NCBI RefSeq assembly: GCF_054482525.1
Contig: NZ_CM137006.1
Length of the DNA stretch: 64,000 nucleotides
Reading direction: 5' to 3' (one strand)
The position numbers were made by a program, and so were the translations under genes. Below the pieces are notes generated by a model, which worked only from the letters and a program-made list of their open reading frames with translations, did no database searches and was not told where the DNA came from. Of this stretch, positions 1 through 64,000 are shown one piece after another (the stretch's first letter is position 1; each line of letters starts with the position of its first letter).

Positions 1-688
1 TAGAAAGTCCGGGGGGAGTTACTGAATGTCTGTTAAGTGGTGCCGTGGGTGGAGACTGCTTACTTTTCCACAGTAACTGCAGTCATTCAGGATGCTCAGG
101 AGAGAATATGTCAACGCCACGGGCCGGGCCATTTTCATGCCAGCCAGGATATTTTCAATATTGATGCTGTCTGCTTTTCACCATTTCATCCTCACTGACT
201 GATGTTGTATTTTTGTGCAGCACTACAGATTTGCGTTTCTCTTTTAACTGGTCACGCTCTCCTTTGATATTCAGCGTGGTTGAGTGATGCAGCAGTTGAT
301 TCAGGATTGCTGTTGCCCTGCAACCACCATATCAACTTCTTCCCGGCATGCCGGCGCTGGTATCCAGGCCGGGTTTCGAAGTGAAGCGTTCCTGACGGAC
401 TCATTGATATCCGGGCCGGATGTAGTCATGCAGCATGGAACGTCTACCCGTATACACTGACGGCGTCCGGCCGTGTACATCTCTTCCGCGGTTCAGGGAG
501 CAGCTGTCGCCATGTACTTATTGTCACCAGGAGAGGCATGTACCGCAGCATGCCAGCTCAGCAGTGACAGGATGCCCTTAAGACATCCGTCATGGCTCAG
601 TATGACGACGCCCCCGCTCTGCAGGTGAGCATGCGGGGCCGGGAGCAGCATTCCCGTATTTTGCCGCACCTTCCGGAAGCAACCGGCA

Positions 689-1306
689 TCAGTTACGGTT
701 ATCGTCAACCGTTGTGCGGTATGCCAGGAGCACGTACTGATCCATCAGATCCGCCAGTGCTGCGTTCTGCTTCTGACGGTCGATGATCCATTCCCCCAGC
801 TCTTTTTCTGATTTACGTTTCAGGTTCTCCGTCCAGTCGTCAAGGCTGTTTCCGGTCATTAAATCAAGCCAGCAAAGCCAGACCAGTTTGAGGCGCAACT
901 CAGTGCCACCAAACTGACGGAAGAGGCTGATCAGTTTATTTGCCAGAGAACGCTGCCTCAGACGTTCACATTCAGACAGCAGAATGCCTTCCAGCATCGG
1001 ATGATGAACCAGCAGATGTTCGCTGGTGCATAAGTTCACCACCAGATCATCATCCAGGGGCGGCGTGGCCCGTTTGTCAGAGCCATAAATCAGCCGGTGC
1101 AGACTCCGGGGGACGATGGCAATCTCCGGTTTTTCACCATTGAATGACACCCACCCGGGCGTCAGATTATGGAAGTAGTGGATATTCGGATGACACACGC
1201 CCCAGGATACGGCGTGCCGGGTGAAGCCGGTCAGCCATTTCTGGTAGCTTTCGTGGAGCAGCTCGTAACGGGTCTGATACTGTGGTTTCATTTTCATATT
1301 CCTCAC
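689..1306 (-). CDS. hypothetical protein (205 aa) immediately downstream of alpA
   Basis: Intact ORF in track; same strand, 78 bp downstream of the AlpA-like gene; no motif I can assign. Confidence 0.4.
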   Translation of the reverse strand: MRNMKMKPQYQTRYELLHESYQKWLTGFTRHAVSWGVCHPNIHYFHNLTPGWVSFNGEKPEIAIVPRSLHRLIYGSDKRATPPLDDDLVVNLCTSEHLLVHHPMLEGILLSECERLRQRSLANKLISLFRQFGGTELRLKLVWLCWLDLMTGNSLDDWTENLKRKSEKELGEWIIDRQKQNAALADLMDQYVLLAYRTTVDDNRN

Positions 1307-1384
1307 GGGGGATAACAGGCAGCAGAACGCCGCCGGCAGGCCGGAGATTGCGTCTGCTGTGGGTGAAGGGGCAGTGGTTAAAAA

Positions 1385-1570
1385 TTACGGACGGGACTGT
1401 GCAATACGCGCCTGCAGCCAGGCTTCCACTTCACTTTTCAGCCAGCGGGAGCTGCGGCCAAGTTTGATGGGAGCCGGAAAGGCCCCATCCTTGATGAGCT
1501 TGTAAAACCACTTATCGGTCAGGCCGGTCAGCTGAGTGATAAACGCCATATCGACCATCTGGTCATCCAT
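1385..1570 (-). CDS. alpA: AlpA-family island/prophage transcriptional regulator
   Basis: 61-aa ORF with hallmark motif GLTDKWFYKLIKDGAFPAPIKLGRSSRWLKSEVEAWL; paralogue at 30160..30396. Confidence 0.8.
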   Translation of the reverse strand: MDDQMVDMAFITQLTGLTDKWFYKLIKDGAFPAPIKLGRSSRWLKSEVEAWLQARIAQSRP

Positions 1571-1975
1571 CAGCGAAACTGGGGGGGGTCATAAAAATCT
1601 CCTCCGGATGTTGTTAATCTCAACCGGCGTTGATGATGAAAACAACGCACCACCTTCACCGGCATAACAACCGGGGAGAAACGTAAAAAATCAGTAGGGG
1701 AATATTCCTGCCAGGAGAGAAACGGTTGTGTACAGGCAATACAGGTTGTCTGTTTTGTCAGTGAAGCCGGTATAAACGGAAGATGATTTTGTGTTGCCGG
1801 AATATGGGATGGTATTTTGTCGTGACGGAATCAGTATTTTCAGTGATGATTATTACTGCGCAGGGGAGTACCGGAGAGAAACCACGCCCTGTACCTGCCA
1901 GAGCGGTGGTTTGTATTGACTGAACGGAAGATAAAGCGAGGTAAACACTGTTGTGGTGAGCGGAGAAGACTGAGA

Positions 1976-2767
1976 TTATTCTCTGTAATTACAAACAACA
2001 GTGATCTTATCCGGTTTTTTTACCGTTACGGGTTTCAGGGGATCAATTTTATAGACCGGGGTAATGACCACGCCGTAATTTATGGAGAAAAGCGGGATCC
2101 AGCAATAAACGTCAGGATATTTCTGTGTCTCCGGAATACCTTTTGTGCCAGAGGCCATCAGATCTTTAACGCTCACGAAAAATGACTTCCGCAGATCAAA
2201 AAAGTACTCGTTATATATCACATCCTTTGCCAGCAGGATGACTGCATTACCAACAGCCGATTTTACAGGTGTTTCATCAGGTGGATTATCGTGATTGTAT
2301 ATTGTTCTTTCTATATAAATAAAACAGGCATATTTCGTCTTCTCCCCGGATAGTTGCATCTGGTATTCGCAAATGTCTTTGATATACCGACTTTCAACCC
2401 TTCCAATCATCTTATCCCGGCGATAGTGTCTTTTATGTTTCAGCGCGTACAGAACACCATTTGAACTGTCAAACTCCAGGACACTTCTGGTGAAAAGTTT
2501 GTTTTCCCAGATCTCCAGACAATACTTCTCTGCACTGACGACATTGCGTTTGTGGGGAAGATCCCGTTGATACACTCCATTTAATAAGCGTGACTGCAGT
2601 TCGCCTGCAAGTTGATAGTAACAGTTAATGTCATTAAGGACAGGTGCTGTGGCGTTGAGTAATGTGTTGATTACCTTAGAGCGCGAAAGTTTGTGGGTAT
2701 GACAGTACTCATCCACAATTCGCAGTGTCTCATCACTGGTCATATTGAAAGTTATACGTGTTGTCAT
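1976..2767 (-). CDS. hypothetical protein with N-terminal ribbon-helix-helix-like segment fused to unknown ~220-aa domain
   Basis: 263-aa ORF; N-terminus RITFNMTSDETLRIVDEYCH...SRSKVINTLL fits strand/helix/helix RHH pattern (pattern-based inference); AT-rich. Confidence 0.45.
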   Translation of the reverse strand: MTTRITFNMTSDETLRIVDEYCHTHKLSRSKVINTLLNATAPVLNDINCYYQLAGELQSRLLNGVYQRDLPHKRNVVSAEKYCLEIWENKLFTRSVLEFDSSNGVLYALKHKRHYRRDKMIGRVESRYIKDICEYQMQLSGEKTKYACFIYIERTIYNHDNPPDETPVKSAVGNAVILLAKDVIYNEYFFDLRKSFFVSVKDLMASGTKGIPETQKYPDVYCWIPLFSINYGVVITPVYKIDPLKPVTVKKPDKITVVCNYRE

Positions 2768-3097
2768 GATGAAGTTTTCTGTTAATCATACTGGTTGATA
2801 TGCATAACATTTCATAAAAAATACTGTTAATTCATATAATTGATTTTTTGACTGGTTTTATCCTCGTGTGGTGGAAAGCAGTATTACTGCCACTGTAGTC
2901 AGCATAAATCTATCACACAGAACCACCGAAAATGAAGCATTGCTCAGGGGGAAGCTGCCACTCGTATGAGTTCTCTGAACCATGATAACCAGTATTTTTC
3001 GTTTTGGGTGATTTGTTTATCGTTACAGCTACATACAGTTCATGTACCATTAAAAAATAATAAAGGTTAATTAGTATTATTTATAGAAGTATGTTTA

Positions 3098-3148
3098 TGT
3101 AATTCTACCGTGTAAATGAACCCTGTAATTCTACCTTGTAAATACACC
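3098..3148. repeat. tandem direct repeat (2 x ~25 bp) in AT-rich intergenic region
   Basis: Read directly: tgtaattctaccgtgtaaatgaacc followed by ctgtaattctaccttgtaaatacacc; extra tagaagt copies nearby. Confidence 0.6.
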
Positions 3149-4182
3149 TTGTAACCAAGTCCTGTAGAAGTCTGTCTCATAGAAGTATCTGTGCAGTGAT
3201 ATTCTCTGTAGTAGTACTTGTAACTCTGTCCTTAACTCTCTCTTCAGTAATGTAGTCCCGCAACACCTGAATATAAATCTGTAATGTTCACACACTGACT
3301 GTAACGTGCTTTGTTAAGTAATGTCTGCTATTTTTTTCTGTTATTTTTCCTGTTGTTTTCTGTATTTTGTTGTATGGTGTAATAACTATTCTGAACCCGT
3401 CATCACCTTTATAGCTAAGAGTATGACTTCGCCAGTGTTGATACTGTGGATAACGGTGATTAAGGAATTACTGTTAATGATCTGTTCCTGCAGCTCACCT
3501 GATGAGTTTTGGTAGTAATACGTAAAAGAGTATGCCTCATGTCATTAAAAAGTCTTCCGGAGTGTTGTTTAACCCTGTACCTCTGTTACTCATGTAGTAC
3601 GTTGCGGAAAGCTACGTTAATTGTAATATCTGGTTATGGCGTTATGCCTTCAGTATTAAAAACATCTTTTACCGGAGAAACTGGGAAGTGGAAAGGCTTT
3701 CGGGATAACGTCAGGCCATTATGACGATATTACGTTAATCACAGTACAAGATAACGAGAGGGTAATGGAATTTTAAACCAGAGTAGTTCCACTGTTGTTC
3801 ACTGGAAAAAGTGATTTCCCACGCGCGTTATAAGCTTACTCCAGAGGAGATGGAAGCCTTCAACTCTGCGGTCGATCACCGGCTGGCAGAACTGACCATG
3901 AACAAACTTTACGATCGTGTTCCCGCTTCAGTCTGGAAATATGTTACCTGATAAATGTTTCTGATGAAGTACAGTCGTCACAATGACATCACTTCAGATA
4001 TTATCTGCGCTGTGATTGACTGTCACGTATGCCGTTCTCTGTATGGTTCTGATACCCGGGTGTGGTCCCACTTTCTCTGTGGCGCCCGGGGAGTTGTGAA
4101 CCTGCACGTCTTCGTGTGATAACGTTTTCTTCAAAAATTACGCCAGCGCTTCTTCCTGTGTTACAGAACACGAGGAAGAAAC

Positions 4183-4782
4183 ATGAAGACTTACAACACC
4201 AATCCCGGTTACGAAATGGATCCCCAGCTCCTGACACACTTTAACCAGCATCTGGATTCATTATTCGGGGTATATTCGAAACTGTTACCGTTCAGAATGG
4301 ATTTTGCTTACCGAAAAAACACCCTCAGCTACAGATGTGCCTGCAGGTACGCCATGTGCGCGGAGATACTGCGACTGATTAACGAAGTGGGAGAGAAACT
4401 GGTCGGGTATGCCTGGGTAATGGAATATACGGAACGTAAAGGGCTTCACATTCATTTTGTGGGCTATCTGAACGGTCAGAGCCACAGGAGTTCGTATCTG
4501 GTATCCAGATTGATGGGAGATATCTGGAGGCGGGTTACCGAGGGTGATGGTTACTACCACTGGTGCCGGTTTAATAAAAATTATCCGGTAAACATTAACC
4601 ACGTCATTCACTATTCAGATCACAAAGCGGTGAATGCCTTACGCTATGCCATCAGCTACCTGGCCAAACGAGAACAGAAAGAATGTGGCATCATCCTGAA
4701 ATGCAGCGGGCTTCCTGAAAAAAGTAATCGGGGTCGACCGCGACTGGGCAGCCCCCTGCCGGAGACTTATTCTCTGGTGTAA
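4183..4782 (+). CDS. inovirus Gp2-family protein (YagK/YfjJ-like, rolling-circle initiator homologue)
   Basis: 199-aa ORF; motifs LPFRMDFAYRKN, GLHIHFVGYL, ALRYAISYLAKRE shared with paralogues at 23552 and 28669. Confidence 0.65.
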   Translation: MKTYNTNPGYEMDPQLLTHFNQHLDSLFGVYSKLLPFRMDFAYRKNTLSYRCACRYAMCAEILRLINEVGEKLVGYAWVMEYTERKGLHIHFVGYLNGQSHRSSYLVSRLMGDIWRRVTEGDGYYHWCRFNKNYPVNINHVIHYSDHKAVNALRYAISYLAKREQKECGIILKCSGLPEKSNRGRPRLGSPLPETYSLV

Positions 4783-5090
4783 GACCCTGAACGACAACTA
4801 CGGGCTGGCGCTAATTGTTACAGTCGGTTCCGGAGGCCACTTCAGGGACTCTGCGCATTTTTTACGACATGGCTATTCCGTATGAACCATACGGAGATTT
4901 AACCATGGCACATTCTTTACCATTCCTTCCGGCAACCGATACAGCACATCCTCCGATGTCCATCCCTGCCTGCTGACAGTTTTTTACGCCGGAGGGCCAT
5001 TGTGTGACAACCACAGTGCTGTAACAGCAACCAGCCTGCTTTACCCAAACTCCAGTCCAGATTTTAACTGAACCGCCATTCACACCCTGA

Positions 5091-7290
<2,200 letters not shown>

Positions 7291-7302
7291 GCTTTTCATA
7301 CT

Positions 7303-7803
7303 TTATGAACGTACATCAGCAAAATGCGTCAGTAATTTTTGATTAATGTCTTTAAACAGTTCACGTTCATCATAGGTCAGAGGACTCCAGATTTCTTTCA
7401 GGTACTGGTTTTGTGTAAGGGTAATGCCCTGAATAAAGGACAGGCCTTCAGATGTCAGACTGATTTTTTTAGCACGGCGGTCCTCTTTGCTATCAGTTCT
7501 TTCTGTATATCCGGCTTTTTCTAAAAAATCTGTAATGCGGGTAATGTTTGTTCTGGTAAACTGGAGTTCTCTGCTGATCTCTGAAGGCGAAAGACAATGA
7601 TTATCTGCTGTAGATAATACGGTGAGAACCATATATGTTGAGTAATTTATTCCGTATCCTCCCAGCATTCTCGATATATTATCCTGTATTTTCTTGTTTG
7701 CACGGATACAGAGTTGTATCAAAAGATGTTCCTGACAGGGATACAGGGGATCTTTGTTTTGTTGATATTTGATTATCTTCTCTAATGAGTGTATGTTTTC
7801 CAT
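7303..7803 (-). CDS. MarR-family winged-helix regulator (possibly fimbrial-operon X-type, PapX/SfaX-like)
   Basis: 166-aa ORF with MarR-like wHTH region (LSPSEISRELQFTRTNITRITDFLEKAGYTER...DRRAKKISLT); subfamily from memory only; 3' end lies 13 bp from IS100. Confidence 0.55.
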   Translation of the reverse strand: MENIHSLEKIIKYQQNKDPLYPCQEHLLIQLCIRANKKIQDNISRMLGGYGINYSTYMVLTVLSTADNHCLSPSEISRELQFTRTNITRITDFLEKAGYTERTDSKEDRRAKKISLTSEGLSFIQGITLTQNQYLKEIWSPLTYDERELFKDINQKLLTHFADVRS

Positions 7804-8603
7804 TTAATCATTTTCCATATACTGAAACATTCTGCCTTTATATAAAAGTGCATCAGTCATCCGGTAAATATCTACTTTTCACAACAATCTATGACTGCCT
7901 GATATCTGTATGAGTGAGGCGGCCCGGCAGAGAGTAAGAGCAGATTCCTTCAAATAAAAGAACATAAATGTTCATCGCTGACAAGATGGTGAAAGAATTA
8001 TTTATACTGTTAAATCAGTATAGATAATCTATCTGCCCCTGTGCTTTGTTGAACGAATCCTGACGGCCCTGAATATTCATGCAATATTATTTTATTCAGT
8101 GCACGGTAATATCCTGATTTCCATAGCATGGTGGATATGTGTATCCGGGATGGATGTTTACCAGAACCTTCTCTGTTCCAGTGTGTGGAGTTTTACAGAA
8201 GAGGCGACTGTATGCAACTCTTGCCCCGTAACTGTCTTTATTCGTTTCTCCACACTCTCCGGACATTGTAAATTCCAGATGTGTGGCAGTGTGTTTTTCG
8301 TAAATCGTACACAATGCATTTTTACACGGAGTTCAGCCAGTCGTATCACTGAGAGTTTTTTTTCTGATTTGTACCACTCATGCAGCAGTGATAAGGAGAT
8401 ATTTTCTCTGTCGGGCCAGCAGGGGCGGTGCCACCTGTTTAGTTTTCTTATGTTTGGTAAAAGAGAGGCTAAAATATATACAACAGGCGTATGTAATGAT
8501 TCATATTGTTAATCATTAACCAGTAAGAATTAATGTAGTGGATCGGTAATTCAGGACACCTCGAAATCCTGTTAATGTTAAAACAGTGAAAATGGGGTGA
8601 TGC

Positions 8604-8921
8604 ATGAGCAAAACTCGTCGGACTAAACGCACCTTTTCCCCGGAGTTCAGGCTCGAAGCTATCGAGCAAGTAGTTAAATACCAGCGCGATGTCAGAGAAG
8701 TCGCGCTGGCACTTGAGCTCAATCCTGACCATTTGCGTAAATGGATACGGTTGTATAAGCTGGAACTTCAGGGTATTGAGCCCGCTGGTAATGCCATACC
8801 CCTGAACAGCGAGAAATTCAGCAGCTTAAAAGCGCAGATAAAGCGCCTTGAGATGGAAAAAGAAATACTAAAGCAGGCTGCCGTGCTGATGAGCGAAATC
8901 CCCGGCAAGCTGTCGCGCTAA
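8604..8921 (+). CDS. IS3-family transposase OrfA; downstream OrfB truncated after ~35 codons (IS remnant)
   Basis: 105-aa ORF with IS3-type OrfA pattern (FSPEFRLEAI..., leucine-zipper-like LEMEKEILKQAAVLM); orfB-like frame stops near 9030. Confidence 0.6.
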   Translation: MSKTRRTKRTFSPEFRLEAIEQVVKYQRDVREVALALELNPDHLRKWIRLYKLELQGIEPAGNAIPLNSEKFSSLKAQIKRLEMEKEILKQAAVLMSEIPGKLSR

Positions 8922-9325
8922 TCACACTGCTGAAAGCAAAGCGGCCAGTGCGGATTATTTGTCATTTATTCGGTGTTCACCGTAGCGTTTATTACGCGCA
9001 GGTGAAGCGTCCTGTTAATGTATCAGCGCCAATGATATAAGACAGTAATTAGGATTCGGACGATTTCCTGGACTGCTTTATTATGCCAGCCCGCATTGTT
9101 GGCGGTACATTTCAGGGATGACTGCACCCAGCGAAAATTTTATACGCCGCTCGTTATACCATCTGATGTAAGCATCCACATGCCGCATGAATTTTTCAGG
9201 CGTGATACCCAATCATTTACGCCCATAATATATTTCAGTTTTCAGTCTGCCGAAAAAGCCTTCGCATGCAGCATTATCAGGCGAGCATCCTTTACGGGAC
9301 ATTGAGCGAATAAGGCCTGCTGTAT

Positions 9326-10608
9326 TCACTCTTTCCAGCCAGGCCAGCGATAATGCCCACCTCTGTCACTGTGTATCACCGGTCGTTCGCCAGCATTTAA
9401 CGTTTCGACAGCGTTATCCAGCATAGTGTTGACCAGTTCAGCATCGGGGCGTGTACTGAGAGACCAGCTCACAACTTTTCTGTCGAAGCAGTCCACCACC
9501 GGTGATAGCCAGACTTTTCCTGCAGGAAGCTGGAACTCCGTGATATCTGTCAGCCATTTCTGATTAGGTTGCTCCGCCTTAAAATCTCTGGCGATAAGGT
9601 TATCCGGAGAAGGTCCGATTTCTCCGCAATATGAGCTGTAGCGGCGATGACGGTTACGGCTGACGACAAGCTGTTCCTCCACCATAAGTCTGCGTACAAC
9701 CTTTTCTGATAGCCGATCCCCCTCATGCCTGAGCATCGCATGCAGGCGACGATAGCCATAACACTGGTAATTACTGTTAAATATATCTGTCAGCATCGTA
9801 CGTATCGTGGCGTATTTATCACTGGCTTTCAGTGCAGCCCGGTGATAAAAATAACTGCTACGGGCAAGGCCCAGAACATGCAGTAATTCTGTCAGGGGAT
9901 ATGTTTATCTCAGGGCATCAGTAATCTTTGTTTTTTCTCTGTTGTTCAGGTGACTGATGCTGATGCCCGGGTCTTTTTTTATTATTTCCTCCGCTTTTTT
10001 CAGAATATCCAGTTCCATCTGCCGGCGGCGTATTTCCTGATTCAGTCGGGCGACTTCCTCCCGCAACGCATCGCGTTCTGCCTCCAGGGAAGGGGCGTTA
10101 TGTTTACGCATAGTCTGGTAAGCACTGTTGCCGATAATTTCATCTTTCCATTTATACAATACCGCGCGACTGACACCAATACGCCTGGCGATTTCACTGG
10201 CTGATCCTTGTCGTGTACAGAGTACCATGACAGCCTGACGTTTGACTTCTGGTTCAAAGGACGCAACCGGATTGGTCTTACTGGTAAATACACGTCGTCT
10301 GTCGGGGGAACGTTCATTAACCCAGCGAGCGAGCATATCGGTACAGGGATAACCCAGAGTCCTGCTGGTAAACGCCAGGCAGCAGCCGTGGTTAAGATAA
10401 TGTTCAACGGCAACCTGTTTTTGCTCATCGGAGTAACGGTGCTTATGACGAATGGATTCTTTTGATCCGCCACCTGCTTCCCATGAACGGATCCAACGCC
10501 GCAGATTTCTTTTCGAAGGGTAGCCCAGTTCGCGTACGACGGGGCCAGCTTCTTACCATATTTGAAATAAAGCTCAATGGTGCGAATTTTTTGTTCTTCA
10601 GTAAACAT
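9326..10608 (-). pseudogene. degenerate IS3-family transposase (orfA/orfB split across three frames)
   Basis: ORFs 10042..10608 (MFTEEQKIRTIELYFKYG), 9905..10336 (HTH plus zipper LNQEIRRRQMELDILKKAEEIIKK) and 9326..9796 (integrase core ...HSDRGGHYRW) are in different frames. Confidence 0.55.
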
Positions 10609-10858
10609 GTTTCATCTCCTGAGAGTCCAGGAAATCGTCCGCATCCCCTAACGGTCAAAAATCGTGGCGTTGATACAGGGGAAATCCGTAGTTTTTGATG
10701 CCAGCCATAACGTGTTTGACTATAAAGTATTACGAAAGGACTTTAATGAGCCCCTGGAATAATTCATTAAAGTAATTTACTTCGCTATCCTTTTCCCAGT
10801 TACTCACAAAGAAAAATATTCATAAAATAATTCCCGGGCTGGCAGCCCGGGATGATTA

Positions 10859-12121
10859 CTATTTTAATGGATTGTTAATCTTTGCATATTCAAACGGGCT
10901 GATACATTGTTCTCTGTTCGCACCCAGAAAATCTGCCCACCACTGTAGCATCAGTCGACGTTCTTCCAGATGTTCTGCTTTATGGATATATGCAGCACGT
11001 ACACCATTACGCTCCTGATGGCTCATCTGACGTTCCACAGCATCGCGGGACCACAAACCTGATTCAATCAATGCACTGCACGCCATCGCCCGGAATCCAT
11101 GACCACAGACTTCCTGGGTTGTGTCATATCCCATCACCCTCAGGGCTTTATTTACAGTATTTTCACTGATCGGTTTACGCGGGTCATGTGCTCCCGTAAA
11201 GATCAGACCATTTTCACCAGCCCATGTCTGTAGTTCTGTCAGTATGGCTACAGCCTGTTTGCTGAGTGGCACAAGATGTGGTGTTCGCATCTTGGAGCCC
11301 CGGTGTGAGTATTTTACGCCTGGCAGAGGTTCGCGTTCGGCTGGAATAGTCCACATGGCATTGTCAATATCAATTTCAGACCAGCGGGAATATCTGAGTT
11401 CACTGGAACGAATAAAAACCAGTAAATTCAGCATAACTGCCAGTCGGGTGACAGGCTGACCTTTATAACCGTCAATACGCGACAGAAGTTCAGGCAGGCG
11501 TGAAAGATCCAGAGCAGGGCGATGCTGGCGTTTTACCGTGGTCAATGCACCAGCCATATCCAGAGCCGGGTTATATCTGATGATGCCAGACTGTACGGCA
11601 TAACGCATTACAGCAGATATTCTTTGCTGCAGACGACTGGCGATTTCATAAATTTGTTTTGCTTCTGCAGCACGAACAGGGATAAGCAGGTCCGGGGTAT
11701 TGAGTGTTGTGATATCCCGGTTGCCGATAAAGGGGAAAACGTGTGTCTCGAGGCTTTTGATTACTTTATCGCTGTGTGATTGTGCCCATTGTTTATTACT
11801 GGCATGCCAGCGTCGTGCAATATGTTCAAAAGAGAGTTGTAAATCAGGGACTACTTTTTTAGCTCTTTTTTGTTCGCAAGGGTCAATCCCCTCTGAAATC
11901 AGTTTTCGGGCCTCATCCCGTTTTGTACGAGCTTCGGAGAGAGAAACTTCTGGATATACACCAAGTGCCAGAGTCTTCTCCTTACCCAGAATACGATAAC
12001 GGAGACGCCAGTAACGGGAACCATTAGGATGAACCAGCAGGAACATGCCAGCCCCGTCAGTGAGTTTATAAGCCTTGTCAGTGTGCTTTGCAGCCCGGAT
12101 TTTTGCGTCAGTCAGTGCCAT
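10859..12121 (-). CDS. int: P4-type tyrosine integrase
   Basis: 420-aa ORF; N-terminal MALTDAKIRAAK, C-terminal catalytic region HGFRAMACSAL...YIHKAEH; partial copies at 52262..52335 and 62508..62690. Confidence 0.9.
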   Translation of the reverse strand: MALTDAKIRAAKHTDKAYKLTDGAGMFLLVHPNGSRYWRLRYRILGKEKTLALGVYPEVSLSEARTKRDEARKLISEGIDPCEQKRAKKVVPDLQLSFEHIARRWHASNKQWAQSHSDKVIKSLETHVFPFIGNRDITTLNTPDLLIPVRAAEAKQIYEIASRLQQRISAVMRYAVQSGIIRYNPALDMAGALTTVKRQHRPALDLSRLPELLSRIDGYKGQPVTRLAVMLNLLVFIRSSELRYSRWSEIDIDNAMWTIPAEREPLPGVKYSHRGSKMRTPHLVPLSKQAVAILTELQTWAGENGLIFTGAHDPRKPISENTVNKALRVMGYDTTQEVCGHGFRAMACSALIESGLWSRDAVERQMSHQERNGVRAAYIHKAEHLEERRLMLQWWADFLGANREQCISPFEYAKINNPLK

Positions 12122-12318
12122 AGTTCAGCCTTCTGAATGCGTTAAAGAGGGTACAAATTCTGTCGAACTGGGGTATACCCGCAATTATACCCACACAATG
12201 GGGTTGATGTGGGGGGAATCTGGTTGAGTTCGGTAGAATTGATTTGGAGGCAGAACGCTTAAATTGTGGCGTTCTGAAACGAAAAACGGACCTCCGTGGA
12301 GGTCCGTTGATATGAATT

Positions 12319-12337
12319 TGGTGCCCGGACTCGGAAT
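12319..12337 (-). repeat. 19-nt copy of the 3' end of tRNA-Phe (att-type direct repeat), not a complete tRNA
   Basis: tggtgcccggactcggaat is the reverse complement of ATTCCGAGTCCGGGCACCA; identity to tRNA-Phe stops after ~19 nt; ~200 bp upstream of int on the same strand. Confidence 0.55.
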
Positions 12338-12584
12338 GAAACTGGTTATATAACCAATTGTTTTGTATCGACTGTTTTATCCTTGTTCTTTTTGAGGCCA
12401 CCAATGAGGCCCCCATGTGCAATTCGAATTCTTTTGACGCTATAATCCCTCTTTCTTGTGGTTTGTTGTAATCATTTTGTCTGGTTCGATATGCTGAATC
12501 GCGGAATCGAAGTGACAACAAAATACAGAGATTTATAAAATACCTGGCTACCTGTGTTAGGGAGCGTTAACGCACAGATTTTGT

Positions 12585-12911
12585 TTATGGCTGCCAGAAA
12601 TGATCTGATGGTTTGTCGTCTGGCTCTGCAAGTACCCTGTTGATATCCCGGGAACCATGAACGATACGTTCGATACGAACTTCAGTATCCAGTACCCTGA
12701 ACAGCAGAAGGTAACGACCATACGAACAACCTCTGATCCCAGCCCCTAACTCGGGTCTTTCTCTGTAGAGTACTGGCGATTCGGCTATCAACAGACATTG
12801 TTGGTAAAGCTCTTCGGTAAAACTGATTGCACGGACAGGATTATCCTGAGCGATCCAGTCACCTATAGCTTCAAGATCGTGTTCTGCTAATGGTGAAACA
12901 GTCAGTTTCAT
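12585..12911 (-). CDS. parE: ParE/RelE-family type II toxin
   Basis: 108-aa ORF overlapping upstream antitoxin gene by 4 bp; typical small-toxin size and arrangement. Confidence 0.7.
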   Translation of the reverse strand: MKLTVSPLAEHDLEAIGDWIAQDNPVRAISFTEELYQQCLLIAESPVLYRERPELGAGIRGCSYGRYLLLFRVLDTEVRIERIVHGSRDINRVLAEPDDKPSDHFWQP

Positions 12912-13171
12912 ATTGGCTGTTCACCTTCTGCCATCTTTTTGTATTTGTGCGTCAGTCGCCCGAATACCTCTTCAGCACTTTTACTTTCACCGCTGTTGAT
13001 GCCTGCGGCCACGGCGCTCTGGAGTGATTCAAGCTTTATCTGCTGTTCCCGTTCTTCCAGAGCACGAAGTCCGGCACGAATGACTTCACTTGTATTGTTG
13101 TACCGACCACTTTCTATTTGTTCGCGGATAAACGTTTCAAAGTAAGGACTGAGGGATACACTGGTAGGCAT
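12908..13171 (-). CDS. parD: ParD-family (RHH) type II antitoxin
   Basis: 87-aa ORF; N-terminal RHH pattern VSLSPYFETFIREQIESGRYNNTSEVIRAGLRALEE. Confidence 0.7.
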   Translation of the reverse strand: MPTSVSLSPYFETFIREQIESGRYNNTSEVIRAGLRALEEREQQIKLESLQSAVAAGINSGESKSAEEVFGRLTHKYKKMAEGEQPI

Positions 13172-13242
13172 GGTTATTTTCTCGCCGATTGATTACTATC
13201 AATTAATAATAGTTAATATTCGCGAATTGTAAAATACCTCTT

Positions 13243-14109
13243 TTATGCCTTGCGGCTTTTGTTCACTGTGCTTGCCAGGGCTTCCGGGTAGTGTCTGGCA
13301 ATAATATCATTAAGCCTGTCAACCAGCTCTGGTTTCCTGAACGTGATGTGCGCGGAGCCCTTCTTAAAGTATCTGATGCTGAACATCTCATCTTCATAGT
13401 CCTCTTTACCCTGAACAGACTGGATGTGATCATCCAGATGAATGGTGATGTTTTCCCGGTTGTCGGGGATCGGTTTGCCGCTGAACAGGTGCAGCATTCT
13501 TTCCAGATCGGCAAGTCGATCGGCCTGTTGTCCGGTGATAAGATGAAACCCCCACCGGTCCCACCTCACCAGATTGTTGACGATAATTTTACTGCCAAAT
13601 TTGCAGGGTGAATTGGTTTTGTAATTCCAGCTCAGTCCTCTGAAAACGTTGAGCACCCCTCGCTCAAACACTTCATCTTTGTTCTGGTGCAGTTGTTCAA
13701 ACGTGCTCAGGATATTTGCTTCGCTGATTTCCGGAAAATTATCGTACTCCAGTGACCGGTACCATGTATCACGGGCTTGTGCATCCATTAATGACAGCAT
13801 CCCTGAACGTTGCATCAGATCACGCCAGATTTCGCGGTCAAGGTTGCGGGTGATGGCTTTCATTGCGGTTTCCGGTTTTTCCATCAGCCAGCAACCGCAG
13901 CGAAAATCCTGTTTCATGGCCCAGTCCAGTGCAGTTTTACCTCCGATGCTTTCCGTCAGCACCGAGATTTCTGCCAGTTGCCGGATAAGTGTGTCGATTT
14001 GCAGCAGCGCACTCTTTCGTACAGCCAGAATGTGGCGGATGCTGGTTGAGCCGATAACGTCCGTATGCCCGTTGACCACTTCCGGACGGGGGGCTGTGAT
14101 TTCAGACAT
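13243..14109 (-). CDS. hypothetical protein, position and size of the DUF4942-type island gene
   Basis: 288-aa ORF at the distal end of the CP4-like backbone; family assignment from memory. Confidence 0.45.
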   Translation of the reverse strand: MSEITAPRPEVVNGHTDVIGSTSIRHILAVRKSALLQIDTLIRQLAEISVLTESIGGKTALDWAMKQDFRCGCWLMEKPETAMKAITRNLDREIWRDLMQRSGMLSLMDAQARDTWYRSLEYDNFPEISEANILSTFEQLHQNKDEVFERGVLNVFRGLSWNYKTNSPCKFGSKIIVNNLVRWDRWGFHLITGQQADRLADLERMLHLFSGKPIPDNRENITIHLDDHIQSVQGKEDYEDEMFSIRYFKKGSAHITFRKPELVDRLNDIIARHYPEALASTVNKSRKA

Positions 14110-14193
14110 AATCGATATTCCTTTTTGCAGATAAATGAAAACGCCAGCCCTGTTCAGGCTGGCGTCAGTGGAATGAAGTCTGGTGAGTAAGAC

Positions 14194-14391
14194 TCACCGG
14201 TTCTGTTGCAGAAGCTGCAACTGGCGCAGGATACGGATATCCTCCCTGGCCTGTTCGATACAGGGCAACAGTGCTGCCGAATCCGTTCTATCCTCATCGT
14301 TGTCAAAGATAATTCCCGATTCGCAGTCGATATTGTCCTGTAGCCACGCAATCAGAATATCCAGTGCGGTTTCCGTGGTTAATGATTTCAT
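14194..14391 (-). CDS. small hypothetical protein (DUF957-like); start chosen at internal Met of ORF 14194..14436
   Basis: MKSLTTETALDILIAWLQDNIDCESGIIFDNDED...; typical small gene following the cbtA region. Confidence 0.4.
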   Translation of the reverse strand: MKSLTTETALDILIAWLQDNIDCESGIIFDNDEDRTDSAALLPCIEQAREDIRILRQLQLLQQNR

Positions 14392-14402
14392 GTTGTTCCT
14401 GG

Positions 14403-14894
14403 TTACCAGTCGAAAGTGGGCAGGTCCGGCAGACATTCAGCGCTGGCATCCAGATGAATGAGACTGACGCCATAACGTCGGGTAAGTGTGACAACCAGAC
14501 GACGGAACGTTTTTGACAGGCCCAGGCGCTTAAGCCGCAGAACCGGGTATGACCACGCATCGGTACGTAACAGATATCCGCTACCTGTGAAATGAATCCA
14601 TTCTGATTCGCCGGTGCCATTCGTCTGATGTGACAGCGAGTACAGCCAGGCGTTGTCCTTTGCCGTGATATGCGCGGTACTGCAGCGTATGCCGGTAAGG
14701 GCCGCCGCAGATGATGGCGTGCGCTCTGCTGATGTCCGGTCAGATTCATCAACAACACGAAGGGAGTAACCGTTATCGCAGACCACGTTAATCAGTTCAG
14801 CGAGAGTAACACCATCGACGTCAACGACAATGCGCCCCATGTTCAGTGCCTGCACGTTAATGCTGTCGGCTTCCAGCGTCAGGGCCAGTTTCAT
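14403..14894 (-). CDS. YeeW-like / DUF5983-type hypothetical protein
   Basis: 163-aa ORF overlapping cbtA stop by 4 bp; conserved island position. Confidence 0.5.
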   Translation of the reverse strand: MKLALTLEADSINVQALNMGRIVVDVDGVTLAELINVVCDNGYSLRVVDESDRTSAERTPSSAAALTGIRCSTAHITAKDNAWLYSLSHQTNGTGESEWIHFTGSGYLLRTDAWSYPVLRLKRLGLSKTFRRLVVTLTRRYGVSLIHLDASAECLPDLPTFDW

Positions 14895-15268
14895 TGTTTC
14901 GCCCCCGGATGTTTACCCAGGGTAATGTTATTTACCGTTCTGTAATTGTCGCGGGCCATCAGGCCGGTTGCCCGGCGGGCCCGGAGGATATCAATACTGT
15001 TTATTAACTGAGAACGGGTACAGGCGCTGAATCCTGGCTGGTCGGTACGTACCAGTGCGTATTTTTCAACGAGAAAGTTCACCGCATCGCACAGTGAAAT
15101 GCCTGCCTCAATATGCTGCTCAATCACACGTTCATCAGCGAACGGTGTGTCATTCAGTGTGAGGCCGTAATGCTGGTCCAACAGTCGGGTGAGCAGTGTC
15201 TGCCAGATGGTGACGGGAGACGGGCAGCGCGATGCCTCCCGTACGTGTGTGTCAGGTAATGTTTTCAT
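14891..15268 (-). CDS. cbtA: CbtA-family toxin (YeeV/YkfI/YpjF-like)
   Basis: ORF 14891..15370 trimmed to Met at 15268 (MKTLPDTHVREASRCPSPVTIWQTLLTRLL...); follows cbeA. Confidence 0.75.
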   Translation of the reverse strand: MKTLPDTHVREASRCPSPVTIWQTLLTRLLDQHYGLTLNDTPFADERVIEQHIEAGISLCDAVNFLVEKYALVRTDQPGFSACTRSQLINSIDILRARRATGLMARDNYRTVNNITLGKHPGAKQ

Positions 15269-15314
15269 CTTAAGTTCTCTGTAACTGGTAGTGCTAAAGG
15301 TGAGATATTCGGGG

Positions 15315-15689
15315 TTATGAGGTGGTTGCGGGTGCCAGTGTCGGATAAACAGCCATATAAACGTAACCACAACTGCTGAGGGTATCGGCTTTGCAGGTCA
15401 GCCCTTTTGCATACAGCGTGACGGTATGCTGATGGCGGGGATTCAGTTCACCGCTGGTGAGCATGAGTTCCAGTTGTTTCATCAGCAGCGGAAAGGCCTG
15501 GTCCAGATGGTACGCATCCGCGTCGCTGAACCGGCCTCTGATACCGGCGCGGTCTGCAAGGTAATGCAACCGGTTACCCTCCTGCACCAGACGTGCCCCA
15601 AAACAGGGCGTCACGGTGCAGGGTAGCCCCCACCAGGGGCGGTCGTTGTTATCGTCGGGATGCGTTGTCCCGGGGAGAGTGTCTGACAC
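15315..15689 (-). CDS. cbeA: CbeA-family antitoxin (YeeU/YfjZ/YafW-like)
   Basis: 124 aa; MSDTLPGTTHPDDNNDRPWWGLPCTVTPCFGARLVQEGNRLHYLADRAG closely resembles YeeU as recalled. Confidence 0.75.
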   Translation of the reverse strand: MSDTLPGTTHPDDNNDRPWWGLPCTVTPCFGARLVQEGNRLHYLADRAGIRGRFSDADAYHLDQAFPLLMKQLELMLTSGELNPRHQHTVTLYAKGLTCKADTLSSCGYVYMAVYPTLAPATTS

Positions 15690-15768
15690 GATAAAATCCT
15701 CACAGAAAATTGGTTAAGAATGGTCCGGTGGTGGCGATAATTCTGCTCTTCTGAATGCCCTTCCAGAC

Positions 15769-15990
15769 TCAGTTCAGGGTGACGCTCATCAGCCGGACAT
15801 ACGGGCCAAAACTGTCCTTACGGCGTTCAGCAAACACGGCCAGCACACCGGGAATATCCTGCACTTCACGACCGGTATACGCTTCAGCACTGCCGTGCCA
15901 GCGGTATTTGCCGGTACAGAACGGAAAAAGACGGGATGCCGGATGCTGACGGTGAATACGCATGGCTTCGCCACGGGTGATGATTTTCAT
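15769..15990 (-). CDS. DUF987-family protein (YeeT/YkfH-like)
   Basis: 73-aa ORF in conserved position between radC-like gene and cbeA. Confidence 0.65.
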   Translation of the reverse strand: MKIITRGEAMRIHRQHPASRLFPFCTGKYRWHGSAEAYTGREVQDIPGVLAVFAERRKDSFGPYVRLMSVTLN

Positions 15991-16058
15991 AGTGGGATAC
16001 CTCTGAAGACAGAAGATAAAAGTGAAAACAGGTGTGATATGGTTGTGGCGGTGACGGG

Positions 16059-16550
16059 TTAAAGCAGACCGTGTTCCGCAAAGGAGAAAACCTGGTTGCC
16101 ACCAACTATCAGATGGTCCGGTACCCGGATATCCACCAGGGCCAGTGCCTGTACCAGGCGTTCCGTGATAAGGCGATCTGCCTTACTGGGGGTGACTTCA
16201 CCGGACGGGTGGTTGTGTGCCAGTATCACGGCAGCGGCATTGTGGTACAGGGCACGTTTAATTACCTCCCGGGGATGGACTTCCGTGCGGTTGATGGTGC
16301 CTGTGAAGAGGGTTTCACCGGCAATCAGCTGATTCTGGTTGTTCAGATACAGTACCCGGAACTCTTCCCGCTCCAGTCCCGCCATGTTCAGAATCAGCCA
16401 TTCCCGTGCCGCATGCGTGGAGGTGAAGGCCACACCGGGTTCATGAAGATGGCGGTCCAGGGTTTTCAGGGCCCGCAGAATGAGGCTGCGCTCGCCGGGC
16501 GTCATCTCTCCGGGCAGAAAGGAAAGCTGTTGCATTGTGCTTCTCTCCAT
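16059..16550 (-). CDS. RadC-like JAB/MPN-domain protein (YeeS/YkfG/YfjY-like)
   Basis: 163 aa; JAMM motif region AVILAHNHPSGEVTPSKAD. Confidence 0.8.
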   Translation of the reverse strand: MERSTMQQLSFLPGEMTPGERSLILRALKTLDRHLHEPGVAFTSTHAAREWLILNMAGLEREEFRVLYLNNQNQLIAGETLFTGTINRTEVHPREVIKRALYHNAAAVILAHNHPSGEVTPSKADRLITERLVQALALVDIRVPDHLIVGGNQVFSFAEHGLL

Positions 16551-17036
16551 TCAGTCGATGATGCGCATAATGGCGTTGCATTCCGGATGCTGCAGGGCGT
16601 AATCCCGCAACCGATAATAATGGACCGTCATGGCATAATTCTCTGTACGACAGGCGTGATGACTGTACGCCATCAGACAGGCGGCAATGCCGGCGGCTTC
16701 CGGGCTCATTTCAGCGCGGTTGCCGTTCATGGCATTGAACAGTACCCATGTTTCGTCATCATCGTCATCCGGTTCGGGTACCATAAATGCCCCACCGTTG
16801 TTCAGGGTGTACAGATTCCAGATACCACCGCAGTAGTCTTCGCAAAGACGGTCCATCCAGCCGAAGACACGGGGCTCCAGGGTCACCCACTGTGGAATGA
16901 GGCCAAAATGTTGCGGCCAGAAACTGATGCGCTGTTCATCAGGGACGGGAGTGGCAACCAGTTGAGACTGGTTATTCCCTGGTGCAGTGGTTACGGAAAC
17001 AGAAGGCGTGGTGGAGCTATGCGAAAAGGTTGTCAT
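16551..17036 (-). CDS. antirestriction protein, KlcA/ArdB-like (YfjX/YafX-like)
   Basis: 161 aa; acidic stretch PEPDDDDDETW; conserved position upstream of radC-like gene. Confidence 0.65.
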   Translation of the reverse strand: MTTFSHSSTTPSVSVTTAPGNNQSQLVATPVPDEQRISFWPQHFGLIPQWVTLEPRVFGWMDRLCEDYCGGIWNLYTLNNGGAFMVPEPDDDDDETWVLFNAMNGNRAEMSPEAAGIAACLMAYSHHACRTENYAMTVHYYRLRDYALQHPECNAIMRIID

Positions 17037-17127
17037 GAGATGATTCCTTATAAAAAGTAAATGAATGGAAGAATGCCCGGGGACTGGTACAGACGTGAGT
17101 CAGGGTTGCACTTTCAGGGAAACAGCA

Positions 17128-17946
17128 TCAGCGCATGCTCTCCAGCAGCGTTTCTGCCATCACCCACAATGCGCGATTGAGCTTAATGTCCGTGTCGATG
17201 CTGTGAATGGCACGGGTGTGGATACGTTTTCCTTTAGCGCTGCGACCAGAAATCCCGCCTTTCAGCATATTTTCCTGGATGGTCTGATAAGCACTCCACA
17301 GGTCCTTACCGTAATCCTCCCGGCGTCGTGGCGTCAGAATGTCGGCGGTGGTGACGGGCTGATGTTCGTCACCATAACGGTAAGTCAGTGCCGCCTGTGC
17401 CAGCGCCTGGCGTGCCGGTGGCGGCAGGACCAGCGACTGCATGGCATCACGCTTTTCCTCAATCCGGTCAAAAACGCCCACCACTTCGTAAGCCCCTTCA
17501 ATGACTCTGTCCACCACATTTCCCCGGTGCGGAACACGCACTTCCCCCAGAGACTGACCACAGACGCAGCCGTTCTGGCAGACGAACCTGAAGTAACCCG
17601 GCAGCATCTGGTAGCTGGAGGTACCGTCATGGGAGTTCAGCAGGATGATTTCAGGGACATGTTGTCCGTTTATCTCCCCGTCACGGCGCAGACGCAGCAT
17701 GTGTTTGGTATACCCCCGGCGGCCCGGGTCACGTACGCGGGTCTGGCAGGCAAAGAAGGGCTGAAAGCCTTCCCGCTGCAGGCTTTCCAGCACGGTGATG
17801 GTGGGGATCCAGGTATAGTTCTCGCTTCTGGATGTGTGCTTATCTTCCCCGAATACGCTGGGGACGACCTGCATCAGTTCTTCGCGAGTTAAGGGGCGGT
17901 CACGGCGTATCTGGTTCGCATAACCAAAACGACTTGCTAATCGCAT
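17128..17946 (-). CDS. DUF932-family protein (YfjQ/YafZ-like)
   Basis: 272-aa ORF; size and position match the island DUF932 gene. Confidence 0.65.
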   Translation of the reverse strand: MRLASRFGYANQIRRDRPLTREELMQVVPSVFGEDKHTSRSENYTWIPTITVLESLQREGFQPFFACQTRVRDPGRRGYTKHMLRLRRDGEINGQHVPEIILLNSHDGTSSYQMLPGYFRFVCQNGCVCGQSLGEVRVPHRGNVVDRVIEGAYEVVGVFDRIEEKRDAMQSLVLPPPARQALAQAALTYRYGDEHQPVTTADILTPRRREDYGKDLWSAYQTIQENMLKGGISGRSAKGKRIHTRAIHSIDTDIKLNRALWVMAETLLESMR

Positions 17947-18275
17947 GATTTGCTCCTTATGAATGAGTTAGCGATATAAATGAAAAAGCCGCGCCTCCCG
18001 GAGAAGACGCGGCCTGATGGATGAAATGAATGACGTTTATTGTCTGAGAAGCCCTTCACTGGCGAGCCACACATTAAGCTGTTTTCCGGCATCGGATTCA
18101 AAATTCCAGTACCGCCAGCGCAACTGACCTTCAGCATTACGGATAACCAGCCGGAAATGCGTTCCCTGGTCATCTTCAATAAGCACATTGCGGTAAGCTG
18201 TTGTGACGGCAACCGCCTGTTCGCGTGAGAAAGGGCCTTCGGGCAATTAAACAGGGTGACAGTCCGACATACCGG

Positions 18276-18953
18276 CTATTTTCCGATAAATTCAACGCTG
18301 GCACCGGTGGCATTACCGTCAGCACCAACCGTGACGGTCACTTTGTCGTACGCACGGTCTTCAGGATTGAACACTTCAAACTCAACCTTATTGCCTTTTA
18401 CTTCGTAAGAGCCAAAATCAGCGGTTTCTGTTGTTTCCTCGTCATATTCCCGGGCGTATGCCAGCCGGGCAGCCTGCAGGACGGAATCTTTATTAATGGC
18501 GGGTGTCTGTTTCGGGGAAAAACCGGCAAGTGATGTGACAAATTTCGGACAGACCTTCAGCATATCACCGCGGGTGAATTCCATTCGTACACCAAATGCC
18601 TGTAAAACGGACACATCACGCTCTGCTATGGAGTGAACGGCTTTTTTGACCATTTCCGGCGCCTGTCCGACTTCCACCTCAACAGCCCTGAATCCTGTCT
18701 GCTGATTACACATTTGTGATGTGGGGATCAGGTTACCGTTAATACTGATACGGCTGCCCAGGAGCGTCTGTACGCCATTCGGGCATCCCTGCATCAGGCC
18801 GGTAATACCAATCGTGCCATTTTTCAGCATTACCAGCGCCTGACCATCTTCCGTCATGGTCTGACACCAGCCGTTTTTGACAGCCCAGTTACCGGCGGAG
18901 GTGGAGAAGGATGCCACAGTGAACAGCAGGGGAAAAAGCATTCTGGTATTCAT
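18276..18953 (-). CDS. hypothetical exported protein (225 aa) with N-terminal signal peptide
   Basis: N-terminus MNTRMLFPLLFTVASFSTSAGNWA looks like a signal peptide; no other assignable motif. Confidence 0.45.
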   Translation of the reverse strand: MNTRMLFPLLFTVASFSTSAGNWAVKNGWCQTMTEDGQALVMLKNGTIGITGLMQGCPNGVQTLLGSRISINGNLIPTSQMCNQQTGFRAVEVEVGQAPEMVKKAVHSIAERDVSVLQAFGVRMEFTRGDMLKVCPKFVTSLAGFSPKQTPAINKDSVLQAARLAYAREYDEETTETADFGSYEVKGNKVEFEVFNPEDRAYDKVTVTVGADGNATGASVEFIGK

Positions 18954-19071
18954 GACTGACCTCTGAAATTAAAGAGCGTGTTATTGATAATGACAGACGG
19001 TATACGGCAGTGGTTACCGTAATCCGTTGTCGTGTAAAGGTATACGGTTGCCACGGGGGACTCCGGGGCGC

Positions 19072-19956
19072 TCAGAACAGGTGATCCCACAGTGTGACCA
19101 GTAGGTGGATAATGCGGGCCCGGGCTTTACGCAGAAGCTGTAACATCCAGGCCGGAAAACTGAACCGGGCAACGGCGTCGTCAAAACTTTTCCCGATGGC
19201 GTCACCAAAAGTCTGTTGTGCGTGTTTCCGGGCCTGTTCAGAGCGGTTTTCCCCCCGGATATGTGAATAAACCGCGCTGGTTGCCTGTGGTGGCAGTGCG
19301 TGGATCATCAGTGACACCAGTGCCGGAAGATTCCAGCCGACAGGCGCTGCAACGGAGAGTACCGGAAATGATGACGGGAACAGGGTGGCCACCCGGGCTG
19401 TTACTGTCGCCAGTGAGAGTTCCTGCTGACGGGACGGGCATTTTTCTGCGTCGTTCCATTCTTCAGCAGGAAACACGCGATCGGCATGGCTGAGAACAAA
19501 CAGAAAACGCGAGGGATCTGCACCTTCATTCAGTAAAAACTGATGCATGGCAATATCAGCAGCATACGCACGTTCATCAGCCCGCAGGATCCAGATAATC
19601 AGATCCAGTTCCGGCAGTAACTGACGGTAAAGCTCCCGGTATTCCTGATCATGCTGCGGTGTTTCACCAATGCCGGGCAGATCGACCAGCGTCATTCTGC
19701 GTTCACCAATCTGCAGGGTGAGGCGATGAGCCTGGCGGGTGCAGCCGTTCAGGGGATGCGTGGCGCAGATACGGGACTGAAAAATGGCATTACACAGACT
19801 GCTTTTGCCGGTGCCGGATTTACCCATAATGCCAATCACGGGCTCGTAATGAATAACACCGTGGAGATGTTCAAGGATTTTCTGGCGAATTTCTTCAGGA
19901 AGAAACGTCAGATATGATTTCACTTGTGCGGAGAGGGAAGAATGGCTGAATGACAT
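19072..19956 (-). CDS. YeeP/YkfA/YfjP-family GTPase
   Basis: 294 aa; P-loop GIMGKSGTGKSSL and DLPG switch motif. Confidence 0.75.
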   Translation of the reverse strand: MSFSHSSLSAQVKSYLTFLPEEIRQKILEHLHGVIHYEPVIGIMGKSGTGKSSLCNAIFQSRICATHPLNGCTRQAHRLTLQIGERRMTLVDLPGIGETPQHDQEYRELYRQLLPELDLIIWILRADERAYAADIAMHQFLLNEGADPSRFLFVLSHADRVFPAEEWNDAEKCPSRQQELSLATVTARVATLFPSSFPVLSVAAPVGWNLPALVSLMIHALPPQATSAVYSHIRGENRSEQARKHAQQTFGDAIGKSFDDAVARFSFPAWMLQLLRKARARIIHLLVTLWDHLF

Positions 19957-20047
19957 ACCGGTATCCTGTTGATTTCACTGAACCGGATCACACTAATCCG
20001 GTTTATCATTCAGGTAATATGGGCGTGAAAAAATCTGGAGTGACAAA

Positions 20048-20995
20048 GTGTGGAGGGAAGAGATGACTGCACAACAGATTGATGCATTACGCGACATTGT
20101 TAATAAGGCCAGAGTTACCGCCATTTGTAAAAGTCCGGCCTGGAAATATACTCTGCGAATACTGAAGCGCAGCAGACTCGTGTACAGAGGAGAACGGTCA
20201 GAATCGTTTGATCCGGAGAAACATTTTAATCGTTATACGGTGCGTTATCTGTACCTGCTTAACATAATGGCACTTGAGCTAAAGTCAGATACACGGATTA
20301 AGGTTGAGGTAGGTCAATGGTATCGCATGACGGGTAAACGTTTATCACTTAATGTCCCGCCTTTTATGCTGATTCCGCGTAATATCCGGAGAAAAGTGGA
20401 TGGATTCAGACAATCAGAAGGCGAAGCAACAAAACAAACGGCTCAACCGTTCACGGGCAGTTTGTATGAGGTTTTGAGCAGGGATAACGATTCGGCTGAG
20501 CTGGACGCCTGGTTTGCTGAACCACCGCTGACACGACAGGAAGTGCGGGAGGGGAGGCGTGTCACAGATTTTAATCCATGGGCGCAGTCTTCGTTTATTT
20601 GCCGTTCAGCATCCCCGACGTTTGAACTTTTTTACCAGGAATATAAGCGACTGGGATTAAGTGTTTTTTTTGATCCGGAAAATAGAAAACCTTTTGAAAG
20701 TATAAAAAAACATTTCGGGGATAAACCACAGTTACTGGAGAGACTGGGGGATGTGTTGTTTTTCACGTCGCTTTATAACCAGGGATGTTTAGGGGAGTTT
20801 GTCAATGCGCTTGTGGAAAAGGAGGACATTTATCTGAAAGCGTCCCCCGGGGAAGAAAAGCTGAAAGCACACCAGAAAATGATTAACTACATTGAAGAGT
20901 TCTGCAACAAAATGACGGAAAAGTATCTGATATCCGCAGCCAGGAGACACTACCAAAAGAAGAAAATCGGCAGGAGCAGAAGTGGTGAAAGTTAA
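20048..20995 (+). CDS. hypothetical protein (315 aa)
   Basis: Intact ORF; 3' end overlaps the convergent gene 20992..21915 by 4 bp; no assignable domain. Confidence 0.45.
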   Translation: MWREEMTAQQIDALRDIVNKARVTAICKSPAWKYTLRILKRSRLVYRGERSESFDPEKHFNRYTVRYLYLLNIMALELKSDTRIKVEVGQWYRMTGKRLSLNVPPFMLIPRNIRRKVDGFRQSEGEATKQTAQPFTGSLYEVLSRDNDSAELDAWFAEPPLTRQEVREGRRVTDFNPWAQSSFICRSASPTFELFYQEYKRLGLSVFFDPENRKPFESIKKHFGDKPQLLERLGDVLFFTSLYNQGCLGEFVNALVEKEDIYLKASPGEEKLKAHQKMINYIEEFCNKMTEKYLISAARRHYQKKKIGRSRSGES

Positions 20996-21915
20996 TACAG
21001 TCTGTGGTTCTGAATCACCAGCCTGTGGTTCTGAATCAGATGTTCCAGGACAGCCTGTTGTGTTGTTTTCAGTTCTCTGGTCAGTCTGTCCAGAGTACGT
21101 TTTGCATCTGATGATATTTTAACGTTGATTTGTACCCGCTTATCTTTTTTTCCGTCGGTAAACTGTTTTCGGAATGCATTGTGCATCTTGTCGAAAAATT
21201 TTTCTTTTGCGGCAACCCCATAGTGAAGTACTTTTGGCTGCTGTAAGTATGGTGTATCTGCGGGGAATAAAATTTTTAGTAAAACTACGATAGCAATGTA
21301 TCTTTCGTTATCACTTACAGGATAAAACCAGGAAAGATACGTGTGCGGGATGCGTGCATTGATATATTTCCATGCCCATTCGAGTTGTTCTGTATTCTTT
21401 TTAAGCCATTTGGCTTCGTTTCTCTTTTCGATCTGCAGCCAGTTTTGATGCATTGTTGAGATGAAGCAATCTGATTGATTGTCAAGGATTAATGCATTAA
21501 TCCATTTGCTTATAACATCCAGTCTCATTTCATGATCTGAAGGAATTGTTGTTATGGGTATACTCCCCGCAGGAATCAGCCCCATCATGGCTGTATTGAA
21601 CCCTAATTCATTACGAACCCCAAGGAGTTTGGGATCTGTGTTAATTATAACTAACCAGAACCAGAATGCTGCAATTTCATTTTTTTTAACCCATTCAGGT
21701 ATGTGATTATCTGTCAGTTGTTTATCATTCAACAAATACTCAATTGTTTCATTTTCCCAGCTATATCCATTCACGTTATAACCATCTTCATATTGTTTCA
21801 TCTGATTACGCCTCAATCGCATTCTCTTCTGGTGATTTTCACTATCACATGGAAATCGAATATGCAAGGAAGTTAACAAAAAAACATTGCATCCGGACTT
21901 GTGTTCAAAAAGCAA
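20992..21915 (-). CDS. hypothetical protein with C-terminal ribbon-helix-helix-like segment
   Basis: C-terminus KRVQINVKISSDAKRTLDRLTRELKTTQQAVLEHLI fits RHH pattern; true start probably an internal Met (MKQYEDGYN); 3' end contains 2 x ctgtggttctgaatca. Confidence 0.4.
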   Translation of the reverse strand: MLFEHKSGCNVFLLTSLHIRFPCDSENHQKRMRLRRNQMKQYEDGYNVNGYSWENETIEYLLNDKQLTDNHIPEWVKKNEIAAFWFWLVIINTDPKLLGVRNELGFNTAMMGLIPAGSIPITTIPSDHEMRLDVISKWINALILDNQSDCFISTMHQNWLQIEKRNEAKWLKKNTEQLEWAWKYINARIPHTYLSWFYPVSDNERYIAIVVLLKILFPADTPYLQQPKVLHYGVAAKEKFFDKMHNAFRKQFTDGKKDKRVQINVKISSDAKRTLDRLTRELKTTQQAVLEHLIQNHRLVIQNHRLY

Positions 21916-22479
21916 TCACTTCAAGGCTTGATCACTCTGTGAGATGCTGAAGAACTATTCTCTAACTATTCACGATCTATTCTTGATCTATTCATAATAA
22001 ATTAAAACATGCTATCAACTACTGCTCATATCCTCCTTGGGTGTGTCGTTGTACTGTTCGACTGTTCTTGTGGTCAGATTAACAATCTGAAGAGTAAAAG
22101 CGACAGTAATCTGTCTGTTATAGTGGCGATAAAAACACTGAATGCGCATCCTGTATGTGAAATCCTGTCATGTGGAGCAGTAAGCAATGACAGGCATGCA
22201 TGTTATATGTGAAGGGGGCCGGGAGACGACATAATCAGTATGGCTGTCATTCTGGTTGTAAAACGCGATCACTTTCCGGGGGTAAAAGATGATATGGAAG
22301 CTGACAAACGGTTTGCTTCGGATTGTCTTTTCTGGGGCCTGAAATACGGGGACAGAAAAATAATTCCAGAGTAAATCTGCTCCGTTTTCAGAACAAAAAT
22401 CCCCATGCTGGCCGTGAAAAACTGAAACGAACATTCAGTCTGCATGAGTGTCTGAAGATGTTGAGAATGTCGGTATGAT

Positions 22480-22700
22480 ACTATATACACATGTTTTTAT
22501 TAAGTGTTATATACATATCTTTTTAAATAGATAATTCTACACATATTTTACTAAGTGTTTTTACTAAGCATTTCAGTAAGTGTTATACACGTATTTTCTA
22601 CTAAGTGTTTTACCAGACATACACATGTTTTCATAAACAATTCTACAAGTGTTTTCATTAAGTATTGTTATACACATTGCTTTGTCTGATACACATCCAG
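22480..22700. repeat. cluster of short imperfect direct repeats (taagtgtt core, >=5 copies; acacatgtttt x2) in AT-rich non-coding DNA
   Basis: Read directly from sequence; irregular spacing, no ORF. Confidence 0.6.
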
Positions 22701-23551
22701 TTTAGTAAACCTGTCAGTCCTGTTTTTACGTTAACTAAAATCAGCTTAATGCTACTACAAAACAATCTTTCCTGTTTAAGCAATCAATATGATATTCTAT
22801 TTTTCTGATGTTACATTTAACCTTTTATGAGTTTTCGTGTTTTTAGTCGTTAACCTGAGACAAGTGTTTTTATGTAAAACGCAAATCCGGCTGAGATAAC
22901 CTGGCGTGATTTACTGTGTGCTTACGATGATTTTGTTAAATGGTTTTATGGATGATTTTGTAGCGATAAGATTGATGAGATGATTAACTGGCCCTGGTGT
23001 TTTTTCTCAGTGCAAGGTGATTATCTTCATCATAAGGCTCTTTTCAGAAAAAGCGTGATGATTGGTTCTGGTGTTTTGATTCAGATGAGATTTACGTTAT
23101 CGATGGTTAATCGTTTTTATGGTGTGTTGAAAAGTAACGTTTTCAGGATAAGAAAATCGATTCTGATGTTGGTGGTTTTTGTTCTCGGGGCAGGGTTATC
23201 TGTAAACAGGTTTTAAACGCGCTATTCGGCTCTGTGATTGAGTTTTGTGGTTAAGCTGTAGGTTTTGGTATTGTTGTTGATTCACAGCAGCAGAAAGCGT
23301 TCTGATTGCGTTTTTGGTGTTTTGTTTGCACGTTCTGTTGATCCGTTTCCCTTCGGGCTTTGTAGTTTTTAAAAACCATTTATGCCGTTGTTGTGTGTTT
23401 TACCCTGCGTGTAGGTTTATCTTTTCTTCGTGGGGGATTCATTCTGTTTTAATCAGGAGCCATTGGCGTTGCTCAATGGCGGGATGCCGTAAAGTTTTAC
23501 CGCAGTGATTAATGATGTGAAGTCAATCCAAATCAACGGAGATCTCTCATC

Positions 23552-24283
23552 ATGAATCAACCAATACACAATGCTTACTGGTTATCCCGTTTTGACAGCC
23601 TTCTCGACAGTGCCCTAGTGCAGCACCGTGCCGTCTCGTTAATTCGGGTGGATTTACGTTTTCCTGAGTATATGCCTGCCACTATTATGGATACCGATTT
23701 AGATTCAGCAGTGATTTCTCGTTTTTTCGAATCCCTGAAAGCAAAAATTCAGGCTTACCAGCGGAAAAAACGACGTGCCAACAAGCGTGTGCGTGCAACC
23801 ACTCTGCGTTATTTCTGGTGTCGGGAGTTTGGCAAGGAAAAAGGCAGGAAACATTATCACGTGATATTACTGCTCAACAAAGATACCTGGTGCTCGCCAG
23901 GGGATTTCACCGTTCCTTCTTCGCTGGCGACGCTGATCAAGCTGGCATGGTGCAGTGCTCTGCATCTCGAGCCCTGGCAGGGTAATGGACTGGTTCATTT
24001 TTCCAGGCGGACGCCTTTCCGTAAACCGACATCATCTGATGCTCGCCCTTCTTCCGATGATACGCCTTTGTCGGGTGGATGTTCTGAAACCAGGAAGGCT
24101 TCAGACAAAAAGCCGGGTGAAGCCGCTGTTCTCTGGGTCAAGCGTGGTGATGTGGAAGCGATGCAGAAAGCCATGGAGAGAGCCTGTTATCTCGTGAAGT
24201 ATGAGACGAAGCAGCATGACGGTTCTGGGCAACGTAATTATGGTTGCAGTCGTGGGCCGGGGCGTCTACTGGATGGCAGGTGA
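23552..24283 (+). CDS. inovirus Gp2-family protein (YagK/YfjJ-like)
   Basis: 243 aa; RVDLRFPEY and HYHVILLLNKD motifs parallel the other Gp2-like paralogues. Confidence 0.6.
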   Translation: MNQPIHNAYWLSRFDSLLDSALVQHRAVSLIRVDLRFPEYMPATIMDTDLDSAVISRFFESLKAKIQAYQRKKRRANKRVRATTLRYFWCREFGKEKGRKHYHVILLLNKDTWCSPGDFTVPSSLATLIKLAWCSALHLEPWQGNGLVHFSRRTPFRKPTSSDARPSSDDTPLSGGCSETRKASDKKPGEAAVLWVKRGDVEAMQKAMERACYLVKYETKQHDGSGQRNYGCSRGPGRLLDGR

Positions 24284-24386
24284 GCCCTGTAAAACGGCAT
24301 CCGGTGCCTGAGCATACGTCACGTAATTAACTGTCTTGACCAACAAAATTATGGAGTAACCTGATGGCAGGATTCATTACATTTCT

Positions 24387-25034
<648 letters not shown>

Positions 25035-25051
25035 TATTGCCCATTCTTGCT

Positions 25052-25094
<43 letters not shown>

Positions 25095-25467
25095 TGGCTC
25101 AGCGTATGCGCCATTTGCTTACATATGGGCTTAAACCCTAAGGGGCCCCAGGCTGCATACGCTTTGCCAAATCTGTTCGCTGCTCATGATAACGAAGAAC
25201 CAGGATACAAGGTGGAAGATCCTCAACGCTCAGGGGCGCAATGTTCCCTGTGTTTCATGCCCCCATCGTTTGTTGCTGTGGTGCCAGACTTCTGAGGCAC
25301 CTCCATGTCGTTTTGCTTTTGTCAGCATCATAAATGCGTCGGGACTGGTGAATGGATACAAGCCATTTTATTATCGACGTCAGCGAACATACTCACAATG
25401 TCGGTATATTTCTGAACTGAACAGTAAGTTTTGCGTTGATTACAGTATGCGAAGGAGGTCCATTACA

Positions 25468-27072
25468 ATGAATCCCGATTATGTGCAATCCTTGCAGACA
25501 TCCCACCACTTCCCAGCTGATTTAACCTACAGATTATTTCCTAGTGAGCTTGCGTATCTCATTGACGACTTATATGAAAGTACCCAACTTCCGTTGGAGC
25601 TCATTTTTAATACTGTACTGGCAACGCTCTCACTCTCCTGTCAGTCATTGGTTGACGTTGTTCATCCTCACACCAACATGCCGGAACCCTGCTCACTTTA
25701 TCTGTTGGCAATCGCAGAGCCAGGCGCGGGAAAAACAACGATAAACAGACTGGTGATGAACCCCTGTTACGAATTTGCCGATCGACTCATTCAACAATAC
25801 GAAGAGAGAAACAAAGATTATAAGACTGAACTACAGATCTGGAATACCCGGCAGAAAGCGCTTGCTGCCAATTTAAGAAAGGTTGTTAACCGGGGGTATC
25901 CGGGGGAACAGGAAGAAGAGGCGCTGCGTAATCACGAAAGAAATAAACCGACACGTCCGGTTCGACCGAATTTTATCTATGAAGATGTTTCGCTTAAAGC
26001 GCTTGTGGAAGGGCTCAATGAACATCCTGAGGCAGGGGTTATTTCTGATGAGGCGGTCACTTTTTTCAGAAGCTATCTGAAAAATTATCCGGGCCTGTTG
26101 AATAAAGCATGGAGTGGGCAACCGTTTGATTTTGGACGGGCTGACGAGAAATACCATATCGCGCCACGTCTGACATTTTCGTTAATGTCTCAGCCGGATG
26201 TCTTTACGAATTATATAAATAAAAATGACGTACTGGCGTGGGGAAGCGGATTTCTTTCCCGGTTTCTGTTCAGTCAGGTTGTAAGTTCTTCCTGGATACG
26301 TGATTATACGAGAGGTGAGTTCAGAACAATATCAACCCTGGAGAACTTTCATAAAAAGATTAACGGATTCCTGTTAAACCACAACATTAATTTCCCCGGC
26401 ATGAGCACCGAAAGGAAGACATTAAAACTTGCGAAGAAAGCGTTGGGGGAGTGGCAGGAAAACCAGATTAAGATTGAAAGAAAAGCGCTTGCAGGCGGGG
26501 AGTGGGAACACATCAGAGATATTGTTCTGAAAGCAGGTTCTAATATACTGAGGATAGCTGGAATATTCACCTGCTATTGCTATAAAGATGCTGAGGAAAT
26601 TGAATCAATTGCGCTTTTTAAAGCTATGCATCTCATGGACTGGTATCTGGAGGAGGCGAGCACAATATTTTATCCCATGTCTGCACGATGCCAGTTTGAA
26701 CAGGATGCCTGTGAACTGTATGCATGGATTATGACCCGAATAAGGCAGAATAATTGGCGTGCTATCAGGAAAACAGACATTGAAAGATATGGTCCCAATC
26801 GACTGAGAAGAGCAGAAAAACTTACACCTGTACTCAATCAGTTAATCTGTCAGGGGTATTTATGTATCATCAGAATGCGATCGCATCAGGCACTTTATGT
26901 TTCTGTTTATTGTAACAATGGTTACCTCCTTCCTTTAGGCGCAATGTATTACGAACAGTTTGATATTGTTCTACCCGAGAATATTCATAAAGCGAAAGCA
27001 TATCACGTTAATATTCCACCGGAATTAATTCCGTCATTTGCGTCACCTTTTTCAGAGTATAGCTTATTTTGA
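25468..27072 (+). CDS. DUF3987-type P-loop protein (YfjI-like, P4 alpha C-terminal-like)
   Basis: Start moved from 25186 to ATG at 25468, preceded by AGGAGG at 25453-25458; Walker A AEPGAGKTT; family from memory. Confidence 0.5.
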   Translation: MNPDYVQSLQTSHHFPADLTYRLFPSELAYLIDDLYESTQLPLELIFNTVLATLSLSCQSLVDVVHPHTNMPEPCSLYLLAIAEPGAGKTTINRLVMNPCYEFADRLIQQYEERNKDYKTELQIWNTRQKALAANLRKVVNRGYPGEQEEEALRNHERNKPTRPVRPNFIYEDVSLKALVEGLNEHPEAGVISDEAVTFFRSYLKNYPGLLNKAWSGQPFDFGRADEKYHIAPRLTFSLMSQPDVFTNYINKNDVLAWGSGFLSRFLFSQVVSSSWIRDYTRGEFRTISTLENFHKKINGFLLNHNINFPGMSTERKTLKLAKKALGEWQENQIKIERKALAGGEWEHIRDIVLKAGSNILRIAGIFTCYCYKDAEEIESIALFKAMHLMDWYLEEASTIFYPMSARCQFEQDACELYAWIMTRIRQNNWRAIRKTDIERYGPNRLRRAEKLTPVLNQLICQGYLCIIRMRSHQALYVSVYCNNGYLLPLGAMYYEQFDIVLPENIHKAKAYHVNIPPELIPSFASPFSEYSLF

Positions 27073-28668
27073 AATAACCTTACACAGATAAAACAAAATC
27101 AACCAACCTTCATTCGGAGGTTGGTGATAAGGCGTTTTGCATATCCTGCACCTATGCAAATGTTCACCAATTATGGGGGGGGAATGAGAATTTCTCTGAA
27201 AAAACCGCTACGGTAGCAACAGTAGCAGCACATGCACCACATCTGTGATTTAATTTTGTTTTCATAATGACCTGCTGTCAGAGCTGGTTGAATACAGGAG
27301 TGTGCGCACTGGTGGAAGCATGGCTTTCGTTTTTTATTGATCGAAAGTGAATCGAAAGATTATTTTTAACATAGATTAAAGCTAATCATTAACCATATTG
27401 TGTGAGTTTTCATATATAACTTCGTTTGATTTTCGTCGTGATGAGTGTAGGTGTATATGATAATGTCGGTCTCTGCCTGAATAACGAATGGTTATCACTG
27501 TTACTGAAAAGAGATGCTGTTCAAGTTTGCATTTCAATAGGAGAGTGAAGAAAAATGATTTGATATTTTTTCTGTAAGATAATGGTTTGTCATGTTCGTA
27601 TTCAGAACGGATGATTTCTTATTTTTACTCATCAAACATGGATAATTTTAATTTAGGTTTATTACTATAATTAGTATCTACCCCTTTATTTATCATCCAT
27701 CTCTGCCCTTCATTTTCCCTCTCTGTCTTTACACATTCCATTACTCTTATTCTCATCCAGTTATATTCACTCCCTTCCTTGTCTAATCTTCATTGTCACC
27801 ATTATCATGGTATCCACCTTCTCCATTCCTCAATCATAACTACTGTAACTCATATGATACTCAGATAAGTTATTCTCTACTACGCTATTGCTGATATCCA
27901 TCTGTTCCTGTTTTCAGTAAAATAATAATTTATTTTAATTTTATCCATCATGAGCTGTATTTGCTTAACAATGATTGTTTATCTGATATGTTTTAACCAT
28001 TCTGGTAAATATCAATACTTCTGTCATCACTGATTAACTGAATGCTTACTCTTTAATAAGGTATCCATTATTCTGTAACGATTAGCCGAGCAGGGTAAAT
28101 AACAGAATTAATAGAGTGAATTTCTGATTGTGTTTGTTCGTTCCTGATTATCTTGTATTTTAAATAAAATGAAAATTATCCATCCATGGTATGTTTCATT
28201 CTGGTACCGTGTACCCGTTAACGTTCATATCTTGAACATGAGTTGTTTTTAACAGATAAAATGAGTGCGTGTAAGTTTATTGGGTTACAGGTATCGTGTT
28301 GGCCTTGTACACGGTTTTTTAGAACCATTGAGAGCAAGTTTGTAATTTATGATGGTGATTAGTCGTAATATGTTTCTTGAACTTCTGATCGTGGGTTTTT
28401 ATCGCATATTTTGCAGTATTTCGTGATGTTTATTGATTCTGTATTTTATTCACTCCTCGTTTATCTCATCTCTTTAGCTAATACCATCAGATAATCCATT
28501 TATTTCTGCACAACGCTACGTGTCGTTAATAACCGACGTATCCATTCTGTTACAGCATGCCTGATAAATACCGTCTGTAAGTTATTACCGTTTTAGATCT
28601 GATTATGAGCGAAAGCATTAATTCGTTTACAGCACTTAAAACGTCATTAACTTTCAGGAGTCATCAGC

Positions 28669-29235
28669 ATGCCTAAATCTTACACACCAAACTGGTTTTT
28701 TACCGCTTTACTTGACAATCACATCAATCAGTTGGTCGCACGCTATTCCCGTCTGCGGGCCTTACGCATGGATTTCTTCTACAGGAAAGATACGCCTGAT
28801 TTCTTACAACCTGATCATCGCTGGCTTGAATTGCAGTTGCGTATGCTGCTGGAGCAGGTGGAACAATTTGAAAATATCGTTGGTTTCTTCTGGGTGATTG
28901 AATGGACGGCTGATCATGGTTTTCATGCGCATGCGGTTTTCTGGCTCGATCGTCAGAGGGTTAAAAAAATATATCCCTTTGCGGAGCGGATTACGGAATG
29001 CTGGCAGTCTATTACGCATAACAGCGGTTCGGCACACCGCTGTACATATCAGCCGCATTATACATACAACATCAACATTCCTGTGCGCCACAACGATCCT
29101 GAAAGCATCGATAATATTCGCGGTGCCCTGCATTATCTGGCGAAAGAAGAGCAAAAAGACGGGCTGTGTGCCTACGGCTGCAGTGAAGTTCCTGAGCGTC
29201 CTGCTGCAGGGCGTCCTCGTAAGCCTCACTTCTGA
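28669..29235 (+). CDS. inovirus Gp2-family protein (YagK/YfjJ-like)
   Basis: 188 aa; LRMDFFYRKD, GFHAHAVFWL, ALHYLAKEEQ motifs. Confidence 0.65.
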   Translation: MPKSYTPNWFFTALLDNHINQLVARYSRLRALRMDFFYRKDTPDFLQPDHRWLELQLRMLLEQVEQFENIVGFFWVIEWTADHGFHAHAVFWLDRQRVKKIYPFAERITECWQSITHNSGSAHRCTYQPHYTYNINIPVRHNDPESIDNIRGALHYLAKEEQKDGLCAYGCSEVPERPAAGRPRKPHF

Positions 29236-29518
29236 AGCTTAAGGCCTGAGCCTCCGCTCCTGGAAACACTCCGTCGGTAAAAATCTACCGCCCTGATTAA
29301 TGATGTGAACTGAAGTCAACGGAGATCATTCACCTTAAACCCACCTCAGGAATTTTACACCTGTCTGGTCTCCTGACTGTCCTGGCATACGACATCTGCC
29401 ATCCCCGGTTCCACGGTTATCACATCAACAATCTCAGTACACGACGCCTTCAGTTTCACCATACGCTCGTCTTTCGCTGGCGGGGATGCGTCGTGCGTTT
29501 CCATATGGAGCATATCTT

Positions 29519-30091
29519 ATGAATGGTATCCCTCATTTCGACTATAGCCTGGCGCCCTTCTGGCCGTCTTATCAGAACAAAATCATCGGTGTTCTCAACC
29601 GTGCGCTGCGTGAACAGTCCTGCTCCCGGGTACGGCGGATCCTGCTTCGTCTGCCGTGGGAACATGACAACGCCTTCAGTGACAGAAAAATCTGGTTCGG
29701 TATGGATTTTATCGAAACCGTCAGTGCGCTGATGAATGCAACACCCGGACGTGACCTCTGCTGGCTCCTGACCCGTCATCCTGAAAAACCGGAATACCAC
29801 GTGGTGTTATGCGTCAGACAGGAGTATTTCGATGGCCCTGAACTGGACCGGCTGATTCTGGATGCCTGGAGCAACGTACTGGGCTTCGCGTCACCGGGTG
29901 AAGCGGCACCGTACCAGAAGCAGATAACACGGGATGTGGTGCTGGACAGTCGTTCACCGGACTGCGAAGACATCCTCAAAGAGTTGATATGGGCGTTCAG
30001 TGATTTCGCCCGCGATCGTCGTGGTGTGCGCGATCCGGAAGCCCGTTACCTCGCCGGTAATCCCTGGTATCCCGTAGCAGGCCAGCTCTGA
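29519..30091 (+). CDS. hypothetical protein, possibly a divergent Gp2-family paralogue
   Basis: ORF 29486..30091 trimmed to ATG at 29519 (GGAG 8 nt upstream); RILLRLPWEHD and YHVVLCV resemble Gp2-family motifs. Confidence 0.4.
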   Translation: MNGIPHFDYSLAPFWPSYQNKIIGVLNRALREQSCSRVRRILLRLPWEHDNAFSDRKIWFGMDFIETVSALMNATPGRDLCWLLTRHPEKPEYHVVLCVRQEYFDGPELDRLILDAWSNVLGFASPGEAAPYQKQITRDVVLDSRSPDCEDILKELIWAFSDFARDRRGVRDPEARYLAGNPWYPVAGQL

Positions 30092-30159
30092 AAACACCGT
30101 TCAGCAGATTAATCCGCATTTGCACAACCTTCATAAATCTCATAAAGGACATTCTGACC

Positions 30160-30396
30160 ATGTTGACCTCAATGACAGGCCACGACAGCGTGTTGCTGCG
30201 TGCTGACGATCCCCTGATCGACATGAACTACATCACCAGTTTCACCGGTATGACCGACAAATGGTTTTACAAGCTGATCAGTGAAGGCCATTTCCCGAAA
30301 CCCATCAAGCTGGGCCGCAGCAGCCGCTGGTACAAAAGTGAAGTGGAGCAGTGGATGCAGCAGCGAATTGAGGAATCACGAGGAGCAGCAGCATGA
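30160..30396 (+). CDS. alpA: AlpA-family transcriptional regulator (second copy)
   Basis: 78 aa; GMTDKWFYKLISEGHFPKPIKLGRSSRWYKSEVEQWM. Confidence 0.8.
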   Translation: MLTSMTGHDSVLLRADDPLIDMNYITSFTGMTDKWFYKLISEGHFPKPIKLGRSSRWYKSEVEQWMQQRIEESRGAAA

Positions 30397-30664
30397 AACG
30401 TGTTGTGATGCCGGTACGCTGGCAATGTGCAAAATGCCGGCGCTGGTATTGCGGAAATCAGCCCTGTCCCTGGTGCTGGCGACATTACCGTTCATTTTCC
30501 TGCTGACCCTCTCCGGTCAGCCAGCAGGTTGTAGCTCTTTCCTGACTGATTCGTCATTCCATTCACATTGTTTATAACTGGCATTACACCGGTGTTGATG
30601 CGCACCTTCCCGTGTGTCTGCACCGGCTTAACAAAATTCAACAGGGTTTGAAAAGGAACATTTC

Positions 30665-31213
30665 GTGCAAATAACCGAAGCCTTAATTTCAGAGCCGGGA
30701 GACATCCGGCGTTTTGTTCAGCAGGCGGTGGACCACTGGCCGCGTCTGCTGGCAGTCCACTTCACGCTCCATTCGGCTGAAGGAAACATCAACGGGCAAC
30801 AGATTCAGGCATTCTGTACTTCCTTTTACCGACAGGTGCACGAACGTATTACTGAGCGTAATCACACTGCCTGTCCATCCTCGCCGGTGGTATTACGCTG
30901 GTTGCGGGAACAACATGGAGGAGCAACAATACGATGCCTGTTGCTGCTCAGCCAGACGAGCATTTGCCATCCGCGGGCCAGTGCCACGGTTGATGAAGAA
31001 TGTTCGCAACGGGTGGATTTATTGCAACAGACCTGGAAGGTGATAAGCGCTGGCGGACAATGCCAGGTTGAAAGGTGTTTTCGGGTTGCCCGGGGTGATA
31101 CATCTGGCCAGTATGTTGCGTTAAAAACAGTCGCATTGTCTCTGGGGTTACCGGTTGTGATCGCCATTACCCATCGTCCGGTACAGCGCTGTACATTGAT
31201 TACAGCTCAGTGA
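30665..31213 (+). CDS. hypothetical protein (182 aa); may be a decayed gene
   Basis: ORF only; high Cys/Arg content, no motif. Confidence 0.3.
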   Translation: MQITEALISEPGDIRRFVQQAVDHWPRLLAVHFTLHSAEGNINGQQIQAFCTSFYRQVHERITERNHTACPSSPVVLRWLREQHGGATIRCLLLLSQTSICHPRASATVDEECSQRVDLLQQTWKVISAGGQCQVERCFRVARGDTSGQYVALKTVALSLGLPVVIAITHRPVQRCTLITAQ

Positions 31214-31231
31214 ATCAGCGCAGTTGTGCAG

Positions 31232-31534
31232 TCAACGAGGTTTTCTGGCTTTTCGTCGGTCATTCAGCATCATTAAACGGGTCTCTGCCTCTTTCTGTTC
31301 CTGTGGTGTCACTTCCCCGCACGGCTGACCGTTCAGGTTGTAACGGGCGCCACCTGCTATTAACGCACGGTAATAGCGCGGAGACTGCACATAAGACGCC
31401 ACTGCTGCATGTAATGTACCAGCGCCAAACGCCAGTTCTCGGATGGCGATATCCTGTATCAGGTCGTCAGGTATCCCCACTTTAAGTGGTTTTGTTTTTT
31501 TCCCGGTTGAATGACTCAGGCCAGAGTTCCACAA
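31232..31534 (-). CDS. hypothetical protein (100 aa)
   Basis: ORF only. Confidence 0.3.
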   Translation of the reverse strand: MWNSGLSHSTGKKTKPLKVGIPDDLIQDIAIRELAFGAGTLHAAVASYVQSPRYYRALIAGGARYNLNGQPCGEVTPQEQKEAETRLMMLNDRRKARKPR

Positions 31535-32128
31535 GACGAATAATGCGCTTACGGTTTTTGCTCTGGCGTTTTGTCATGTCGCCACGGTGTTTTATCAGCA
31601 GGTTTCTGTTTATCGTTCAACTGTGGTATCTGGTCACCGGCCTTCATTTTGTATGCTGTGTCCGTTTTATCCTGCAGCGGCGTTGCCGGTGATTTACTGA
31701 AAATACCCTGCGGTTTACGGTTAATGGTCAGAGTTACCATCAATTTTGTTACCTCGCGCTGTCAATGGAAGTAGTACCTCATCCGATATCTGAAAATGTT
31801 TTCCGGTGGATGTTACAGCGAATTTCATGTAAGACATGTTGTTGTCGGTATTGTTCAGTACTGTGCGTTGTGAGCGTATTCGTTATCAGACAGAGGGGCA
31901 GGGAACAAACGTCAGAGGTTAAGGATATCCGGGAACAAATGGCGTAAACGGACATCTCAGTGCCTGAGAAACAGTACAGGTCAGGCCATCATGGCCTGCA
32001 AACAGAGCCCTGGCGACCCCGTGGCCGAAAACGAAACAATAACCCGCGCGCAGTGCGAGGAATCCGGATGTGAAGCAATCAGCAGGTAATATTAATGGCA
32101 GGACCAGCAGGTTCTTTAAACAAACGAA

Positions 32129-32891
32129 GGTGGTGACTCCAATTAGTAGAACATATATTTTTCGATAAAGGCACCGATGACTTTTTCATGAAGTTCTACA
32201 GAGCGCGAGAAACAGATAGTTCTGCGGGCCAGACGTTTGATTCGGGTTCTCAGAGGTAGATGTTGCGCTCAATGCGCTGAGTAAAAATCTTACCAGTCAG
32301 ATGCTTCTCCTTCGGTAACTCTCTGGTGTAACTACCCCATTCGTCAGTGGTCAACATACCGATGGTAAAAGGGCAAGCAGCGCCAGCAATTCACGACAGG
32401 TTTAATCAGTCCGTAGGCCAAAAGTGTAGGCCAGAACGCCACCAGTTTTCGTGTTGTACGTGTACCAGAGCCAGTGCTGTCGCGCTTTACTGCCGACAAA
32501 ACTCCATTGCTCATCAAGTTCGCAGATGAGAGCCATATCAGCATGAGCGACCGGGTATGACGTTATTCTTCGTGGCGAGAGTTTTTTAAAGTCCGGATGA
32601 CAGTATTAATGCCGATTTTCAGCGTACGGGCAGTATCGCGAACTCCGGCACCGTTGAAAGCCATTTCAGTGATTTGCTCTTTAACTCCCGGTTTACGGGC
32701 CTCGTAACGGTAAGTGAGCTGAAGCACTCGATGACAGTCACGGCAGCGAAATCGATCATGTCCTTTGGGTTCTTCCCGTGACGGTAAACCTGAACGGACT
32801 GGCAACAGGAGCAATGAAGGTTAACTGTGACCATGAAAGAACCTTAAAAGTGGCTATTATACCCCTAATTCAACTAATTGGAGTCATGACC
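32129..32891 (-). mobile_element. IS1-family element, divergent, insB degenerate
   Basis: Terminal inverted repeats ggtggtgactccaattagt (32129..) and reverse complement ...aattggagtcatgacc (..32891); InsA-like ORF intact, InsB frame broken. Confidence 0.6.
32563..32814 (-). CDS. insA: IS1-family InsA
   Basis: 83 aa; CxxC...QLTYRYEARKPG...MAFNGAGVRDTARTLKIGINTVIRTLKNS parallels IS1 InsA. Confidence 0.65.
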   Translation of the reverse strand: MLLLPVRSGLPSREEPKGHDRFRCRDCHRVLQLTYRYEARKPGVKEQITEMAFNGAGVRDTARTLKIGINTVIRTLKNSRHEE

Positions 32892-33182
32892 GTATTCATA
32901 ATGGATTAGGTTCAGCAGTTGCTGAAGTGCTTGTAGAAACTTGTCCTGTGCCCATGCGTCGGGTGGGGGTTAAAGAGCGGTATGGCCAGGTTGAAACTCA
33001 GGACTTTTTACAGAGAGAGTACGGGTTAACCGCGCAAGCTATTGTGGCGGCAGCCAGAGAGCTATTGTAATTCATGGAGTTTGTTTACCATTCTGTTTTT
33101 CTTAAAAGTGAGTGTCTGTGCGGTCACTAAACTCGGTAATAAAGCAGTTCATTGCAGGATAAGAAGCGTTTGGTTGTGTCGT

Positions 33183-33440
33183 TTTACCGTAAGAACCGAC
33201 CGCCGTATGTATCCATTAAGCCAGTATTGGTAACGTAGGTGCCCACCTTTTCAAACTGGTGGGCGCCTGTTATGGAGCAAAAACATTATCCGCAGAACCC
33301 CGCAGATCATTTTCAAATGAGTTAAACTTCAAATGGTTAAACTGGTTTTGCAACCAGGAGCCTCTGTTGCCCGTATTGCCCGGGAACACGATATCAATGA
33401 TAACCTCCTGTTCAAATGGCTCAGACTCTGGCAGAACGTA
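33183..33440 (+). mobile_element. IS66-family left-end remnant with frameshifted tnpA (orf1) start
   Basis: Terminal sequence begins gtaag...; downstream frame encodes MVKLVLQPGASVARIAREHDINDNLLFKWLRLWQ; same ~75-bp end repeated at 53082..53158. Confidence 0.4.
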
Positions 33441-34296
33441 AGGTAAAGGGAGATGAAAAAGGCAATAGCAGAACTGAGTGACAGTGAAACCATTCTGGCG
33501 TACAGGGTTGGATGGTGAAACTGATAAAAAACCCCCTCTGAAATTCTGTCAGAGGGGCTAGTCAATAAGGGAATAATATTCAACATGAAGATGTCTTCTG
33601 GGAATGTTTATATAGCAAATGCTTTCACTCCGGTAATTAATTTCCGTGATTAACTGCTTTCGATCAATAAAGGAATTGCAAAAGTGTGATCTTGTTCACG
33701 ACATCGTGGATAATAATATGCCTGATGTCTGAATCCGGAAACAGTGCTCTGGCGGGTTTCATGTGAAGTTGACGGATAAAAAATCCGCACGACCAGACAG
33801 ACGTGCGGTTTACGAAATTCGTAACAAGAGGCTTTTCTACGGATCACGTGGTGCGTGCCACGTGAAATTTTTGTAGCGCAAAATGTGCAATGTGTAAATA
33901 CAAGGAAGGAAAAAAGTTAAATTGGTAGAAGTCCATGCCTGCCACATGTACGTCTGCATTCCTCGTTTTGAACAGAATTCTCACCAGACATCGTGAATTT
34001 CTCATTCAATCATCAGAGATATTAACCAGGATTTTTATTGTTTTGTGATATCAGCAGTGCAGGTATACAGACGTTAAAGTAATCAGGTTTATTATAACCA
34101 CCTTTACAAAGTTGTATATGTTTATAATTTAATGATTTTAATGCCAGTCGTTTTCTGCTGCTTAAATTGAGGTCGCATATTATACACAATAATATTCCTG
34201 GCATTATTAAATTAATAAAAGAGGATTCTTATCACTGTATTTTTGCTCCGCACTACCGTTCTGGCTGGTGAAGTAATAATACAGGAGAATAACAGA

Positions 34297-34863
34297 ATGC
34301 TTAAAAGACGTGATGCTTTTTTAAAGAAAAGCGCGCTGGCAGTGAGTGTGGCCCTGCTGCTCTCGGCTCAGGCTCAGGCTGTTTTGACAGGGCCTGTTGA
34401 TGCTAATTCTTCCAGCTTACTGATTGGAGAAAACTCTTTTATTACGAATTCAACTGGTACAGCTAATAACACTTTCCTTTTGGGAGGTGGCGCTTTTAAC
34501 ATGGATTCACCAGGAAGTCTTCAGTTTGGCTCTTTTTCGGGAGTGTATAATTCTCCACACAGTGTCACCCTGGGAAGGGATGCCGGTCAGGCTGAGTCAA
34601 AATATGGTGTTGCCATAGGTAAGAGCGCTGAGGTACTTAATTCACAGCAGAGTGTTGCTATTGGGGGATGGGCTGGAATAGAAAATTCTTCAGGCTCTGT
34701 AGCTCTGGGCCATGGCTCACAGGTGTCGGGAGAAAATAACGTGGTATCTGTTGGTGCCGGACCTGAGGGATATGGAGAGAGTGTCAAAGGAGCACCGGAA
34801 ACCCACTCTATTGTAAACAAGACATTTTTATCTTTTATATTCAATGGCTTATTTTCCTGCTAA
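34297..34863 (+). pseudogene. N-terminal fragment of a trimeric autotransporter (YadA-like) adhesin
   Basis: Signal peptide MLKRRDAFLKKSALAVSVALLLSAQAQA then head-type repeats (SVAIGGWAGIENSSGSVALGHGSQVSGENNVVSVGAG); ORF ends abruptly at the resistance-module junction. Confidence 0.55.
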
Positions 34864-35103
34864 TTGGTAATACCATGAAAAATACCATGCTCAGAAAAGG
34901 CTTAACAATATTTTGAAAAATTGCCTACTGAGCGCTGCCGCACAGCTCCATAGGCCGCTTTCCTGGCTTTGCTTCCAGATGTATGCTATTCTGCTCCTGC
35001 AGCTAATGGATCACCGCAAACAGGTTACTCGCCTGGGGATTCCCTTTCGACCCGAGCATCCGTATGAGACTCATGCTCGATTATTATTATTATAGAAGCC
35101 CCC

Positions 35104-35919
35104 ATGAATAAATCGCTCATCATTTTCGGCATCGTCAACATAACCTCGGACAGTTTCTCCGATGGAGGCCGGTATCTGGCGCCAGACGCAGCCATTGCGC
35201 AGGCGCGTAAGCTGATGGCCGAGGGGGCAGATGTGATCGACCTCGGTCCGGCATCCAGCAATCCCGACGCCGCGCCTGTTTCGTCCGACACAGAAATCGC
35301 GCGTATCGCGCCGGTGCTGGACGCGCTCAAGGCAGATGGCATTCCCGTCTCGCTCGACAGTTATCAACCCGCGACGCAAGCCTATGCCTTGTCGCGTGGT
35401 GTGGCCTATCTCAATGATATTCGCGGTTTTCCAGACGCTGCGTTCTATCCGCAATTGGCGAAATCATCTGCCAAACTCGTCGTTATGCATTCGGTGCAAG
35501 ACGGGCAGGCAGATCGGCGCGAGGCACCCGCTGGCGACATCATGGATCACATTGCGGCGTTCTTTGACGCGCGCATCGCGGCGCTGACGGGAGCCGGTAT
35601 CAAACGCAACCGCCTTGTCCTTGATCCCGGCATGGGGTTTTTTCTGGGGGCTGCTCCCGAAACCTCGCTCTCGGTGCTGGCGCGGTTCGATGAATTGCGG
35701 CTGCGCTTCGATTTGCCGGTGCTTCTGTCTGTTTCGCGCAAATCCTTTCTGCGCGCGCTCACAGGCCGTGGTCCGGGGGATGTCGGGGCCGCGACACTCG
35801 CTGCAGAGCTTGCCGCCGCCGCAGGTGGAGCTGACTTCATCCGCACACACGAGCCGCGCCCCTTGCGCGACGGGCTGGCGGTATTGGCGGCGCTGAAAGA
35901 AACCGCAAGAATTCGTTAA
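35104..35919 (+). CDS. sul2: sulfonamide-resistant dihydropteroate synthase Sul2
   Basis: 271-aa product matches Sul2 as I recall it. Confidence 0.95.
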   Translation: MNKSLIIFGIVNITSDSFSDGGRYLAPDAAIAQARKLMAEGADVIDLGPASSNPDAAPVSSDTEIARIAPVLDALKADGIPVSLDSYQPATQAYALSRGVAYLNDIRGFPDAAFYPQLAKSSAKLVVMHSVQDGQADRREAPAGDIMDHIAAFFDARIAALTGAGIKRNRLVLDPGMGFFLGAAPETSLSVLARFDELRLRFDLPVLLSVSRKSFLRALTGRGPGDVGAATLAAELAAAAGGADFIRTHEPRPLRDGLAVLAALKETARIR

Positions 35920-35979
35920 CTGCACATTCGGGATATTTCTCTATATTCGCGCTTCATCAGAAAACTGAAGGAACCTCCA

Positions 35980-36783
35980 TTGAATCGAACTAATATTTTT
36001 TTTGGTGAATCGCATTCTGACTGGTTGCCTGTCAGAGGCGGAGAATCTGGTGATTTTGTTTTTCGACGTGGTGACGGGCATGCCTTCGCGAAAATCGCAC
36101 CTGCTTCCCGCCGCGGTGAGCTCGCTGGAGAGCGTGACCGCCTCATTTGGCTCAAAGGTCGAGGTGTGGCTTGCCCCGAGGTCATCAACTGGCAGGAGGA
36201 ACAGGAGGGTGCATGCTTGGTGATAACGGCAATTCCGGGAGTACCGGCGGCTGATCTGTCTGGAGCGGATTTGCTCAAAGCGTGGCCGTCAATGGGGCAG
36301 CAACTTGGCGCTGTTCACAGCCTATCGGTTGATCAATGTCCGTTTGAGCGCAGGCTGTCGCGAATGTTCGGACGCGCCGTTGATGTGGTGTCCCGCAATG
36401 CCGTCAATCCCGACTTCTTACCGGACGAGGACAAGAGTACGCCGCAGCTCGATCTTTTGGCTCGTGTCGAACGAGAGCTACCGGTGCGGCTCGACCAAGA
36501 GCGCACCGATATGGTTGTTTGCCATGGTGATCCCTGCATGCCGAACTTCATGGTGGACCCTAAAACTCTTCAATGCACGGGTCTGATCGACCTTGGGCGG
36601 CTCGGAACAGCAGATCGCTATGCCGATTTGGCACTCATGATTGCTAACGCCGAAGAGAACTGGGCAGCGCCAGATGAAGCAGAGCGCGCCTTCGCTGTCC
36701 TATTCAATGTATTGGGGATCGAAGCCCCCGACCGCGAACGCCTTGCCTTCTATCTGCGATTGGACCCTCTGACTTGGGGTTGA
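35980..36783 (+). CDS. strA: aminoglycoside 3''-phosphotransferase APH(3'')-Ib (StrA); TTG start
   Basis: 267-aa product matches StrA; first codon is ttg at 35980. Confidence 0.95.
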   Translation: MNRTNIFFGESHSDWLPVRGGESGDFVFRRGDGHAFAKIAPASRRGELAGERDRLIWLKGRGVACPEVINWQEEQEGACLVITAIPGVPAADLSGADLLKAWPSMGQQLGAVHSLSVDQCPFERRLSRMFGRAVDVVSRNAVNPDFLPDEDKSTPQLDLLARVERELPVRLDQERTDMVVCHGDPCMPNFMVDPKTLQCTGLIDLGRLGTADRYADLALMIANAEENWAAPDEAERAFAVLFNVLGIEAPDRERLAFYLRLDPLTWG

Positions 36784-37619
36784 TGTTCATGCCGCCTGTT
36801 TTTCCTGCTCATTGGCACGTTTCGCAACCTGTTCTCATTGCGGACACCTTTTCCAGCCTCGTTTGGAAAGTTTCATTGCCAGACGGGACTCCTGCAATCG
36901 TCAAGGGATTGAAACCTATAGAAGACATTGCTGATGAACTGCGCGGGGCCGACTATCTGGTATGGCGCAATGGGAGGGGAGCAGTCCGGTTGCTCGGTCG
37001 TGAGAACAATCTGATGTTGCTCGAATATGCCGGGGAGCGAATGCTCTCTCACATCGTTGCCGAGCACGGCGACTACCAGGCGACCGAAATTGCAGCGGAA
37101 CTAATGGCGAAGCTGTATGCCGCATCTGAGGAACCCCTGCCTTCTGCCCTTCTCCCGATCCGGGATCGCTTTGCAGCTTTGTTTCAGCGGGCGCGCGATG
37201 ATCAAAACGCAGGTTGTCAAACTGACTACGTCCACGCGGCGATTATAGCCGATCAAATGATGAGCAATGCCTCGGAACTGCGTGGGCTACATGGCGATCT
37301 GCATCATGAAAACATCATGTTCTCCAGTCGCGGCTGGCTGGTGATAGATCCCGTCGGTCTGGTCGGTGAAGTGGGCTTTGGCGCCGCCAATATGTTCAAC
37401 GATCCGGCTGACAGAGACGACCTTTGTCTCGATCCTAGACGCATTGCACAGATGGCGGACGCATTCTCTCGTGCGCTGGACGTCGATCCGCGTCGCCTGC
37501 TCGACCAGGCGTACGCTTATGGGTGCCTTTCCGCAGCTTGGAACGCGGATGGAGAAGAGGAGCAACGCGATCTAGCTATCGCGGCCGCGATCAAGCAGGT
37601 GCGACAGACGTCATACTAG
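36783..37619 (+). CDS. strB: aminoglycoside 6-phosphotransferase APH(6)-Id (StrB)
   Basis: MFMPPVFPAHWHVSQPVLIADTF...; start overlaps strA stop (tgATG). Confidence 0.95.
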   Translation: MFMPPVFPAHWHVSQPVLIADTFSSLVWKVSLPDGTPAIVKGLKPIEDIADELRGADYLVWRNGRGAVRLLGRENNLMLLEYAGERMLSHIVAEHGDYQATEIAAELMAKLYAASEEPLPSALLPIRDRFAALFQRARDDQNAGCQTDYVHAAIIADQMMSNASELRGLHGDLHHENIMFSSRGWLVIDPVGLVGEVGFGAANMFNDPADRDDLCLDPRRIAQMADAFSRALDVDPRRLLDQAYAYGCLSAAWNADGEEEQRDLAIAAAIKQVRQTSY

Positions 37620-38198
37620 ATATCAAGCGACTTCTCCTATCCCCTGGGAACACATCAATCTCACCGGAGAATATCGCTGGCCAAAGCCTTAGCGTAGGAT
37701 TCCGCCCCTTCCCGCAAACGACCCCTGGAAGCCCCGTAGCGACGCGGAGAGGGGCGAGACAAGCCAAGGGCGCAGGCTCGATGCGCAGCACGACATAGCC
37801 GGTTCTCGCAAGGACGAGAATTTCCCTGCGGTGCCCCTCAAGTGTCAATGAAAGTTTCCAACGCGAGCCATTCGCGAGAGCCTTGAGTCCACGCTAGATC
37901 TATCTCATCTGCGCAAGGCAGAACGTGAAGACGGCCGCCCTGGACCTCGCCCGCGAGCGCCAGGCGCACGAGGCCGGCGCGCGGACCCGCGCCACGGCCC
38001 ACGAGCGGACGCCGCAGCAGGAGCGCCAGAAGGCCGCCAGAGAGGCCGAGCGCGGCCGTGAGGCTTGGACGCTAGGGCAGGGCATGAAAAAGCCCGTAGC
38101 GGGCTGCTACGGGCGTCTGACGCGGTGGAAAGGGGGAGGGGATGTTGTCTACATGGCTCTGCTGTAGTGAGTGGGTTGCGCTCCGGCAGCGGTCCTGA

Positions 38199-38849
38199 TC
38201 AATCGTCACCCTTTCTCGGTCCTTCAACGTTCCTGACAACGAGCCTCCTTTTCGCCAATCCATCGACAATCACCGCGAGTCCCTGCTCGAACGCTGCGTC
38301 CGGATCGGCTTCGTCGAAGGCGTCTATCGCGGCCCGCAACAGCGGCGAGAGCGGAGCCTGTTCAACGGTGCCGCCGCGCTCGCCGGCATCGCTGTCGCCG
38401 GCCTGCTCCTCAAGCACGGCCCCAACAGTGAAGTAGCTGATTGTCATCAGCGCATTGACGGCGTCCCCGGCCGAAAAACCCGCCTCGCAGAGGAAGCGAA
38501 GCTGCGCGTCGGCCGTTTCCATCTGCGGTGCGCCCGGTCGCGTGCCGGCATGGATGCGCGCGCCATCGCGGTAGGCGAGCAGCGCCTGCCTGAAGCTGCG
38601 GGCATTCCCGATCAGAAATGAGCGCCAGTCGTCGTCGGCTCTCGGCACCGAATGCGTATGATTCTCCGCCAGCATGGCTTCGGCCAGTGCGTCGAGCAGC
38701 GCCCGCTTGTTCCTGAAGTGCCAGTAAAGCGCCGGCTGCTGAACCCCCAACCGTTCCGCCAGTTTGCGTGTCGTCAGACCGTCTACGCCGACCTCGTTCA
38801 ACAGGTCCAGGGCGGCACGGATCACTGTATTCGGCTGCAACTTTGTCAT
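38199..38849 (-). CDS. tetR: tetracycline repressor TetR, class A
   Basis: MTKLQPNTVIRAALDLLNEVGVDGLTTRKLAERLGVQQPALYWHF...; start at internal Met of ORF 38199..38876. Confidence 0.9.
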   Translation of the reverse strand: MTKLQPNTVIRAALDLLNEVGVDGLTTRKLAERLGVQQPALYWHFRNKRALLDALAEAMLAENHTHSVPRADDDWRSFLIGNARSFRQALLAYRDGARIHAGTRPGAPQMETADAQLRFLCEAGFSAGDAVNALMTISYFTVGAVLEEQAGDSDAGERGGTVEQAPLSPLLRAAIDAFDEADPDAAFEQGLAVIVDGLAKRRLVVRNVEGPRKGDD

Positions 38850-38854
38850 GCTTG

Positions 38855-38907
38855 ACACTTTATCACTGATAAACATAATATGTCCACCAACTTATCAGTG
38901 ATAAAGA
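38855..38907. promoter_or_regulatory. tet operator palindromes in the tetR-tetA divergent promoter region
   Basis: actttatcactgataaaca and aacttatcagtgataaaga palindromes between the divergent genes. Confidence 0.7.
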
Positions 38908-38954
38908 ATCCGCGCGTTCAATCGGACCAGCGGAGGCTGGTCCGGAGGCCAGAC

Positions 38955-40154
38955 GTGAAACCCAACAGACCCCTGATCGTAATTCTGAGCACTGTCGCGC
39001 TCGACGCTGTCGGCATCGGCCTGATTATGCCGGTGCTGCCGGGCCTCCTGCGCGATCTGGTTCACTCGAACGACGTCACCGCCCACTATGGCATTCTGCT
39101 GGCGCTGTATGCGTTGATGCAATTTGCCTGCGCACCTGTGCTGGGCGCGCTGTCGGATCGTTTCGGGCGGCGGCCGGTCTTGCTCGTCTCGCTGGCCGGC
39201 GCTGCTGTCGACTACGCCATCATGGCGACGACGCCTTTCCTTTGGGTTCTCTATATCGGGCGGATCGTGGCCGGCATCACCGGGGCGACTGGGGCGGTAG
39301 CCGGCGCTTATATTGCCGATATCACTGATGGCGATGAGCGCGCGCGGCACTTCGGCTTCATGAGCGCCTGTTTCGGGTTCGGGATGGTCGCGGGACCTGT
39401 GCTCGGTGGGCTGATGGGCGGTTTCTCCCCCCACGCTCCGTTCTTCGCCGCGGCAGCCTTGAACGGCCTCAATTTCCTGACGGGCTGTTTCCTTTTGCCG
39501 GAGTCGCACAAAGGCGAACGCCGGCCGTTACGCCGGGAGGCTCTCAACCCGCTCGCTTCGTTCCGGTGGGCCCGGGGCATGACCGTCGTCGCCGCCCTGA
39601 TGGCGGTCTTCTTCATCATGCAACTTGTCGGACAGGTGCCGGCCGCGCTTTGGGTCATTTTCGGCGAGGATCGCTTTCACTGGGACGCGACCACGATCGG
39701 CATTTCGCTTGCCGCATTTGGCATTCTGCATTCACTCGCCCAGGCAATGATCACCGGCCCTGTAGCCGCCCGGCTCGGCGAAAGGCGGGCACTCATGCTC
39801 GGAATGATTGCCGACGGCACAGGCTACATCCTGCTTGCCTTCGCGACACGGGGATGGATGGCGTTCCCGATCATGGTCCTGCTTGCTTCGGGTGGCATCG
39901 GAATGCCGGCGCTGCAAGCAATGTTGTCCAGGCAGGTGGATGAGGAACGTCAGGGGCAGCTGCAAGGCTCACTGGCGGCGCTCACCAGCCTGACCTCGAT
40001 CGTCGGACCCCTCCTCTTCACGGCGATCTATGCGGCTTCTATAACAACGTGGAACGGGTGGGCATGGATTGCAGGCGCTGCCCTCTACTTGCTCTGCCTG
40101 CCGGCGCTGCGTCGCGGGCTTTGGAGAAATTCTTCAAATTCCCGTTGCACATAG
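38955..40154 (+). CDS. tetA: tetracycline efflux MFS transporter TetA, class A (GTG start)
   Basis: VKPNRPLIVILSTVALDAVGIGLIMPVLPGLL...; GGAGG 6 nt upstream of GTG at 38955; C-terminal tail may differ from the Tn1721 form. Confidence 0.85.
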   Translation: MKPNRPLIVILSTVALDAVGIGLIMPVLPGLLRDLVHSNDVTAHYGILLALYALMQFACAPVLGALSDRFGRRPVLLVSLAGAAVDYAIMATTPFLWVLYIGRIVAGITGATGAVAGAYIADITDGDERARHFGFMSACFGFGMVAGPVLGGLMGGFSPHAPFFAAAALNGLNFLTGCFLLPESHKGERRPLRREALNPLASFRWARGMTVVAALMAVFFIMQLVGQVPAALWVIFGEDRFHWDATTIGISLAAFGILHSLAQAMITGPVAARLGERRALMLGMIADGTGYILLAFATRGWMAFPIMVLLASGGIGMPALQAMLSRQVDEERQGQLQGSLAALTSLTSIVGPLLFTAIYAASITTWNGWAWIAGAALYLLCLPALRRGLWRNSSNSRCT

Positions 40155-40420
40155 CCCGGCAATTCCTTTCCCTGCTCTGCCATAAGCGCAGCGAATGCCG
40201 GGTAATACTCGTCAACGATCTGATAGAGAAGGGTTTGCTCGGGTCGGTGGCTCTGGTAACGACCAGTATCCCGATCCCGGCTGGCCGTCCTGGCCGCCAC
40301 ATGAGGCATGTTCCGCGTCCTTGCAATACTGTGTTTACATACAGTCTATCGCTTAGCGGAAAGTTCTTTTACCCTCAGCCGAAATGCCTGCCGTTGCTAG
40401 ACATTGCCAGCCAGTGCCCG

Positions 40421-40726
40421 TCACTCCGCGGTCTTCACTGCGTGATCGAGTTGATCGACACCCGCCGTGACACGCTCCATGAAGTGCCTGCCTGCGTCTG
40501 TTAGCCGAACGCCCCGCGCATGGCGCTCAAATAGCAGGACACCAAGGTTATCCTCCAGCGCTTTCACACGCGCGCTGACGCTCGACTGGCTGATACCAAG
40601 TGCCTTGGCCGCATGCCGAAAATTCAGATGCTCGGCGACGGCGATGAACTGAACAAGGGAAATGAGCGGTATCCTGCCAGACAGGATACCGACATTCACG
40701 AGGTTTCGATGGTTAGTGCGCCGCAT
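40421..40726 (-). pseudogene. truncated LysR-family regulator gene associated with floR
   Basis: 101-aa ORF with LysR-type HTH (HLNFRHAAKALGISQSSVSARVKALE) but lacking the effector domain. Confidence 0.7.
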
Positions 40727-40753
40727 CGGAGCGGGCCTGCTACCAGTCGTCGG

Positions 40754-41968
40754 TTAGACGACTGGCGACTTCTCGGTGGCAGCCCCACGGAGCCGAAGGA
40801 GCACCAGCCCCAACGAAACCAGTACCGCCATCGCCGTGGCGTAACAGATCACGGGCCACGCTGTGTCACCGTTTAAAAGTGCCACCGCCAATGTCCCGAC
40901 AATGCTGACTATCAGGCTTTGAACGCAGAAGTAGAACGCGACCGCTGATCCCGCGATGTCGTCGAACTCTGCCAAAGCGCCGTTCGCGGTAACGGACACC
41001 GTGAAGACAATACCGACCGCGACAACCCACATCGGTAGGATGAAGGTGAGGAATGACGGCGAGCCGTAAAGTTCGCCGATCCCCAACAGGACCGCTCCGC
41101 AAACAAGCAACGCCATCCCACGCGCCACGCATCCTGCGATGCCCCATCTGGCGACAAAGGACTTCGCGAAACGGGTTGTCACGATCATTACAAGCGCGAC
41201 AGTGGCGAAGGCAAAGCTGAATCCGATCTCGGAATATTCCGCTTGGCCTATGAGCACACGGGGAGCCGTCGAGAAGAAGACGAAGTAGGTGCCCATACCG
41301 GCGCTAAAGCCGACAGTGTAAACCCAAAAAGCCGGACTCGCGAAGATCGGCAAGACAGATCGGCGCGTCTTGACTTGATCCAGAGGGCGGGTTTCGTGCC
41401 ACCTGAAACCCGCATTTAGGAGTGCGAGCATCGCCAGTATAGCCAAAGTAATGAATATCGCCTGCCATCCCAAGAACTCGCCGATCAATGTTCCGGCGAT
41501 AGGGCCGAGCGCAGGCACGAACGCCAGCATCGAACTGAAAAGGCCGTAGATGACGACACCCTCAGGACGGTTGGCATAAACGTCGCGAACCGTCGCGAAC
41601 GTCGCCACCAGCATGGCCGACGCGCCCACTGCTTGAAGTAGACGGAAAGCGACAAAGGCCGGTGCAGTTGAAGACCAAGCTGCTCCCAGAGACGCAATGA
41701 CGAAAGCCGTTGCGCCCGCAAGTAGAATTGGCCGTCGCCCGATTCTGTCTGAGAGCGGACCAAAAATCACCTGGCCCACGCCGAGCATCACCATATAGAG
41801 GCTCAACGTGAGTTGGATCATAGCGGGCGTCGTGTTCAGGATGCCGGGCATCGCTGGAACGACAGGGAGATAAATATCCATCGCCAGTGAAGCGAGGATG
41901 TCGAAAGGAGCCATCAGCAGCAGTGCTGCCGGCAGCGTATAGGCCCACGCGGGGCGTGTGGTGGTCAT
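40754..41968 (-). CDS. floR: florfenicol/chloramphenicol efflux MFS transporter FloR
   Basis: 404-aa product matches FloR as recalled. Confidence 0.95.
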   Translation of the reverse strand: MTTTRPAWAYTLPAALLLMAPFDILASLAMDIYLPVVPAMPGILNTTPAMIQLTLSLYMVMLGVGQVIFGPLSDRIGRRPILLAGATAFVIASLGAAWSSTAPAFVAFRLLQAVGASAMLVATFATVRDVYANRPEGVVIYGLFSSMLAFVPALGPIAGTLIGEFLGWQAIFITLAILAMLALLNAGFRWHETRPLDQVKTRRSVLPIFASPAFWVYTVGFSAGMGTYFVFFSTAPRVLIGQAEYSEIGFSFAFATVALVMIVTTRFAKSFVARWGIAGCVARGMALLVCGAVLLGIGELYGSPSFLTFILPMWVVAVGIVFTVSVTANGALAEFDDIAGSAVAFYFCVQSLIVSIVGTLAVALLNGDTAWPVICYATAMAVLVSLGLVLLRLRGAATEKSPVV

Positions 41969-42184
41969 GACGAATCAACCCTCGATTAAGGAATACCGGG
42001 CGACGTCTGCTCGTCAGCAATCAGATGAGACTAGCCTTACAGAGCGCCGCAACAACAATACTGGTTGTTGCGGCTTACTTGTCTGCTGACTTGGAATTTC
42101 CCATCTGATTACTCCACGCTTACGAATATGAATTGCTACATTTTATCCGATTATCTTTTGCTTCGCAATGCGGCATGGGCGCAC

Positions 42185-43069
42185 TCAGCGTTCCAGCCCC
42201 CTCTGCCGCCCTAACTGCCACGACACCGACCCGCCCTGCACGATGCCCATAACCTCGCGGCCGAGTTGGCGGTCGATGATCGGCCGCCACGGGACAAGGG
42301 TGAACTCATGGGATTTCTCGACCACGGCGAACTTGCCGCTCGATAGATGCACGGTTCCGGTAAACTTGCCGCTGACGCTCTCGCCGTCCGTGGCGGCGCG
42401 GAACGGCAGGCCCTTACTCAAAGCCATATCCGATCCGACGCCGGCTACCTCGCGCTCCCGCAGGATGGCGAGAAGGTTGCGCCGGTAGAAGACGCGGCTG
42501 TCCCGGCTGCGGGTGGCGTCGCCCTGTTCGATATGGTGCTCGCGGCGCTGGTCCATGGCTTCGCGGACTTGTTGCCCGAAGCCGGTTGGCGCAAGGTCGG
42601 CCGTCTCGCCGTGGATCAGCCGCCGGTCCAGCCAGGTCGCGCCGTCCGATCCGATCTGTTTGTTCAGATCGACCGGGGAAAGGACGCGAACGCTGGCCTG
42701 ACTGTCTCGGCCGGCGTCATGGGCGGCGGCACGGCTGACCAGATCATTGGGGATGCGCCATTGGTCGGCGTCGATCCGCTCGACGATACCGGCCCGGCGT
42801 AGCGCCTCCAGCCGGCGCACATGGGCATCGACATAGCCCTCATAGTCGCCGCCTGGAACGCGGCACGTATAGGAAGAATAAACGCCCTTTTCACCCAAGT
42901 CCAACAGCTTTGGACCGCAGTTGACTCTTTCGACACCCCTGCGATGCAACCCAATCCGGCTGACGGGGAGCCAGCAACGCTGAAAATTTACCCTCCTCTT
43001 TCCCACTAGCGGCTCCTTTTCCGACAACCAGCACGGCGGATCCCTGCCGCGGCGCTGTGAACGCAGCAT
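42185..43069 (-). CDS. floR-associated hypothetical protein (often annotated VirD2-like)
   Basis: 294-aa GC-rich ORF between floR and the ISCR2 fragment, the position this gene occupies in floR cassettes. Confidence 0.55.
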   Translation of the reverse strand: MLRSQRRGRDPPCWLSEKEPLVGKRRVNFQRCWLPVSRIGLHRRGVERVNCGPKLLDLGEKGVYSSYTCRVPGGDYEGYVDAHVRRLEALRRAGIVERIDADQWRIPNDLVSRAAAHDAGRDSQASVRVLSPVDLNKQIGSDGATWLDRRLIHGETADLAPTGFGQQVREAMDQRREHHIEQGDATRSRDSRVFYRRNLLAILREREVAGVGSDMALSKGLPFRAATDGESVSGKFTGTVHLSSGKFAVVEKSHEFTLVPWRPIIDRQLGREVMGIVQGGSVSWQLGRQRGLER

Positions 43070-43099
43070 TTTGATTGGTATCGTTGGCCTTCAGGCTCG

Positions 43100-43753
43100 T
43101 CAGTCAAACAGACCCAGGAGCAGCTCAGCCGGTGGCGCCCGGCTTTCGGGTAACGCCCTGGTCCCGCTGGTTTCGGCTTTGTGCTTCAGGTGATCAAGGA
43201 TCTGCTTGATCACTATAGGGTCTTCAATGCAGGCGATGACTTTCATGGCGCCGCCGCAGCCGCTGCAGGTCTCGATGTCGATATTGAAAACACGCTTGAG
43301 CCGTTGCGCCCATGTCATCGACGCTCGCCGTTGTGCTGGTGTTGCCGGTTCATCAGCCACCCTGACCTTGTTGCCCCTGCCCCGTTTTGCCGGCGTGACC
43401 AACGCCCGGTGCCGACTGTTGGGTGCGAACACCCCGTGGAAGCGGGTTAGGTTGACTCTGGGCTTCGGTACCAGGGCGGCCAGCCTTGCAATGAAATCCA
43501 ATGGTTCGAAAATGACGTGCGTGGTGCCGTCCCGGTACGGCGTCTTGAGCTGGTAGCGCACGTTGCCGCCTCGTGTTAACGACAGCCGCTTCTCGGATAC
43601 CGCCGGGCGGCTGATGTACCGGCACAGCCGTTCGAGCTTCTTGCGTTCATCGGCCCTGGCCGCCACGCCGGCGTGCAGGCTGGACCCGGCTACCTTGCCA
43701 ATCCCGTCACCGAACGGATCACCACTGGTCGGCAGAGTTTGCAAAGTGAACAA
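43100..43753 (-). mobile_element. truncated ISCR2 (IS91-family rolling-circle transposase), C-terminal part only
   Basis: 217-aa ORF resembling the ISCR2 C-terminal half; N-terminal half absent, sequence changes to papI at ~43740. Confidence 0.65.
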
Positions 43754-43968
43754 CTCTGCCCCGCCTGCTTCTCTCCTTTCAGAAGCCAGTATGTTGCCAT
43801 GCCCCGTCTTAATGGTGAGCGCTGAACCATACCTGCTTTTTCCAGTAATAACAGGTAATAGCGGGCCTGGTAATCCGTTACCGCCAGCGCCTCCGCAATT
43901 TCTGCCGTTTTCCCTCCATCATGCCTGTTCAGAAATTCCAGTATTTCATTCTTCATATATTCACTCAT
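43738..43968 (-). CDS. papI: fimbrial regulatory protein PapI (3' end abuts the ISCR2 fragment)
   Basis: [61 protein letters not shown] matches PapI; ORF tail beyond ~77 codons is junction-derived. Confidence 0.8.
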
Positions 43969-44390
43969 CTCACTGTAACAAAGTTTCTTCGAATAATAAA
44001 AATCATGCTTTCTGTTATCAACGGAAAGGTATTTTTATTCTCTGTGTTTGCTGTGTTTGCTGTGTTTGCTTTATTTGTGCAATTTAGTGAATTTGCTTTT
44101 TATTTGCTTTATTTGATATGTATCACATTTTGCGTTTTATTTTTCTGTGAAAAGAAAGTCCGTAAAAATGCATTTAGACGATCTTTTATGCTGTAAATTC
44201 AATTTACTATGATGTTTTTATCTGAGCGCATTCTTATTATTAGTGTTTTATTCTAGTTTAATTTTATTTTGTGGGTTAAAAGATCGTTTAAATCAATATT
44301 TACAACATAAAAAACTAAATTTAACTTATTGCGTGAAGAGTATTTCCGGGCCGGAAGCATATATCCAGGGGCCCGACAGAAGGGGGAAAC
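43969..44390. promoter_or_regulatory. pap phase-variation switch region (papI-papB intergenic) with the two Dam GATC sites
   Basis: Only two GATC sites in the interval, at 44180-44183 and 44282-44285, 102 bp apart as in the pap switch; also a 9-bp triplicated repeat gtgtttgct at ~44041-44070. Confidence 0.7.
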
Positions 44391-44705
44391 ATGGCGCATC
44401 ATGAAGTCATCAGTCGGTCAGGAAATGCGTTTTTGCTGAATATACGCGAGAGCGTACTGTTGCCCGGCTCTATGTCTGAAATGCATTTTTTTTTACTGAT
44501 AGGTATTTCTTCTATTCACAGTGACAGGGTCATTCTGGCTATGAAGGACTATCTGGTAGGTGGGCACTCCCGTAAGGAGGTCTGCGAGAAATACCAGATG
44601 AATAATGGGTATTTCAGTACAACACTTGGGAGACTTATACGGCTGAATGCTCTTGCAGCAAGGCTTGCACCTTATTATACAGATGAGTCGTCGGCATTTG
44701 ACTGA
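44391..44705 (+). CDS. papB: fimbrial regulator PapB
   Basis: 104-aa ORF directly downstream of the switch region; PapB-like size and position. Confidence 0.8.
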   Translation: MAHHEVISRSGNAFLLNIRESVLLPGSMSEMHFFLLIGISSIHSDRVILAMKDYLVGGHSRKEVCEKYQMNNGYFSTTLGRLIRLNALAARLAPYYTDESSAFD

Positions 44706-44911
44706 ATGATGGCATTCCGGAGTTATCTTACAGATAAAAAGAAGTCCTTATCAGAAAGCAGACAGGTTATATCAGTATTCTGTCGATAAATAACCTGCCC
44801 TGAAAATACGAGAATATTATTTGTATTGATCTGGTTATTAAAGGTAATCGGGTCATTTTAAATTGCCAGATATCTCTGGTGTGTTCAGTAATGAAAAAGA
44901 GGTTGTTATTT

Positions 44912-45180
44912 ATGATTAAGTCGGTTATTGCCGGTGCGGTAGCTATGGCAGTGGTGTCTTTTGGTGTAAATGCTGCTCCAACTATTCCACAGGGGCAGGG
45001 TAAAGTAACTTTTAACGGAACTGTTGTTGATGCTCCATGCAGCATTTCTCAGAAATCAGCTGATCAGTCTATTGATTTTGGACAGCTTTCAAAAAGCTTC
45101 CTTGAGGCAGGAGGTACATCCAAGCCAATGGATTTAGATATTGAGTTAGTAAATTGCGATATTACAGCTTTTAAACAAGG
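44912..45180 (+). pseudogene. papA: major pilin papA, 5' fragment only
   Basis: MIKSVIAGAVAMAVVSFGVNAAPTIPQGQGKVTFNGTVVDAPCSIS... pilin N-terminus; pilin-like sequence ends at ~45177, where a perfect palindrome starts. Confidence 0.7.
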
Positions 45181-45189
45181 TCAAGCACT

Positions 45190-45235
45190 GATGAATCCCC
45201 TAATGATTTTTATCAAAATCATTAGGGGATTCATC
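45190..45235. repeat. perfect 21-bp inverted repeat (hairpin) at the papA truncation junction
   Basis: gatgaatcccctaatgatttt / tatc / aaaatcattaggggattcatc; no flanking T-run. Confidence 0.7.
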
Positions 45236-45583
45236 AGGACTCAGTATAAATCCAAGACAAAATCCCCCCGTGAATGCATTTAATAAAGACTTTAATGTTC
45301 TGTTAAAGGTGCGGATATAAAATGCATAAATAAAAGAAAGAGATCCGGTGATTATACCGGTGCAAAAATATGTTGTCCATTCAGGTACCGTATTTTGTAA
45401 AACAGTATAATGAGATATAGCGGATGCCCACAACATATACCAGCACAAACCACCTGTAATAAGATATGTTATTGCTGTGGAAAACCATTTCCTGTATTTA
45501 TTTTCAGGGTAATTGTTCTTGCCCATCAACGCATTTCCAGAATATTTAAAATAACCTGTCACCGAAACGGAATAAAGGCGCAA
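45200..45583 (-). CDS. hypothetical small membrane protein (127 aa)
   Basis: Hydrophobic segments (LITGGLCWYMLWASAI; GIITGSLSFIYAFYI; GGFCLGFIL); 42 bp downstream of the dGTPase gene on the same strand. Confidence 0.4.
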   Translation of the reverse strand: MRLYSVSVTGYFKYSGNALMGKNNYPENKYRKWFSTAITYLITGGLCWYMLWASAISHYTVLQNTVPEWTTYFCTGIITGSLSFIYAFYIRTFNRTLKSLLNAFTGGFCLGFILSPDESPNDFDKNH

Positions 45584-45625
45584 TAACCATAACGGGAAAA
45601 TATGCGCCTCTGGTAATCGGCAGTG

Positions 45626-46858
45626 TTACTTCAGACAGTGAGTTTCCCATTCCTTGACTGCAAATGTATCCATCATACCTGAAATATAGTCAACCACTGC
45701 TCGTTTTTTGCTGATTTCAAATATACAGGAATCTGGTTGGGGTAAGGTGAATTTAAGTTCAGGAGGCAGAAATTTATAATTCTCTCCTTCATTGTAAAAG
45801 TCATATAAATCCCTGATTATTTTATTTCCCCTGAACTCATAGGTGAGGATATTACGTTTTCGCATGATGACTTTAAAGAGAAGTTTTTTGAGTCCTTCGG
45901 ATAACGCATTCAGTTTCCCGAACCCCAGTTCCTGAAAACCATTCAGGTTCGTTACTACAGAAATATCTGCAACGAGGCGATTGACAATATTTGAAGTTAA
46001 CTCCTTGCGGAATATGATGGCAAATTCTTCTGAGGTTTTCAGTAAGTTAGCCTGAAAAGCGGTGTTTCTCGACTGAGTAACGATTTCCCTGAACTGTTCC
46101 CTCGCTCCCCGGAATTCGTCAGAAATCTGAAACTCATATTCAATATCTTCAATCGTGACCATGTTCCTGCTAAGGGCATCTTCCAGGTCATGCGCGGCGT
46201 AGGCAATCTCATCCGCGAGATCCATTATCTGCGCATCAATCGTTTTCTCTCCGGGATTCAGATCGAGCTGATTTTCAGCAAGCAGGTTAATGTAAAAATA
46301 GTAATCATCATCATAAATGAACTTGCCGGCAGTAGCTGCAGCGCGGGGGATGGGATACTTAACAACCGAAAGTAAACTACGGTGAGTCAGATTTAATCCG
46401 TTGCAGTATGAAAATTTCTTCTCCAGTTTTCTCAGGATACGTAGCGCCTGTGCATTACCTTCATAGCCGCCGATTTCTTCAGACAGTTCATTAAGCAGTT
46501 TTTCACCGGAATGACCGAAAGGAGGATTTCCGATGTCATGCGCCAGCGCTGCCAGTTCAACCACCACCGGGTTAATCAGTTTGAGGTCTGACGCGATACT
46601 TCGGGCGATCTGAGCAACCTCAAGACTGTGCGTTAATCTGTTTCTGTTGAATTTTTCAGGATCAATTTCAAAAAGTTGCATCTTTCCCTGCAGCCTGCGA
46701 AATGATGATGAATACAGAATACGCGCGTAATCCCGTTGATAATTATCCCGGCTTCTTGTTTCACCATCGGGGGACGGGTGCTCTCTGGTATCAGCAAGCG
46801 CACTGATAAGTTTTTGTTCCTGCTCTTGCGCAAATTCTTTTAATTCATTGCAGTACAT
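45626..46858 (-). CDS. HD-domain dGTPase-like deoxynucleoside triphosphate triphosphohydrolase
   Basis: Motifs YQRDYARILYSSSFRRLQGKMQLF, RLTHSLEVAQIARSIA, LAHDIGNPPFGHSGE typical of Dgt-family enzymes; start at second Met (RBS-like AAGGAAG upstream); AT-rich. Confidence 0.75.
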   Translation of the reverse strand: MYCNELKEFAQEQEQKLISALADTREHPSPDGETRSRDNYQRDYARILYSSSFRRLQGKMQLFEIDPEKFNRNRLTHSLEVAQIARSIASDLKLINPVVVELAALAHDIGNPPFGHSGEKLLNELSEEIGGYEGNAQALRILRKLEKKFSYCNGLNLTHRSLLSVVKYPIPRAAATAGKFIYDDDYYFYINLLAENQLDLNPGEKTIDAQIMDLADEIAYAAHDLEDALSRNMVTIEDIEYEFQISDEFRGAREQFREIVTQSRNTAFQANLLKTSEEFAIIFRKELTSNIVNRLVADISVVTNLNGFQELGFGKLNALSEGLKKLLFKVIMRKRNILTYEFRGNKIIRDLYDFYNEGENYKFLPPELKFTLPQPDSCIFEISKKRAVVDYISGMMDTFAVKEWETHCLK

Positions 46859-47008
46859 ATTTCTTCCTTTCTGGAGCATGTTACCAAATCAGAATACCGG
46901 ATGAACAAAACTGGTGGCTACATCCTGTAGGGATTATGTATTAGTAAGCTCTGGCCATTAGTGCCATTTCAGGTTATGTGATCCTACCCACGTAATATGG
47001 ACACAGGC

Positions 47009-47875
47009 CTAAGCGAGGTTCTTGTTTTCAAATTGTTCCGGACTGAGGCCGCCACACCAACTGTGCCGCCGCCACCGATTGTAATCACATTCGATATAAT
47101 TAAACACCGTTGCCCGCATTATTTCCCGGCTGATAAAGTGTTCTCCATGGATACATTCCACTTTCAGCGAATGAAAGAAGCTTTCCACGCAGGCATTATC
47201 GTAGCAGCAACCTTTTGCGCTCATACTTCCACGCAGATTATGCCGCTTCAGTTGCGCCTGATAATCTGCTGAACAGTACTGGCCTCCACGGTCCGTGTGA
47301 ACGATAACGTTCCGGGGCCTCTTACGCCGCCACAGCGCCATCTGCAGGGCATCGCAGGCCAGTTGCGCCGTCATGCGTGGCGACATTGACCAGCCAATAA
47401 CGGCACGTGACCACAGGTCAATGACCACTGCCAGATACAGCCAGCCTTCATCTGTACGTAAGTACGTGATGTCTCCTGCCCACTTCTGGTTCGGGCCACT
47501 GGCGTAAAAATCCTGCTCCAACAGATTTTCTGACACAGGCAGGCCGTGTGCGCGGTAGCTGACCGGGCTGAACTTCCGGGAGGCCTTTGCCCTCAGTCCC
47601 TGACGGCGCAGGCTTGCCGCCACGGTTTTTACGTTAAAGGGGTAACCCTGAGCACGCAGTTCATCCGTCAGGCGTGGGGCACCGTAACGCTGTTTTGACC
47701 GGGTAAAAGCCGCGAGGACAACGCTGTCGCAGTGTTGGCGGAACTGCTGACGCGTGCTTATCCTTGTCCGCCGCTGACACCACGTATACCAGCCGCTGCG
47801 GGCCACCCGGAGCACGCGGCACATTGCTTTGATGCTGAACTCAGCCTGATGTTTTTCAATAAAGACATACTTCAT
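47009..47875 (-). CDS. insF: IS3 transposase OrfB
   Basis: 288-aa product matches IS3 OrfB as recalled. Confidence 0.9.
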
Positions 47876-48170
47876 TTCAGACGATTCGCAAAGTATGTCG
47901 CGGCCTTTTGGAGGATAGCCAGTTCCTCTGCCTGCTCCGCCAGTTGCCGCTTCAGGCAGGCATTTTCAGCGGCCAGTTCACTTTCACGCTCTGACGAACT
48001 CATTTGTTGCTGCAGTTTGCTGCGCCACGCATAGAGCTGTGATTCATACAGGCTGAGTTCACGGGCTGCGGCAGCAACACCGATGCGTTCAGCAAGTTTC
48101 AGGGCTTCACTGAGAAATTCAGGCGAATGCTGTTTACGGGGTTTTTACTGGTTGATACTGTTTTTGTCAT
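47871..48170 (-). pseudogene. insE: IS3 orfA with a 1-bp deletion in a poly-A run near codon 9
   Basis: Translation from ATG at 48170 gives MTKTVSTSKNPVNSIRLNFSVKP*; element is 1257 rather than 1258 bp; no minus-strand ORF >=60 aa in the track here. Confidence 0.6.
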
Positions 48171-48337
48171 GTGAGTCACCTCTGACTGAGAGTTTACTCA
48201 CTTAGCCGCGTGTCCACTATTGCTGGGTAAGATCAAGTCTTACTTACCCTGTGAACCATGTTGATATTGATACTATATTGACTATATGCCATACAGGTGG
48301 TAATGATTAGTTACTACCATACAGGAAAAGGTAGAAA

Positions 48338-49318
48338 ATGACTCTTTTGGTAACGGCTGAGTGTGTTGACGATCTGATAAACGATGTTCATCAAGCTATC
48401 CTAGCGGATGGACTCAGTAACGATCCTACAAAAGGATCAACTCTAGAGATTCTTGGTGCCTATCTTGTCCTTACCGACCCCCGCCGAAGAATAAGTAGAA
48501 CAGAATCCCGAGGAAAACTAATTAGTTGCTTAGGTGAATTTCTGTGGTATCTCTCAGCTCAGAACGATCTTGAGTTTATAAAACACTTCATACCACGTTA
48601 CGCTGAATCCGCTGAGTCAGATGGGAAAATACATGGTGGTTACGGGCCACGGTTGTTTAATATGCGTGGTTTATATAATCAGCTAAAAAATGTTATCAAC
48701 CTTTTGCAGGAGAAAAAACCTACCAGACGTGCAGTAATACAGCTTTTCGATGCCTCAGACTTGGTGCCCTCAAAAACTGAACAGCGAGAATACGTAGATA
48801 TTCCTTGTACAATATCTATGCAGTTTATTGTCAGATGTGAAGAGCTGCATCTATTTGTTTGTATGCGTTCTAACGATGCCTTTATGGGGCTGCCTCATGA
48901 TGTATTTGCGTTCACGATGCTACAGGAATTAGTTGCCCGCTTGATAGGATGCGAATTGGGTCACTATCATCACTTTGTATCCAGCCTACATCTCTATAAA
49001 AATGATTTAGAAAAAGTGAAGGCTCTTCAGAAAGAGGGGTTCATGAGCACCCTACCAGTCATGGGATCGATGCCTGAAATGCATTCCTTAGATGATATCT
49101 TACCCCTGCTTGAGGCAGAAAAAGCTCTTCGAGAGAATAAGGAATTTGATATTGACACTACTTCCTTGAATGACTACTGGAAGGATTTATTGCGTATATT
49201 AAAAATCCACTTTTTGTTACGTTCACATACACCCAACCACAAAGGACTAGCCTTCCAAGAGTTGGCTGCAATGAAAAATCAGGAATATCGGTTTATTTTT
49301 GAAGGAAGACTACAATGA
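48338..49318 (+). CDS. thymidylate synthase-fold protein (ThyA / dNMP hydroxymethylase family) with ~90-aa C-terminal extension
   Basis: Aligns by eye to ThyA: GSTLEILGAYLVL, ISCLGEFLWYL, LYNQLKNVINLLQEKKPTRRAVIQLFDASDL, DIPCTISMQFIV (Cys at catalytic position), CMRSNDAFMGLPHDVFAF, HLYKNDL. Confidence 0.7.
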   Translation: MTLLVTAECVDDLINDVHQAILADGLSNDPTKGSTLEILGAYLVLTDPRRRISRTESRGKLISCLGEFLWYLSAQNDLEFIKHFIPRYAESAESDGKIHGGYGPRLFNMRGLYNQLKNVINLLQEKKPTRRAVIQLFDASDLVPSKTEQREYVDIPCTISMQFIVRCEELHLFVCMRSNDAFMGLPHDVFAFTMLQELVARLIGCELGHYHHFVSSLHLYKNDLEKVKALQKEGFMSTLPVMGSMPEMHSLDDILPLLEAEKALRENKEFDIDTTSLNDYWKDLLRILKIHFLLRSHTPNHKGLAFQELAAMKNQEYRFIFEGRLQ

Positions 49319-50259
49319 AAAGACATAATCAAATCAGTCAGCTGGTTAGTAATTTGCAAAATTTTAGCCGCAATGAACACAACCTAAATGGCCTAAGTTC
49401 TCCTGCCTGCTTTGATGTTTTAGCCTGTCAGATTATCGACAGTATACGTCGTATACGCTATGTGGAAACTCTTGCATTACGGACCGATTATATGACTCCG
49501 TTACGAAAAGAGCCGAATTCTGATGTTTTTGATCCTCTCCGCGCTGCCTGCCTTTATCTTCGTGACAACAATTACGATGAAGCCTGCTGGCTGGTTTTCC
49601 TTGCCACACATTTCGGCAAGAGTAACAAAACCGGCTGGATTTTGTGTCGAGATATATACAGTGGACTCGGTACACAAACGTGGACATGGGATACGATAAC
49701 TGATGACTTTGCTGCTTTTGAACAATGGTTCGCCAGCGTCTCTGATGAGTTGACAGCTAACAGTAGCCTAAGACAATATGGTAACCATCGGAAATATGAA
49801 ACGAAGAAATATCACTCTCGTCGTTCAATACCTGCGGTTTTTCGCTCTTACATCGGATTCATTGGTGCTACACACAGTCATGAGGCTAGGTTTGCAGAGG
49901 CCAAGAGCTTTTCATCTTCACCAGAATCTTTATTCGAACTATTGTATTCAGGGCTAAATGCCGTGATCTCATTTGGACGAACCGCAAAATTTGATTACCT
50001 AACTATGCTCAAGAAAACGGGACTTCTGGATGTAGAGCCGGGTCATGCTTTTCTGAATGGAGCAACCGGGCCCCTTCAAGGAAGCCGGCTACTTTTCAGC
50101 AATAGCCGGACTGCTGGTGACACAATAGACGTATTGAATGAAAAACTAGCTGACCTTGCGGCAATTATTCCTGCACCCTACTTGAGAATGCAGGTTATTG
50201 AAGATGCGTTGTGCAACTGGCAGAAATCACCTGACCGTTATGTCTATTTCGGCGGCTGA
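49315..50259 (+). CDS. uncharacterised protein co-operonic with the TS-fold gene
   Basis: 314-aa ORF overlapping upstream gene by 4 bp (ATGA); no motif I can assign. Confidence 0.5.
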   Translation: MKRHNQISQLVSNLQNFSRNEHNLNGLSSPACFDVLACQIIDSIRRIRYVETLALRTDYMTPLRKEPNSDVFDPLRAACLYLRDNNYDEACWLVFLATHFGKSNKTGWILCRDIYSGLGTQTWTWDTITDDFAAFEQWFASVSDELTANSSLRQYGNHRKYETKKYHSRRSIPAVFRSYIGFIGATHSHEARFAEAKSFSSSPESLFELLYSGLNAVISFGRTAKFDYLTMLKKTGLLDVEPGHAFLNGATGPLQGSRLLFSNSRTAGDTIDVLNEKLADLAAIIPAPYLRMQVIEDALCNWQKSPDRYVYFGG

Positions 50260-50261
50260 TA

Positions 50262-51344
50262 TCAGACGATATCTTCTTTACGGAATCTCACTTTAAACCG
50301 ATTAAGGTGAGAAAAAGGTATATTACCTTCATGCTGCAAATATCCCAGTACGATCCCTTTGGATACCCCCATTTTCCTAGCTAACCGGATGATCTCTTTC
50401 CAATGCCGGACACCATAGCGACTAAGTTGCTGCCGGTATTCTTCTGGGATAAGAACATCAACGGCAAATTTATCTGCTTCCTTTTCCTCTTCCGACGAAA
50501 GACTATCTTTACCTTCTACGCGAACTCGGACAGCTTCATGCAAGATGAGATGCCCAATCTCATGAAACAGCGTAAACCAAAAATGGTCATCGGTCAGATA
50601 ACGGAAACTCATGACTAGGGTTGCGCGATCTGGTGTAAAAAAGCAGGTAGCACCACTTGCCCGACATCCCTTTGGCGTTGGCAACACAACGAGAGAAACT
50701 CCAGCAGTGGCGAGAAGGTCGCGAATGTAAGGGATAAAAATCCTCATGTCGGGTTCATTTGTAGCTTTGCGCAGTTCTGGCAACAATGCTATCAGCCCCT
50801 CTTTATCCCATACAGCACAGTTTTGGTTTGAGGTAAGTTGTGCAGCCCTAGTCAGCCACACCAAATCGGCCATAGGCTCGGTTGCCAGATTAAGAGATTT
50901 ACGAAAAGCGACCAAAGGAGCATCTGACTGAATTTTATAAAAAAAATCATTGACGGAATTTATTCCGAAAAACGATAGGCAGTGCTGGAATTTACTTTCC
51001 CGAGTTGTAGTTTTGGGGATCCAACCAAACTCCATCATATCACGTACAGGCAATGATTCGAGCCAATCATTATTCACTTTCTCGAGGTATCCAATTTGCT
51101 GGCGATAAGCGACTTCGCGCTTGATCCAGAAGTCTGTCGATACGTTGAATAACTCCTCAAGCTTACAAGCCAGAGACTCATTGAGTCGGATTTTTCCTTC
51201 AAGAAGTTGCTGACCCCGGATAAGAGACAATCCAATCCTCTTACTCAGTTCTTCACCAGAAAGCCCATGTTCATCCATTAGATCTATAATTGTATCACCG
51301 GGTGGAGATACCCAGTCAGGCTGGAAGTCCTGCGTAACTATCAT
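50262..51344 (-). CDS. XRE-family HTH fused to ImmA/IrrE-type zinc metallopeptidase (HigA-like antitoxin/regulator)
   Basis: N-terminal HTH (IIDLMDEHGLSGEELSKRIGLSLIRGQQLLEG), C-terminal HEXXH (FTLFHEIGHLILHE); overlaps upstream small gene by 4 bp. Confidence 0.65.
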   Translation of the reverse strand: MIVTQDFQPDWVSPPGDTIIDLMDEHGLSGEELSKRIGLSLIRGQQLLEGKIRLNESLACKLEELFNVSTDFWIKREVAYRQQIGYLEKVNNDWLESLPVRDMMEFGWIPKTTTRESKFQHCLSFFGINSVNDFFYKIQSDAPLVAFRKSLNLATEPMADLVWLTRAAQLTSNQNCAVWDKEGLIALLPELRKATNEPDMRIFIPYIRDLLATAGVSLVVLPTPKGCRASGATCFFTPDRATLVMSFRYLTDDHFWFTLFHEIGHLILHEAVRVRVEGKDSLSSEEEKEADKFAVDVLIPEEYRQQLSRYGVRHWKEIIRLARKMGVSKGIVLGYLQHEGNIPFSHLNRFKVRFRKEDIV

Positions 51345-51667
51345 TTCACGTCACCTATGAACACTAACCGTATCCGGCTAACTCGGGACCAGTTAATTGT
51401 ATTATCTTGATTTTTGGGCTGAACTGTATTCCCACAGACAAATCCCATTTTTACATCACCGAGAATGGTAATTGTAATACACTCTTCCCCATCCTCAAAG
51501 CAGACCTCCGGCGAACCTACGGGCAACAGTAATATGTTGTCTGTCACGGAAAGATCGGAAAGTCGCGAGCGTAGTCTTGATGCCACTTTGTCACCAAAGA
51601 TCTCATTTGCCTCATGCATACTCTCGCAAATAGTCCTTAACTTCTTGCTTTGAAAGGTAATGAACAA
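51341..51667 (-). CDS. HigB-like (killer-protein family) type II toxin candidate
   Basis: 108 aa; N-terminal KKLRTICESMHEANEIFGDKVASRLRSRLSDL resembles HigB-family pattern; toxin-first gene order. Confidence 0.5.
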   Translation of the reverse strand: MFITFQSKKLRTICESMHEANEIFGDKVASRLRSRLSDLSVTDNILLLPVGSPEVCFEDGEECITITILGDVKMGFVCGNTVQPKNQDNTINWSRVSRIRLVFIGDVK

Positions 51668-51810
51668 AATTATCCACTTTTATTTTTCTTGGTTGCTACG
51701 TTTATAGCAAACTCAACGCTCATTCACAAAATGAGATGTAGCGAATTAATGGACTCTGCACATATTAAATGTTAATGATGGACTTAAAATCACGGATTCG
51801 TAAGGGAAAC

Positions 51811-52077
51811 ATGAAAGGTAAACATCAAGACACTAAAGCCCTGTCTGACGTGCTAGCGGAAATGCAACGGCAGGATGCCAAATGGGGGGCAGACCGTAAT
51901 CAAGATCCTTTTATCTGGGGAGCGATTCTCGGAGAAGAGGTGGGAGAATTTCATCAGGCTGTCCTCCATGATCGTTTTGGTGGTAAAGCAGCCGGTACCA
52001 GTAGGGAGGAAGCAGTACAAATTGCTGCTGTTGCACTGCAAATCATCGAATATTATGATCGCGTAATAGATCGATAA
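51811..52077 (+). CDS. small MazG-like NTP pyrophosphohydrolase-like protein (tentative)
   Basis: AILGEEVGEFHQAV and REEAVQIAAVALQIIEYY resemble the MazG EExGE helix pair; start at internal Met of ORF 51769..52077. Confidence 0.35.
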   Translation: MKGKHQDTKALSDVLAEMQRQDAKWGADRNQDPFIWGAILGEEVGEFHQAVLHDRFGGKAAGTSREEAVQIAAVALQIIEYYDRVIDR

Positions 52078-52261
52078 ATTAGAATTAATCAACTAAGAGT
52101 CTTTTACACGCGAAGATGAACTCTGGCAGCCATCTACCTTCGTGGGCCTGTAGAACACATCTAATTGCAATACTCCCAGTTAATCACTAACCAGCCTCTC
52201 CAGTAAGGCTGGTCGATTAGGTTTAATTAAACAGATATAACAAGCAATTCACTTGGTATTA

Positions 52262-52335
52262 CGCGGTTCACACAGACTTCTTTAGTTGTGTCATATCCTA
52301 TAACTTTCAGAGGCTTATTTACGGTATTATCACGA
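52262..52335 (-). pseudogene. internal fragment (~75 bp) of a P4-type integrase gene
   Basis: ggttcacacagacttctttagttgtgtcatatcctataactttcagaggcttatttacggtatt parallels int at ~11095-11170; flanked by an ISL3-type end. Confidence 0.5.
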
Positions 52336-52930
52336 ACGGTGCAAAAGTGGCTCTTCCGCAACCTAGGTGGAGATTTTCATGCCAGTGGACTCATTACCCT
52401 CTGCCTAAGTAGTTCAAATCCGGCTCGACCATACATCAGATGTTTCAGCATCTTCAGGCGATTTACATGACCTTCGACAACACCGTTACTCCAGCGGCTG
52501 CTGGTTGCCTCACATATAGCCGCAGCATCAGCTTCCATCCCCGCAGCCACGCGCCGAAGTTCTGCTGAACCGTTTTCGTGGACTCGAGTGAACCAACTGC
52601 TTAGATTTGATTTATTTGGGGTTTTCAGAATACGGTAGAACTCAAGTACTAGTTGCTGCGCTATTTTCAGCGCCGGTTCTTTTTCACACATCAGACTAAT
52701 AAATCGGGAAGCATAATTTTCTTCACCCCTGATTATTATCCAGGGCATCAACCAGCGGCTTACCCGGGACACTGAAGGAAGTCTGGCGGCAGTAGTAACT
52801 GGTGGGTTCCAGCCTTTACGCCATTTGGCAACAGCATCCCTGACGATGGTTTCACTGCCTGTAACCCCCGGGCCACCATTTCCCGCCATATCCAGTCGCT
52901 GGTGTGCTGAATTGGTCATGTATGAAGGAA
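52336..52930 (-). mobile_element. ISL3-family IS remnant (3' part of transposase gene and one terminal repeat)
   Basis: ORF 52377..52919 ends with ISL3-type C-terminus WSNGVVEGHVNRLKMLKHLMYGRAGFELLRQRVM; terminal sequence ggctcttccgcaa at ~52336. Confidence 0.55.
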
Positions 52931-53081
52931 GATATCAATGGTGGTATCTCCCTTTCAAAAGGAAGTGAAAAGCTTGATGCCTGCTGCCAGGCAATCAATA
53001 TTACGTGCTTTTAACGACTATCCTAAATGGTGGTAGCTATGCAGAGCTCCCGGTCCTAGCGCTGGGAGCTTATCGCTTATC

Positions 53082-53158
53082 TTTACCGTAAGCGTAAACG
53101 GACCGCCGTATGTAGCCATTAAACCAGTATTGGTAACGTAGATACCCACCTTTTCAAA
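53082..53158 (+). mobile_element. isolated IS66-family terminal repeat (~75 bp), same end and orientation as 33183..33255
   Basis: tttaccgtaagcgtaaacggaccgccgtatgtagccattaaaccagtattggtaacgtagatacccaccttttcaaa, ~90% identical to the 33.2-kb copy. Confidence 0.4.
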
Positions 53159-53495
53159 AGGGAAGTGGATAAAAGATAGCGAAAATGCGAAGAGTTGATT
53201 AATGCATTGAAACAAAATTCATTAATGATGAACTTGGAGAAAAGCTCCATCGTTTTATTGGCTCAAAAAACATATCCCATAGATGATCAGCCATACCTTC
53301 ATTGGTTAGCAAGGTATCCTGTGAGTAGCCATGGCTGAAGATGCCCATTGATGGGCGAAAACCAAGGATCTGACCGTTAGAGCAGTTATGTCGTTAAACA
53401 CATCACCACCATATGCCATCCGGCTCACTTCGTCGGCCAAATTAGTGTGATATTCTTTCCAGAAATGCTGTTGTATCCACGACATAAGGCGATGA

Positions 53496-56400
53496 TTGAT
53501 GGAGCAGTCTCTCAATTTTGAAATGTTGCGCAGCCAGTGGCCGGAACTGGCTGAACTCGCGTGTATGGCGGAACGCTATGTTCACTCCGATCCGGAAAGT
53601 TGTCTGGTCAAGCTGCGCAACTACACCGAATTGATGGTGCGCTGGTTGTATCGTCAGGAGCGGTTGCCGGAAGGTATTAAGGCTAATCTTTACGATTTAA
53701 TGAATGCTGATGTCTTTACCAGCATGATGCCGGAAGCCATCATCATGAAAATGGATGCGCTGCGTATCCATGGCAACCGTGCCGCGCACGGCGGACGTAT
53801 CAAAGCTAAAGATACTTACTGGCTGCTCAAAGAAGCGTATTTGTTGGGAATTTGGCTGTATGTTCGCTACGCCCACGGTAATGTTGATGACTGCCCCAAA
53901 TTTACACTCCCTCCATTAACACAATCTTCAGGTCGTGCAGATGAAAAACGTCTGGAAGATGCAATCAGGGCTCAGGATGAAAGCCGTGAGCGCGAACTGG
54001 CGCTGCAACGCGCACTACAGCAAGAACAGGAAAAGGCCGAACACCTCACTCAACGCCTGAATGAAGCCAGAGCGCGTAACCAGCATGTTGCCGATATTCT
54101 CTCTATTGATGAAGCGGAAACCCGCCGTCGCCTGATTGACTCTCGCCTGCTTGCTGCTGACTGGAATGTAGGCGAAGGCCTTAAAAATACCGATCAGGTT
54201 ACGCAGGAACATCCCGTTAAAGAACAACCTACCGCGACCGGAGACGGTTATGCGGACTATGTCTTGTGGGATGAGGCACACAAACCGCTGGCGGTGGTGG
54301 AAGCAAAAAAAACCAGCGTCAATGCCGAGCAAGGACGAATTCAGGCCCGGCTGTATGCAGACTGGCTGGAAAAAGAATACGACCAGCGTCCGATCATCTT
54401 CTACACCAACGGCTATGATATCTGGCTGTGGGATGACCATAAAACTCATGGTTATCCCCCGCGTCGGGTGTTTGGCTTCTACAGCAAGGAAAGCCTGCAA
54501 TATCTTATTCAACAGCGTGAAACCCGTCTTCCGCTGAACAGTGTGCCGCACGTAAAAGATAACGAAGGTAAGGCCGTTGCCGGACGTTTGTACCAGCTTG
54601 AAACCATTGCCCGTGTCAGCGAGCGGTTTACCAACAAATACCGGCAATCGCTAATTGTTCAGGCTACGGGTACAGGCAAAACCCGCGTGGCAATAGCGCT
54701 AAGCAAACTAATGATTGATGCCCGCTGGGTAAAACGCGTCCTGTTTCTTTGCGACCGCAAGGAACTACGTAAACAGGCGGCGAATGCCTTTAATCAATTC
54801 ACCAATGAGCCGCTGTATGTGGTCGGGAAATCGAAAAAAGCAGACAGGCAGAATGCTAGGATCTACATCGCCACCTATCCTGGTATGATGAAAATCATGG
54901 ACCATTTCGATGTTGGTTATTTCGATTTGATCATCGCCGATGAATCCCATCGCTCTATCTACAACGTTTACGGCGATCTGTTTAAGTATTTTGATGCCCT
55001 CCAGATTGGCCTGACGGCCACGCCGATTGACATGGTGAGTAAAACCACTTTCGGCCTGTTTGGTTGTGAAGGACGTATTCCTACCGCCAACTACAGCCTG
55101 GAAGATGCCATCGCCGATAACAATCTGGTTCCCTATGAGGTTGTCACGCACACCACAGAATTCCTGCGCGAAGGCATCAAACGGGAGAAATTAAGCGACG
55201 CACAAATCCGCGAGCTGGAAGAACAAGGCATAGATCCCAATACGCTGGAGTTTGATGGCAAGGCGCTGGATGAGGCGATCTACAACAAAGACACCAACCG
55301 CTATATCCTGCGTAACCTGATGGAAAATGGCCTGAAAGATCGGGACGGCCAGTTGCCAGGTAAAACCATCATTTTCGCCCGTAACCACAAACACGCGCTG
55401 CTGTTGAATGAATTATTCGACGATATGTACCCGCAGTTTGCCGGGCGCTTCTGCCAGGTCATCGACAATTACGATCCCCGCGCCGAGCAACTGATTGATG
55501 ATTTTAAAGGGCTGGATGAAAGCACCAACAAAGAGCTGACCATCGCTATCTCCGTTGACATGCTCGATACCGGTATTGATGTCCCGGAAATTGTGAATCT
55601 GGTCTTTGCCAAACCGGTCAAATCAAAAGTGAAGTTCTGGCAGATGATTGGCCGTGGTACGCGCCTCTGTCCGGGGTTGTACGGTTACGACGATAACGGC
55701 AAACCTCTGGATAAACAGAAATTCCGCATTTTCGATCACTGGGGCAATTTTGAGTATCACGAACTGCATACCGAAGAGGCCGAAGTCACAGCGACAAAAT
55801 CGCTTGCACAAAAACGCTTCGAAGCGTGGGTTATGCTGGGGGCCGCTGCGCAACGTAAATTCGACAAACAGGCGGTGGATTTAGTTGCTCACCAGCTACG
55901 CGAGCAAATCAATGCACTGGATGAAAAGTCGATTGCCGTCCAGGAAAAGTGGCATCAAAAAGCGCAGTACAGCGATGAAAAAGTGCTGCGCCAGCTTTCC
56001 CCGAAAACACAGCAGGATTTGCTATCTGTCCTGGCCCCGCTGATGCAGTGGCTGGACGTGCGCGGGCAAAGCGACGCTATGCGCTTTGATATGGATATTC
56101 TGGCGGCGCAAACTGCCCGTTATACCAACCCGGAAGAGCTGGATGTGCTCTGGCCGGTCATCGTCGAAAAAGTGGAGCGCCTGCCGCCGCATTTGGCGCA
56201 GGTCCAACAGCAAGGACCGCGGATCAATCAGCTTCGTGATTTAGGCTGGTGGAAGCAGGCCAGCCTGGAAGAGCTGGAAGATATCCGCATTCATCTGCGC
56301 GGCATCATGCACCTGATGGAAAAAGACGCGACGCCGAAATTTGGTTCGATACAGGTGGATATTACCGAAGATGCGAACCTGATTCAGACGGAAAACCGCA

Positions 56401-56912
56401 AAACCAACATCCGCTCGATTGACTTCAAACTCTATCGCCAGCAGGTGCAGGGAGCGCTGGAGCCGCTGTTCCAGCAAAATCCGGTGCTGAAGAAAATCCG
56501 CAACGGCGAGCCTGTGACGCAAAGCGAGCTGGATGAACTGGCTAAACTGGTGCTGATCCAGAACCCTAACGTTGATATCCGGGCACTGAAAGAGTTCTAC
56601 CCGCAGGCGACCGCCAGCCTGGATAAACTATTGCGTACCATCATCGGGATGGACAGCGACGCGGTGGAAGTGCGCTTTGCTCAGTTCGCCGCTGATAACA
56701 GCCTGACCAGCCAGCAATTGCGCTTCCTGTCATTGCTGAAAAACCACATTCGCGATTACGGCACCATTGAAATGCGGCAGCTCTTTGAACAGCCTTTTAC
56801 GCATATCCACAACGAAGGCGTTACCGGTGTGTTCCCTGATATAGAGCAGATCGCCCGCCTACAAAAGATAGTCGAAGAGCTGGGTGTTGTGACCGACGCA
56901 GCAACGGTATAA
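53496..56912 (+). CDS. hsdR: type I restriction enzyme R subunit (HsdR)
   Basis: 1138 aa; helicase motifs QATGTGKTRVAIAL and IIADESHRS; N-terminal domain typical of HsdR. Confidence 0.9.
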   Translation: MMEQSLNFEMLRSQWPELAELACMAERYVHSDPESCLVKLRNYTELMVRWLYRQERLPEGIKANLYDLMNADVFTSMMPEAIIMKMDALRIHGNRAAHGGRIKAKDTYWLLKEAYLLGIWLYVRYAHGNVDDCPKFTLPPLTQSSGRADEKRLEDAIRAQDESRERELALQRALQQEQEKAEHLTQRLNEARARNQHVADILSIDEAETRRRLIDSRLLAADWNVGEGLKNTDQVTQEHPVKEQPTATGDGYADYVLWDEAHKPLAVVEAKKTSVNAEQGRIQARLYADWLEKEYDQRPIIFYTNGYDIWLWDDHKTHGYPPRRVFGFYSKESLQYLIQQRETRLPLNSVPHVKDNEGKAVAGRLYQLETIARVSERFTNKYRQSLIVQATGTGKTRVAIALSKLMIDARWVKRVLFLCDRKELRKQAANAFNQFTNEPLYVVGKSKKADRQNARIYIATYPGMMKIMDHFDVGYFDLIIADESHRSIYNVYGDLFKYFDALQIGLTATPIDMVSKTTFGLFGCEGRIPTANYSLEDAIADNNLVPYEVVTHTTEFLREGIKREKLSDAQIRELEEQGIDPNTLEFDGKALDEAIYNKDTNRYILRNLMENGLKDRDGQLPGKTIIFARNHKHALLLNELFDDMYPQFAGRFCQVIDNYDPRAEQLIDDFKGLDESTNKELTIAISVDMLDTGIDVPEIVNLVFAKPVKSKVKFWQMIGRGTRLCPGLYGYDDNGKPLDKQKFRIFDHWGNFEYHELHTEEAEVTATKSLAQKRFEAWVMLGAAAQRKFDKQAVDLVAHQLREQINALDEKSIAVQEKWHQKAQYSDEKVLRQLSPKTQQDLLSVLAPLMQWLDVRGQSDAMRFDMDILAAQTARYTNPEELDVLWPVIVEKVERLPPHLAQVQQQGPRINQLRDLGWWKQASLEELEDIRIHLRGIMHLMEKDATPKFGSIQVDITEDANLIQTENRKTNIRSIDFKLYRQQVQGALEPLFQQNPVLKKIRNGEPVTQSELDELAKLVLIQNPNVDIRALKEFYPQATASLDKLLRTIIGMDSDAVEVRFAQFAADNSLTSQQLRFLSLLKNHIRDYGTIEMRQLFEQPFTHIHNEGVTGVFPDIEQIARLQKIVEELGVVTDAATV

Positions 56913-56975
56913 TACGCACATGACAAGCCCCGGCAGCGGGGCTTTTGTATTTAAAACAGGATATAAAAGCTAACA

Positions 56976-58610
56976 ATGATCACTGGTGACTTAAAAAGTA
57001 AAATCGACGGCCTGTGGGAAGATTTCTGGGTGGGTGGTATCACCAACCCGCTGACCGTAATCGAACAGATCACCTATCTAATGTATTCCCGGATGCTGGA
57101 TACTCAGGAACAACGCGACGAGAAGCGTAAACAAATCGCGGGTATTGATTTTAAACCGCGTTTTGCACCAGAACAGCAGGAGTTCCGTTTCAGTCACTAT
57201 AGCAATCTTGGCTCGGATGAGATGATGGAAGTGGTGCGCGATGGTGTATTCCAGCATTTTCGTCAGCTCGGCCAGGCTGATGCGTCGAAGGTAACGCTGC
57301 TGGGCAACTTTATGAAAGATGCCCGTCTGGAGATTGTTAAGCCTTCATTGCTGACCAAAGCGGTTGAGGTGATCAAAAACCTGCCATTGGATCGCGGCGA
57401 CACCAAAGGCGACCTTTACGAATACCTGTTAAGCAAGCTGACCACTGCCGGAATCAACGGCCAGTTTCGCACACCGCGCCACATTATCCGCACGATGGTT
57501 GAAATGATGGAGCCGAACCCCGCCCGCGGCGAGACGATTTGCGATCCGGCCTGCGGCACCGGTGGCTTTCTGGCAACCAGCTATGAATATCTACTGGAGA
57601 AGTACAGCTCGCTGGAATCCATTCATACCGAGATTGGCACCAACGAACGTGGTGAGCTGGAAGAGCAAAAAATCTTTACCGGCGATCTGTTGACCCCGTG
57701 GCGTAACCATGTGGATAACAATATGTTCCACGGTTACGACTTTGACACCACAATGTTACGTATCGCCGCCATGAACCTGATTATGCACGGCGTGGAAGCG
57801 CCGGATATCCACTATCAGGACACCATGAGCCAGAGCTTCAGCACAAACTTCCCGCAGGCCAGTAAAAACGCTTTCAACCTGATTCTGGCAAACCCGCCGT
57901 TTACCGGTTCACTGGACGAAGAAGATATCGACTCCACGCTGTCGGCAATGGTGAAAACCAAAAAAACCGAACTACTGTTCCTGGCGCGTATTCTGCAAAT
58001 GCTGAAAGTGGGCGGGCGCAGTGCCACTATCGTGCCGCAGGGCGTGCTGTTTGGCTCCAGTAAGGCGCACCAGTCACTTCGCAAAACGCTGGTGGAAGAT
58101 AACCAACTGGAAGCGGTGATCAACCTGCCTTCCGGCGTATTTAAACCTTACGCTGGCGTGGCGACGGCGATCCTGATCTTTACCAAAGGCGGTCAGACGG
58201 ACGAGGTCTGGTTCTACGATCTGCAAAATGATGGCTACAGCCTGGATGACAAGCGTAACCCAATTAAAGACAACGACCTGCCGCATCTGCTGGCAAGCTG
58301 GAAGCATTACCGTACTTTACGCGGGCTGCCGGTTGATAACTTTATGGGTGAGAAGTTAGCCTCGTTGCTGAAACAGCAGTACCCGGAAGGGATTGATGCT
58401 GGCGTTGATTTTAAAGATCGCACTCAGGCGGCGTTTATAGTGCCAAAAGAAGATATTGCTGCCCAGAAATACGATCTCTCTATTAATCGTTATAAAGAAG
58501 TGGTGTATCAGGCTGAGGAGTATGAAGATCCGAAGGTGATATTGAAGCGGTTAAAAGATCTGGAAAAAGAGATTCTGGCGGATCTGGATGAGCTGGAGGG
58601 GATGCTGTGA
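56976..58610 (+). CDS. hsdM: type I R-M N6-adenine DNA methyltransferase subunit (HsdM)
   Basis: 544 aa; SAM motif [10 protein letters not shown] and catalytic NPPF. Confidence 0.9.
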
Positions 58611-59749
58611 AAAAAAATCAATTGGTCACACTTGGCAAACATATAGACATATTGTCCGGGTGTGCATTCCCTTCAAGTGGATTCAATAGGAACAATGGTG
58701 TTCCACTAATCCGTATTAGAGATATTCTTTCAGGAAAAACCGAAACTTATTATGAAGGCAGTTATGACTTAAAATATCTTATTAAAAAAGGTGATTTACT
58801 AGTTGGGATGGATGGAGATTTCAACCGTGAGTATTGGAAAGGTACTGATGCGTTGTTAAATCAACGGGTATGTAAAATTACGCCAAATCCTGAAACACTT
58901 GATAAAAATTTTCTATATCATTTCTTGCAAAAGGAATTGGATAAAATTCATGCTACAACAGATGTTGTGACTGTAAAACATTTGTCTGTAAAAAAGATAC
59001 AAGATATTAAAATTAGGCTTCCTTCATTAAAAGAACAAAAACGCATTGCTGCTATTCTTGATAAAGCTGATGCTATACGCCAAAAGCGCGAACAAGCCAT
59101 CAAACTGGCTGATGATTTTTTGCGGGCTAAGTTTCTAGAGATGTTTGGAACTCCTGCAAACAACATACATCGTTTCCCGAAAGGAACGATTCGCGACTTG
59201 GTTGATTCAGTAAATTATGGAACTTCAGCAAAAGCCTCTATTGATTCTGGTGAATATCCTATATTACGGATGGGTAATATAACATATCAAGGTAGGTGGG
59301 ATTTTACAGATTTAAAATATCTTGATCTCAGTGTAAAAGAAAAGGATAAATATTTGGTTAAAGAAGGCGATCTTCTTTTCAATCGTACTAACAGTAAGGA
59401 ACTTGTTGGTAAAACAGCTGTGTATGAAGAAGACAGGCCTATGGCATTTGCTGGATATTTAATCCGCGTTAGACCTAATTCTATCGGAAATAACTACTAT
59501 ATTTCAGGGTATCTTAATTCCATCCATGGCAAAATCACATTGATGAATATGTGTAAAAGTATTGTTGGCATGGCTAATATTAATGCACAGGAATTGCAGA
59601 ATATAGAGATATTAATCCCACCTAAGCATCTACAAGATGAGTATGAGATTATTTATAAAAAAATAAAAAAAGGACTAAGCATTTATGATAAAAGCGCAAT
59701 GCAACTTCAACTTTTAGCATCAAACCTATCGAATAAATATTTCATGTAA
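58607..59749 (+). CDS. hsdS: type I R-M specificity subunit (HsdS)
   Basis: 380 aa; two variable target-recognition regions separated by conserved LPSLKEQKRIAAILDKADAIRQK; 4-bp overlap with hsdM; AT-rich. Confidence 0.85.
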   Translation: MKKNQLVTLGKHIDILSGCAFPSSGFNRNNGVPLIRIRDILSGKTETYYEGSYDLKYLIKKGDLLVGMDGDFNREYWKGTDALLNQRVCKITPNPETLDKNFLYHFLQKELDKIHATTDVVTVKHLSVKKIQDIKIRLPSLKEQKRIAAILDKADAIRQKREQAIKLADDFLRAKFLEMFGTPANNIHRFPKGTIRDLVDSVNYGTSAKASIDSGEYPILRMGNITYQGRWDFTDLKYLDLSVKEKDKYLVKEGDLLFNRTNSKELVGKTAVYEEDRPMAFAGYLIRVRPNSIGNNYYISGYLNSIHGKITLMNMCKSIVGMANINAQELQNIEILIPPKHLQDEYEIIYKKIKKGLSIYDKSAMQLQLLASNLSNKYFM

Positions 59750-59757
59750 GGTTCATT

Positions 59758-61380
59758 ATGAAATTAACTAAACTTGTACTTGAAAATTTCAGATCTGTTA
59801 GAGAGCGGCAGGAAATTGATTTTGCACCTGTAACATTACTATTGGGGCCAAACAGCGCGGGCAAGACTACTATTTTAATTGCATTATTTTATCTTCAACA
59901 AATATTAGACCGTGAGCAGTGTGATCCTATATATTTAGAAGCTATGGGGAACAGGCGCATAGATGGATTTAGATCTCTAGTCCATAATGGGGATCTGAAT
60001 AATGTAATTACTATTGGTATCGGTTTCGATCCTGAACAAACAATAGGTGTAGAATATAAAACATATTTAGAAGAACTTGGTGATATTTTCGATATTCATT
60101 TTATAAAAATGAAAGACATTGCAGATGAAACTGAAAAGGTTTATGTAGAGTTTAAAATCGCATGGTCACAATTGCACAGAGCAGCATATATAAAGAACTA
60201 TGCTGTTTCTATAAATAATGAATTTATTGGAGAGCTAAGTAATGATGAGTATACTAAATCATCTTTAGTAAATAGATTGAACTTTACTCATCCGTTGCTT
60301 CTTCCTATTGATTATAATTTATGGCTTGAATCTATTGATAAGGAAGGATTAGATACGATTGCCAGTGAATTTGAAATATCTTTAAATGACTTAATTCCTG
60401 GCTTAGAACGTAATAAAAGTGGTGCAACAGAGCGAGTAAAAACTGTTGATTATATATTTGAAGAAGATAAAGAAAAACCAATGTTTCCTGTTTTTTTAAA
60501 GACGAAAATTGGTGCGTTACCTCAACTGGGAAGAACTGTTGATACAAATTTGAAAGTTTTTGATATATCCGAGCCAGTTGAGTATTTTAATCGAGATATA
60601 ATCACCAGAGTGCTAACGCAAGTTTTTACTTCTCCGTTAGATAAATTAAATAATTATTTAAAGGCTAGCGTATCTATTGGACCGTTAAGAATTATACCTG
60701 ATTCTTCATTTACGCCAAATCCTTATCCAGAACAAAATGGATGGTTTGATGGTACATCAGCATGGGATAAGCTGTGTTTATCTCAACAAAATGATAGTGA
60801 TTTGATTAAAAAAGTAAGTGATTGGTTTTCCAATAGAGATAAACTAAACACTAATTATAATATATTTAGTGGAGGAGAATTTGATATAAAAACCTCCCCT
60901 CAACTTTTAGGTCTGAAAGATAATGTTTACTTCTGTAAAATAGATTCAAGCCAAATGTTATTTCCAAATCAAGTCGGTGTCGGATTAACTCAGATAGCAC
61001 CTCTTATTATTGCAGCCAATATAGTTCAGGATGGATTAATTGCTATAGAGCAGCCTGAGCTACATATTCATCCCGCTTTACAACTCGCTGTAGGTGATCT
61101 GTTTACCCAATATCCCCTTGATGTTAAAAGACCTATGTTTTTAGTCGAAACACATAGTGAGCACATTTTGCTTCGAATTTTAAAAAGAATTAGACAAACA
61201 ACGGACAATGAATTACCTGAATCAAATTACCCAGTAAAACCTGATTTTATATCAGTGATCGTTTTCGAGGATAATAATGGTTCGACTGTTACTAGGAAAA
61301 TAGATATTACTGATGATGGTGACTTCAAACAAAAATGGCCCAAAGGTTTCTTCGAAGAAAGAAGGGGAGAGCTTTTTTAA
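59758..61380 (+). CDS. ABC/SMC-type AAA ATPase of anti-phage type (AbiLi/PtuA/AriA-like)
   Basis: 540 aa; N-terminal LENFRSV...LLLGPNSAGKTTIL, C-terminal IEQPELHIHP and LVETHSEHILLR; no nuclease domain visible; starts 9 bp after hsdS. Confidence 0.7.
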   Translation: MKLTKLVLENFRSVRERQEIDFAPVTLLLGPNSAGKTTILIALFYLQQILDREQCDPIYLEAMGNRRIDGFRSLVHNGDLNNVITIGIGFDPEQTIGVEYKTYLEELGDIFDIHFIKMKDIADETEKVYVEFKIAWSQLHRAAYIKNYAVSINNEFIGELSNDEYTKSSLVNRLNFTHPLLLPIDYNLWLESIDKEGLDTIASEFEISLNDLIPGLERNKSGATERVKTVDYIFEEDKEKPMFPVFLKTKIGALPQLGRTVDTNLKVFDISEPVEYFNRDIITRVLTQVFTSPLDKLNNYLKASVSIGPLRIIPDSSFTPNPYPEQNGWFDGTSAWDKLCLSQQNDSDLIKKVSDWFSNRDKLNTNYNIFSGGEFDIKTSPQLLGLKDNVYFCKIDSSQMLFPNQVGVGLTQIAPLIIAANIVQDGLIAIEQPELHIHPALQLAVGDLFTQYPLDVKRPMFLVETHSEHILLRILKRIRQTTDNELPESNYPVKPDFISVIVFEDNNGSTVTRKIDITDDGDFKQKWPKGFFEERRGELF

Positions 61381-62276
61381 TGTTCTACGAATGCGCCATT
61401 TCACCAGAGGCTTTGTTTGAGATCGCAATTGATCGGAGAAATTATCGTGACTTCATAAAAGGATTTTCTACGGGCGGTAACTTTCTCTATAGTGAATTAC
61501 CAAAGCTGAAGAGAAATAAAAAACAATTGCTTGGGCTATTAAATGCTAATCATAGTGAACTTCAAAAAAAACGATTAGAGGACCTTATTATTTTTTTGAA
61601 AAATAATAAGGTTAGTAGGGTTTATGATTATGTTGGTGACATGTCATGGTCAGATAACATCTCTGCTGTAAATCGAATTGAACAATTTGATCATGTAGTG
61701 AGTTCTACTCCTTGTGATAACCTTGATGTAACTAATATAGATGATTTCTTTGGGTTAAATTATGCTCGGCAAAAAATTGTTGCTAGAATTGCTGAGGATA
61801 TGATATCTATAATCTCACGCTTATTAAAAACATCAGAGCATATTATTATAGTTGACCCATACTTTAGTGACAAACAAAGATGGTGGAATGTATTTATTTC
61901 ATTACTTAGCGTTAGTGCTAATAACTCTTATAAAAAAAATTTAAAGATAGATGTTATATTTGATGGGAGTAAAGAAAACTCCCCAACGGTGAATTATTTG
62001 GCTAATAAGTTGAACCGCGAAAACCTTGTCTTTCCAGACGATTTTAAATTATCAGTAACATTTAAGTCTTTAACTTCTCGCGAGGGTAATGAATGTCTGC
62101 ATAATAGATATGTTCTTTCTAATGTTGCTGGAGTTTGTTTCATGCATGGTTTAGATGAGGGAGAAGGAACGGATGATGTCTCAATTTTGTCGAAAGAGGG
62201 ATATAATAAAAGATGGGAACATTACACTACGAATAATGTTTTTGATTTAATAGAAGAGCGTGAAGTTATATGTTAA
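61380..62276 (+). CDS. uncharacterised partner of the ATPase (candidate effector)
   Basis: ATG overlaps ATPase stop (TAATG); alternative in-frame start at 61335; 298 aa, AT-rich, no assignable motif. Confidence 0.5.
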   Translation: MFYECAISPEALFEIAIDRRNYRDFIKGFSTGGNFLYSELPKLKRNKKQLLGLLNANHSELQKKRLEDLIIFLKNNKVSRVYDYVGDMSWSDNISAVNRIEQFDHVVSSTPCDNLDVTNIDDFFGLNYARQKIVARIAEDMISIISRLLKTSEHIIIVDPYFSDKQRWWNVFISLLSVSANNSYKKNLKIDVIFDGSKENSPTVNYLANKLNRENLVFPDDFKLSVTFKSLTSREGNECLHNRYVLSNVAGVCFMHGLDEGEGTDDVSILSKEGYNKRWEHYTTNNVFDLIEEREVIC

Positions 62277-62507
62277 GTATTTCCCTTACTGTTTTCAATT
62301 AAATCCTACAAACTTATTAGGACCCTTTAAAATTTATTCAACACGCCAATAAAAAATCTAATTCTATTAATCTTGACCTGGTCTATCAAAATGATAGACC
62401 AGGCTTCTGTTATCTACATTACTTCTAGTGAAATAGCCAACCAATCGTCCCTATAAGGCAGGTTAAATAGTTTTAATTTAGCAAATTTGATAAACAACTC
62501 ACTCGCC

Positions 62508-62690
62508 ATTACCCCGATTGATCTTCGCATAGTCAAACGGCGTAATCGCTCTCTCCCGATTGGCATCCAGAAAATCTGCCCACCACTGCAGCATCAGCTT
62601 GCGCTCATCCAGATGCTCCGCTTTATGGATATACGCTGCCTGCACTGAGTTACGTCCATGTGGCTCATCTGACGTTCAGCCGCTTTATCT
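62508..62690 (-). pseudogene. 3'-terminal remnant of a P4-type integrase gene
   Basis: agaaaatctgcccaccactgcagcatcag...gctccgctttatggatatacgctgcc...catctgacgttc parallels the 3' end of int (10859-11060); frame broken. Confidence 0.55.
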
Positions 62691-62906
62691 CGTGCTGTTC
62701 TGGTCTCAATACTTCCATGCCGTTGCAATTACCTCTTAAACCATTCCTTATCATTTTCATGTCTTCGATAAGAAATCTTCATCATTCATGATCGATTTTG
62801 TCGATCGATTCGATCGAATTTTCTCTTTTTACCTTGTCTTTTGCATGGTTTTAAAATGAGCAACCTTCTTTATCGGGTGGGGTAAGAACCAACGGAGATG
62901 ATTGAA

Positions 62907-63644
62907 ATGAAAAAGGTTATTGCTGTTTCAACACTTGCAATGGCAGGCATGTTTTCGGCCCAGACTCTGGCTGATGAGAACAAAACTGGCTTTTATGTGA
63001 CCGGTAAAGCCGGTGTTTCTGTTATGTCACTTTCAGAGCAACGTTTCGTTGATGGTGAAGGGGCATGGGCGGATAAATACAAAGGCAGTGACAAAAGTGA
63101 TACGGTTTTTGGCGCAGGCCTTGCGGTGGGATACGATTTTTATCAGCACTACAATGTGCCGGTGCGTACTGAAGTGGAGTTTTATGGCCGCGGTAACGCT
63201 GAATCAAAATATCGTCTGAGTTATTGGGAAAGTGCCGGTGGTGCCGAGTTCGATGATGCACAGAACAAGCTCAGTGTAAACACGCTGATGCTGAATGCGT
63301 ATTATGATTTCAGAAACAGCAGTGCATTCACGCCATGGATATCTGCTGGTCTGGGTTATGCACGGGTTCATCATAAAACTTCGTACATATATACCGATAA
63401 CAGCCCGGCAGGCAGTGAAGTTTATTCAGCTTCAGCGTCAAAATACGAAAACAACCTGGCATGGAGCCTGGGTGCCGGTGTTAAATACGATGTGACGCAG
63501 GATTTCAGCCTTGACCTCAGCTACCGGTATCTGGATGCAGGGGATTCCACTCTGACTTATAAAGATGAGGATGGTGCTAAATATAAATCCTCTGTTGATG
63601 TCAGAAGTAACGAGTTTATGTTAGGTGCAACATATAACTTCTGA
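62907..63644 (+). CDS. Hek/Hra/Tia-family (OmpX/Ail-like) outer-membrane beta-barrel adhesin/invasin
   Basis: Signal peptide MKKVIAVSTLAMAGMFSAQTLA, alternating aromatic beta-strands, C-terminal ...MLGATYNF; start at second ATG after GGAG. Confidence 0.65.
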   Translation: MKKVIAVSTLAMAGMFSAQTLADENKTGFYVTGKAGVSVMSLSEQRFVDGEGAWADKYKGSDKSDTVFGAGLAVGYDFYQHYNVPVRTEVEFYGRGNAESKYRLSYWESAGGAEFDDAQNKLSVNTLMLNAYYDFRNSSAFTPWISAGLGYARVHHKTSYIYTDNSPAGSEVYSASASKYENNLAWSLGAGVKYDVTQDFSLDLSYRYLDAGDSTLTYKDEDGAKYKSSVDVRSNEFMLGATYNF

Positions 63645-64000
63645 CAGCCATTTCTGCCTGCGCTTTGGAGCACAGTAAAGTGCAGGTATGACAAATCAAT
63701 AACAGATATCCTGATGATATTCTCCCTCTGGCAACTAATAATTTCAGATGAATGAAATATAAATAGAGCAAAAATATTACTTTCGTTGATTTTTTACAGG
63801 GGGCAGGTAGCGCGCAGTATGGTTGTCAGTCTGTTAAATGAAAAAGGACTGTTGTTGGGACACGTTGTTTTTTGTCATATCAGCCCTTCCGGAAACAATA
63901 AACCGTATTACGAAGGAGGCTCCCGGACATCTGGTTTAAAGTTTGAACATAATCAAATAAAAATCTGTTGCCGGAGGGCGTAGTTTTGTGGAACTGACAA

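Follow-up and report, generated by a model that had tools for sequence, protein, structure and literature searches.

In this work, we have analysed a pair of genes, coding for an ABC-type ATPase of 540 aa and a partner protein of 298 aa, that follows a type I restriction-modification (R-M) operon in E. coli. We propose, with a probability of about 0.6, that the two proteins constitute an autonomous anti-phage module, probably of the abortive or 'backup' kind, in the class that joins an OLD/ABC ATPase to a nuclease. As judged from sequence comparison, the best reading of its kinship is that the NsnB-NsnC half of the Menshen system is its nearest relative. The general theme, an ABC ATPase plus a nuclease acting as backup in R-M-like loci, is already well described, and the pair is a good candidate defence module that is not radically new.

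The window (the whole stretch analysed, 64,000 nucleotides of contig NZ_CM137006.1 from assembly GCF_054482525.1) carries hsdR, hsdM, hsdS, the ATPase gene and the partner gene in this order on the plus strand, as found by ORF analysis. The type I R-M locus is complete, its three genes being intact by ORF, PGAP and NCBIfam evidence. The product of hsdR (53499..56912, 1137 aa), called a 'DEAD/DEAH box helicase family protein' by PGAP, matches NCBIfam PRK11448 (1.5e-99) and the EcoAI family (3.4e-68); it is EcoAI/type IB-like, and its orthologues carry a DUF4145 N-terminus and an EcoEI_R_C C-terminus in Pfam searches. The hsdM gene (56976..58610, 544 aa) is followed by hsdS (58607..59749, 380 aa), with a 4-nt overlap at the hsdM stop. 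After a gap of 8 nt, the ATPase gene (59758..61380) begins at the ATG at 59758, and its stop overlaps the partner start in the sequence tttTAATG, where the partner ATG at 61380 has one base in common with the ATPase TAA. A 313-aa ORF starting at 61335 was considered as the partner gene and rejected, as PGAP and all homologues start with M-[FLI]-Y-E, that is, at 61380. Promoter and terminator scans gave site totals in the region not above shuffle expectation, and the two strongest hairpins are used by position only. One of them, between hsdR and hsdM (56925..56944, plus strand; 8-bp stem with 6 GC and a T-tail), matches the terminator consensus and is suggestive by its position; the other, the strongest of the region (62377..62403, plus strand; 12-bp stem), lies about 100 nt past the partner stop and is the probable end of an hsdM-hsdS-ATPase-partner transcript. 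The scan found no terminator-like site between hsdS, the ATPase gene and the partner gene. Both genes of the pair have a GC content of 0.33 and hsdS one of 0.34, whereas hsdR/hsdM stand at 0.51 and the window as a whole at 0.476. Since hsdS is as AT-rich as the pair, the compositional break begins at hsdS and not at the ATPase gene. The initial annotation had described a complete type I R-M operon followed by two AT-rich genes, with a P-loop and an ETHSEH motif in the 540-aa ATPase and a partner ATG overlapping the ATPase stop; its coordinates and all these features hold, with low GC extending to hsdS.

Comparison among enterics shows that the pair occupies a variable R-M cargo slot 3΄ of hsdS. 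In Salmonella, Citrobacter and other enterics hsdM is 95–98% identical, and hsdS of close relatives has an identity of just 58–94% and a length of 368–397 aa. Of 5426 complete E. coli genomes, 409 have the hsdRM backbone and 250 (4.6%) have the pair (at least 80% coverage), both ORFs being intact at ≥99% identity in these 250; in some E. coli genomes the same backbone carries other, unrelated cargo after hsdS. The dN/dS of the pair, calculated against enterobacterial orthologues, is 0.11–0.20, and that of hsdRM is 0.02–0.04. The pair is under purifying selection, yet it evolves 5–8 times faster than hsdRM, and recombination affects the alleles of the ATPase and of the partner independently of hsdRM. 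The locus sits on an integrase-bearing island, with an integrase remnant adjoining.

The assignment of the first protein as an NsnB-like OLD/ABC ATPase is based on PADLOC and Pfam matches, on motif conservation in 42 orthologues and on dN/dS. Its best PADLOC match is PDC-M55A (1.4e-40), followed by NsnB (3.2e-37; the match reaches position 335 of the 345 of the profile), HEC-03 (6.7e-25) and AriA (5.5e-22; aligned over residues 1–471). AbiLi is matched at 2e-10, and the matches to PtuA are confined to the P-loop (residues 1–46). The ATPase had been placed in the class that pairs with anti-phage nuclease effectors, which these matches bear out; the kinship that had been suggested, with AbiL, Septu and PARIS, has to be revised, the nearest relative being Menshen NsnB/PDC-M55A. 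Pfam assigns AAA_15, with weak matches to DUF3696 (7.7e-3) and to AAA_21/AbiEii-type families. The motifs comprise a Walker A GPNSAGKT (G30-T37, 59845–59868); GPLR at residues 308–311 in the place of the Q-loop, with Arg311 instead of Gln; a signature at G407-Q412 (60976–60993) with GxG instead of SGG; a Walker B IEQPE (E431-Q432, 61048–61059); the H-loop ETHSEH (residues 464–469, 61147–61164); and a DUF3696-type C-terminal tail (61240–61377) with an invariant WPxGFFxER..EL. Walker A, GPxR, GxGxSQ, the E-Q-P-E Walker B, ETHSEH and the WPxGFFxER tail are kept across the 42 orthologues. The Glu-to-Gln change in the Walker B suggests that ATP hydrolysis may be slow or absent.

The partner is, in the AlphaFold2 model built on a 99-sequence alignment (pLDDT 97.2; a model from a shallow 11-sequence alignment, with pLDDT 48.6, was discarded), a two-domain protein, with a PIN-like N-terminal domain (about residues 1–135, 61380..61784) and a C-terminal domain of the PLD superfamily, MIT_C/PB-PLD1-like (61785..62276). 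The PIN-like domain does not have the canonical D-E-D-D acidic tetrad, and its conserved positions are E4, an acidic residue at 8, R65, R80, W90 and R136. In the PLD domain, D159 (61854–61856) and H241-N242-R243 (62100–62108) belong to the family pattern: residue 159 is acidic in 99% of the members, H241 is kept in 98%, N or D at 242 in 93% and R243 in 100%. Each chain bears one HxR(x)4[D/E/N] motif, in which H-N-R has Arg replacing the Lys of the HxK(x)4D-type motif. In the E. coli clade, several conserved positions differ from the rest of the family, namely S8 (D/E in the consensus), F35 (R) and N248 (D/E). Profile searches gave weak matches, all in one register, to NsnC (3e-3 and 5e-3), MIT_C (1.8e-3) and, for one member, the BrxL C-terminus (6e-4). 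Searches with the partner itself returned nothing beyond nSTAND3 (0.079) in Pfam, no match in PHROGs, a best E of about 0.016 in NCBIfam, none better than E of about 1 among PDB sequences, and no match at E ≤ 1 to the AbiLii, RloB, HEC-03 PIN and PDC-M55 models of PADLOC. For lack of any significant model match by the partner, PADLOC makes no system call for the pair. No partner homologue was found in phage records, and no mention of the RefSeq accessions of the two proteins was found in the papers searched. The profiles and the predicted PIN-like/PLD fold rule out a Toprim/DUF4435, HNH or RloB protein, the families in which the partner could not be placed by eye. We infer that the partner is a PLD-type nuclease. 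By identity, the closest solved relative of its PLD domain is the MIT_C domain of MITD1, a PLD fold that binds membrane and is non-catalytic, so nuclease activity of the partner is not guaranteed. The PLD proteins Nuc, NucT, BfiI and Zucchini carry the HxK(x)4D-type motif once in each chain and build their active site as dimers; the partner has the PLD fold in its model and the conserved Arg version of the motif, and may dimerise likewise. The C-terminal domain of BrxL and the eukaryotic MITD1 MIT_C are of the same PLD sub-family, although their domain context is unlike that of the partner, BrxL being Lon-like/MCM-like and MITD1 an ESCRT-III-binding protein.

Menshen, which reportedly goes back to Millman 2022, offers the closest comparison. 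It consists of NsnA, NsnB and NsnC, where NsnA is a ParB-DUF262 plus ParBDB sensor encoded immediately upstream of the ATPase, NsnB has a DUF3696 helix at its C-terminus and three modified motifs (the Q-loop Gln is Arg, SGG is GxG and the Walker B is non-DE), and NsnC joins an inactive PIN-like N-terminus to an effector C-terminus drawn from 15 families, including PB-PLD1, in which an HDR motif accompanies an acidic residue that follows β2 (Li et al., NAR 2025, PMC12065111). The ATPase studied here has the unusual motifs of NsnB and the DUF3696 tail, and the partner, with an inactive-looking PIN-like domain and a MIT_C-like PLD domain bearing H-[N/D]-R and an acidic residue behind a β-strand, resembles NsnC, a likeness set by the published description and by weak profiles. 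The tightly coupled order of ATPase and then effector, often with R-M adjoining, is also shared. The partner had been held to be a possible new effector variant that could not be placed, but the combination 'inPIN + PB-PLD1' was already described in silico for NsnC (PMC12065111). In contrast to Menshen, an hsdRMS locus or an RtcR-like σ54 activator stands upstream in the place of NsnA, the ATPase exceeds the NsnB profile by about 200 aa and has bigger inserts, and the partner matches the NsnC profile at an E of about 3e-3 only. No NsnA/DUF262 gene was found in the annotation of the window's source region or beside the pair in about 60 related loci, so the pair is not Menshen proper.

Other systems share parts of this organization. 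HEC-03, a pair of an ABC ATPase and a PIN protein, protects E. coli and requires both genes; PDC-M55 is a three-family candidate cassette (FAM_00005>>FAM_02935>>FAM_00004); and both cassettes are nested within Hma, BREX, DISARM or type I R-M loci (Payne et al. 2024, 10.1101/2024.01.29.577857). Both resemble the pair in joining an OLD/ABC ATPase to an effector, as the ATPase scores reflect; however, HEC-03 uses as its effector a VapC-like PIN protein that has no PLD domain, and the partner matches neither a HEC-03 nor a PDC-M55 model, although PDC-M55A is the best match of the ATPase. PARIS, Septu, Gabija and AbiL/RloAB follow the same logic of an ABC ATPase as sensor or scaffold and a nuclease as effector, and PARIS (triggered by Ocr) and RloAB (found inside type I R-M loci) provide related contexts. 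The effectors of PARIS, Septu and AbiL are Toprim/DUF4435, HNH and RloB proteins, unlike the PIN-like plus PLD partner, and AriA and PtuA do not have the DUF3696 tail that the ATPase has.

The module is widespread. An exhaustive HMMER search gave 1007 clusters of the partner family at 50% identity, all unannotated, and superseded a word-indexed search that had returned enterobacterial copies at ≥74% identity only. Related loci were located with a 16-sequence partner alignment and about 60 were examined. In all 45 loci that include DNA upstream, the ATPase gene lies directly 5΄ of the partner gene, typically with a stop/start overlap. Of the 32 loci with sufficient flank, 24 (75%) carry hsdS(MR) 5΄ of the pair in the same orientation, and in 14 of these 24 the hsdS stop is at most 45 nt from the ATPase start or overlaps it; the R-M-linked loci come from Gamma- and Deltaproteobacteria, Myxococcota, Planctomycetota, Acidobacteriota, Latescibacterota and others, and the association with R-M noted in the initial annotation is non-random. 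At least 10 loci have, instead of R-M, an RtcR-like CARF/σ54 activator directly upstream, with a near-consensus σ54 promoter; canonical RtcR is a regulator of RNA repair genes. One locus (L062) has neither. R-M-linked and RtcR-linked copies are interspersed in a neighbour-joining tree of the ATPase, which has no support values and is used qualitatively. Other defence cassettes sit between hsdS and the pair in some loci, and the HsdR proteins next to the pair fall into two or more families (E of about 0 versus about 1e-77). Nearby genes are mostly defence genes, among them type I R-M, Avs4, CBASS-like E1/E2-JAB, PDC candidates, Dsr1 and TIR.

We hypothesize that oligomers of the ATPase hold the partner, with their C-terminal tails on its PIN-like domain, as an AlphaFold 3 prediction has it for NsnB4-NsnC2 of Menshen. 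A phage cue sensed by the ATPase would alter its ATP binding or hydrolysis and so free or re-orient the partner. Because each chain has one HKD-like motif, two PLD domains would have to pair for an active site to form, as in Nuc, NucT, BfiI and Zucchini, and the activated dimer would degrade nucleic acid and halt the infection. Co-transcription with hsdMS would provide a second layer where type I restriction is likely evaded, and physical coupling to R-M would be unnecessary. The autonomy that we infer here is suggested by the RtcR-like contexts, by L062, by the interspersed tree and by the cargo swaps in E. coli. A fully independent module would be expected to show less linkage to type I R-M than the 75% seen across phyla, which counts against autonomy.

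That linkage could mean that the pair guards the R-M system as PrrC does, staying silent while HsdM2S/HsdR is active and, when these are inhibited by an anti-restriction factor of a phage, such as Ocr, ArdA or an Stp-like protein, letting the ATPase free the PLD nuclease and abort the infection. In essence this is the idea of the initial annotation, and we consider it unlikely. The many phyla involved, the close spacing to hsdS and the absence in the window of a terminator-like site separating hsdS from the pair speak for it, and there are precedents in PrrC of EcoprrI, activated by T4 Stp, and in PARIS, where AriA senses Ocr (PMC12707154; PMC12839542). PrrC and RloC are likewise accessory P-loop proteins of type I R-M operons and define the guard paradigm, although PrrC is an ATPase-anticodon nuclease fusion encoded between hsdS and hsdR and has no sequence or fold kinship with the partner. 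A trigger from R-M becomes less necessary because the same module occurs free of adjoining R-M, under RtcR-like control or alone, and because the E. coli slot can hold unrelated cargo instead; the diversity of the linked HsdR families and the cassettes interposed between hsdS and the pair also argue against a guard. A related idea, that HsdM and HsdS give the self/non-self cue and the pair is an additional nuclease acting on unmethylated DNA, would make it a second restriction arm as in MADS (mad1-8), which also combines a methyltransferase and a specificity subunit with an ATPase (MAD3) and a separate nuclease (MAD4). In MADS, mad3 and mad4 are required for defence and mad5 is deletable only together with mad2 or mad3 (10.1101/2023.03.30.534895). 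Consistent with such an arm are the five-gene order conserved across phyla, the foreign cassettes between hsdS and a bookend-like pair, R-M, BREX or methylases adjoining 27.9% of Menshen operons, and the best sub-threshold NCBIfam matches, which are MAD2 for HsdM (120.8 bits), MAD5 for HsdS (49.3) and MAD3 for the ATPase (29.6). These scores are far under the curated cut-offs of 720, 400 and 420, however, MAD4 is a DUF4276/Toprim-like protein, no equivalent of MAD4 or of the MAD6-8 core was found in the operon, and an intact, classical HsdR is already there. With R-M-free contexts, cargo swapping in E. coli and alleles that recombine independently of hsdRM, we regard a second arm as improbable.

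A role that is not primarily anti-phage is very improbable. The pair would then be an addiction (toxin-antitoxin-like) module stabilising the island, or a stress or RNA-damage nuclease, as the RtcR-type activators and σ54 promoters upstream in at least 10 loci, the weak AAA_21/AbiEii-type matches of the ATPase and the integrase-bearing island might suggest; but the genomic neighbours are overwhelmingly defence genes, the validated relatives of the ATPase (Menshen, HEC-03 and PARIS) are all anti-phage, and an antitoxin-like small gene is absent. That the two genes are decaying or non-functional passengers is hardly credible: against their low GC, the adjoining integrase remnant and the few conserved positions at which the E. 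coli clade is off consensus stand the ORFs intact in 250 E. coli genomes, the dN/dS values and the retention of D159, H241, R243 and all ATPase motifs.

What would an autonomous module of this kind mean? Though it counts about 1000 clusters in many phyla and 4.6% of the complete E. coli genomes carry it, it is still annotated as 'hypothetical protein' or 'Uncharacterized protein'. It would be a natural E. coli example of a Menshen-like transducer-effector half without the DUF262 sensor, and it bears on how Menshen-type ATPases are triggered and on how MIT_C-like PLD domains, also present in BrxL, act. Since either type I R-M or an RtcR-like CARF/σ54 activator can stand upstream, the question of guard versus free-standing sensor can be put to the test in E. 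coli. All this extends known biology and introduces no new principle. We also entertain, tentatively, that hsdR, hsdM, hsdS, the ATPase and the PLD protein form a five-gene composite in which the type I complex for methylation and recognition replaces NsnA as the sensor of DNA or infection for an NsnB/NsnC-type effector arm. If so, the restriction status of the cell, or the inhibition of restriction by anti-restriction proteins, would be transduced directly into activation of a PLD nuclease, and the pair would be a portable 'output module' that takes different sensors, including a CARF/σ54 (RtcR-like) input elsewhere.

Our results show that the two genes lying 3' of hsdRMS form a tightly coupled pair, an NsnB-like ATPase and a partner with PIN-like and PLD domains, which is conserved, fast-evolving and housed in a slot whose contents can be swapped. 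The hsdR (53499-56912), hsdM (56976-58610) and hsdS (58607-59749) genes are followed, after 8 intergenic bases, by the 540-aa ATPase gene (59758-61380), and the ATG of the 298-aa partner gene (61380-62276) shares one base with the ATPase TAA stop codon (tttTAATG). The ORF map, the junction sequences and the motifs of the ATPase (GPNSAGKT at residues 30-37, ETHSEH at residues 464-469) bear out the initial annotation, which had noticed an ABC-type ATPase directly after hsdS, a partner whose start overlaps the ATPase stop, and a low GC content in both genes. The latter is 0.33 in each, versus 0.51 in hsdR and hsdM, and since hsdS is equally AT-rich the change in composition starts at hsdS. Of the terminator-like hairpins in the window, the two strongest are located 3' of hsdR (56925-56944) and about 100 nt past the partner (62377-62403), with none between them, which is positional evidence only. 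RefSeq names the products 'AAA family ATPase' and 'hypothetical protein', with the identical start for the partner (298 aa). The window is E. coli chromosome, and this region is 100% identical in many E. coli strains, such as W2-5.

The surroundings of the operon carry several other features. A 360-aa protein with an HTH and a HEIGH metallopeptidase domain (ImmA/IrrE-like; 50262-51667, minus strand), matching PD-Lambda-2_B (8.7e-30) and, more weakly, CapP and RmrA, is encoded just 5' of the R-M genes and may be a further defence or regulatory module; a 108-aa ORF overlaps its start. The RefSeq annotation of an identical strain names, on the same island, a nucleotide-metabolism-type cluster comprising a dGTPase-family protein (45626-46858, minus strand), a thymidylate synthase followed by a 314-aa unknown protein (about 48340-50259, plus strand) and a MazG-like protein (51769-52077, plus strand). 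Such genes are often related to defence or to phages. The stretch from about 12000 to 45000, at least 99.4% identical to W2-5, is a CP4-57-like integrative element with an annotated 'antirestriction protein' (16551-17036, minus strand), CbtA/CbeA, RadC and ParDE; after these, an antibiotic-resistance block (sul2, aph(3'')-Ib, aph(6)-Id, tet(A), floR, ISCR2) spans about 35-43 kb. The alignment to W2-5 is not collinear over the initial ~11 kb of the window. In Salmonella, Citrobacter and other enterics a divergent gene for a TIR-domain protein (about 325 aa, TIR_2 + Y4lF) lies just 5' of hsdR, on the minus strand in the related loci L002 (914-1897), L003 (959-1930) and L005 (866-1843; here and below, coordinates of L-numbered loci are those within the locus); the window has transposase remnants at this position.

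The best PADLOC matches of the ATPase were PDC-M55A (1.4e-40), Menshen NsnB (3.2e-37), HEC-03 (6.7e-25) and AriA (5.5e-22), a placement that points to the OLD/ABC ATPase clade bearing a DUF3696 tail; in Pfam, AAA_15 was matched in two halves and the C-terminal DUF3696 weakly. Across 42 aligned orthologues from related loci, Walker A is kept, the Q-loop position is an invariant GPxR (R311), the SGG signature is replaced by G407xG409xSQ, Walker B reads E431-Q432-P-E434, and both the ETHSEH H-loop and a C-terminal WPxGFFxER..EL are invariant. Li et al. (PMC12065111) listed as peculiarities of NsnB an Arg for Gln in the Q-loop, GxG for SGG, a non-DE Walker B and a DUF3696 helix, and the window ATPase shares all of them.

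The initial annotation could not place the partner by eye in the HNH, DUF4435/Toprim or RloB families and saw in it a possible new effector variant; the protein can now be placed. Direct profile searches with its sequence gave no usable match, and a word-indexed homologue search returned only enterobacterial copies (at least 74% identity). Exhaustive HMMER against 1.84 billion representatives found 1007 clusters at E <= 1e-3, 371 of them at E <= 1e-10, nearly all being full-length proteins of ~300 aa; every AFDB relative is called 'Uncharacterized protein'. An alignment of 99 diverse members (22-38% identity) yielded an AlphaFold2 model with a pLDDT of 97.2, and an earlier model from a shallow alignment (pLDDT 48.6) was set aside. 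The C-terminal half of the model belongs to the PLD superfamily, the best match being MITD1 MIT_C (10.2; top identity 16%), followed by Nuc (9.8), Zucchini (9.5), NgoAVII (8.9) and BfiI (8.4). Conserved in this domain are an acidic residue at 159 (99%), H241 (98%), N/D242 (93%), R243 (100%) and D/E/N at 248, and the resulting HxR(x)4[D/E/N], of which each chain has a single copy, is an HKD-type variant motif. The PIN-like domain retains only E4 and an acidic position 8, and is thus without the D-E-D-D tetrad. Weak but consistent matches to Pfam MIT_C (3 of the 99 members, best 1.8e-3), to PADLOC NsnC in the same register (3e-3 and 5e-3) and to the BrxL C-terminus (6e-4) point in the same direction as the fold and the motif. 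By description, this architecture is the 'inPIN + PB-PLD1' arrangement reported in a subset of Menshen NsnC effectors and related to the MIT_C and BrxL C-termini (PMC12065111). The E. coli/enterobacterial clade of the family departs from the consensus at S8 (D/E in 90%), I15 (W in 72%), F35 (R in 90%) and N248 (D/E in 81%), and retains the core D159, H241, N242 and R243.

The pair is homologous to NsnB and NsnC of Menshen, and by analogy it is predicted to work like them. Menshen is defined by three genes, and the pair falls outside this definition because NsnA is absent; among the related loci examined, none showed a DUF262/NsnA gene. PADLOC recognises only the ATPase of the pair. PARIS, Septu, AbiL, HEC-03 and MADS were excluded as identities by the effector family or by curated cut-offs. 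OLD/ABC ATPases with assorted nucleases in R-M-like loci are a published theme of backup effectors (10.1101/2024.01.29.577857; PMC12839542).

How general is the association with type I R-M? Of 5426 complete E. coli genomes, 250 carry the pair at >=80% coverage, nearly all of them at >=99% identity, and the order hsdR-hsdM-hsdS-ATPase-partner is kept in Salmonella, Citrobacter, Kosakonia and metagenomic copies, where it lies at the border of an island with a P4-type integrase. A one-genome-per-species scan gave 51 loci from many phyla, whose context was screened by phmmer with the five proteins of the window. Each of the 45 loci with upstream DNA has an ATPase homologue immediately 5' of the partner, mostly with overlapping stop and start. 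In 24 of the 32 loci having at least 8.8 kb of upstream sequence, the pair is preceded on the same strand by hsdS, as a rule together with hsdM and hsdR, in agreement with the R-M linkage first proposed. The hsdS stop is within 45 nt of the ATPase start or overlaps it in 14 loci, and an Azotobacter plasmid has the gene order of the window. Where a gap exists between hsdS and the ATPase, as in other phyla, the intervening genes are other defence cassettes: PDC-S08 (about 1e-130; L009 7090-8085, L012 7269-8240), PDC-S32 (L030 6647-7630), an E1/E2-JAB protein with PDC-S04 (L014 4757-7838) and Avs4 (3e-163; L026 3090-8189).

The link to R-M is thus strong, but not obligatory. Most R-M-unlinked loci have an RtcR_PspF2-type CARF-AAA+-HTH σ54 activator adjoining the ATPase (E about 1e-150 to 1e-200), namely in L010 (2813-4388), L048 (6543-8172), L055 (6386-7977), L031 (3250-4798), L022 (3-1160), L052 (6213-8367), L032 (5330-8088) and L061 (201-1793) and, divergently, in L019 (6507-8292) and L027 (6364-8256). 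A near-consensus TGGCAC-N5-TTGC is found just 5' of the ATPase start in L019, L022, L027, L031, L048 and L055 (examples of these σ54 promoters are TGGCACGACAACTGCA and TGGCACGCCCCTTGCT), and the elements are degenerate in L010 and L061. Activator and promoters together imply that in those genomes the module would be induced in a ligand-gated, σ54-dependent manner. In a rough neighbour-joining tree of the ATPase, which carries no support values, R-M-linked and RtcR-linked copies are intermixed, and the HsdR proteins linked to the pair belong to at least two families. Plasmid p96k of Deinococcus sp. AJ005 encodes, directly 5' of the pair homologues, a 585-aa protein (L064 5138-6895) with a Piwi domain, whose matches to Pfam Piwi (1.2e-4) and to NCBIfam argonaute (7e-6) are both sub-threshold; this may represent a pAgo-linked version of the module.

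Identities among enterics are 95-98% for HsdR and HsdM, 58-94% for HsdS, 77-91% for the ATPase and 76-87% for the partner. For one and the same genome pair, dS differs sharply, 2-3-fold, between ATPase and partner, and in opposite directions (0.25 versus 0.84 with L002, 0.97 versus 0.40 with L003), so that recombination shuffles the alleles of both genes. Alleles of hsdS, ATPase and partner are thus reshuffled on a conserved hsdRM backbone. Of the E. coli genomes, 409 have this backbone and 250 carry the pair. Two E. coli backbones with ~96% nucleotide identity bear different cargo 3' of hsdS: a 228-aa hypothetical protein and then Dsr1 on the opposite strand in the first (L067 11335-15853), a 582-aa carbon-nitrogen hydrolase family protein plus an 88-aa ORF in the second (L068 11481-13488). 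The site 3' of hsdS is thus a slot for varying cargo.

What is the relationship of the pair to the R-M system? We favour, with a probability of roughly 0.6, an autonomous module, because it is found in R-M-free contexts, is associated with several HsdR families and is exchanged for other cargo in E. coli. That the pair guards the R-M enzyme in the manner of PrrC is supported by the 75% linkage to type I R-M and by the operon fusion; we judge it unlikely. MADS defence needs both its ATPase and nuclease genes (10.1101/2023.03.30.534895), which would fit a pair acting as an integral second restriction arm, a reading we hold to be less likely still. A role outside defence seems very improbable. 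That the genes are decaying is scarcely credible; the dN/dS of 0.11-0.20 for both, against orthologues of Salmonella, Citrobacter and one further enteric locus (L005), shows real genes under purifying selection.

For the autonomous module, we propose that two DUF3696 tails would clamp the inPIN domain, by analogy with AlphaFold 3 NsnB4-NsnC2 models, and that, as in PARIS and Septu, the ATPase would keep the partner inactive until infection is sensed and the partner is released or re-oriented. Since each chain has a single HKD-like motif, two PLD domains would have to pair to form the active site. Nuc, NucT, BfiI and Zucchini build theirs from two paired PLD domains. The active partner dimer would then degrade nucleic acid. 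It is also conceivable, if doubtful, that the five genes form a composite in which the R-M complex would stand in for NsnA as the sensor, the same output module being wired to CARF/σ54 inputs elsewhere.
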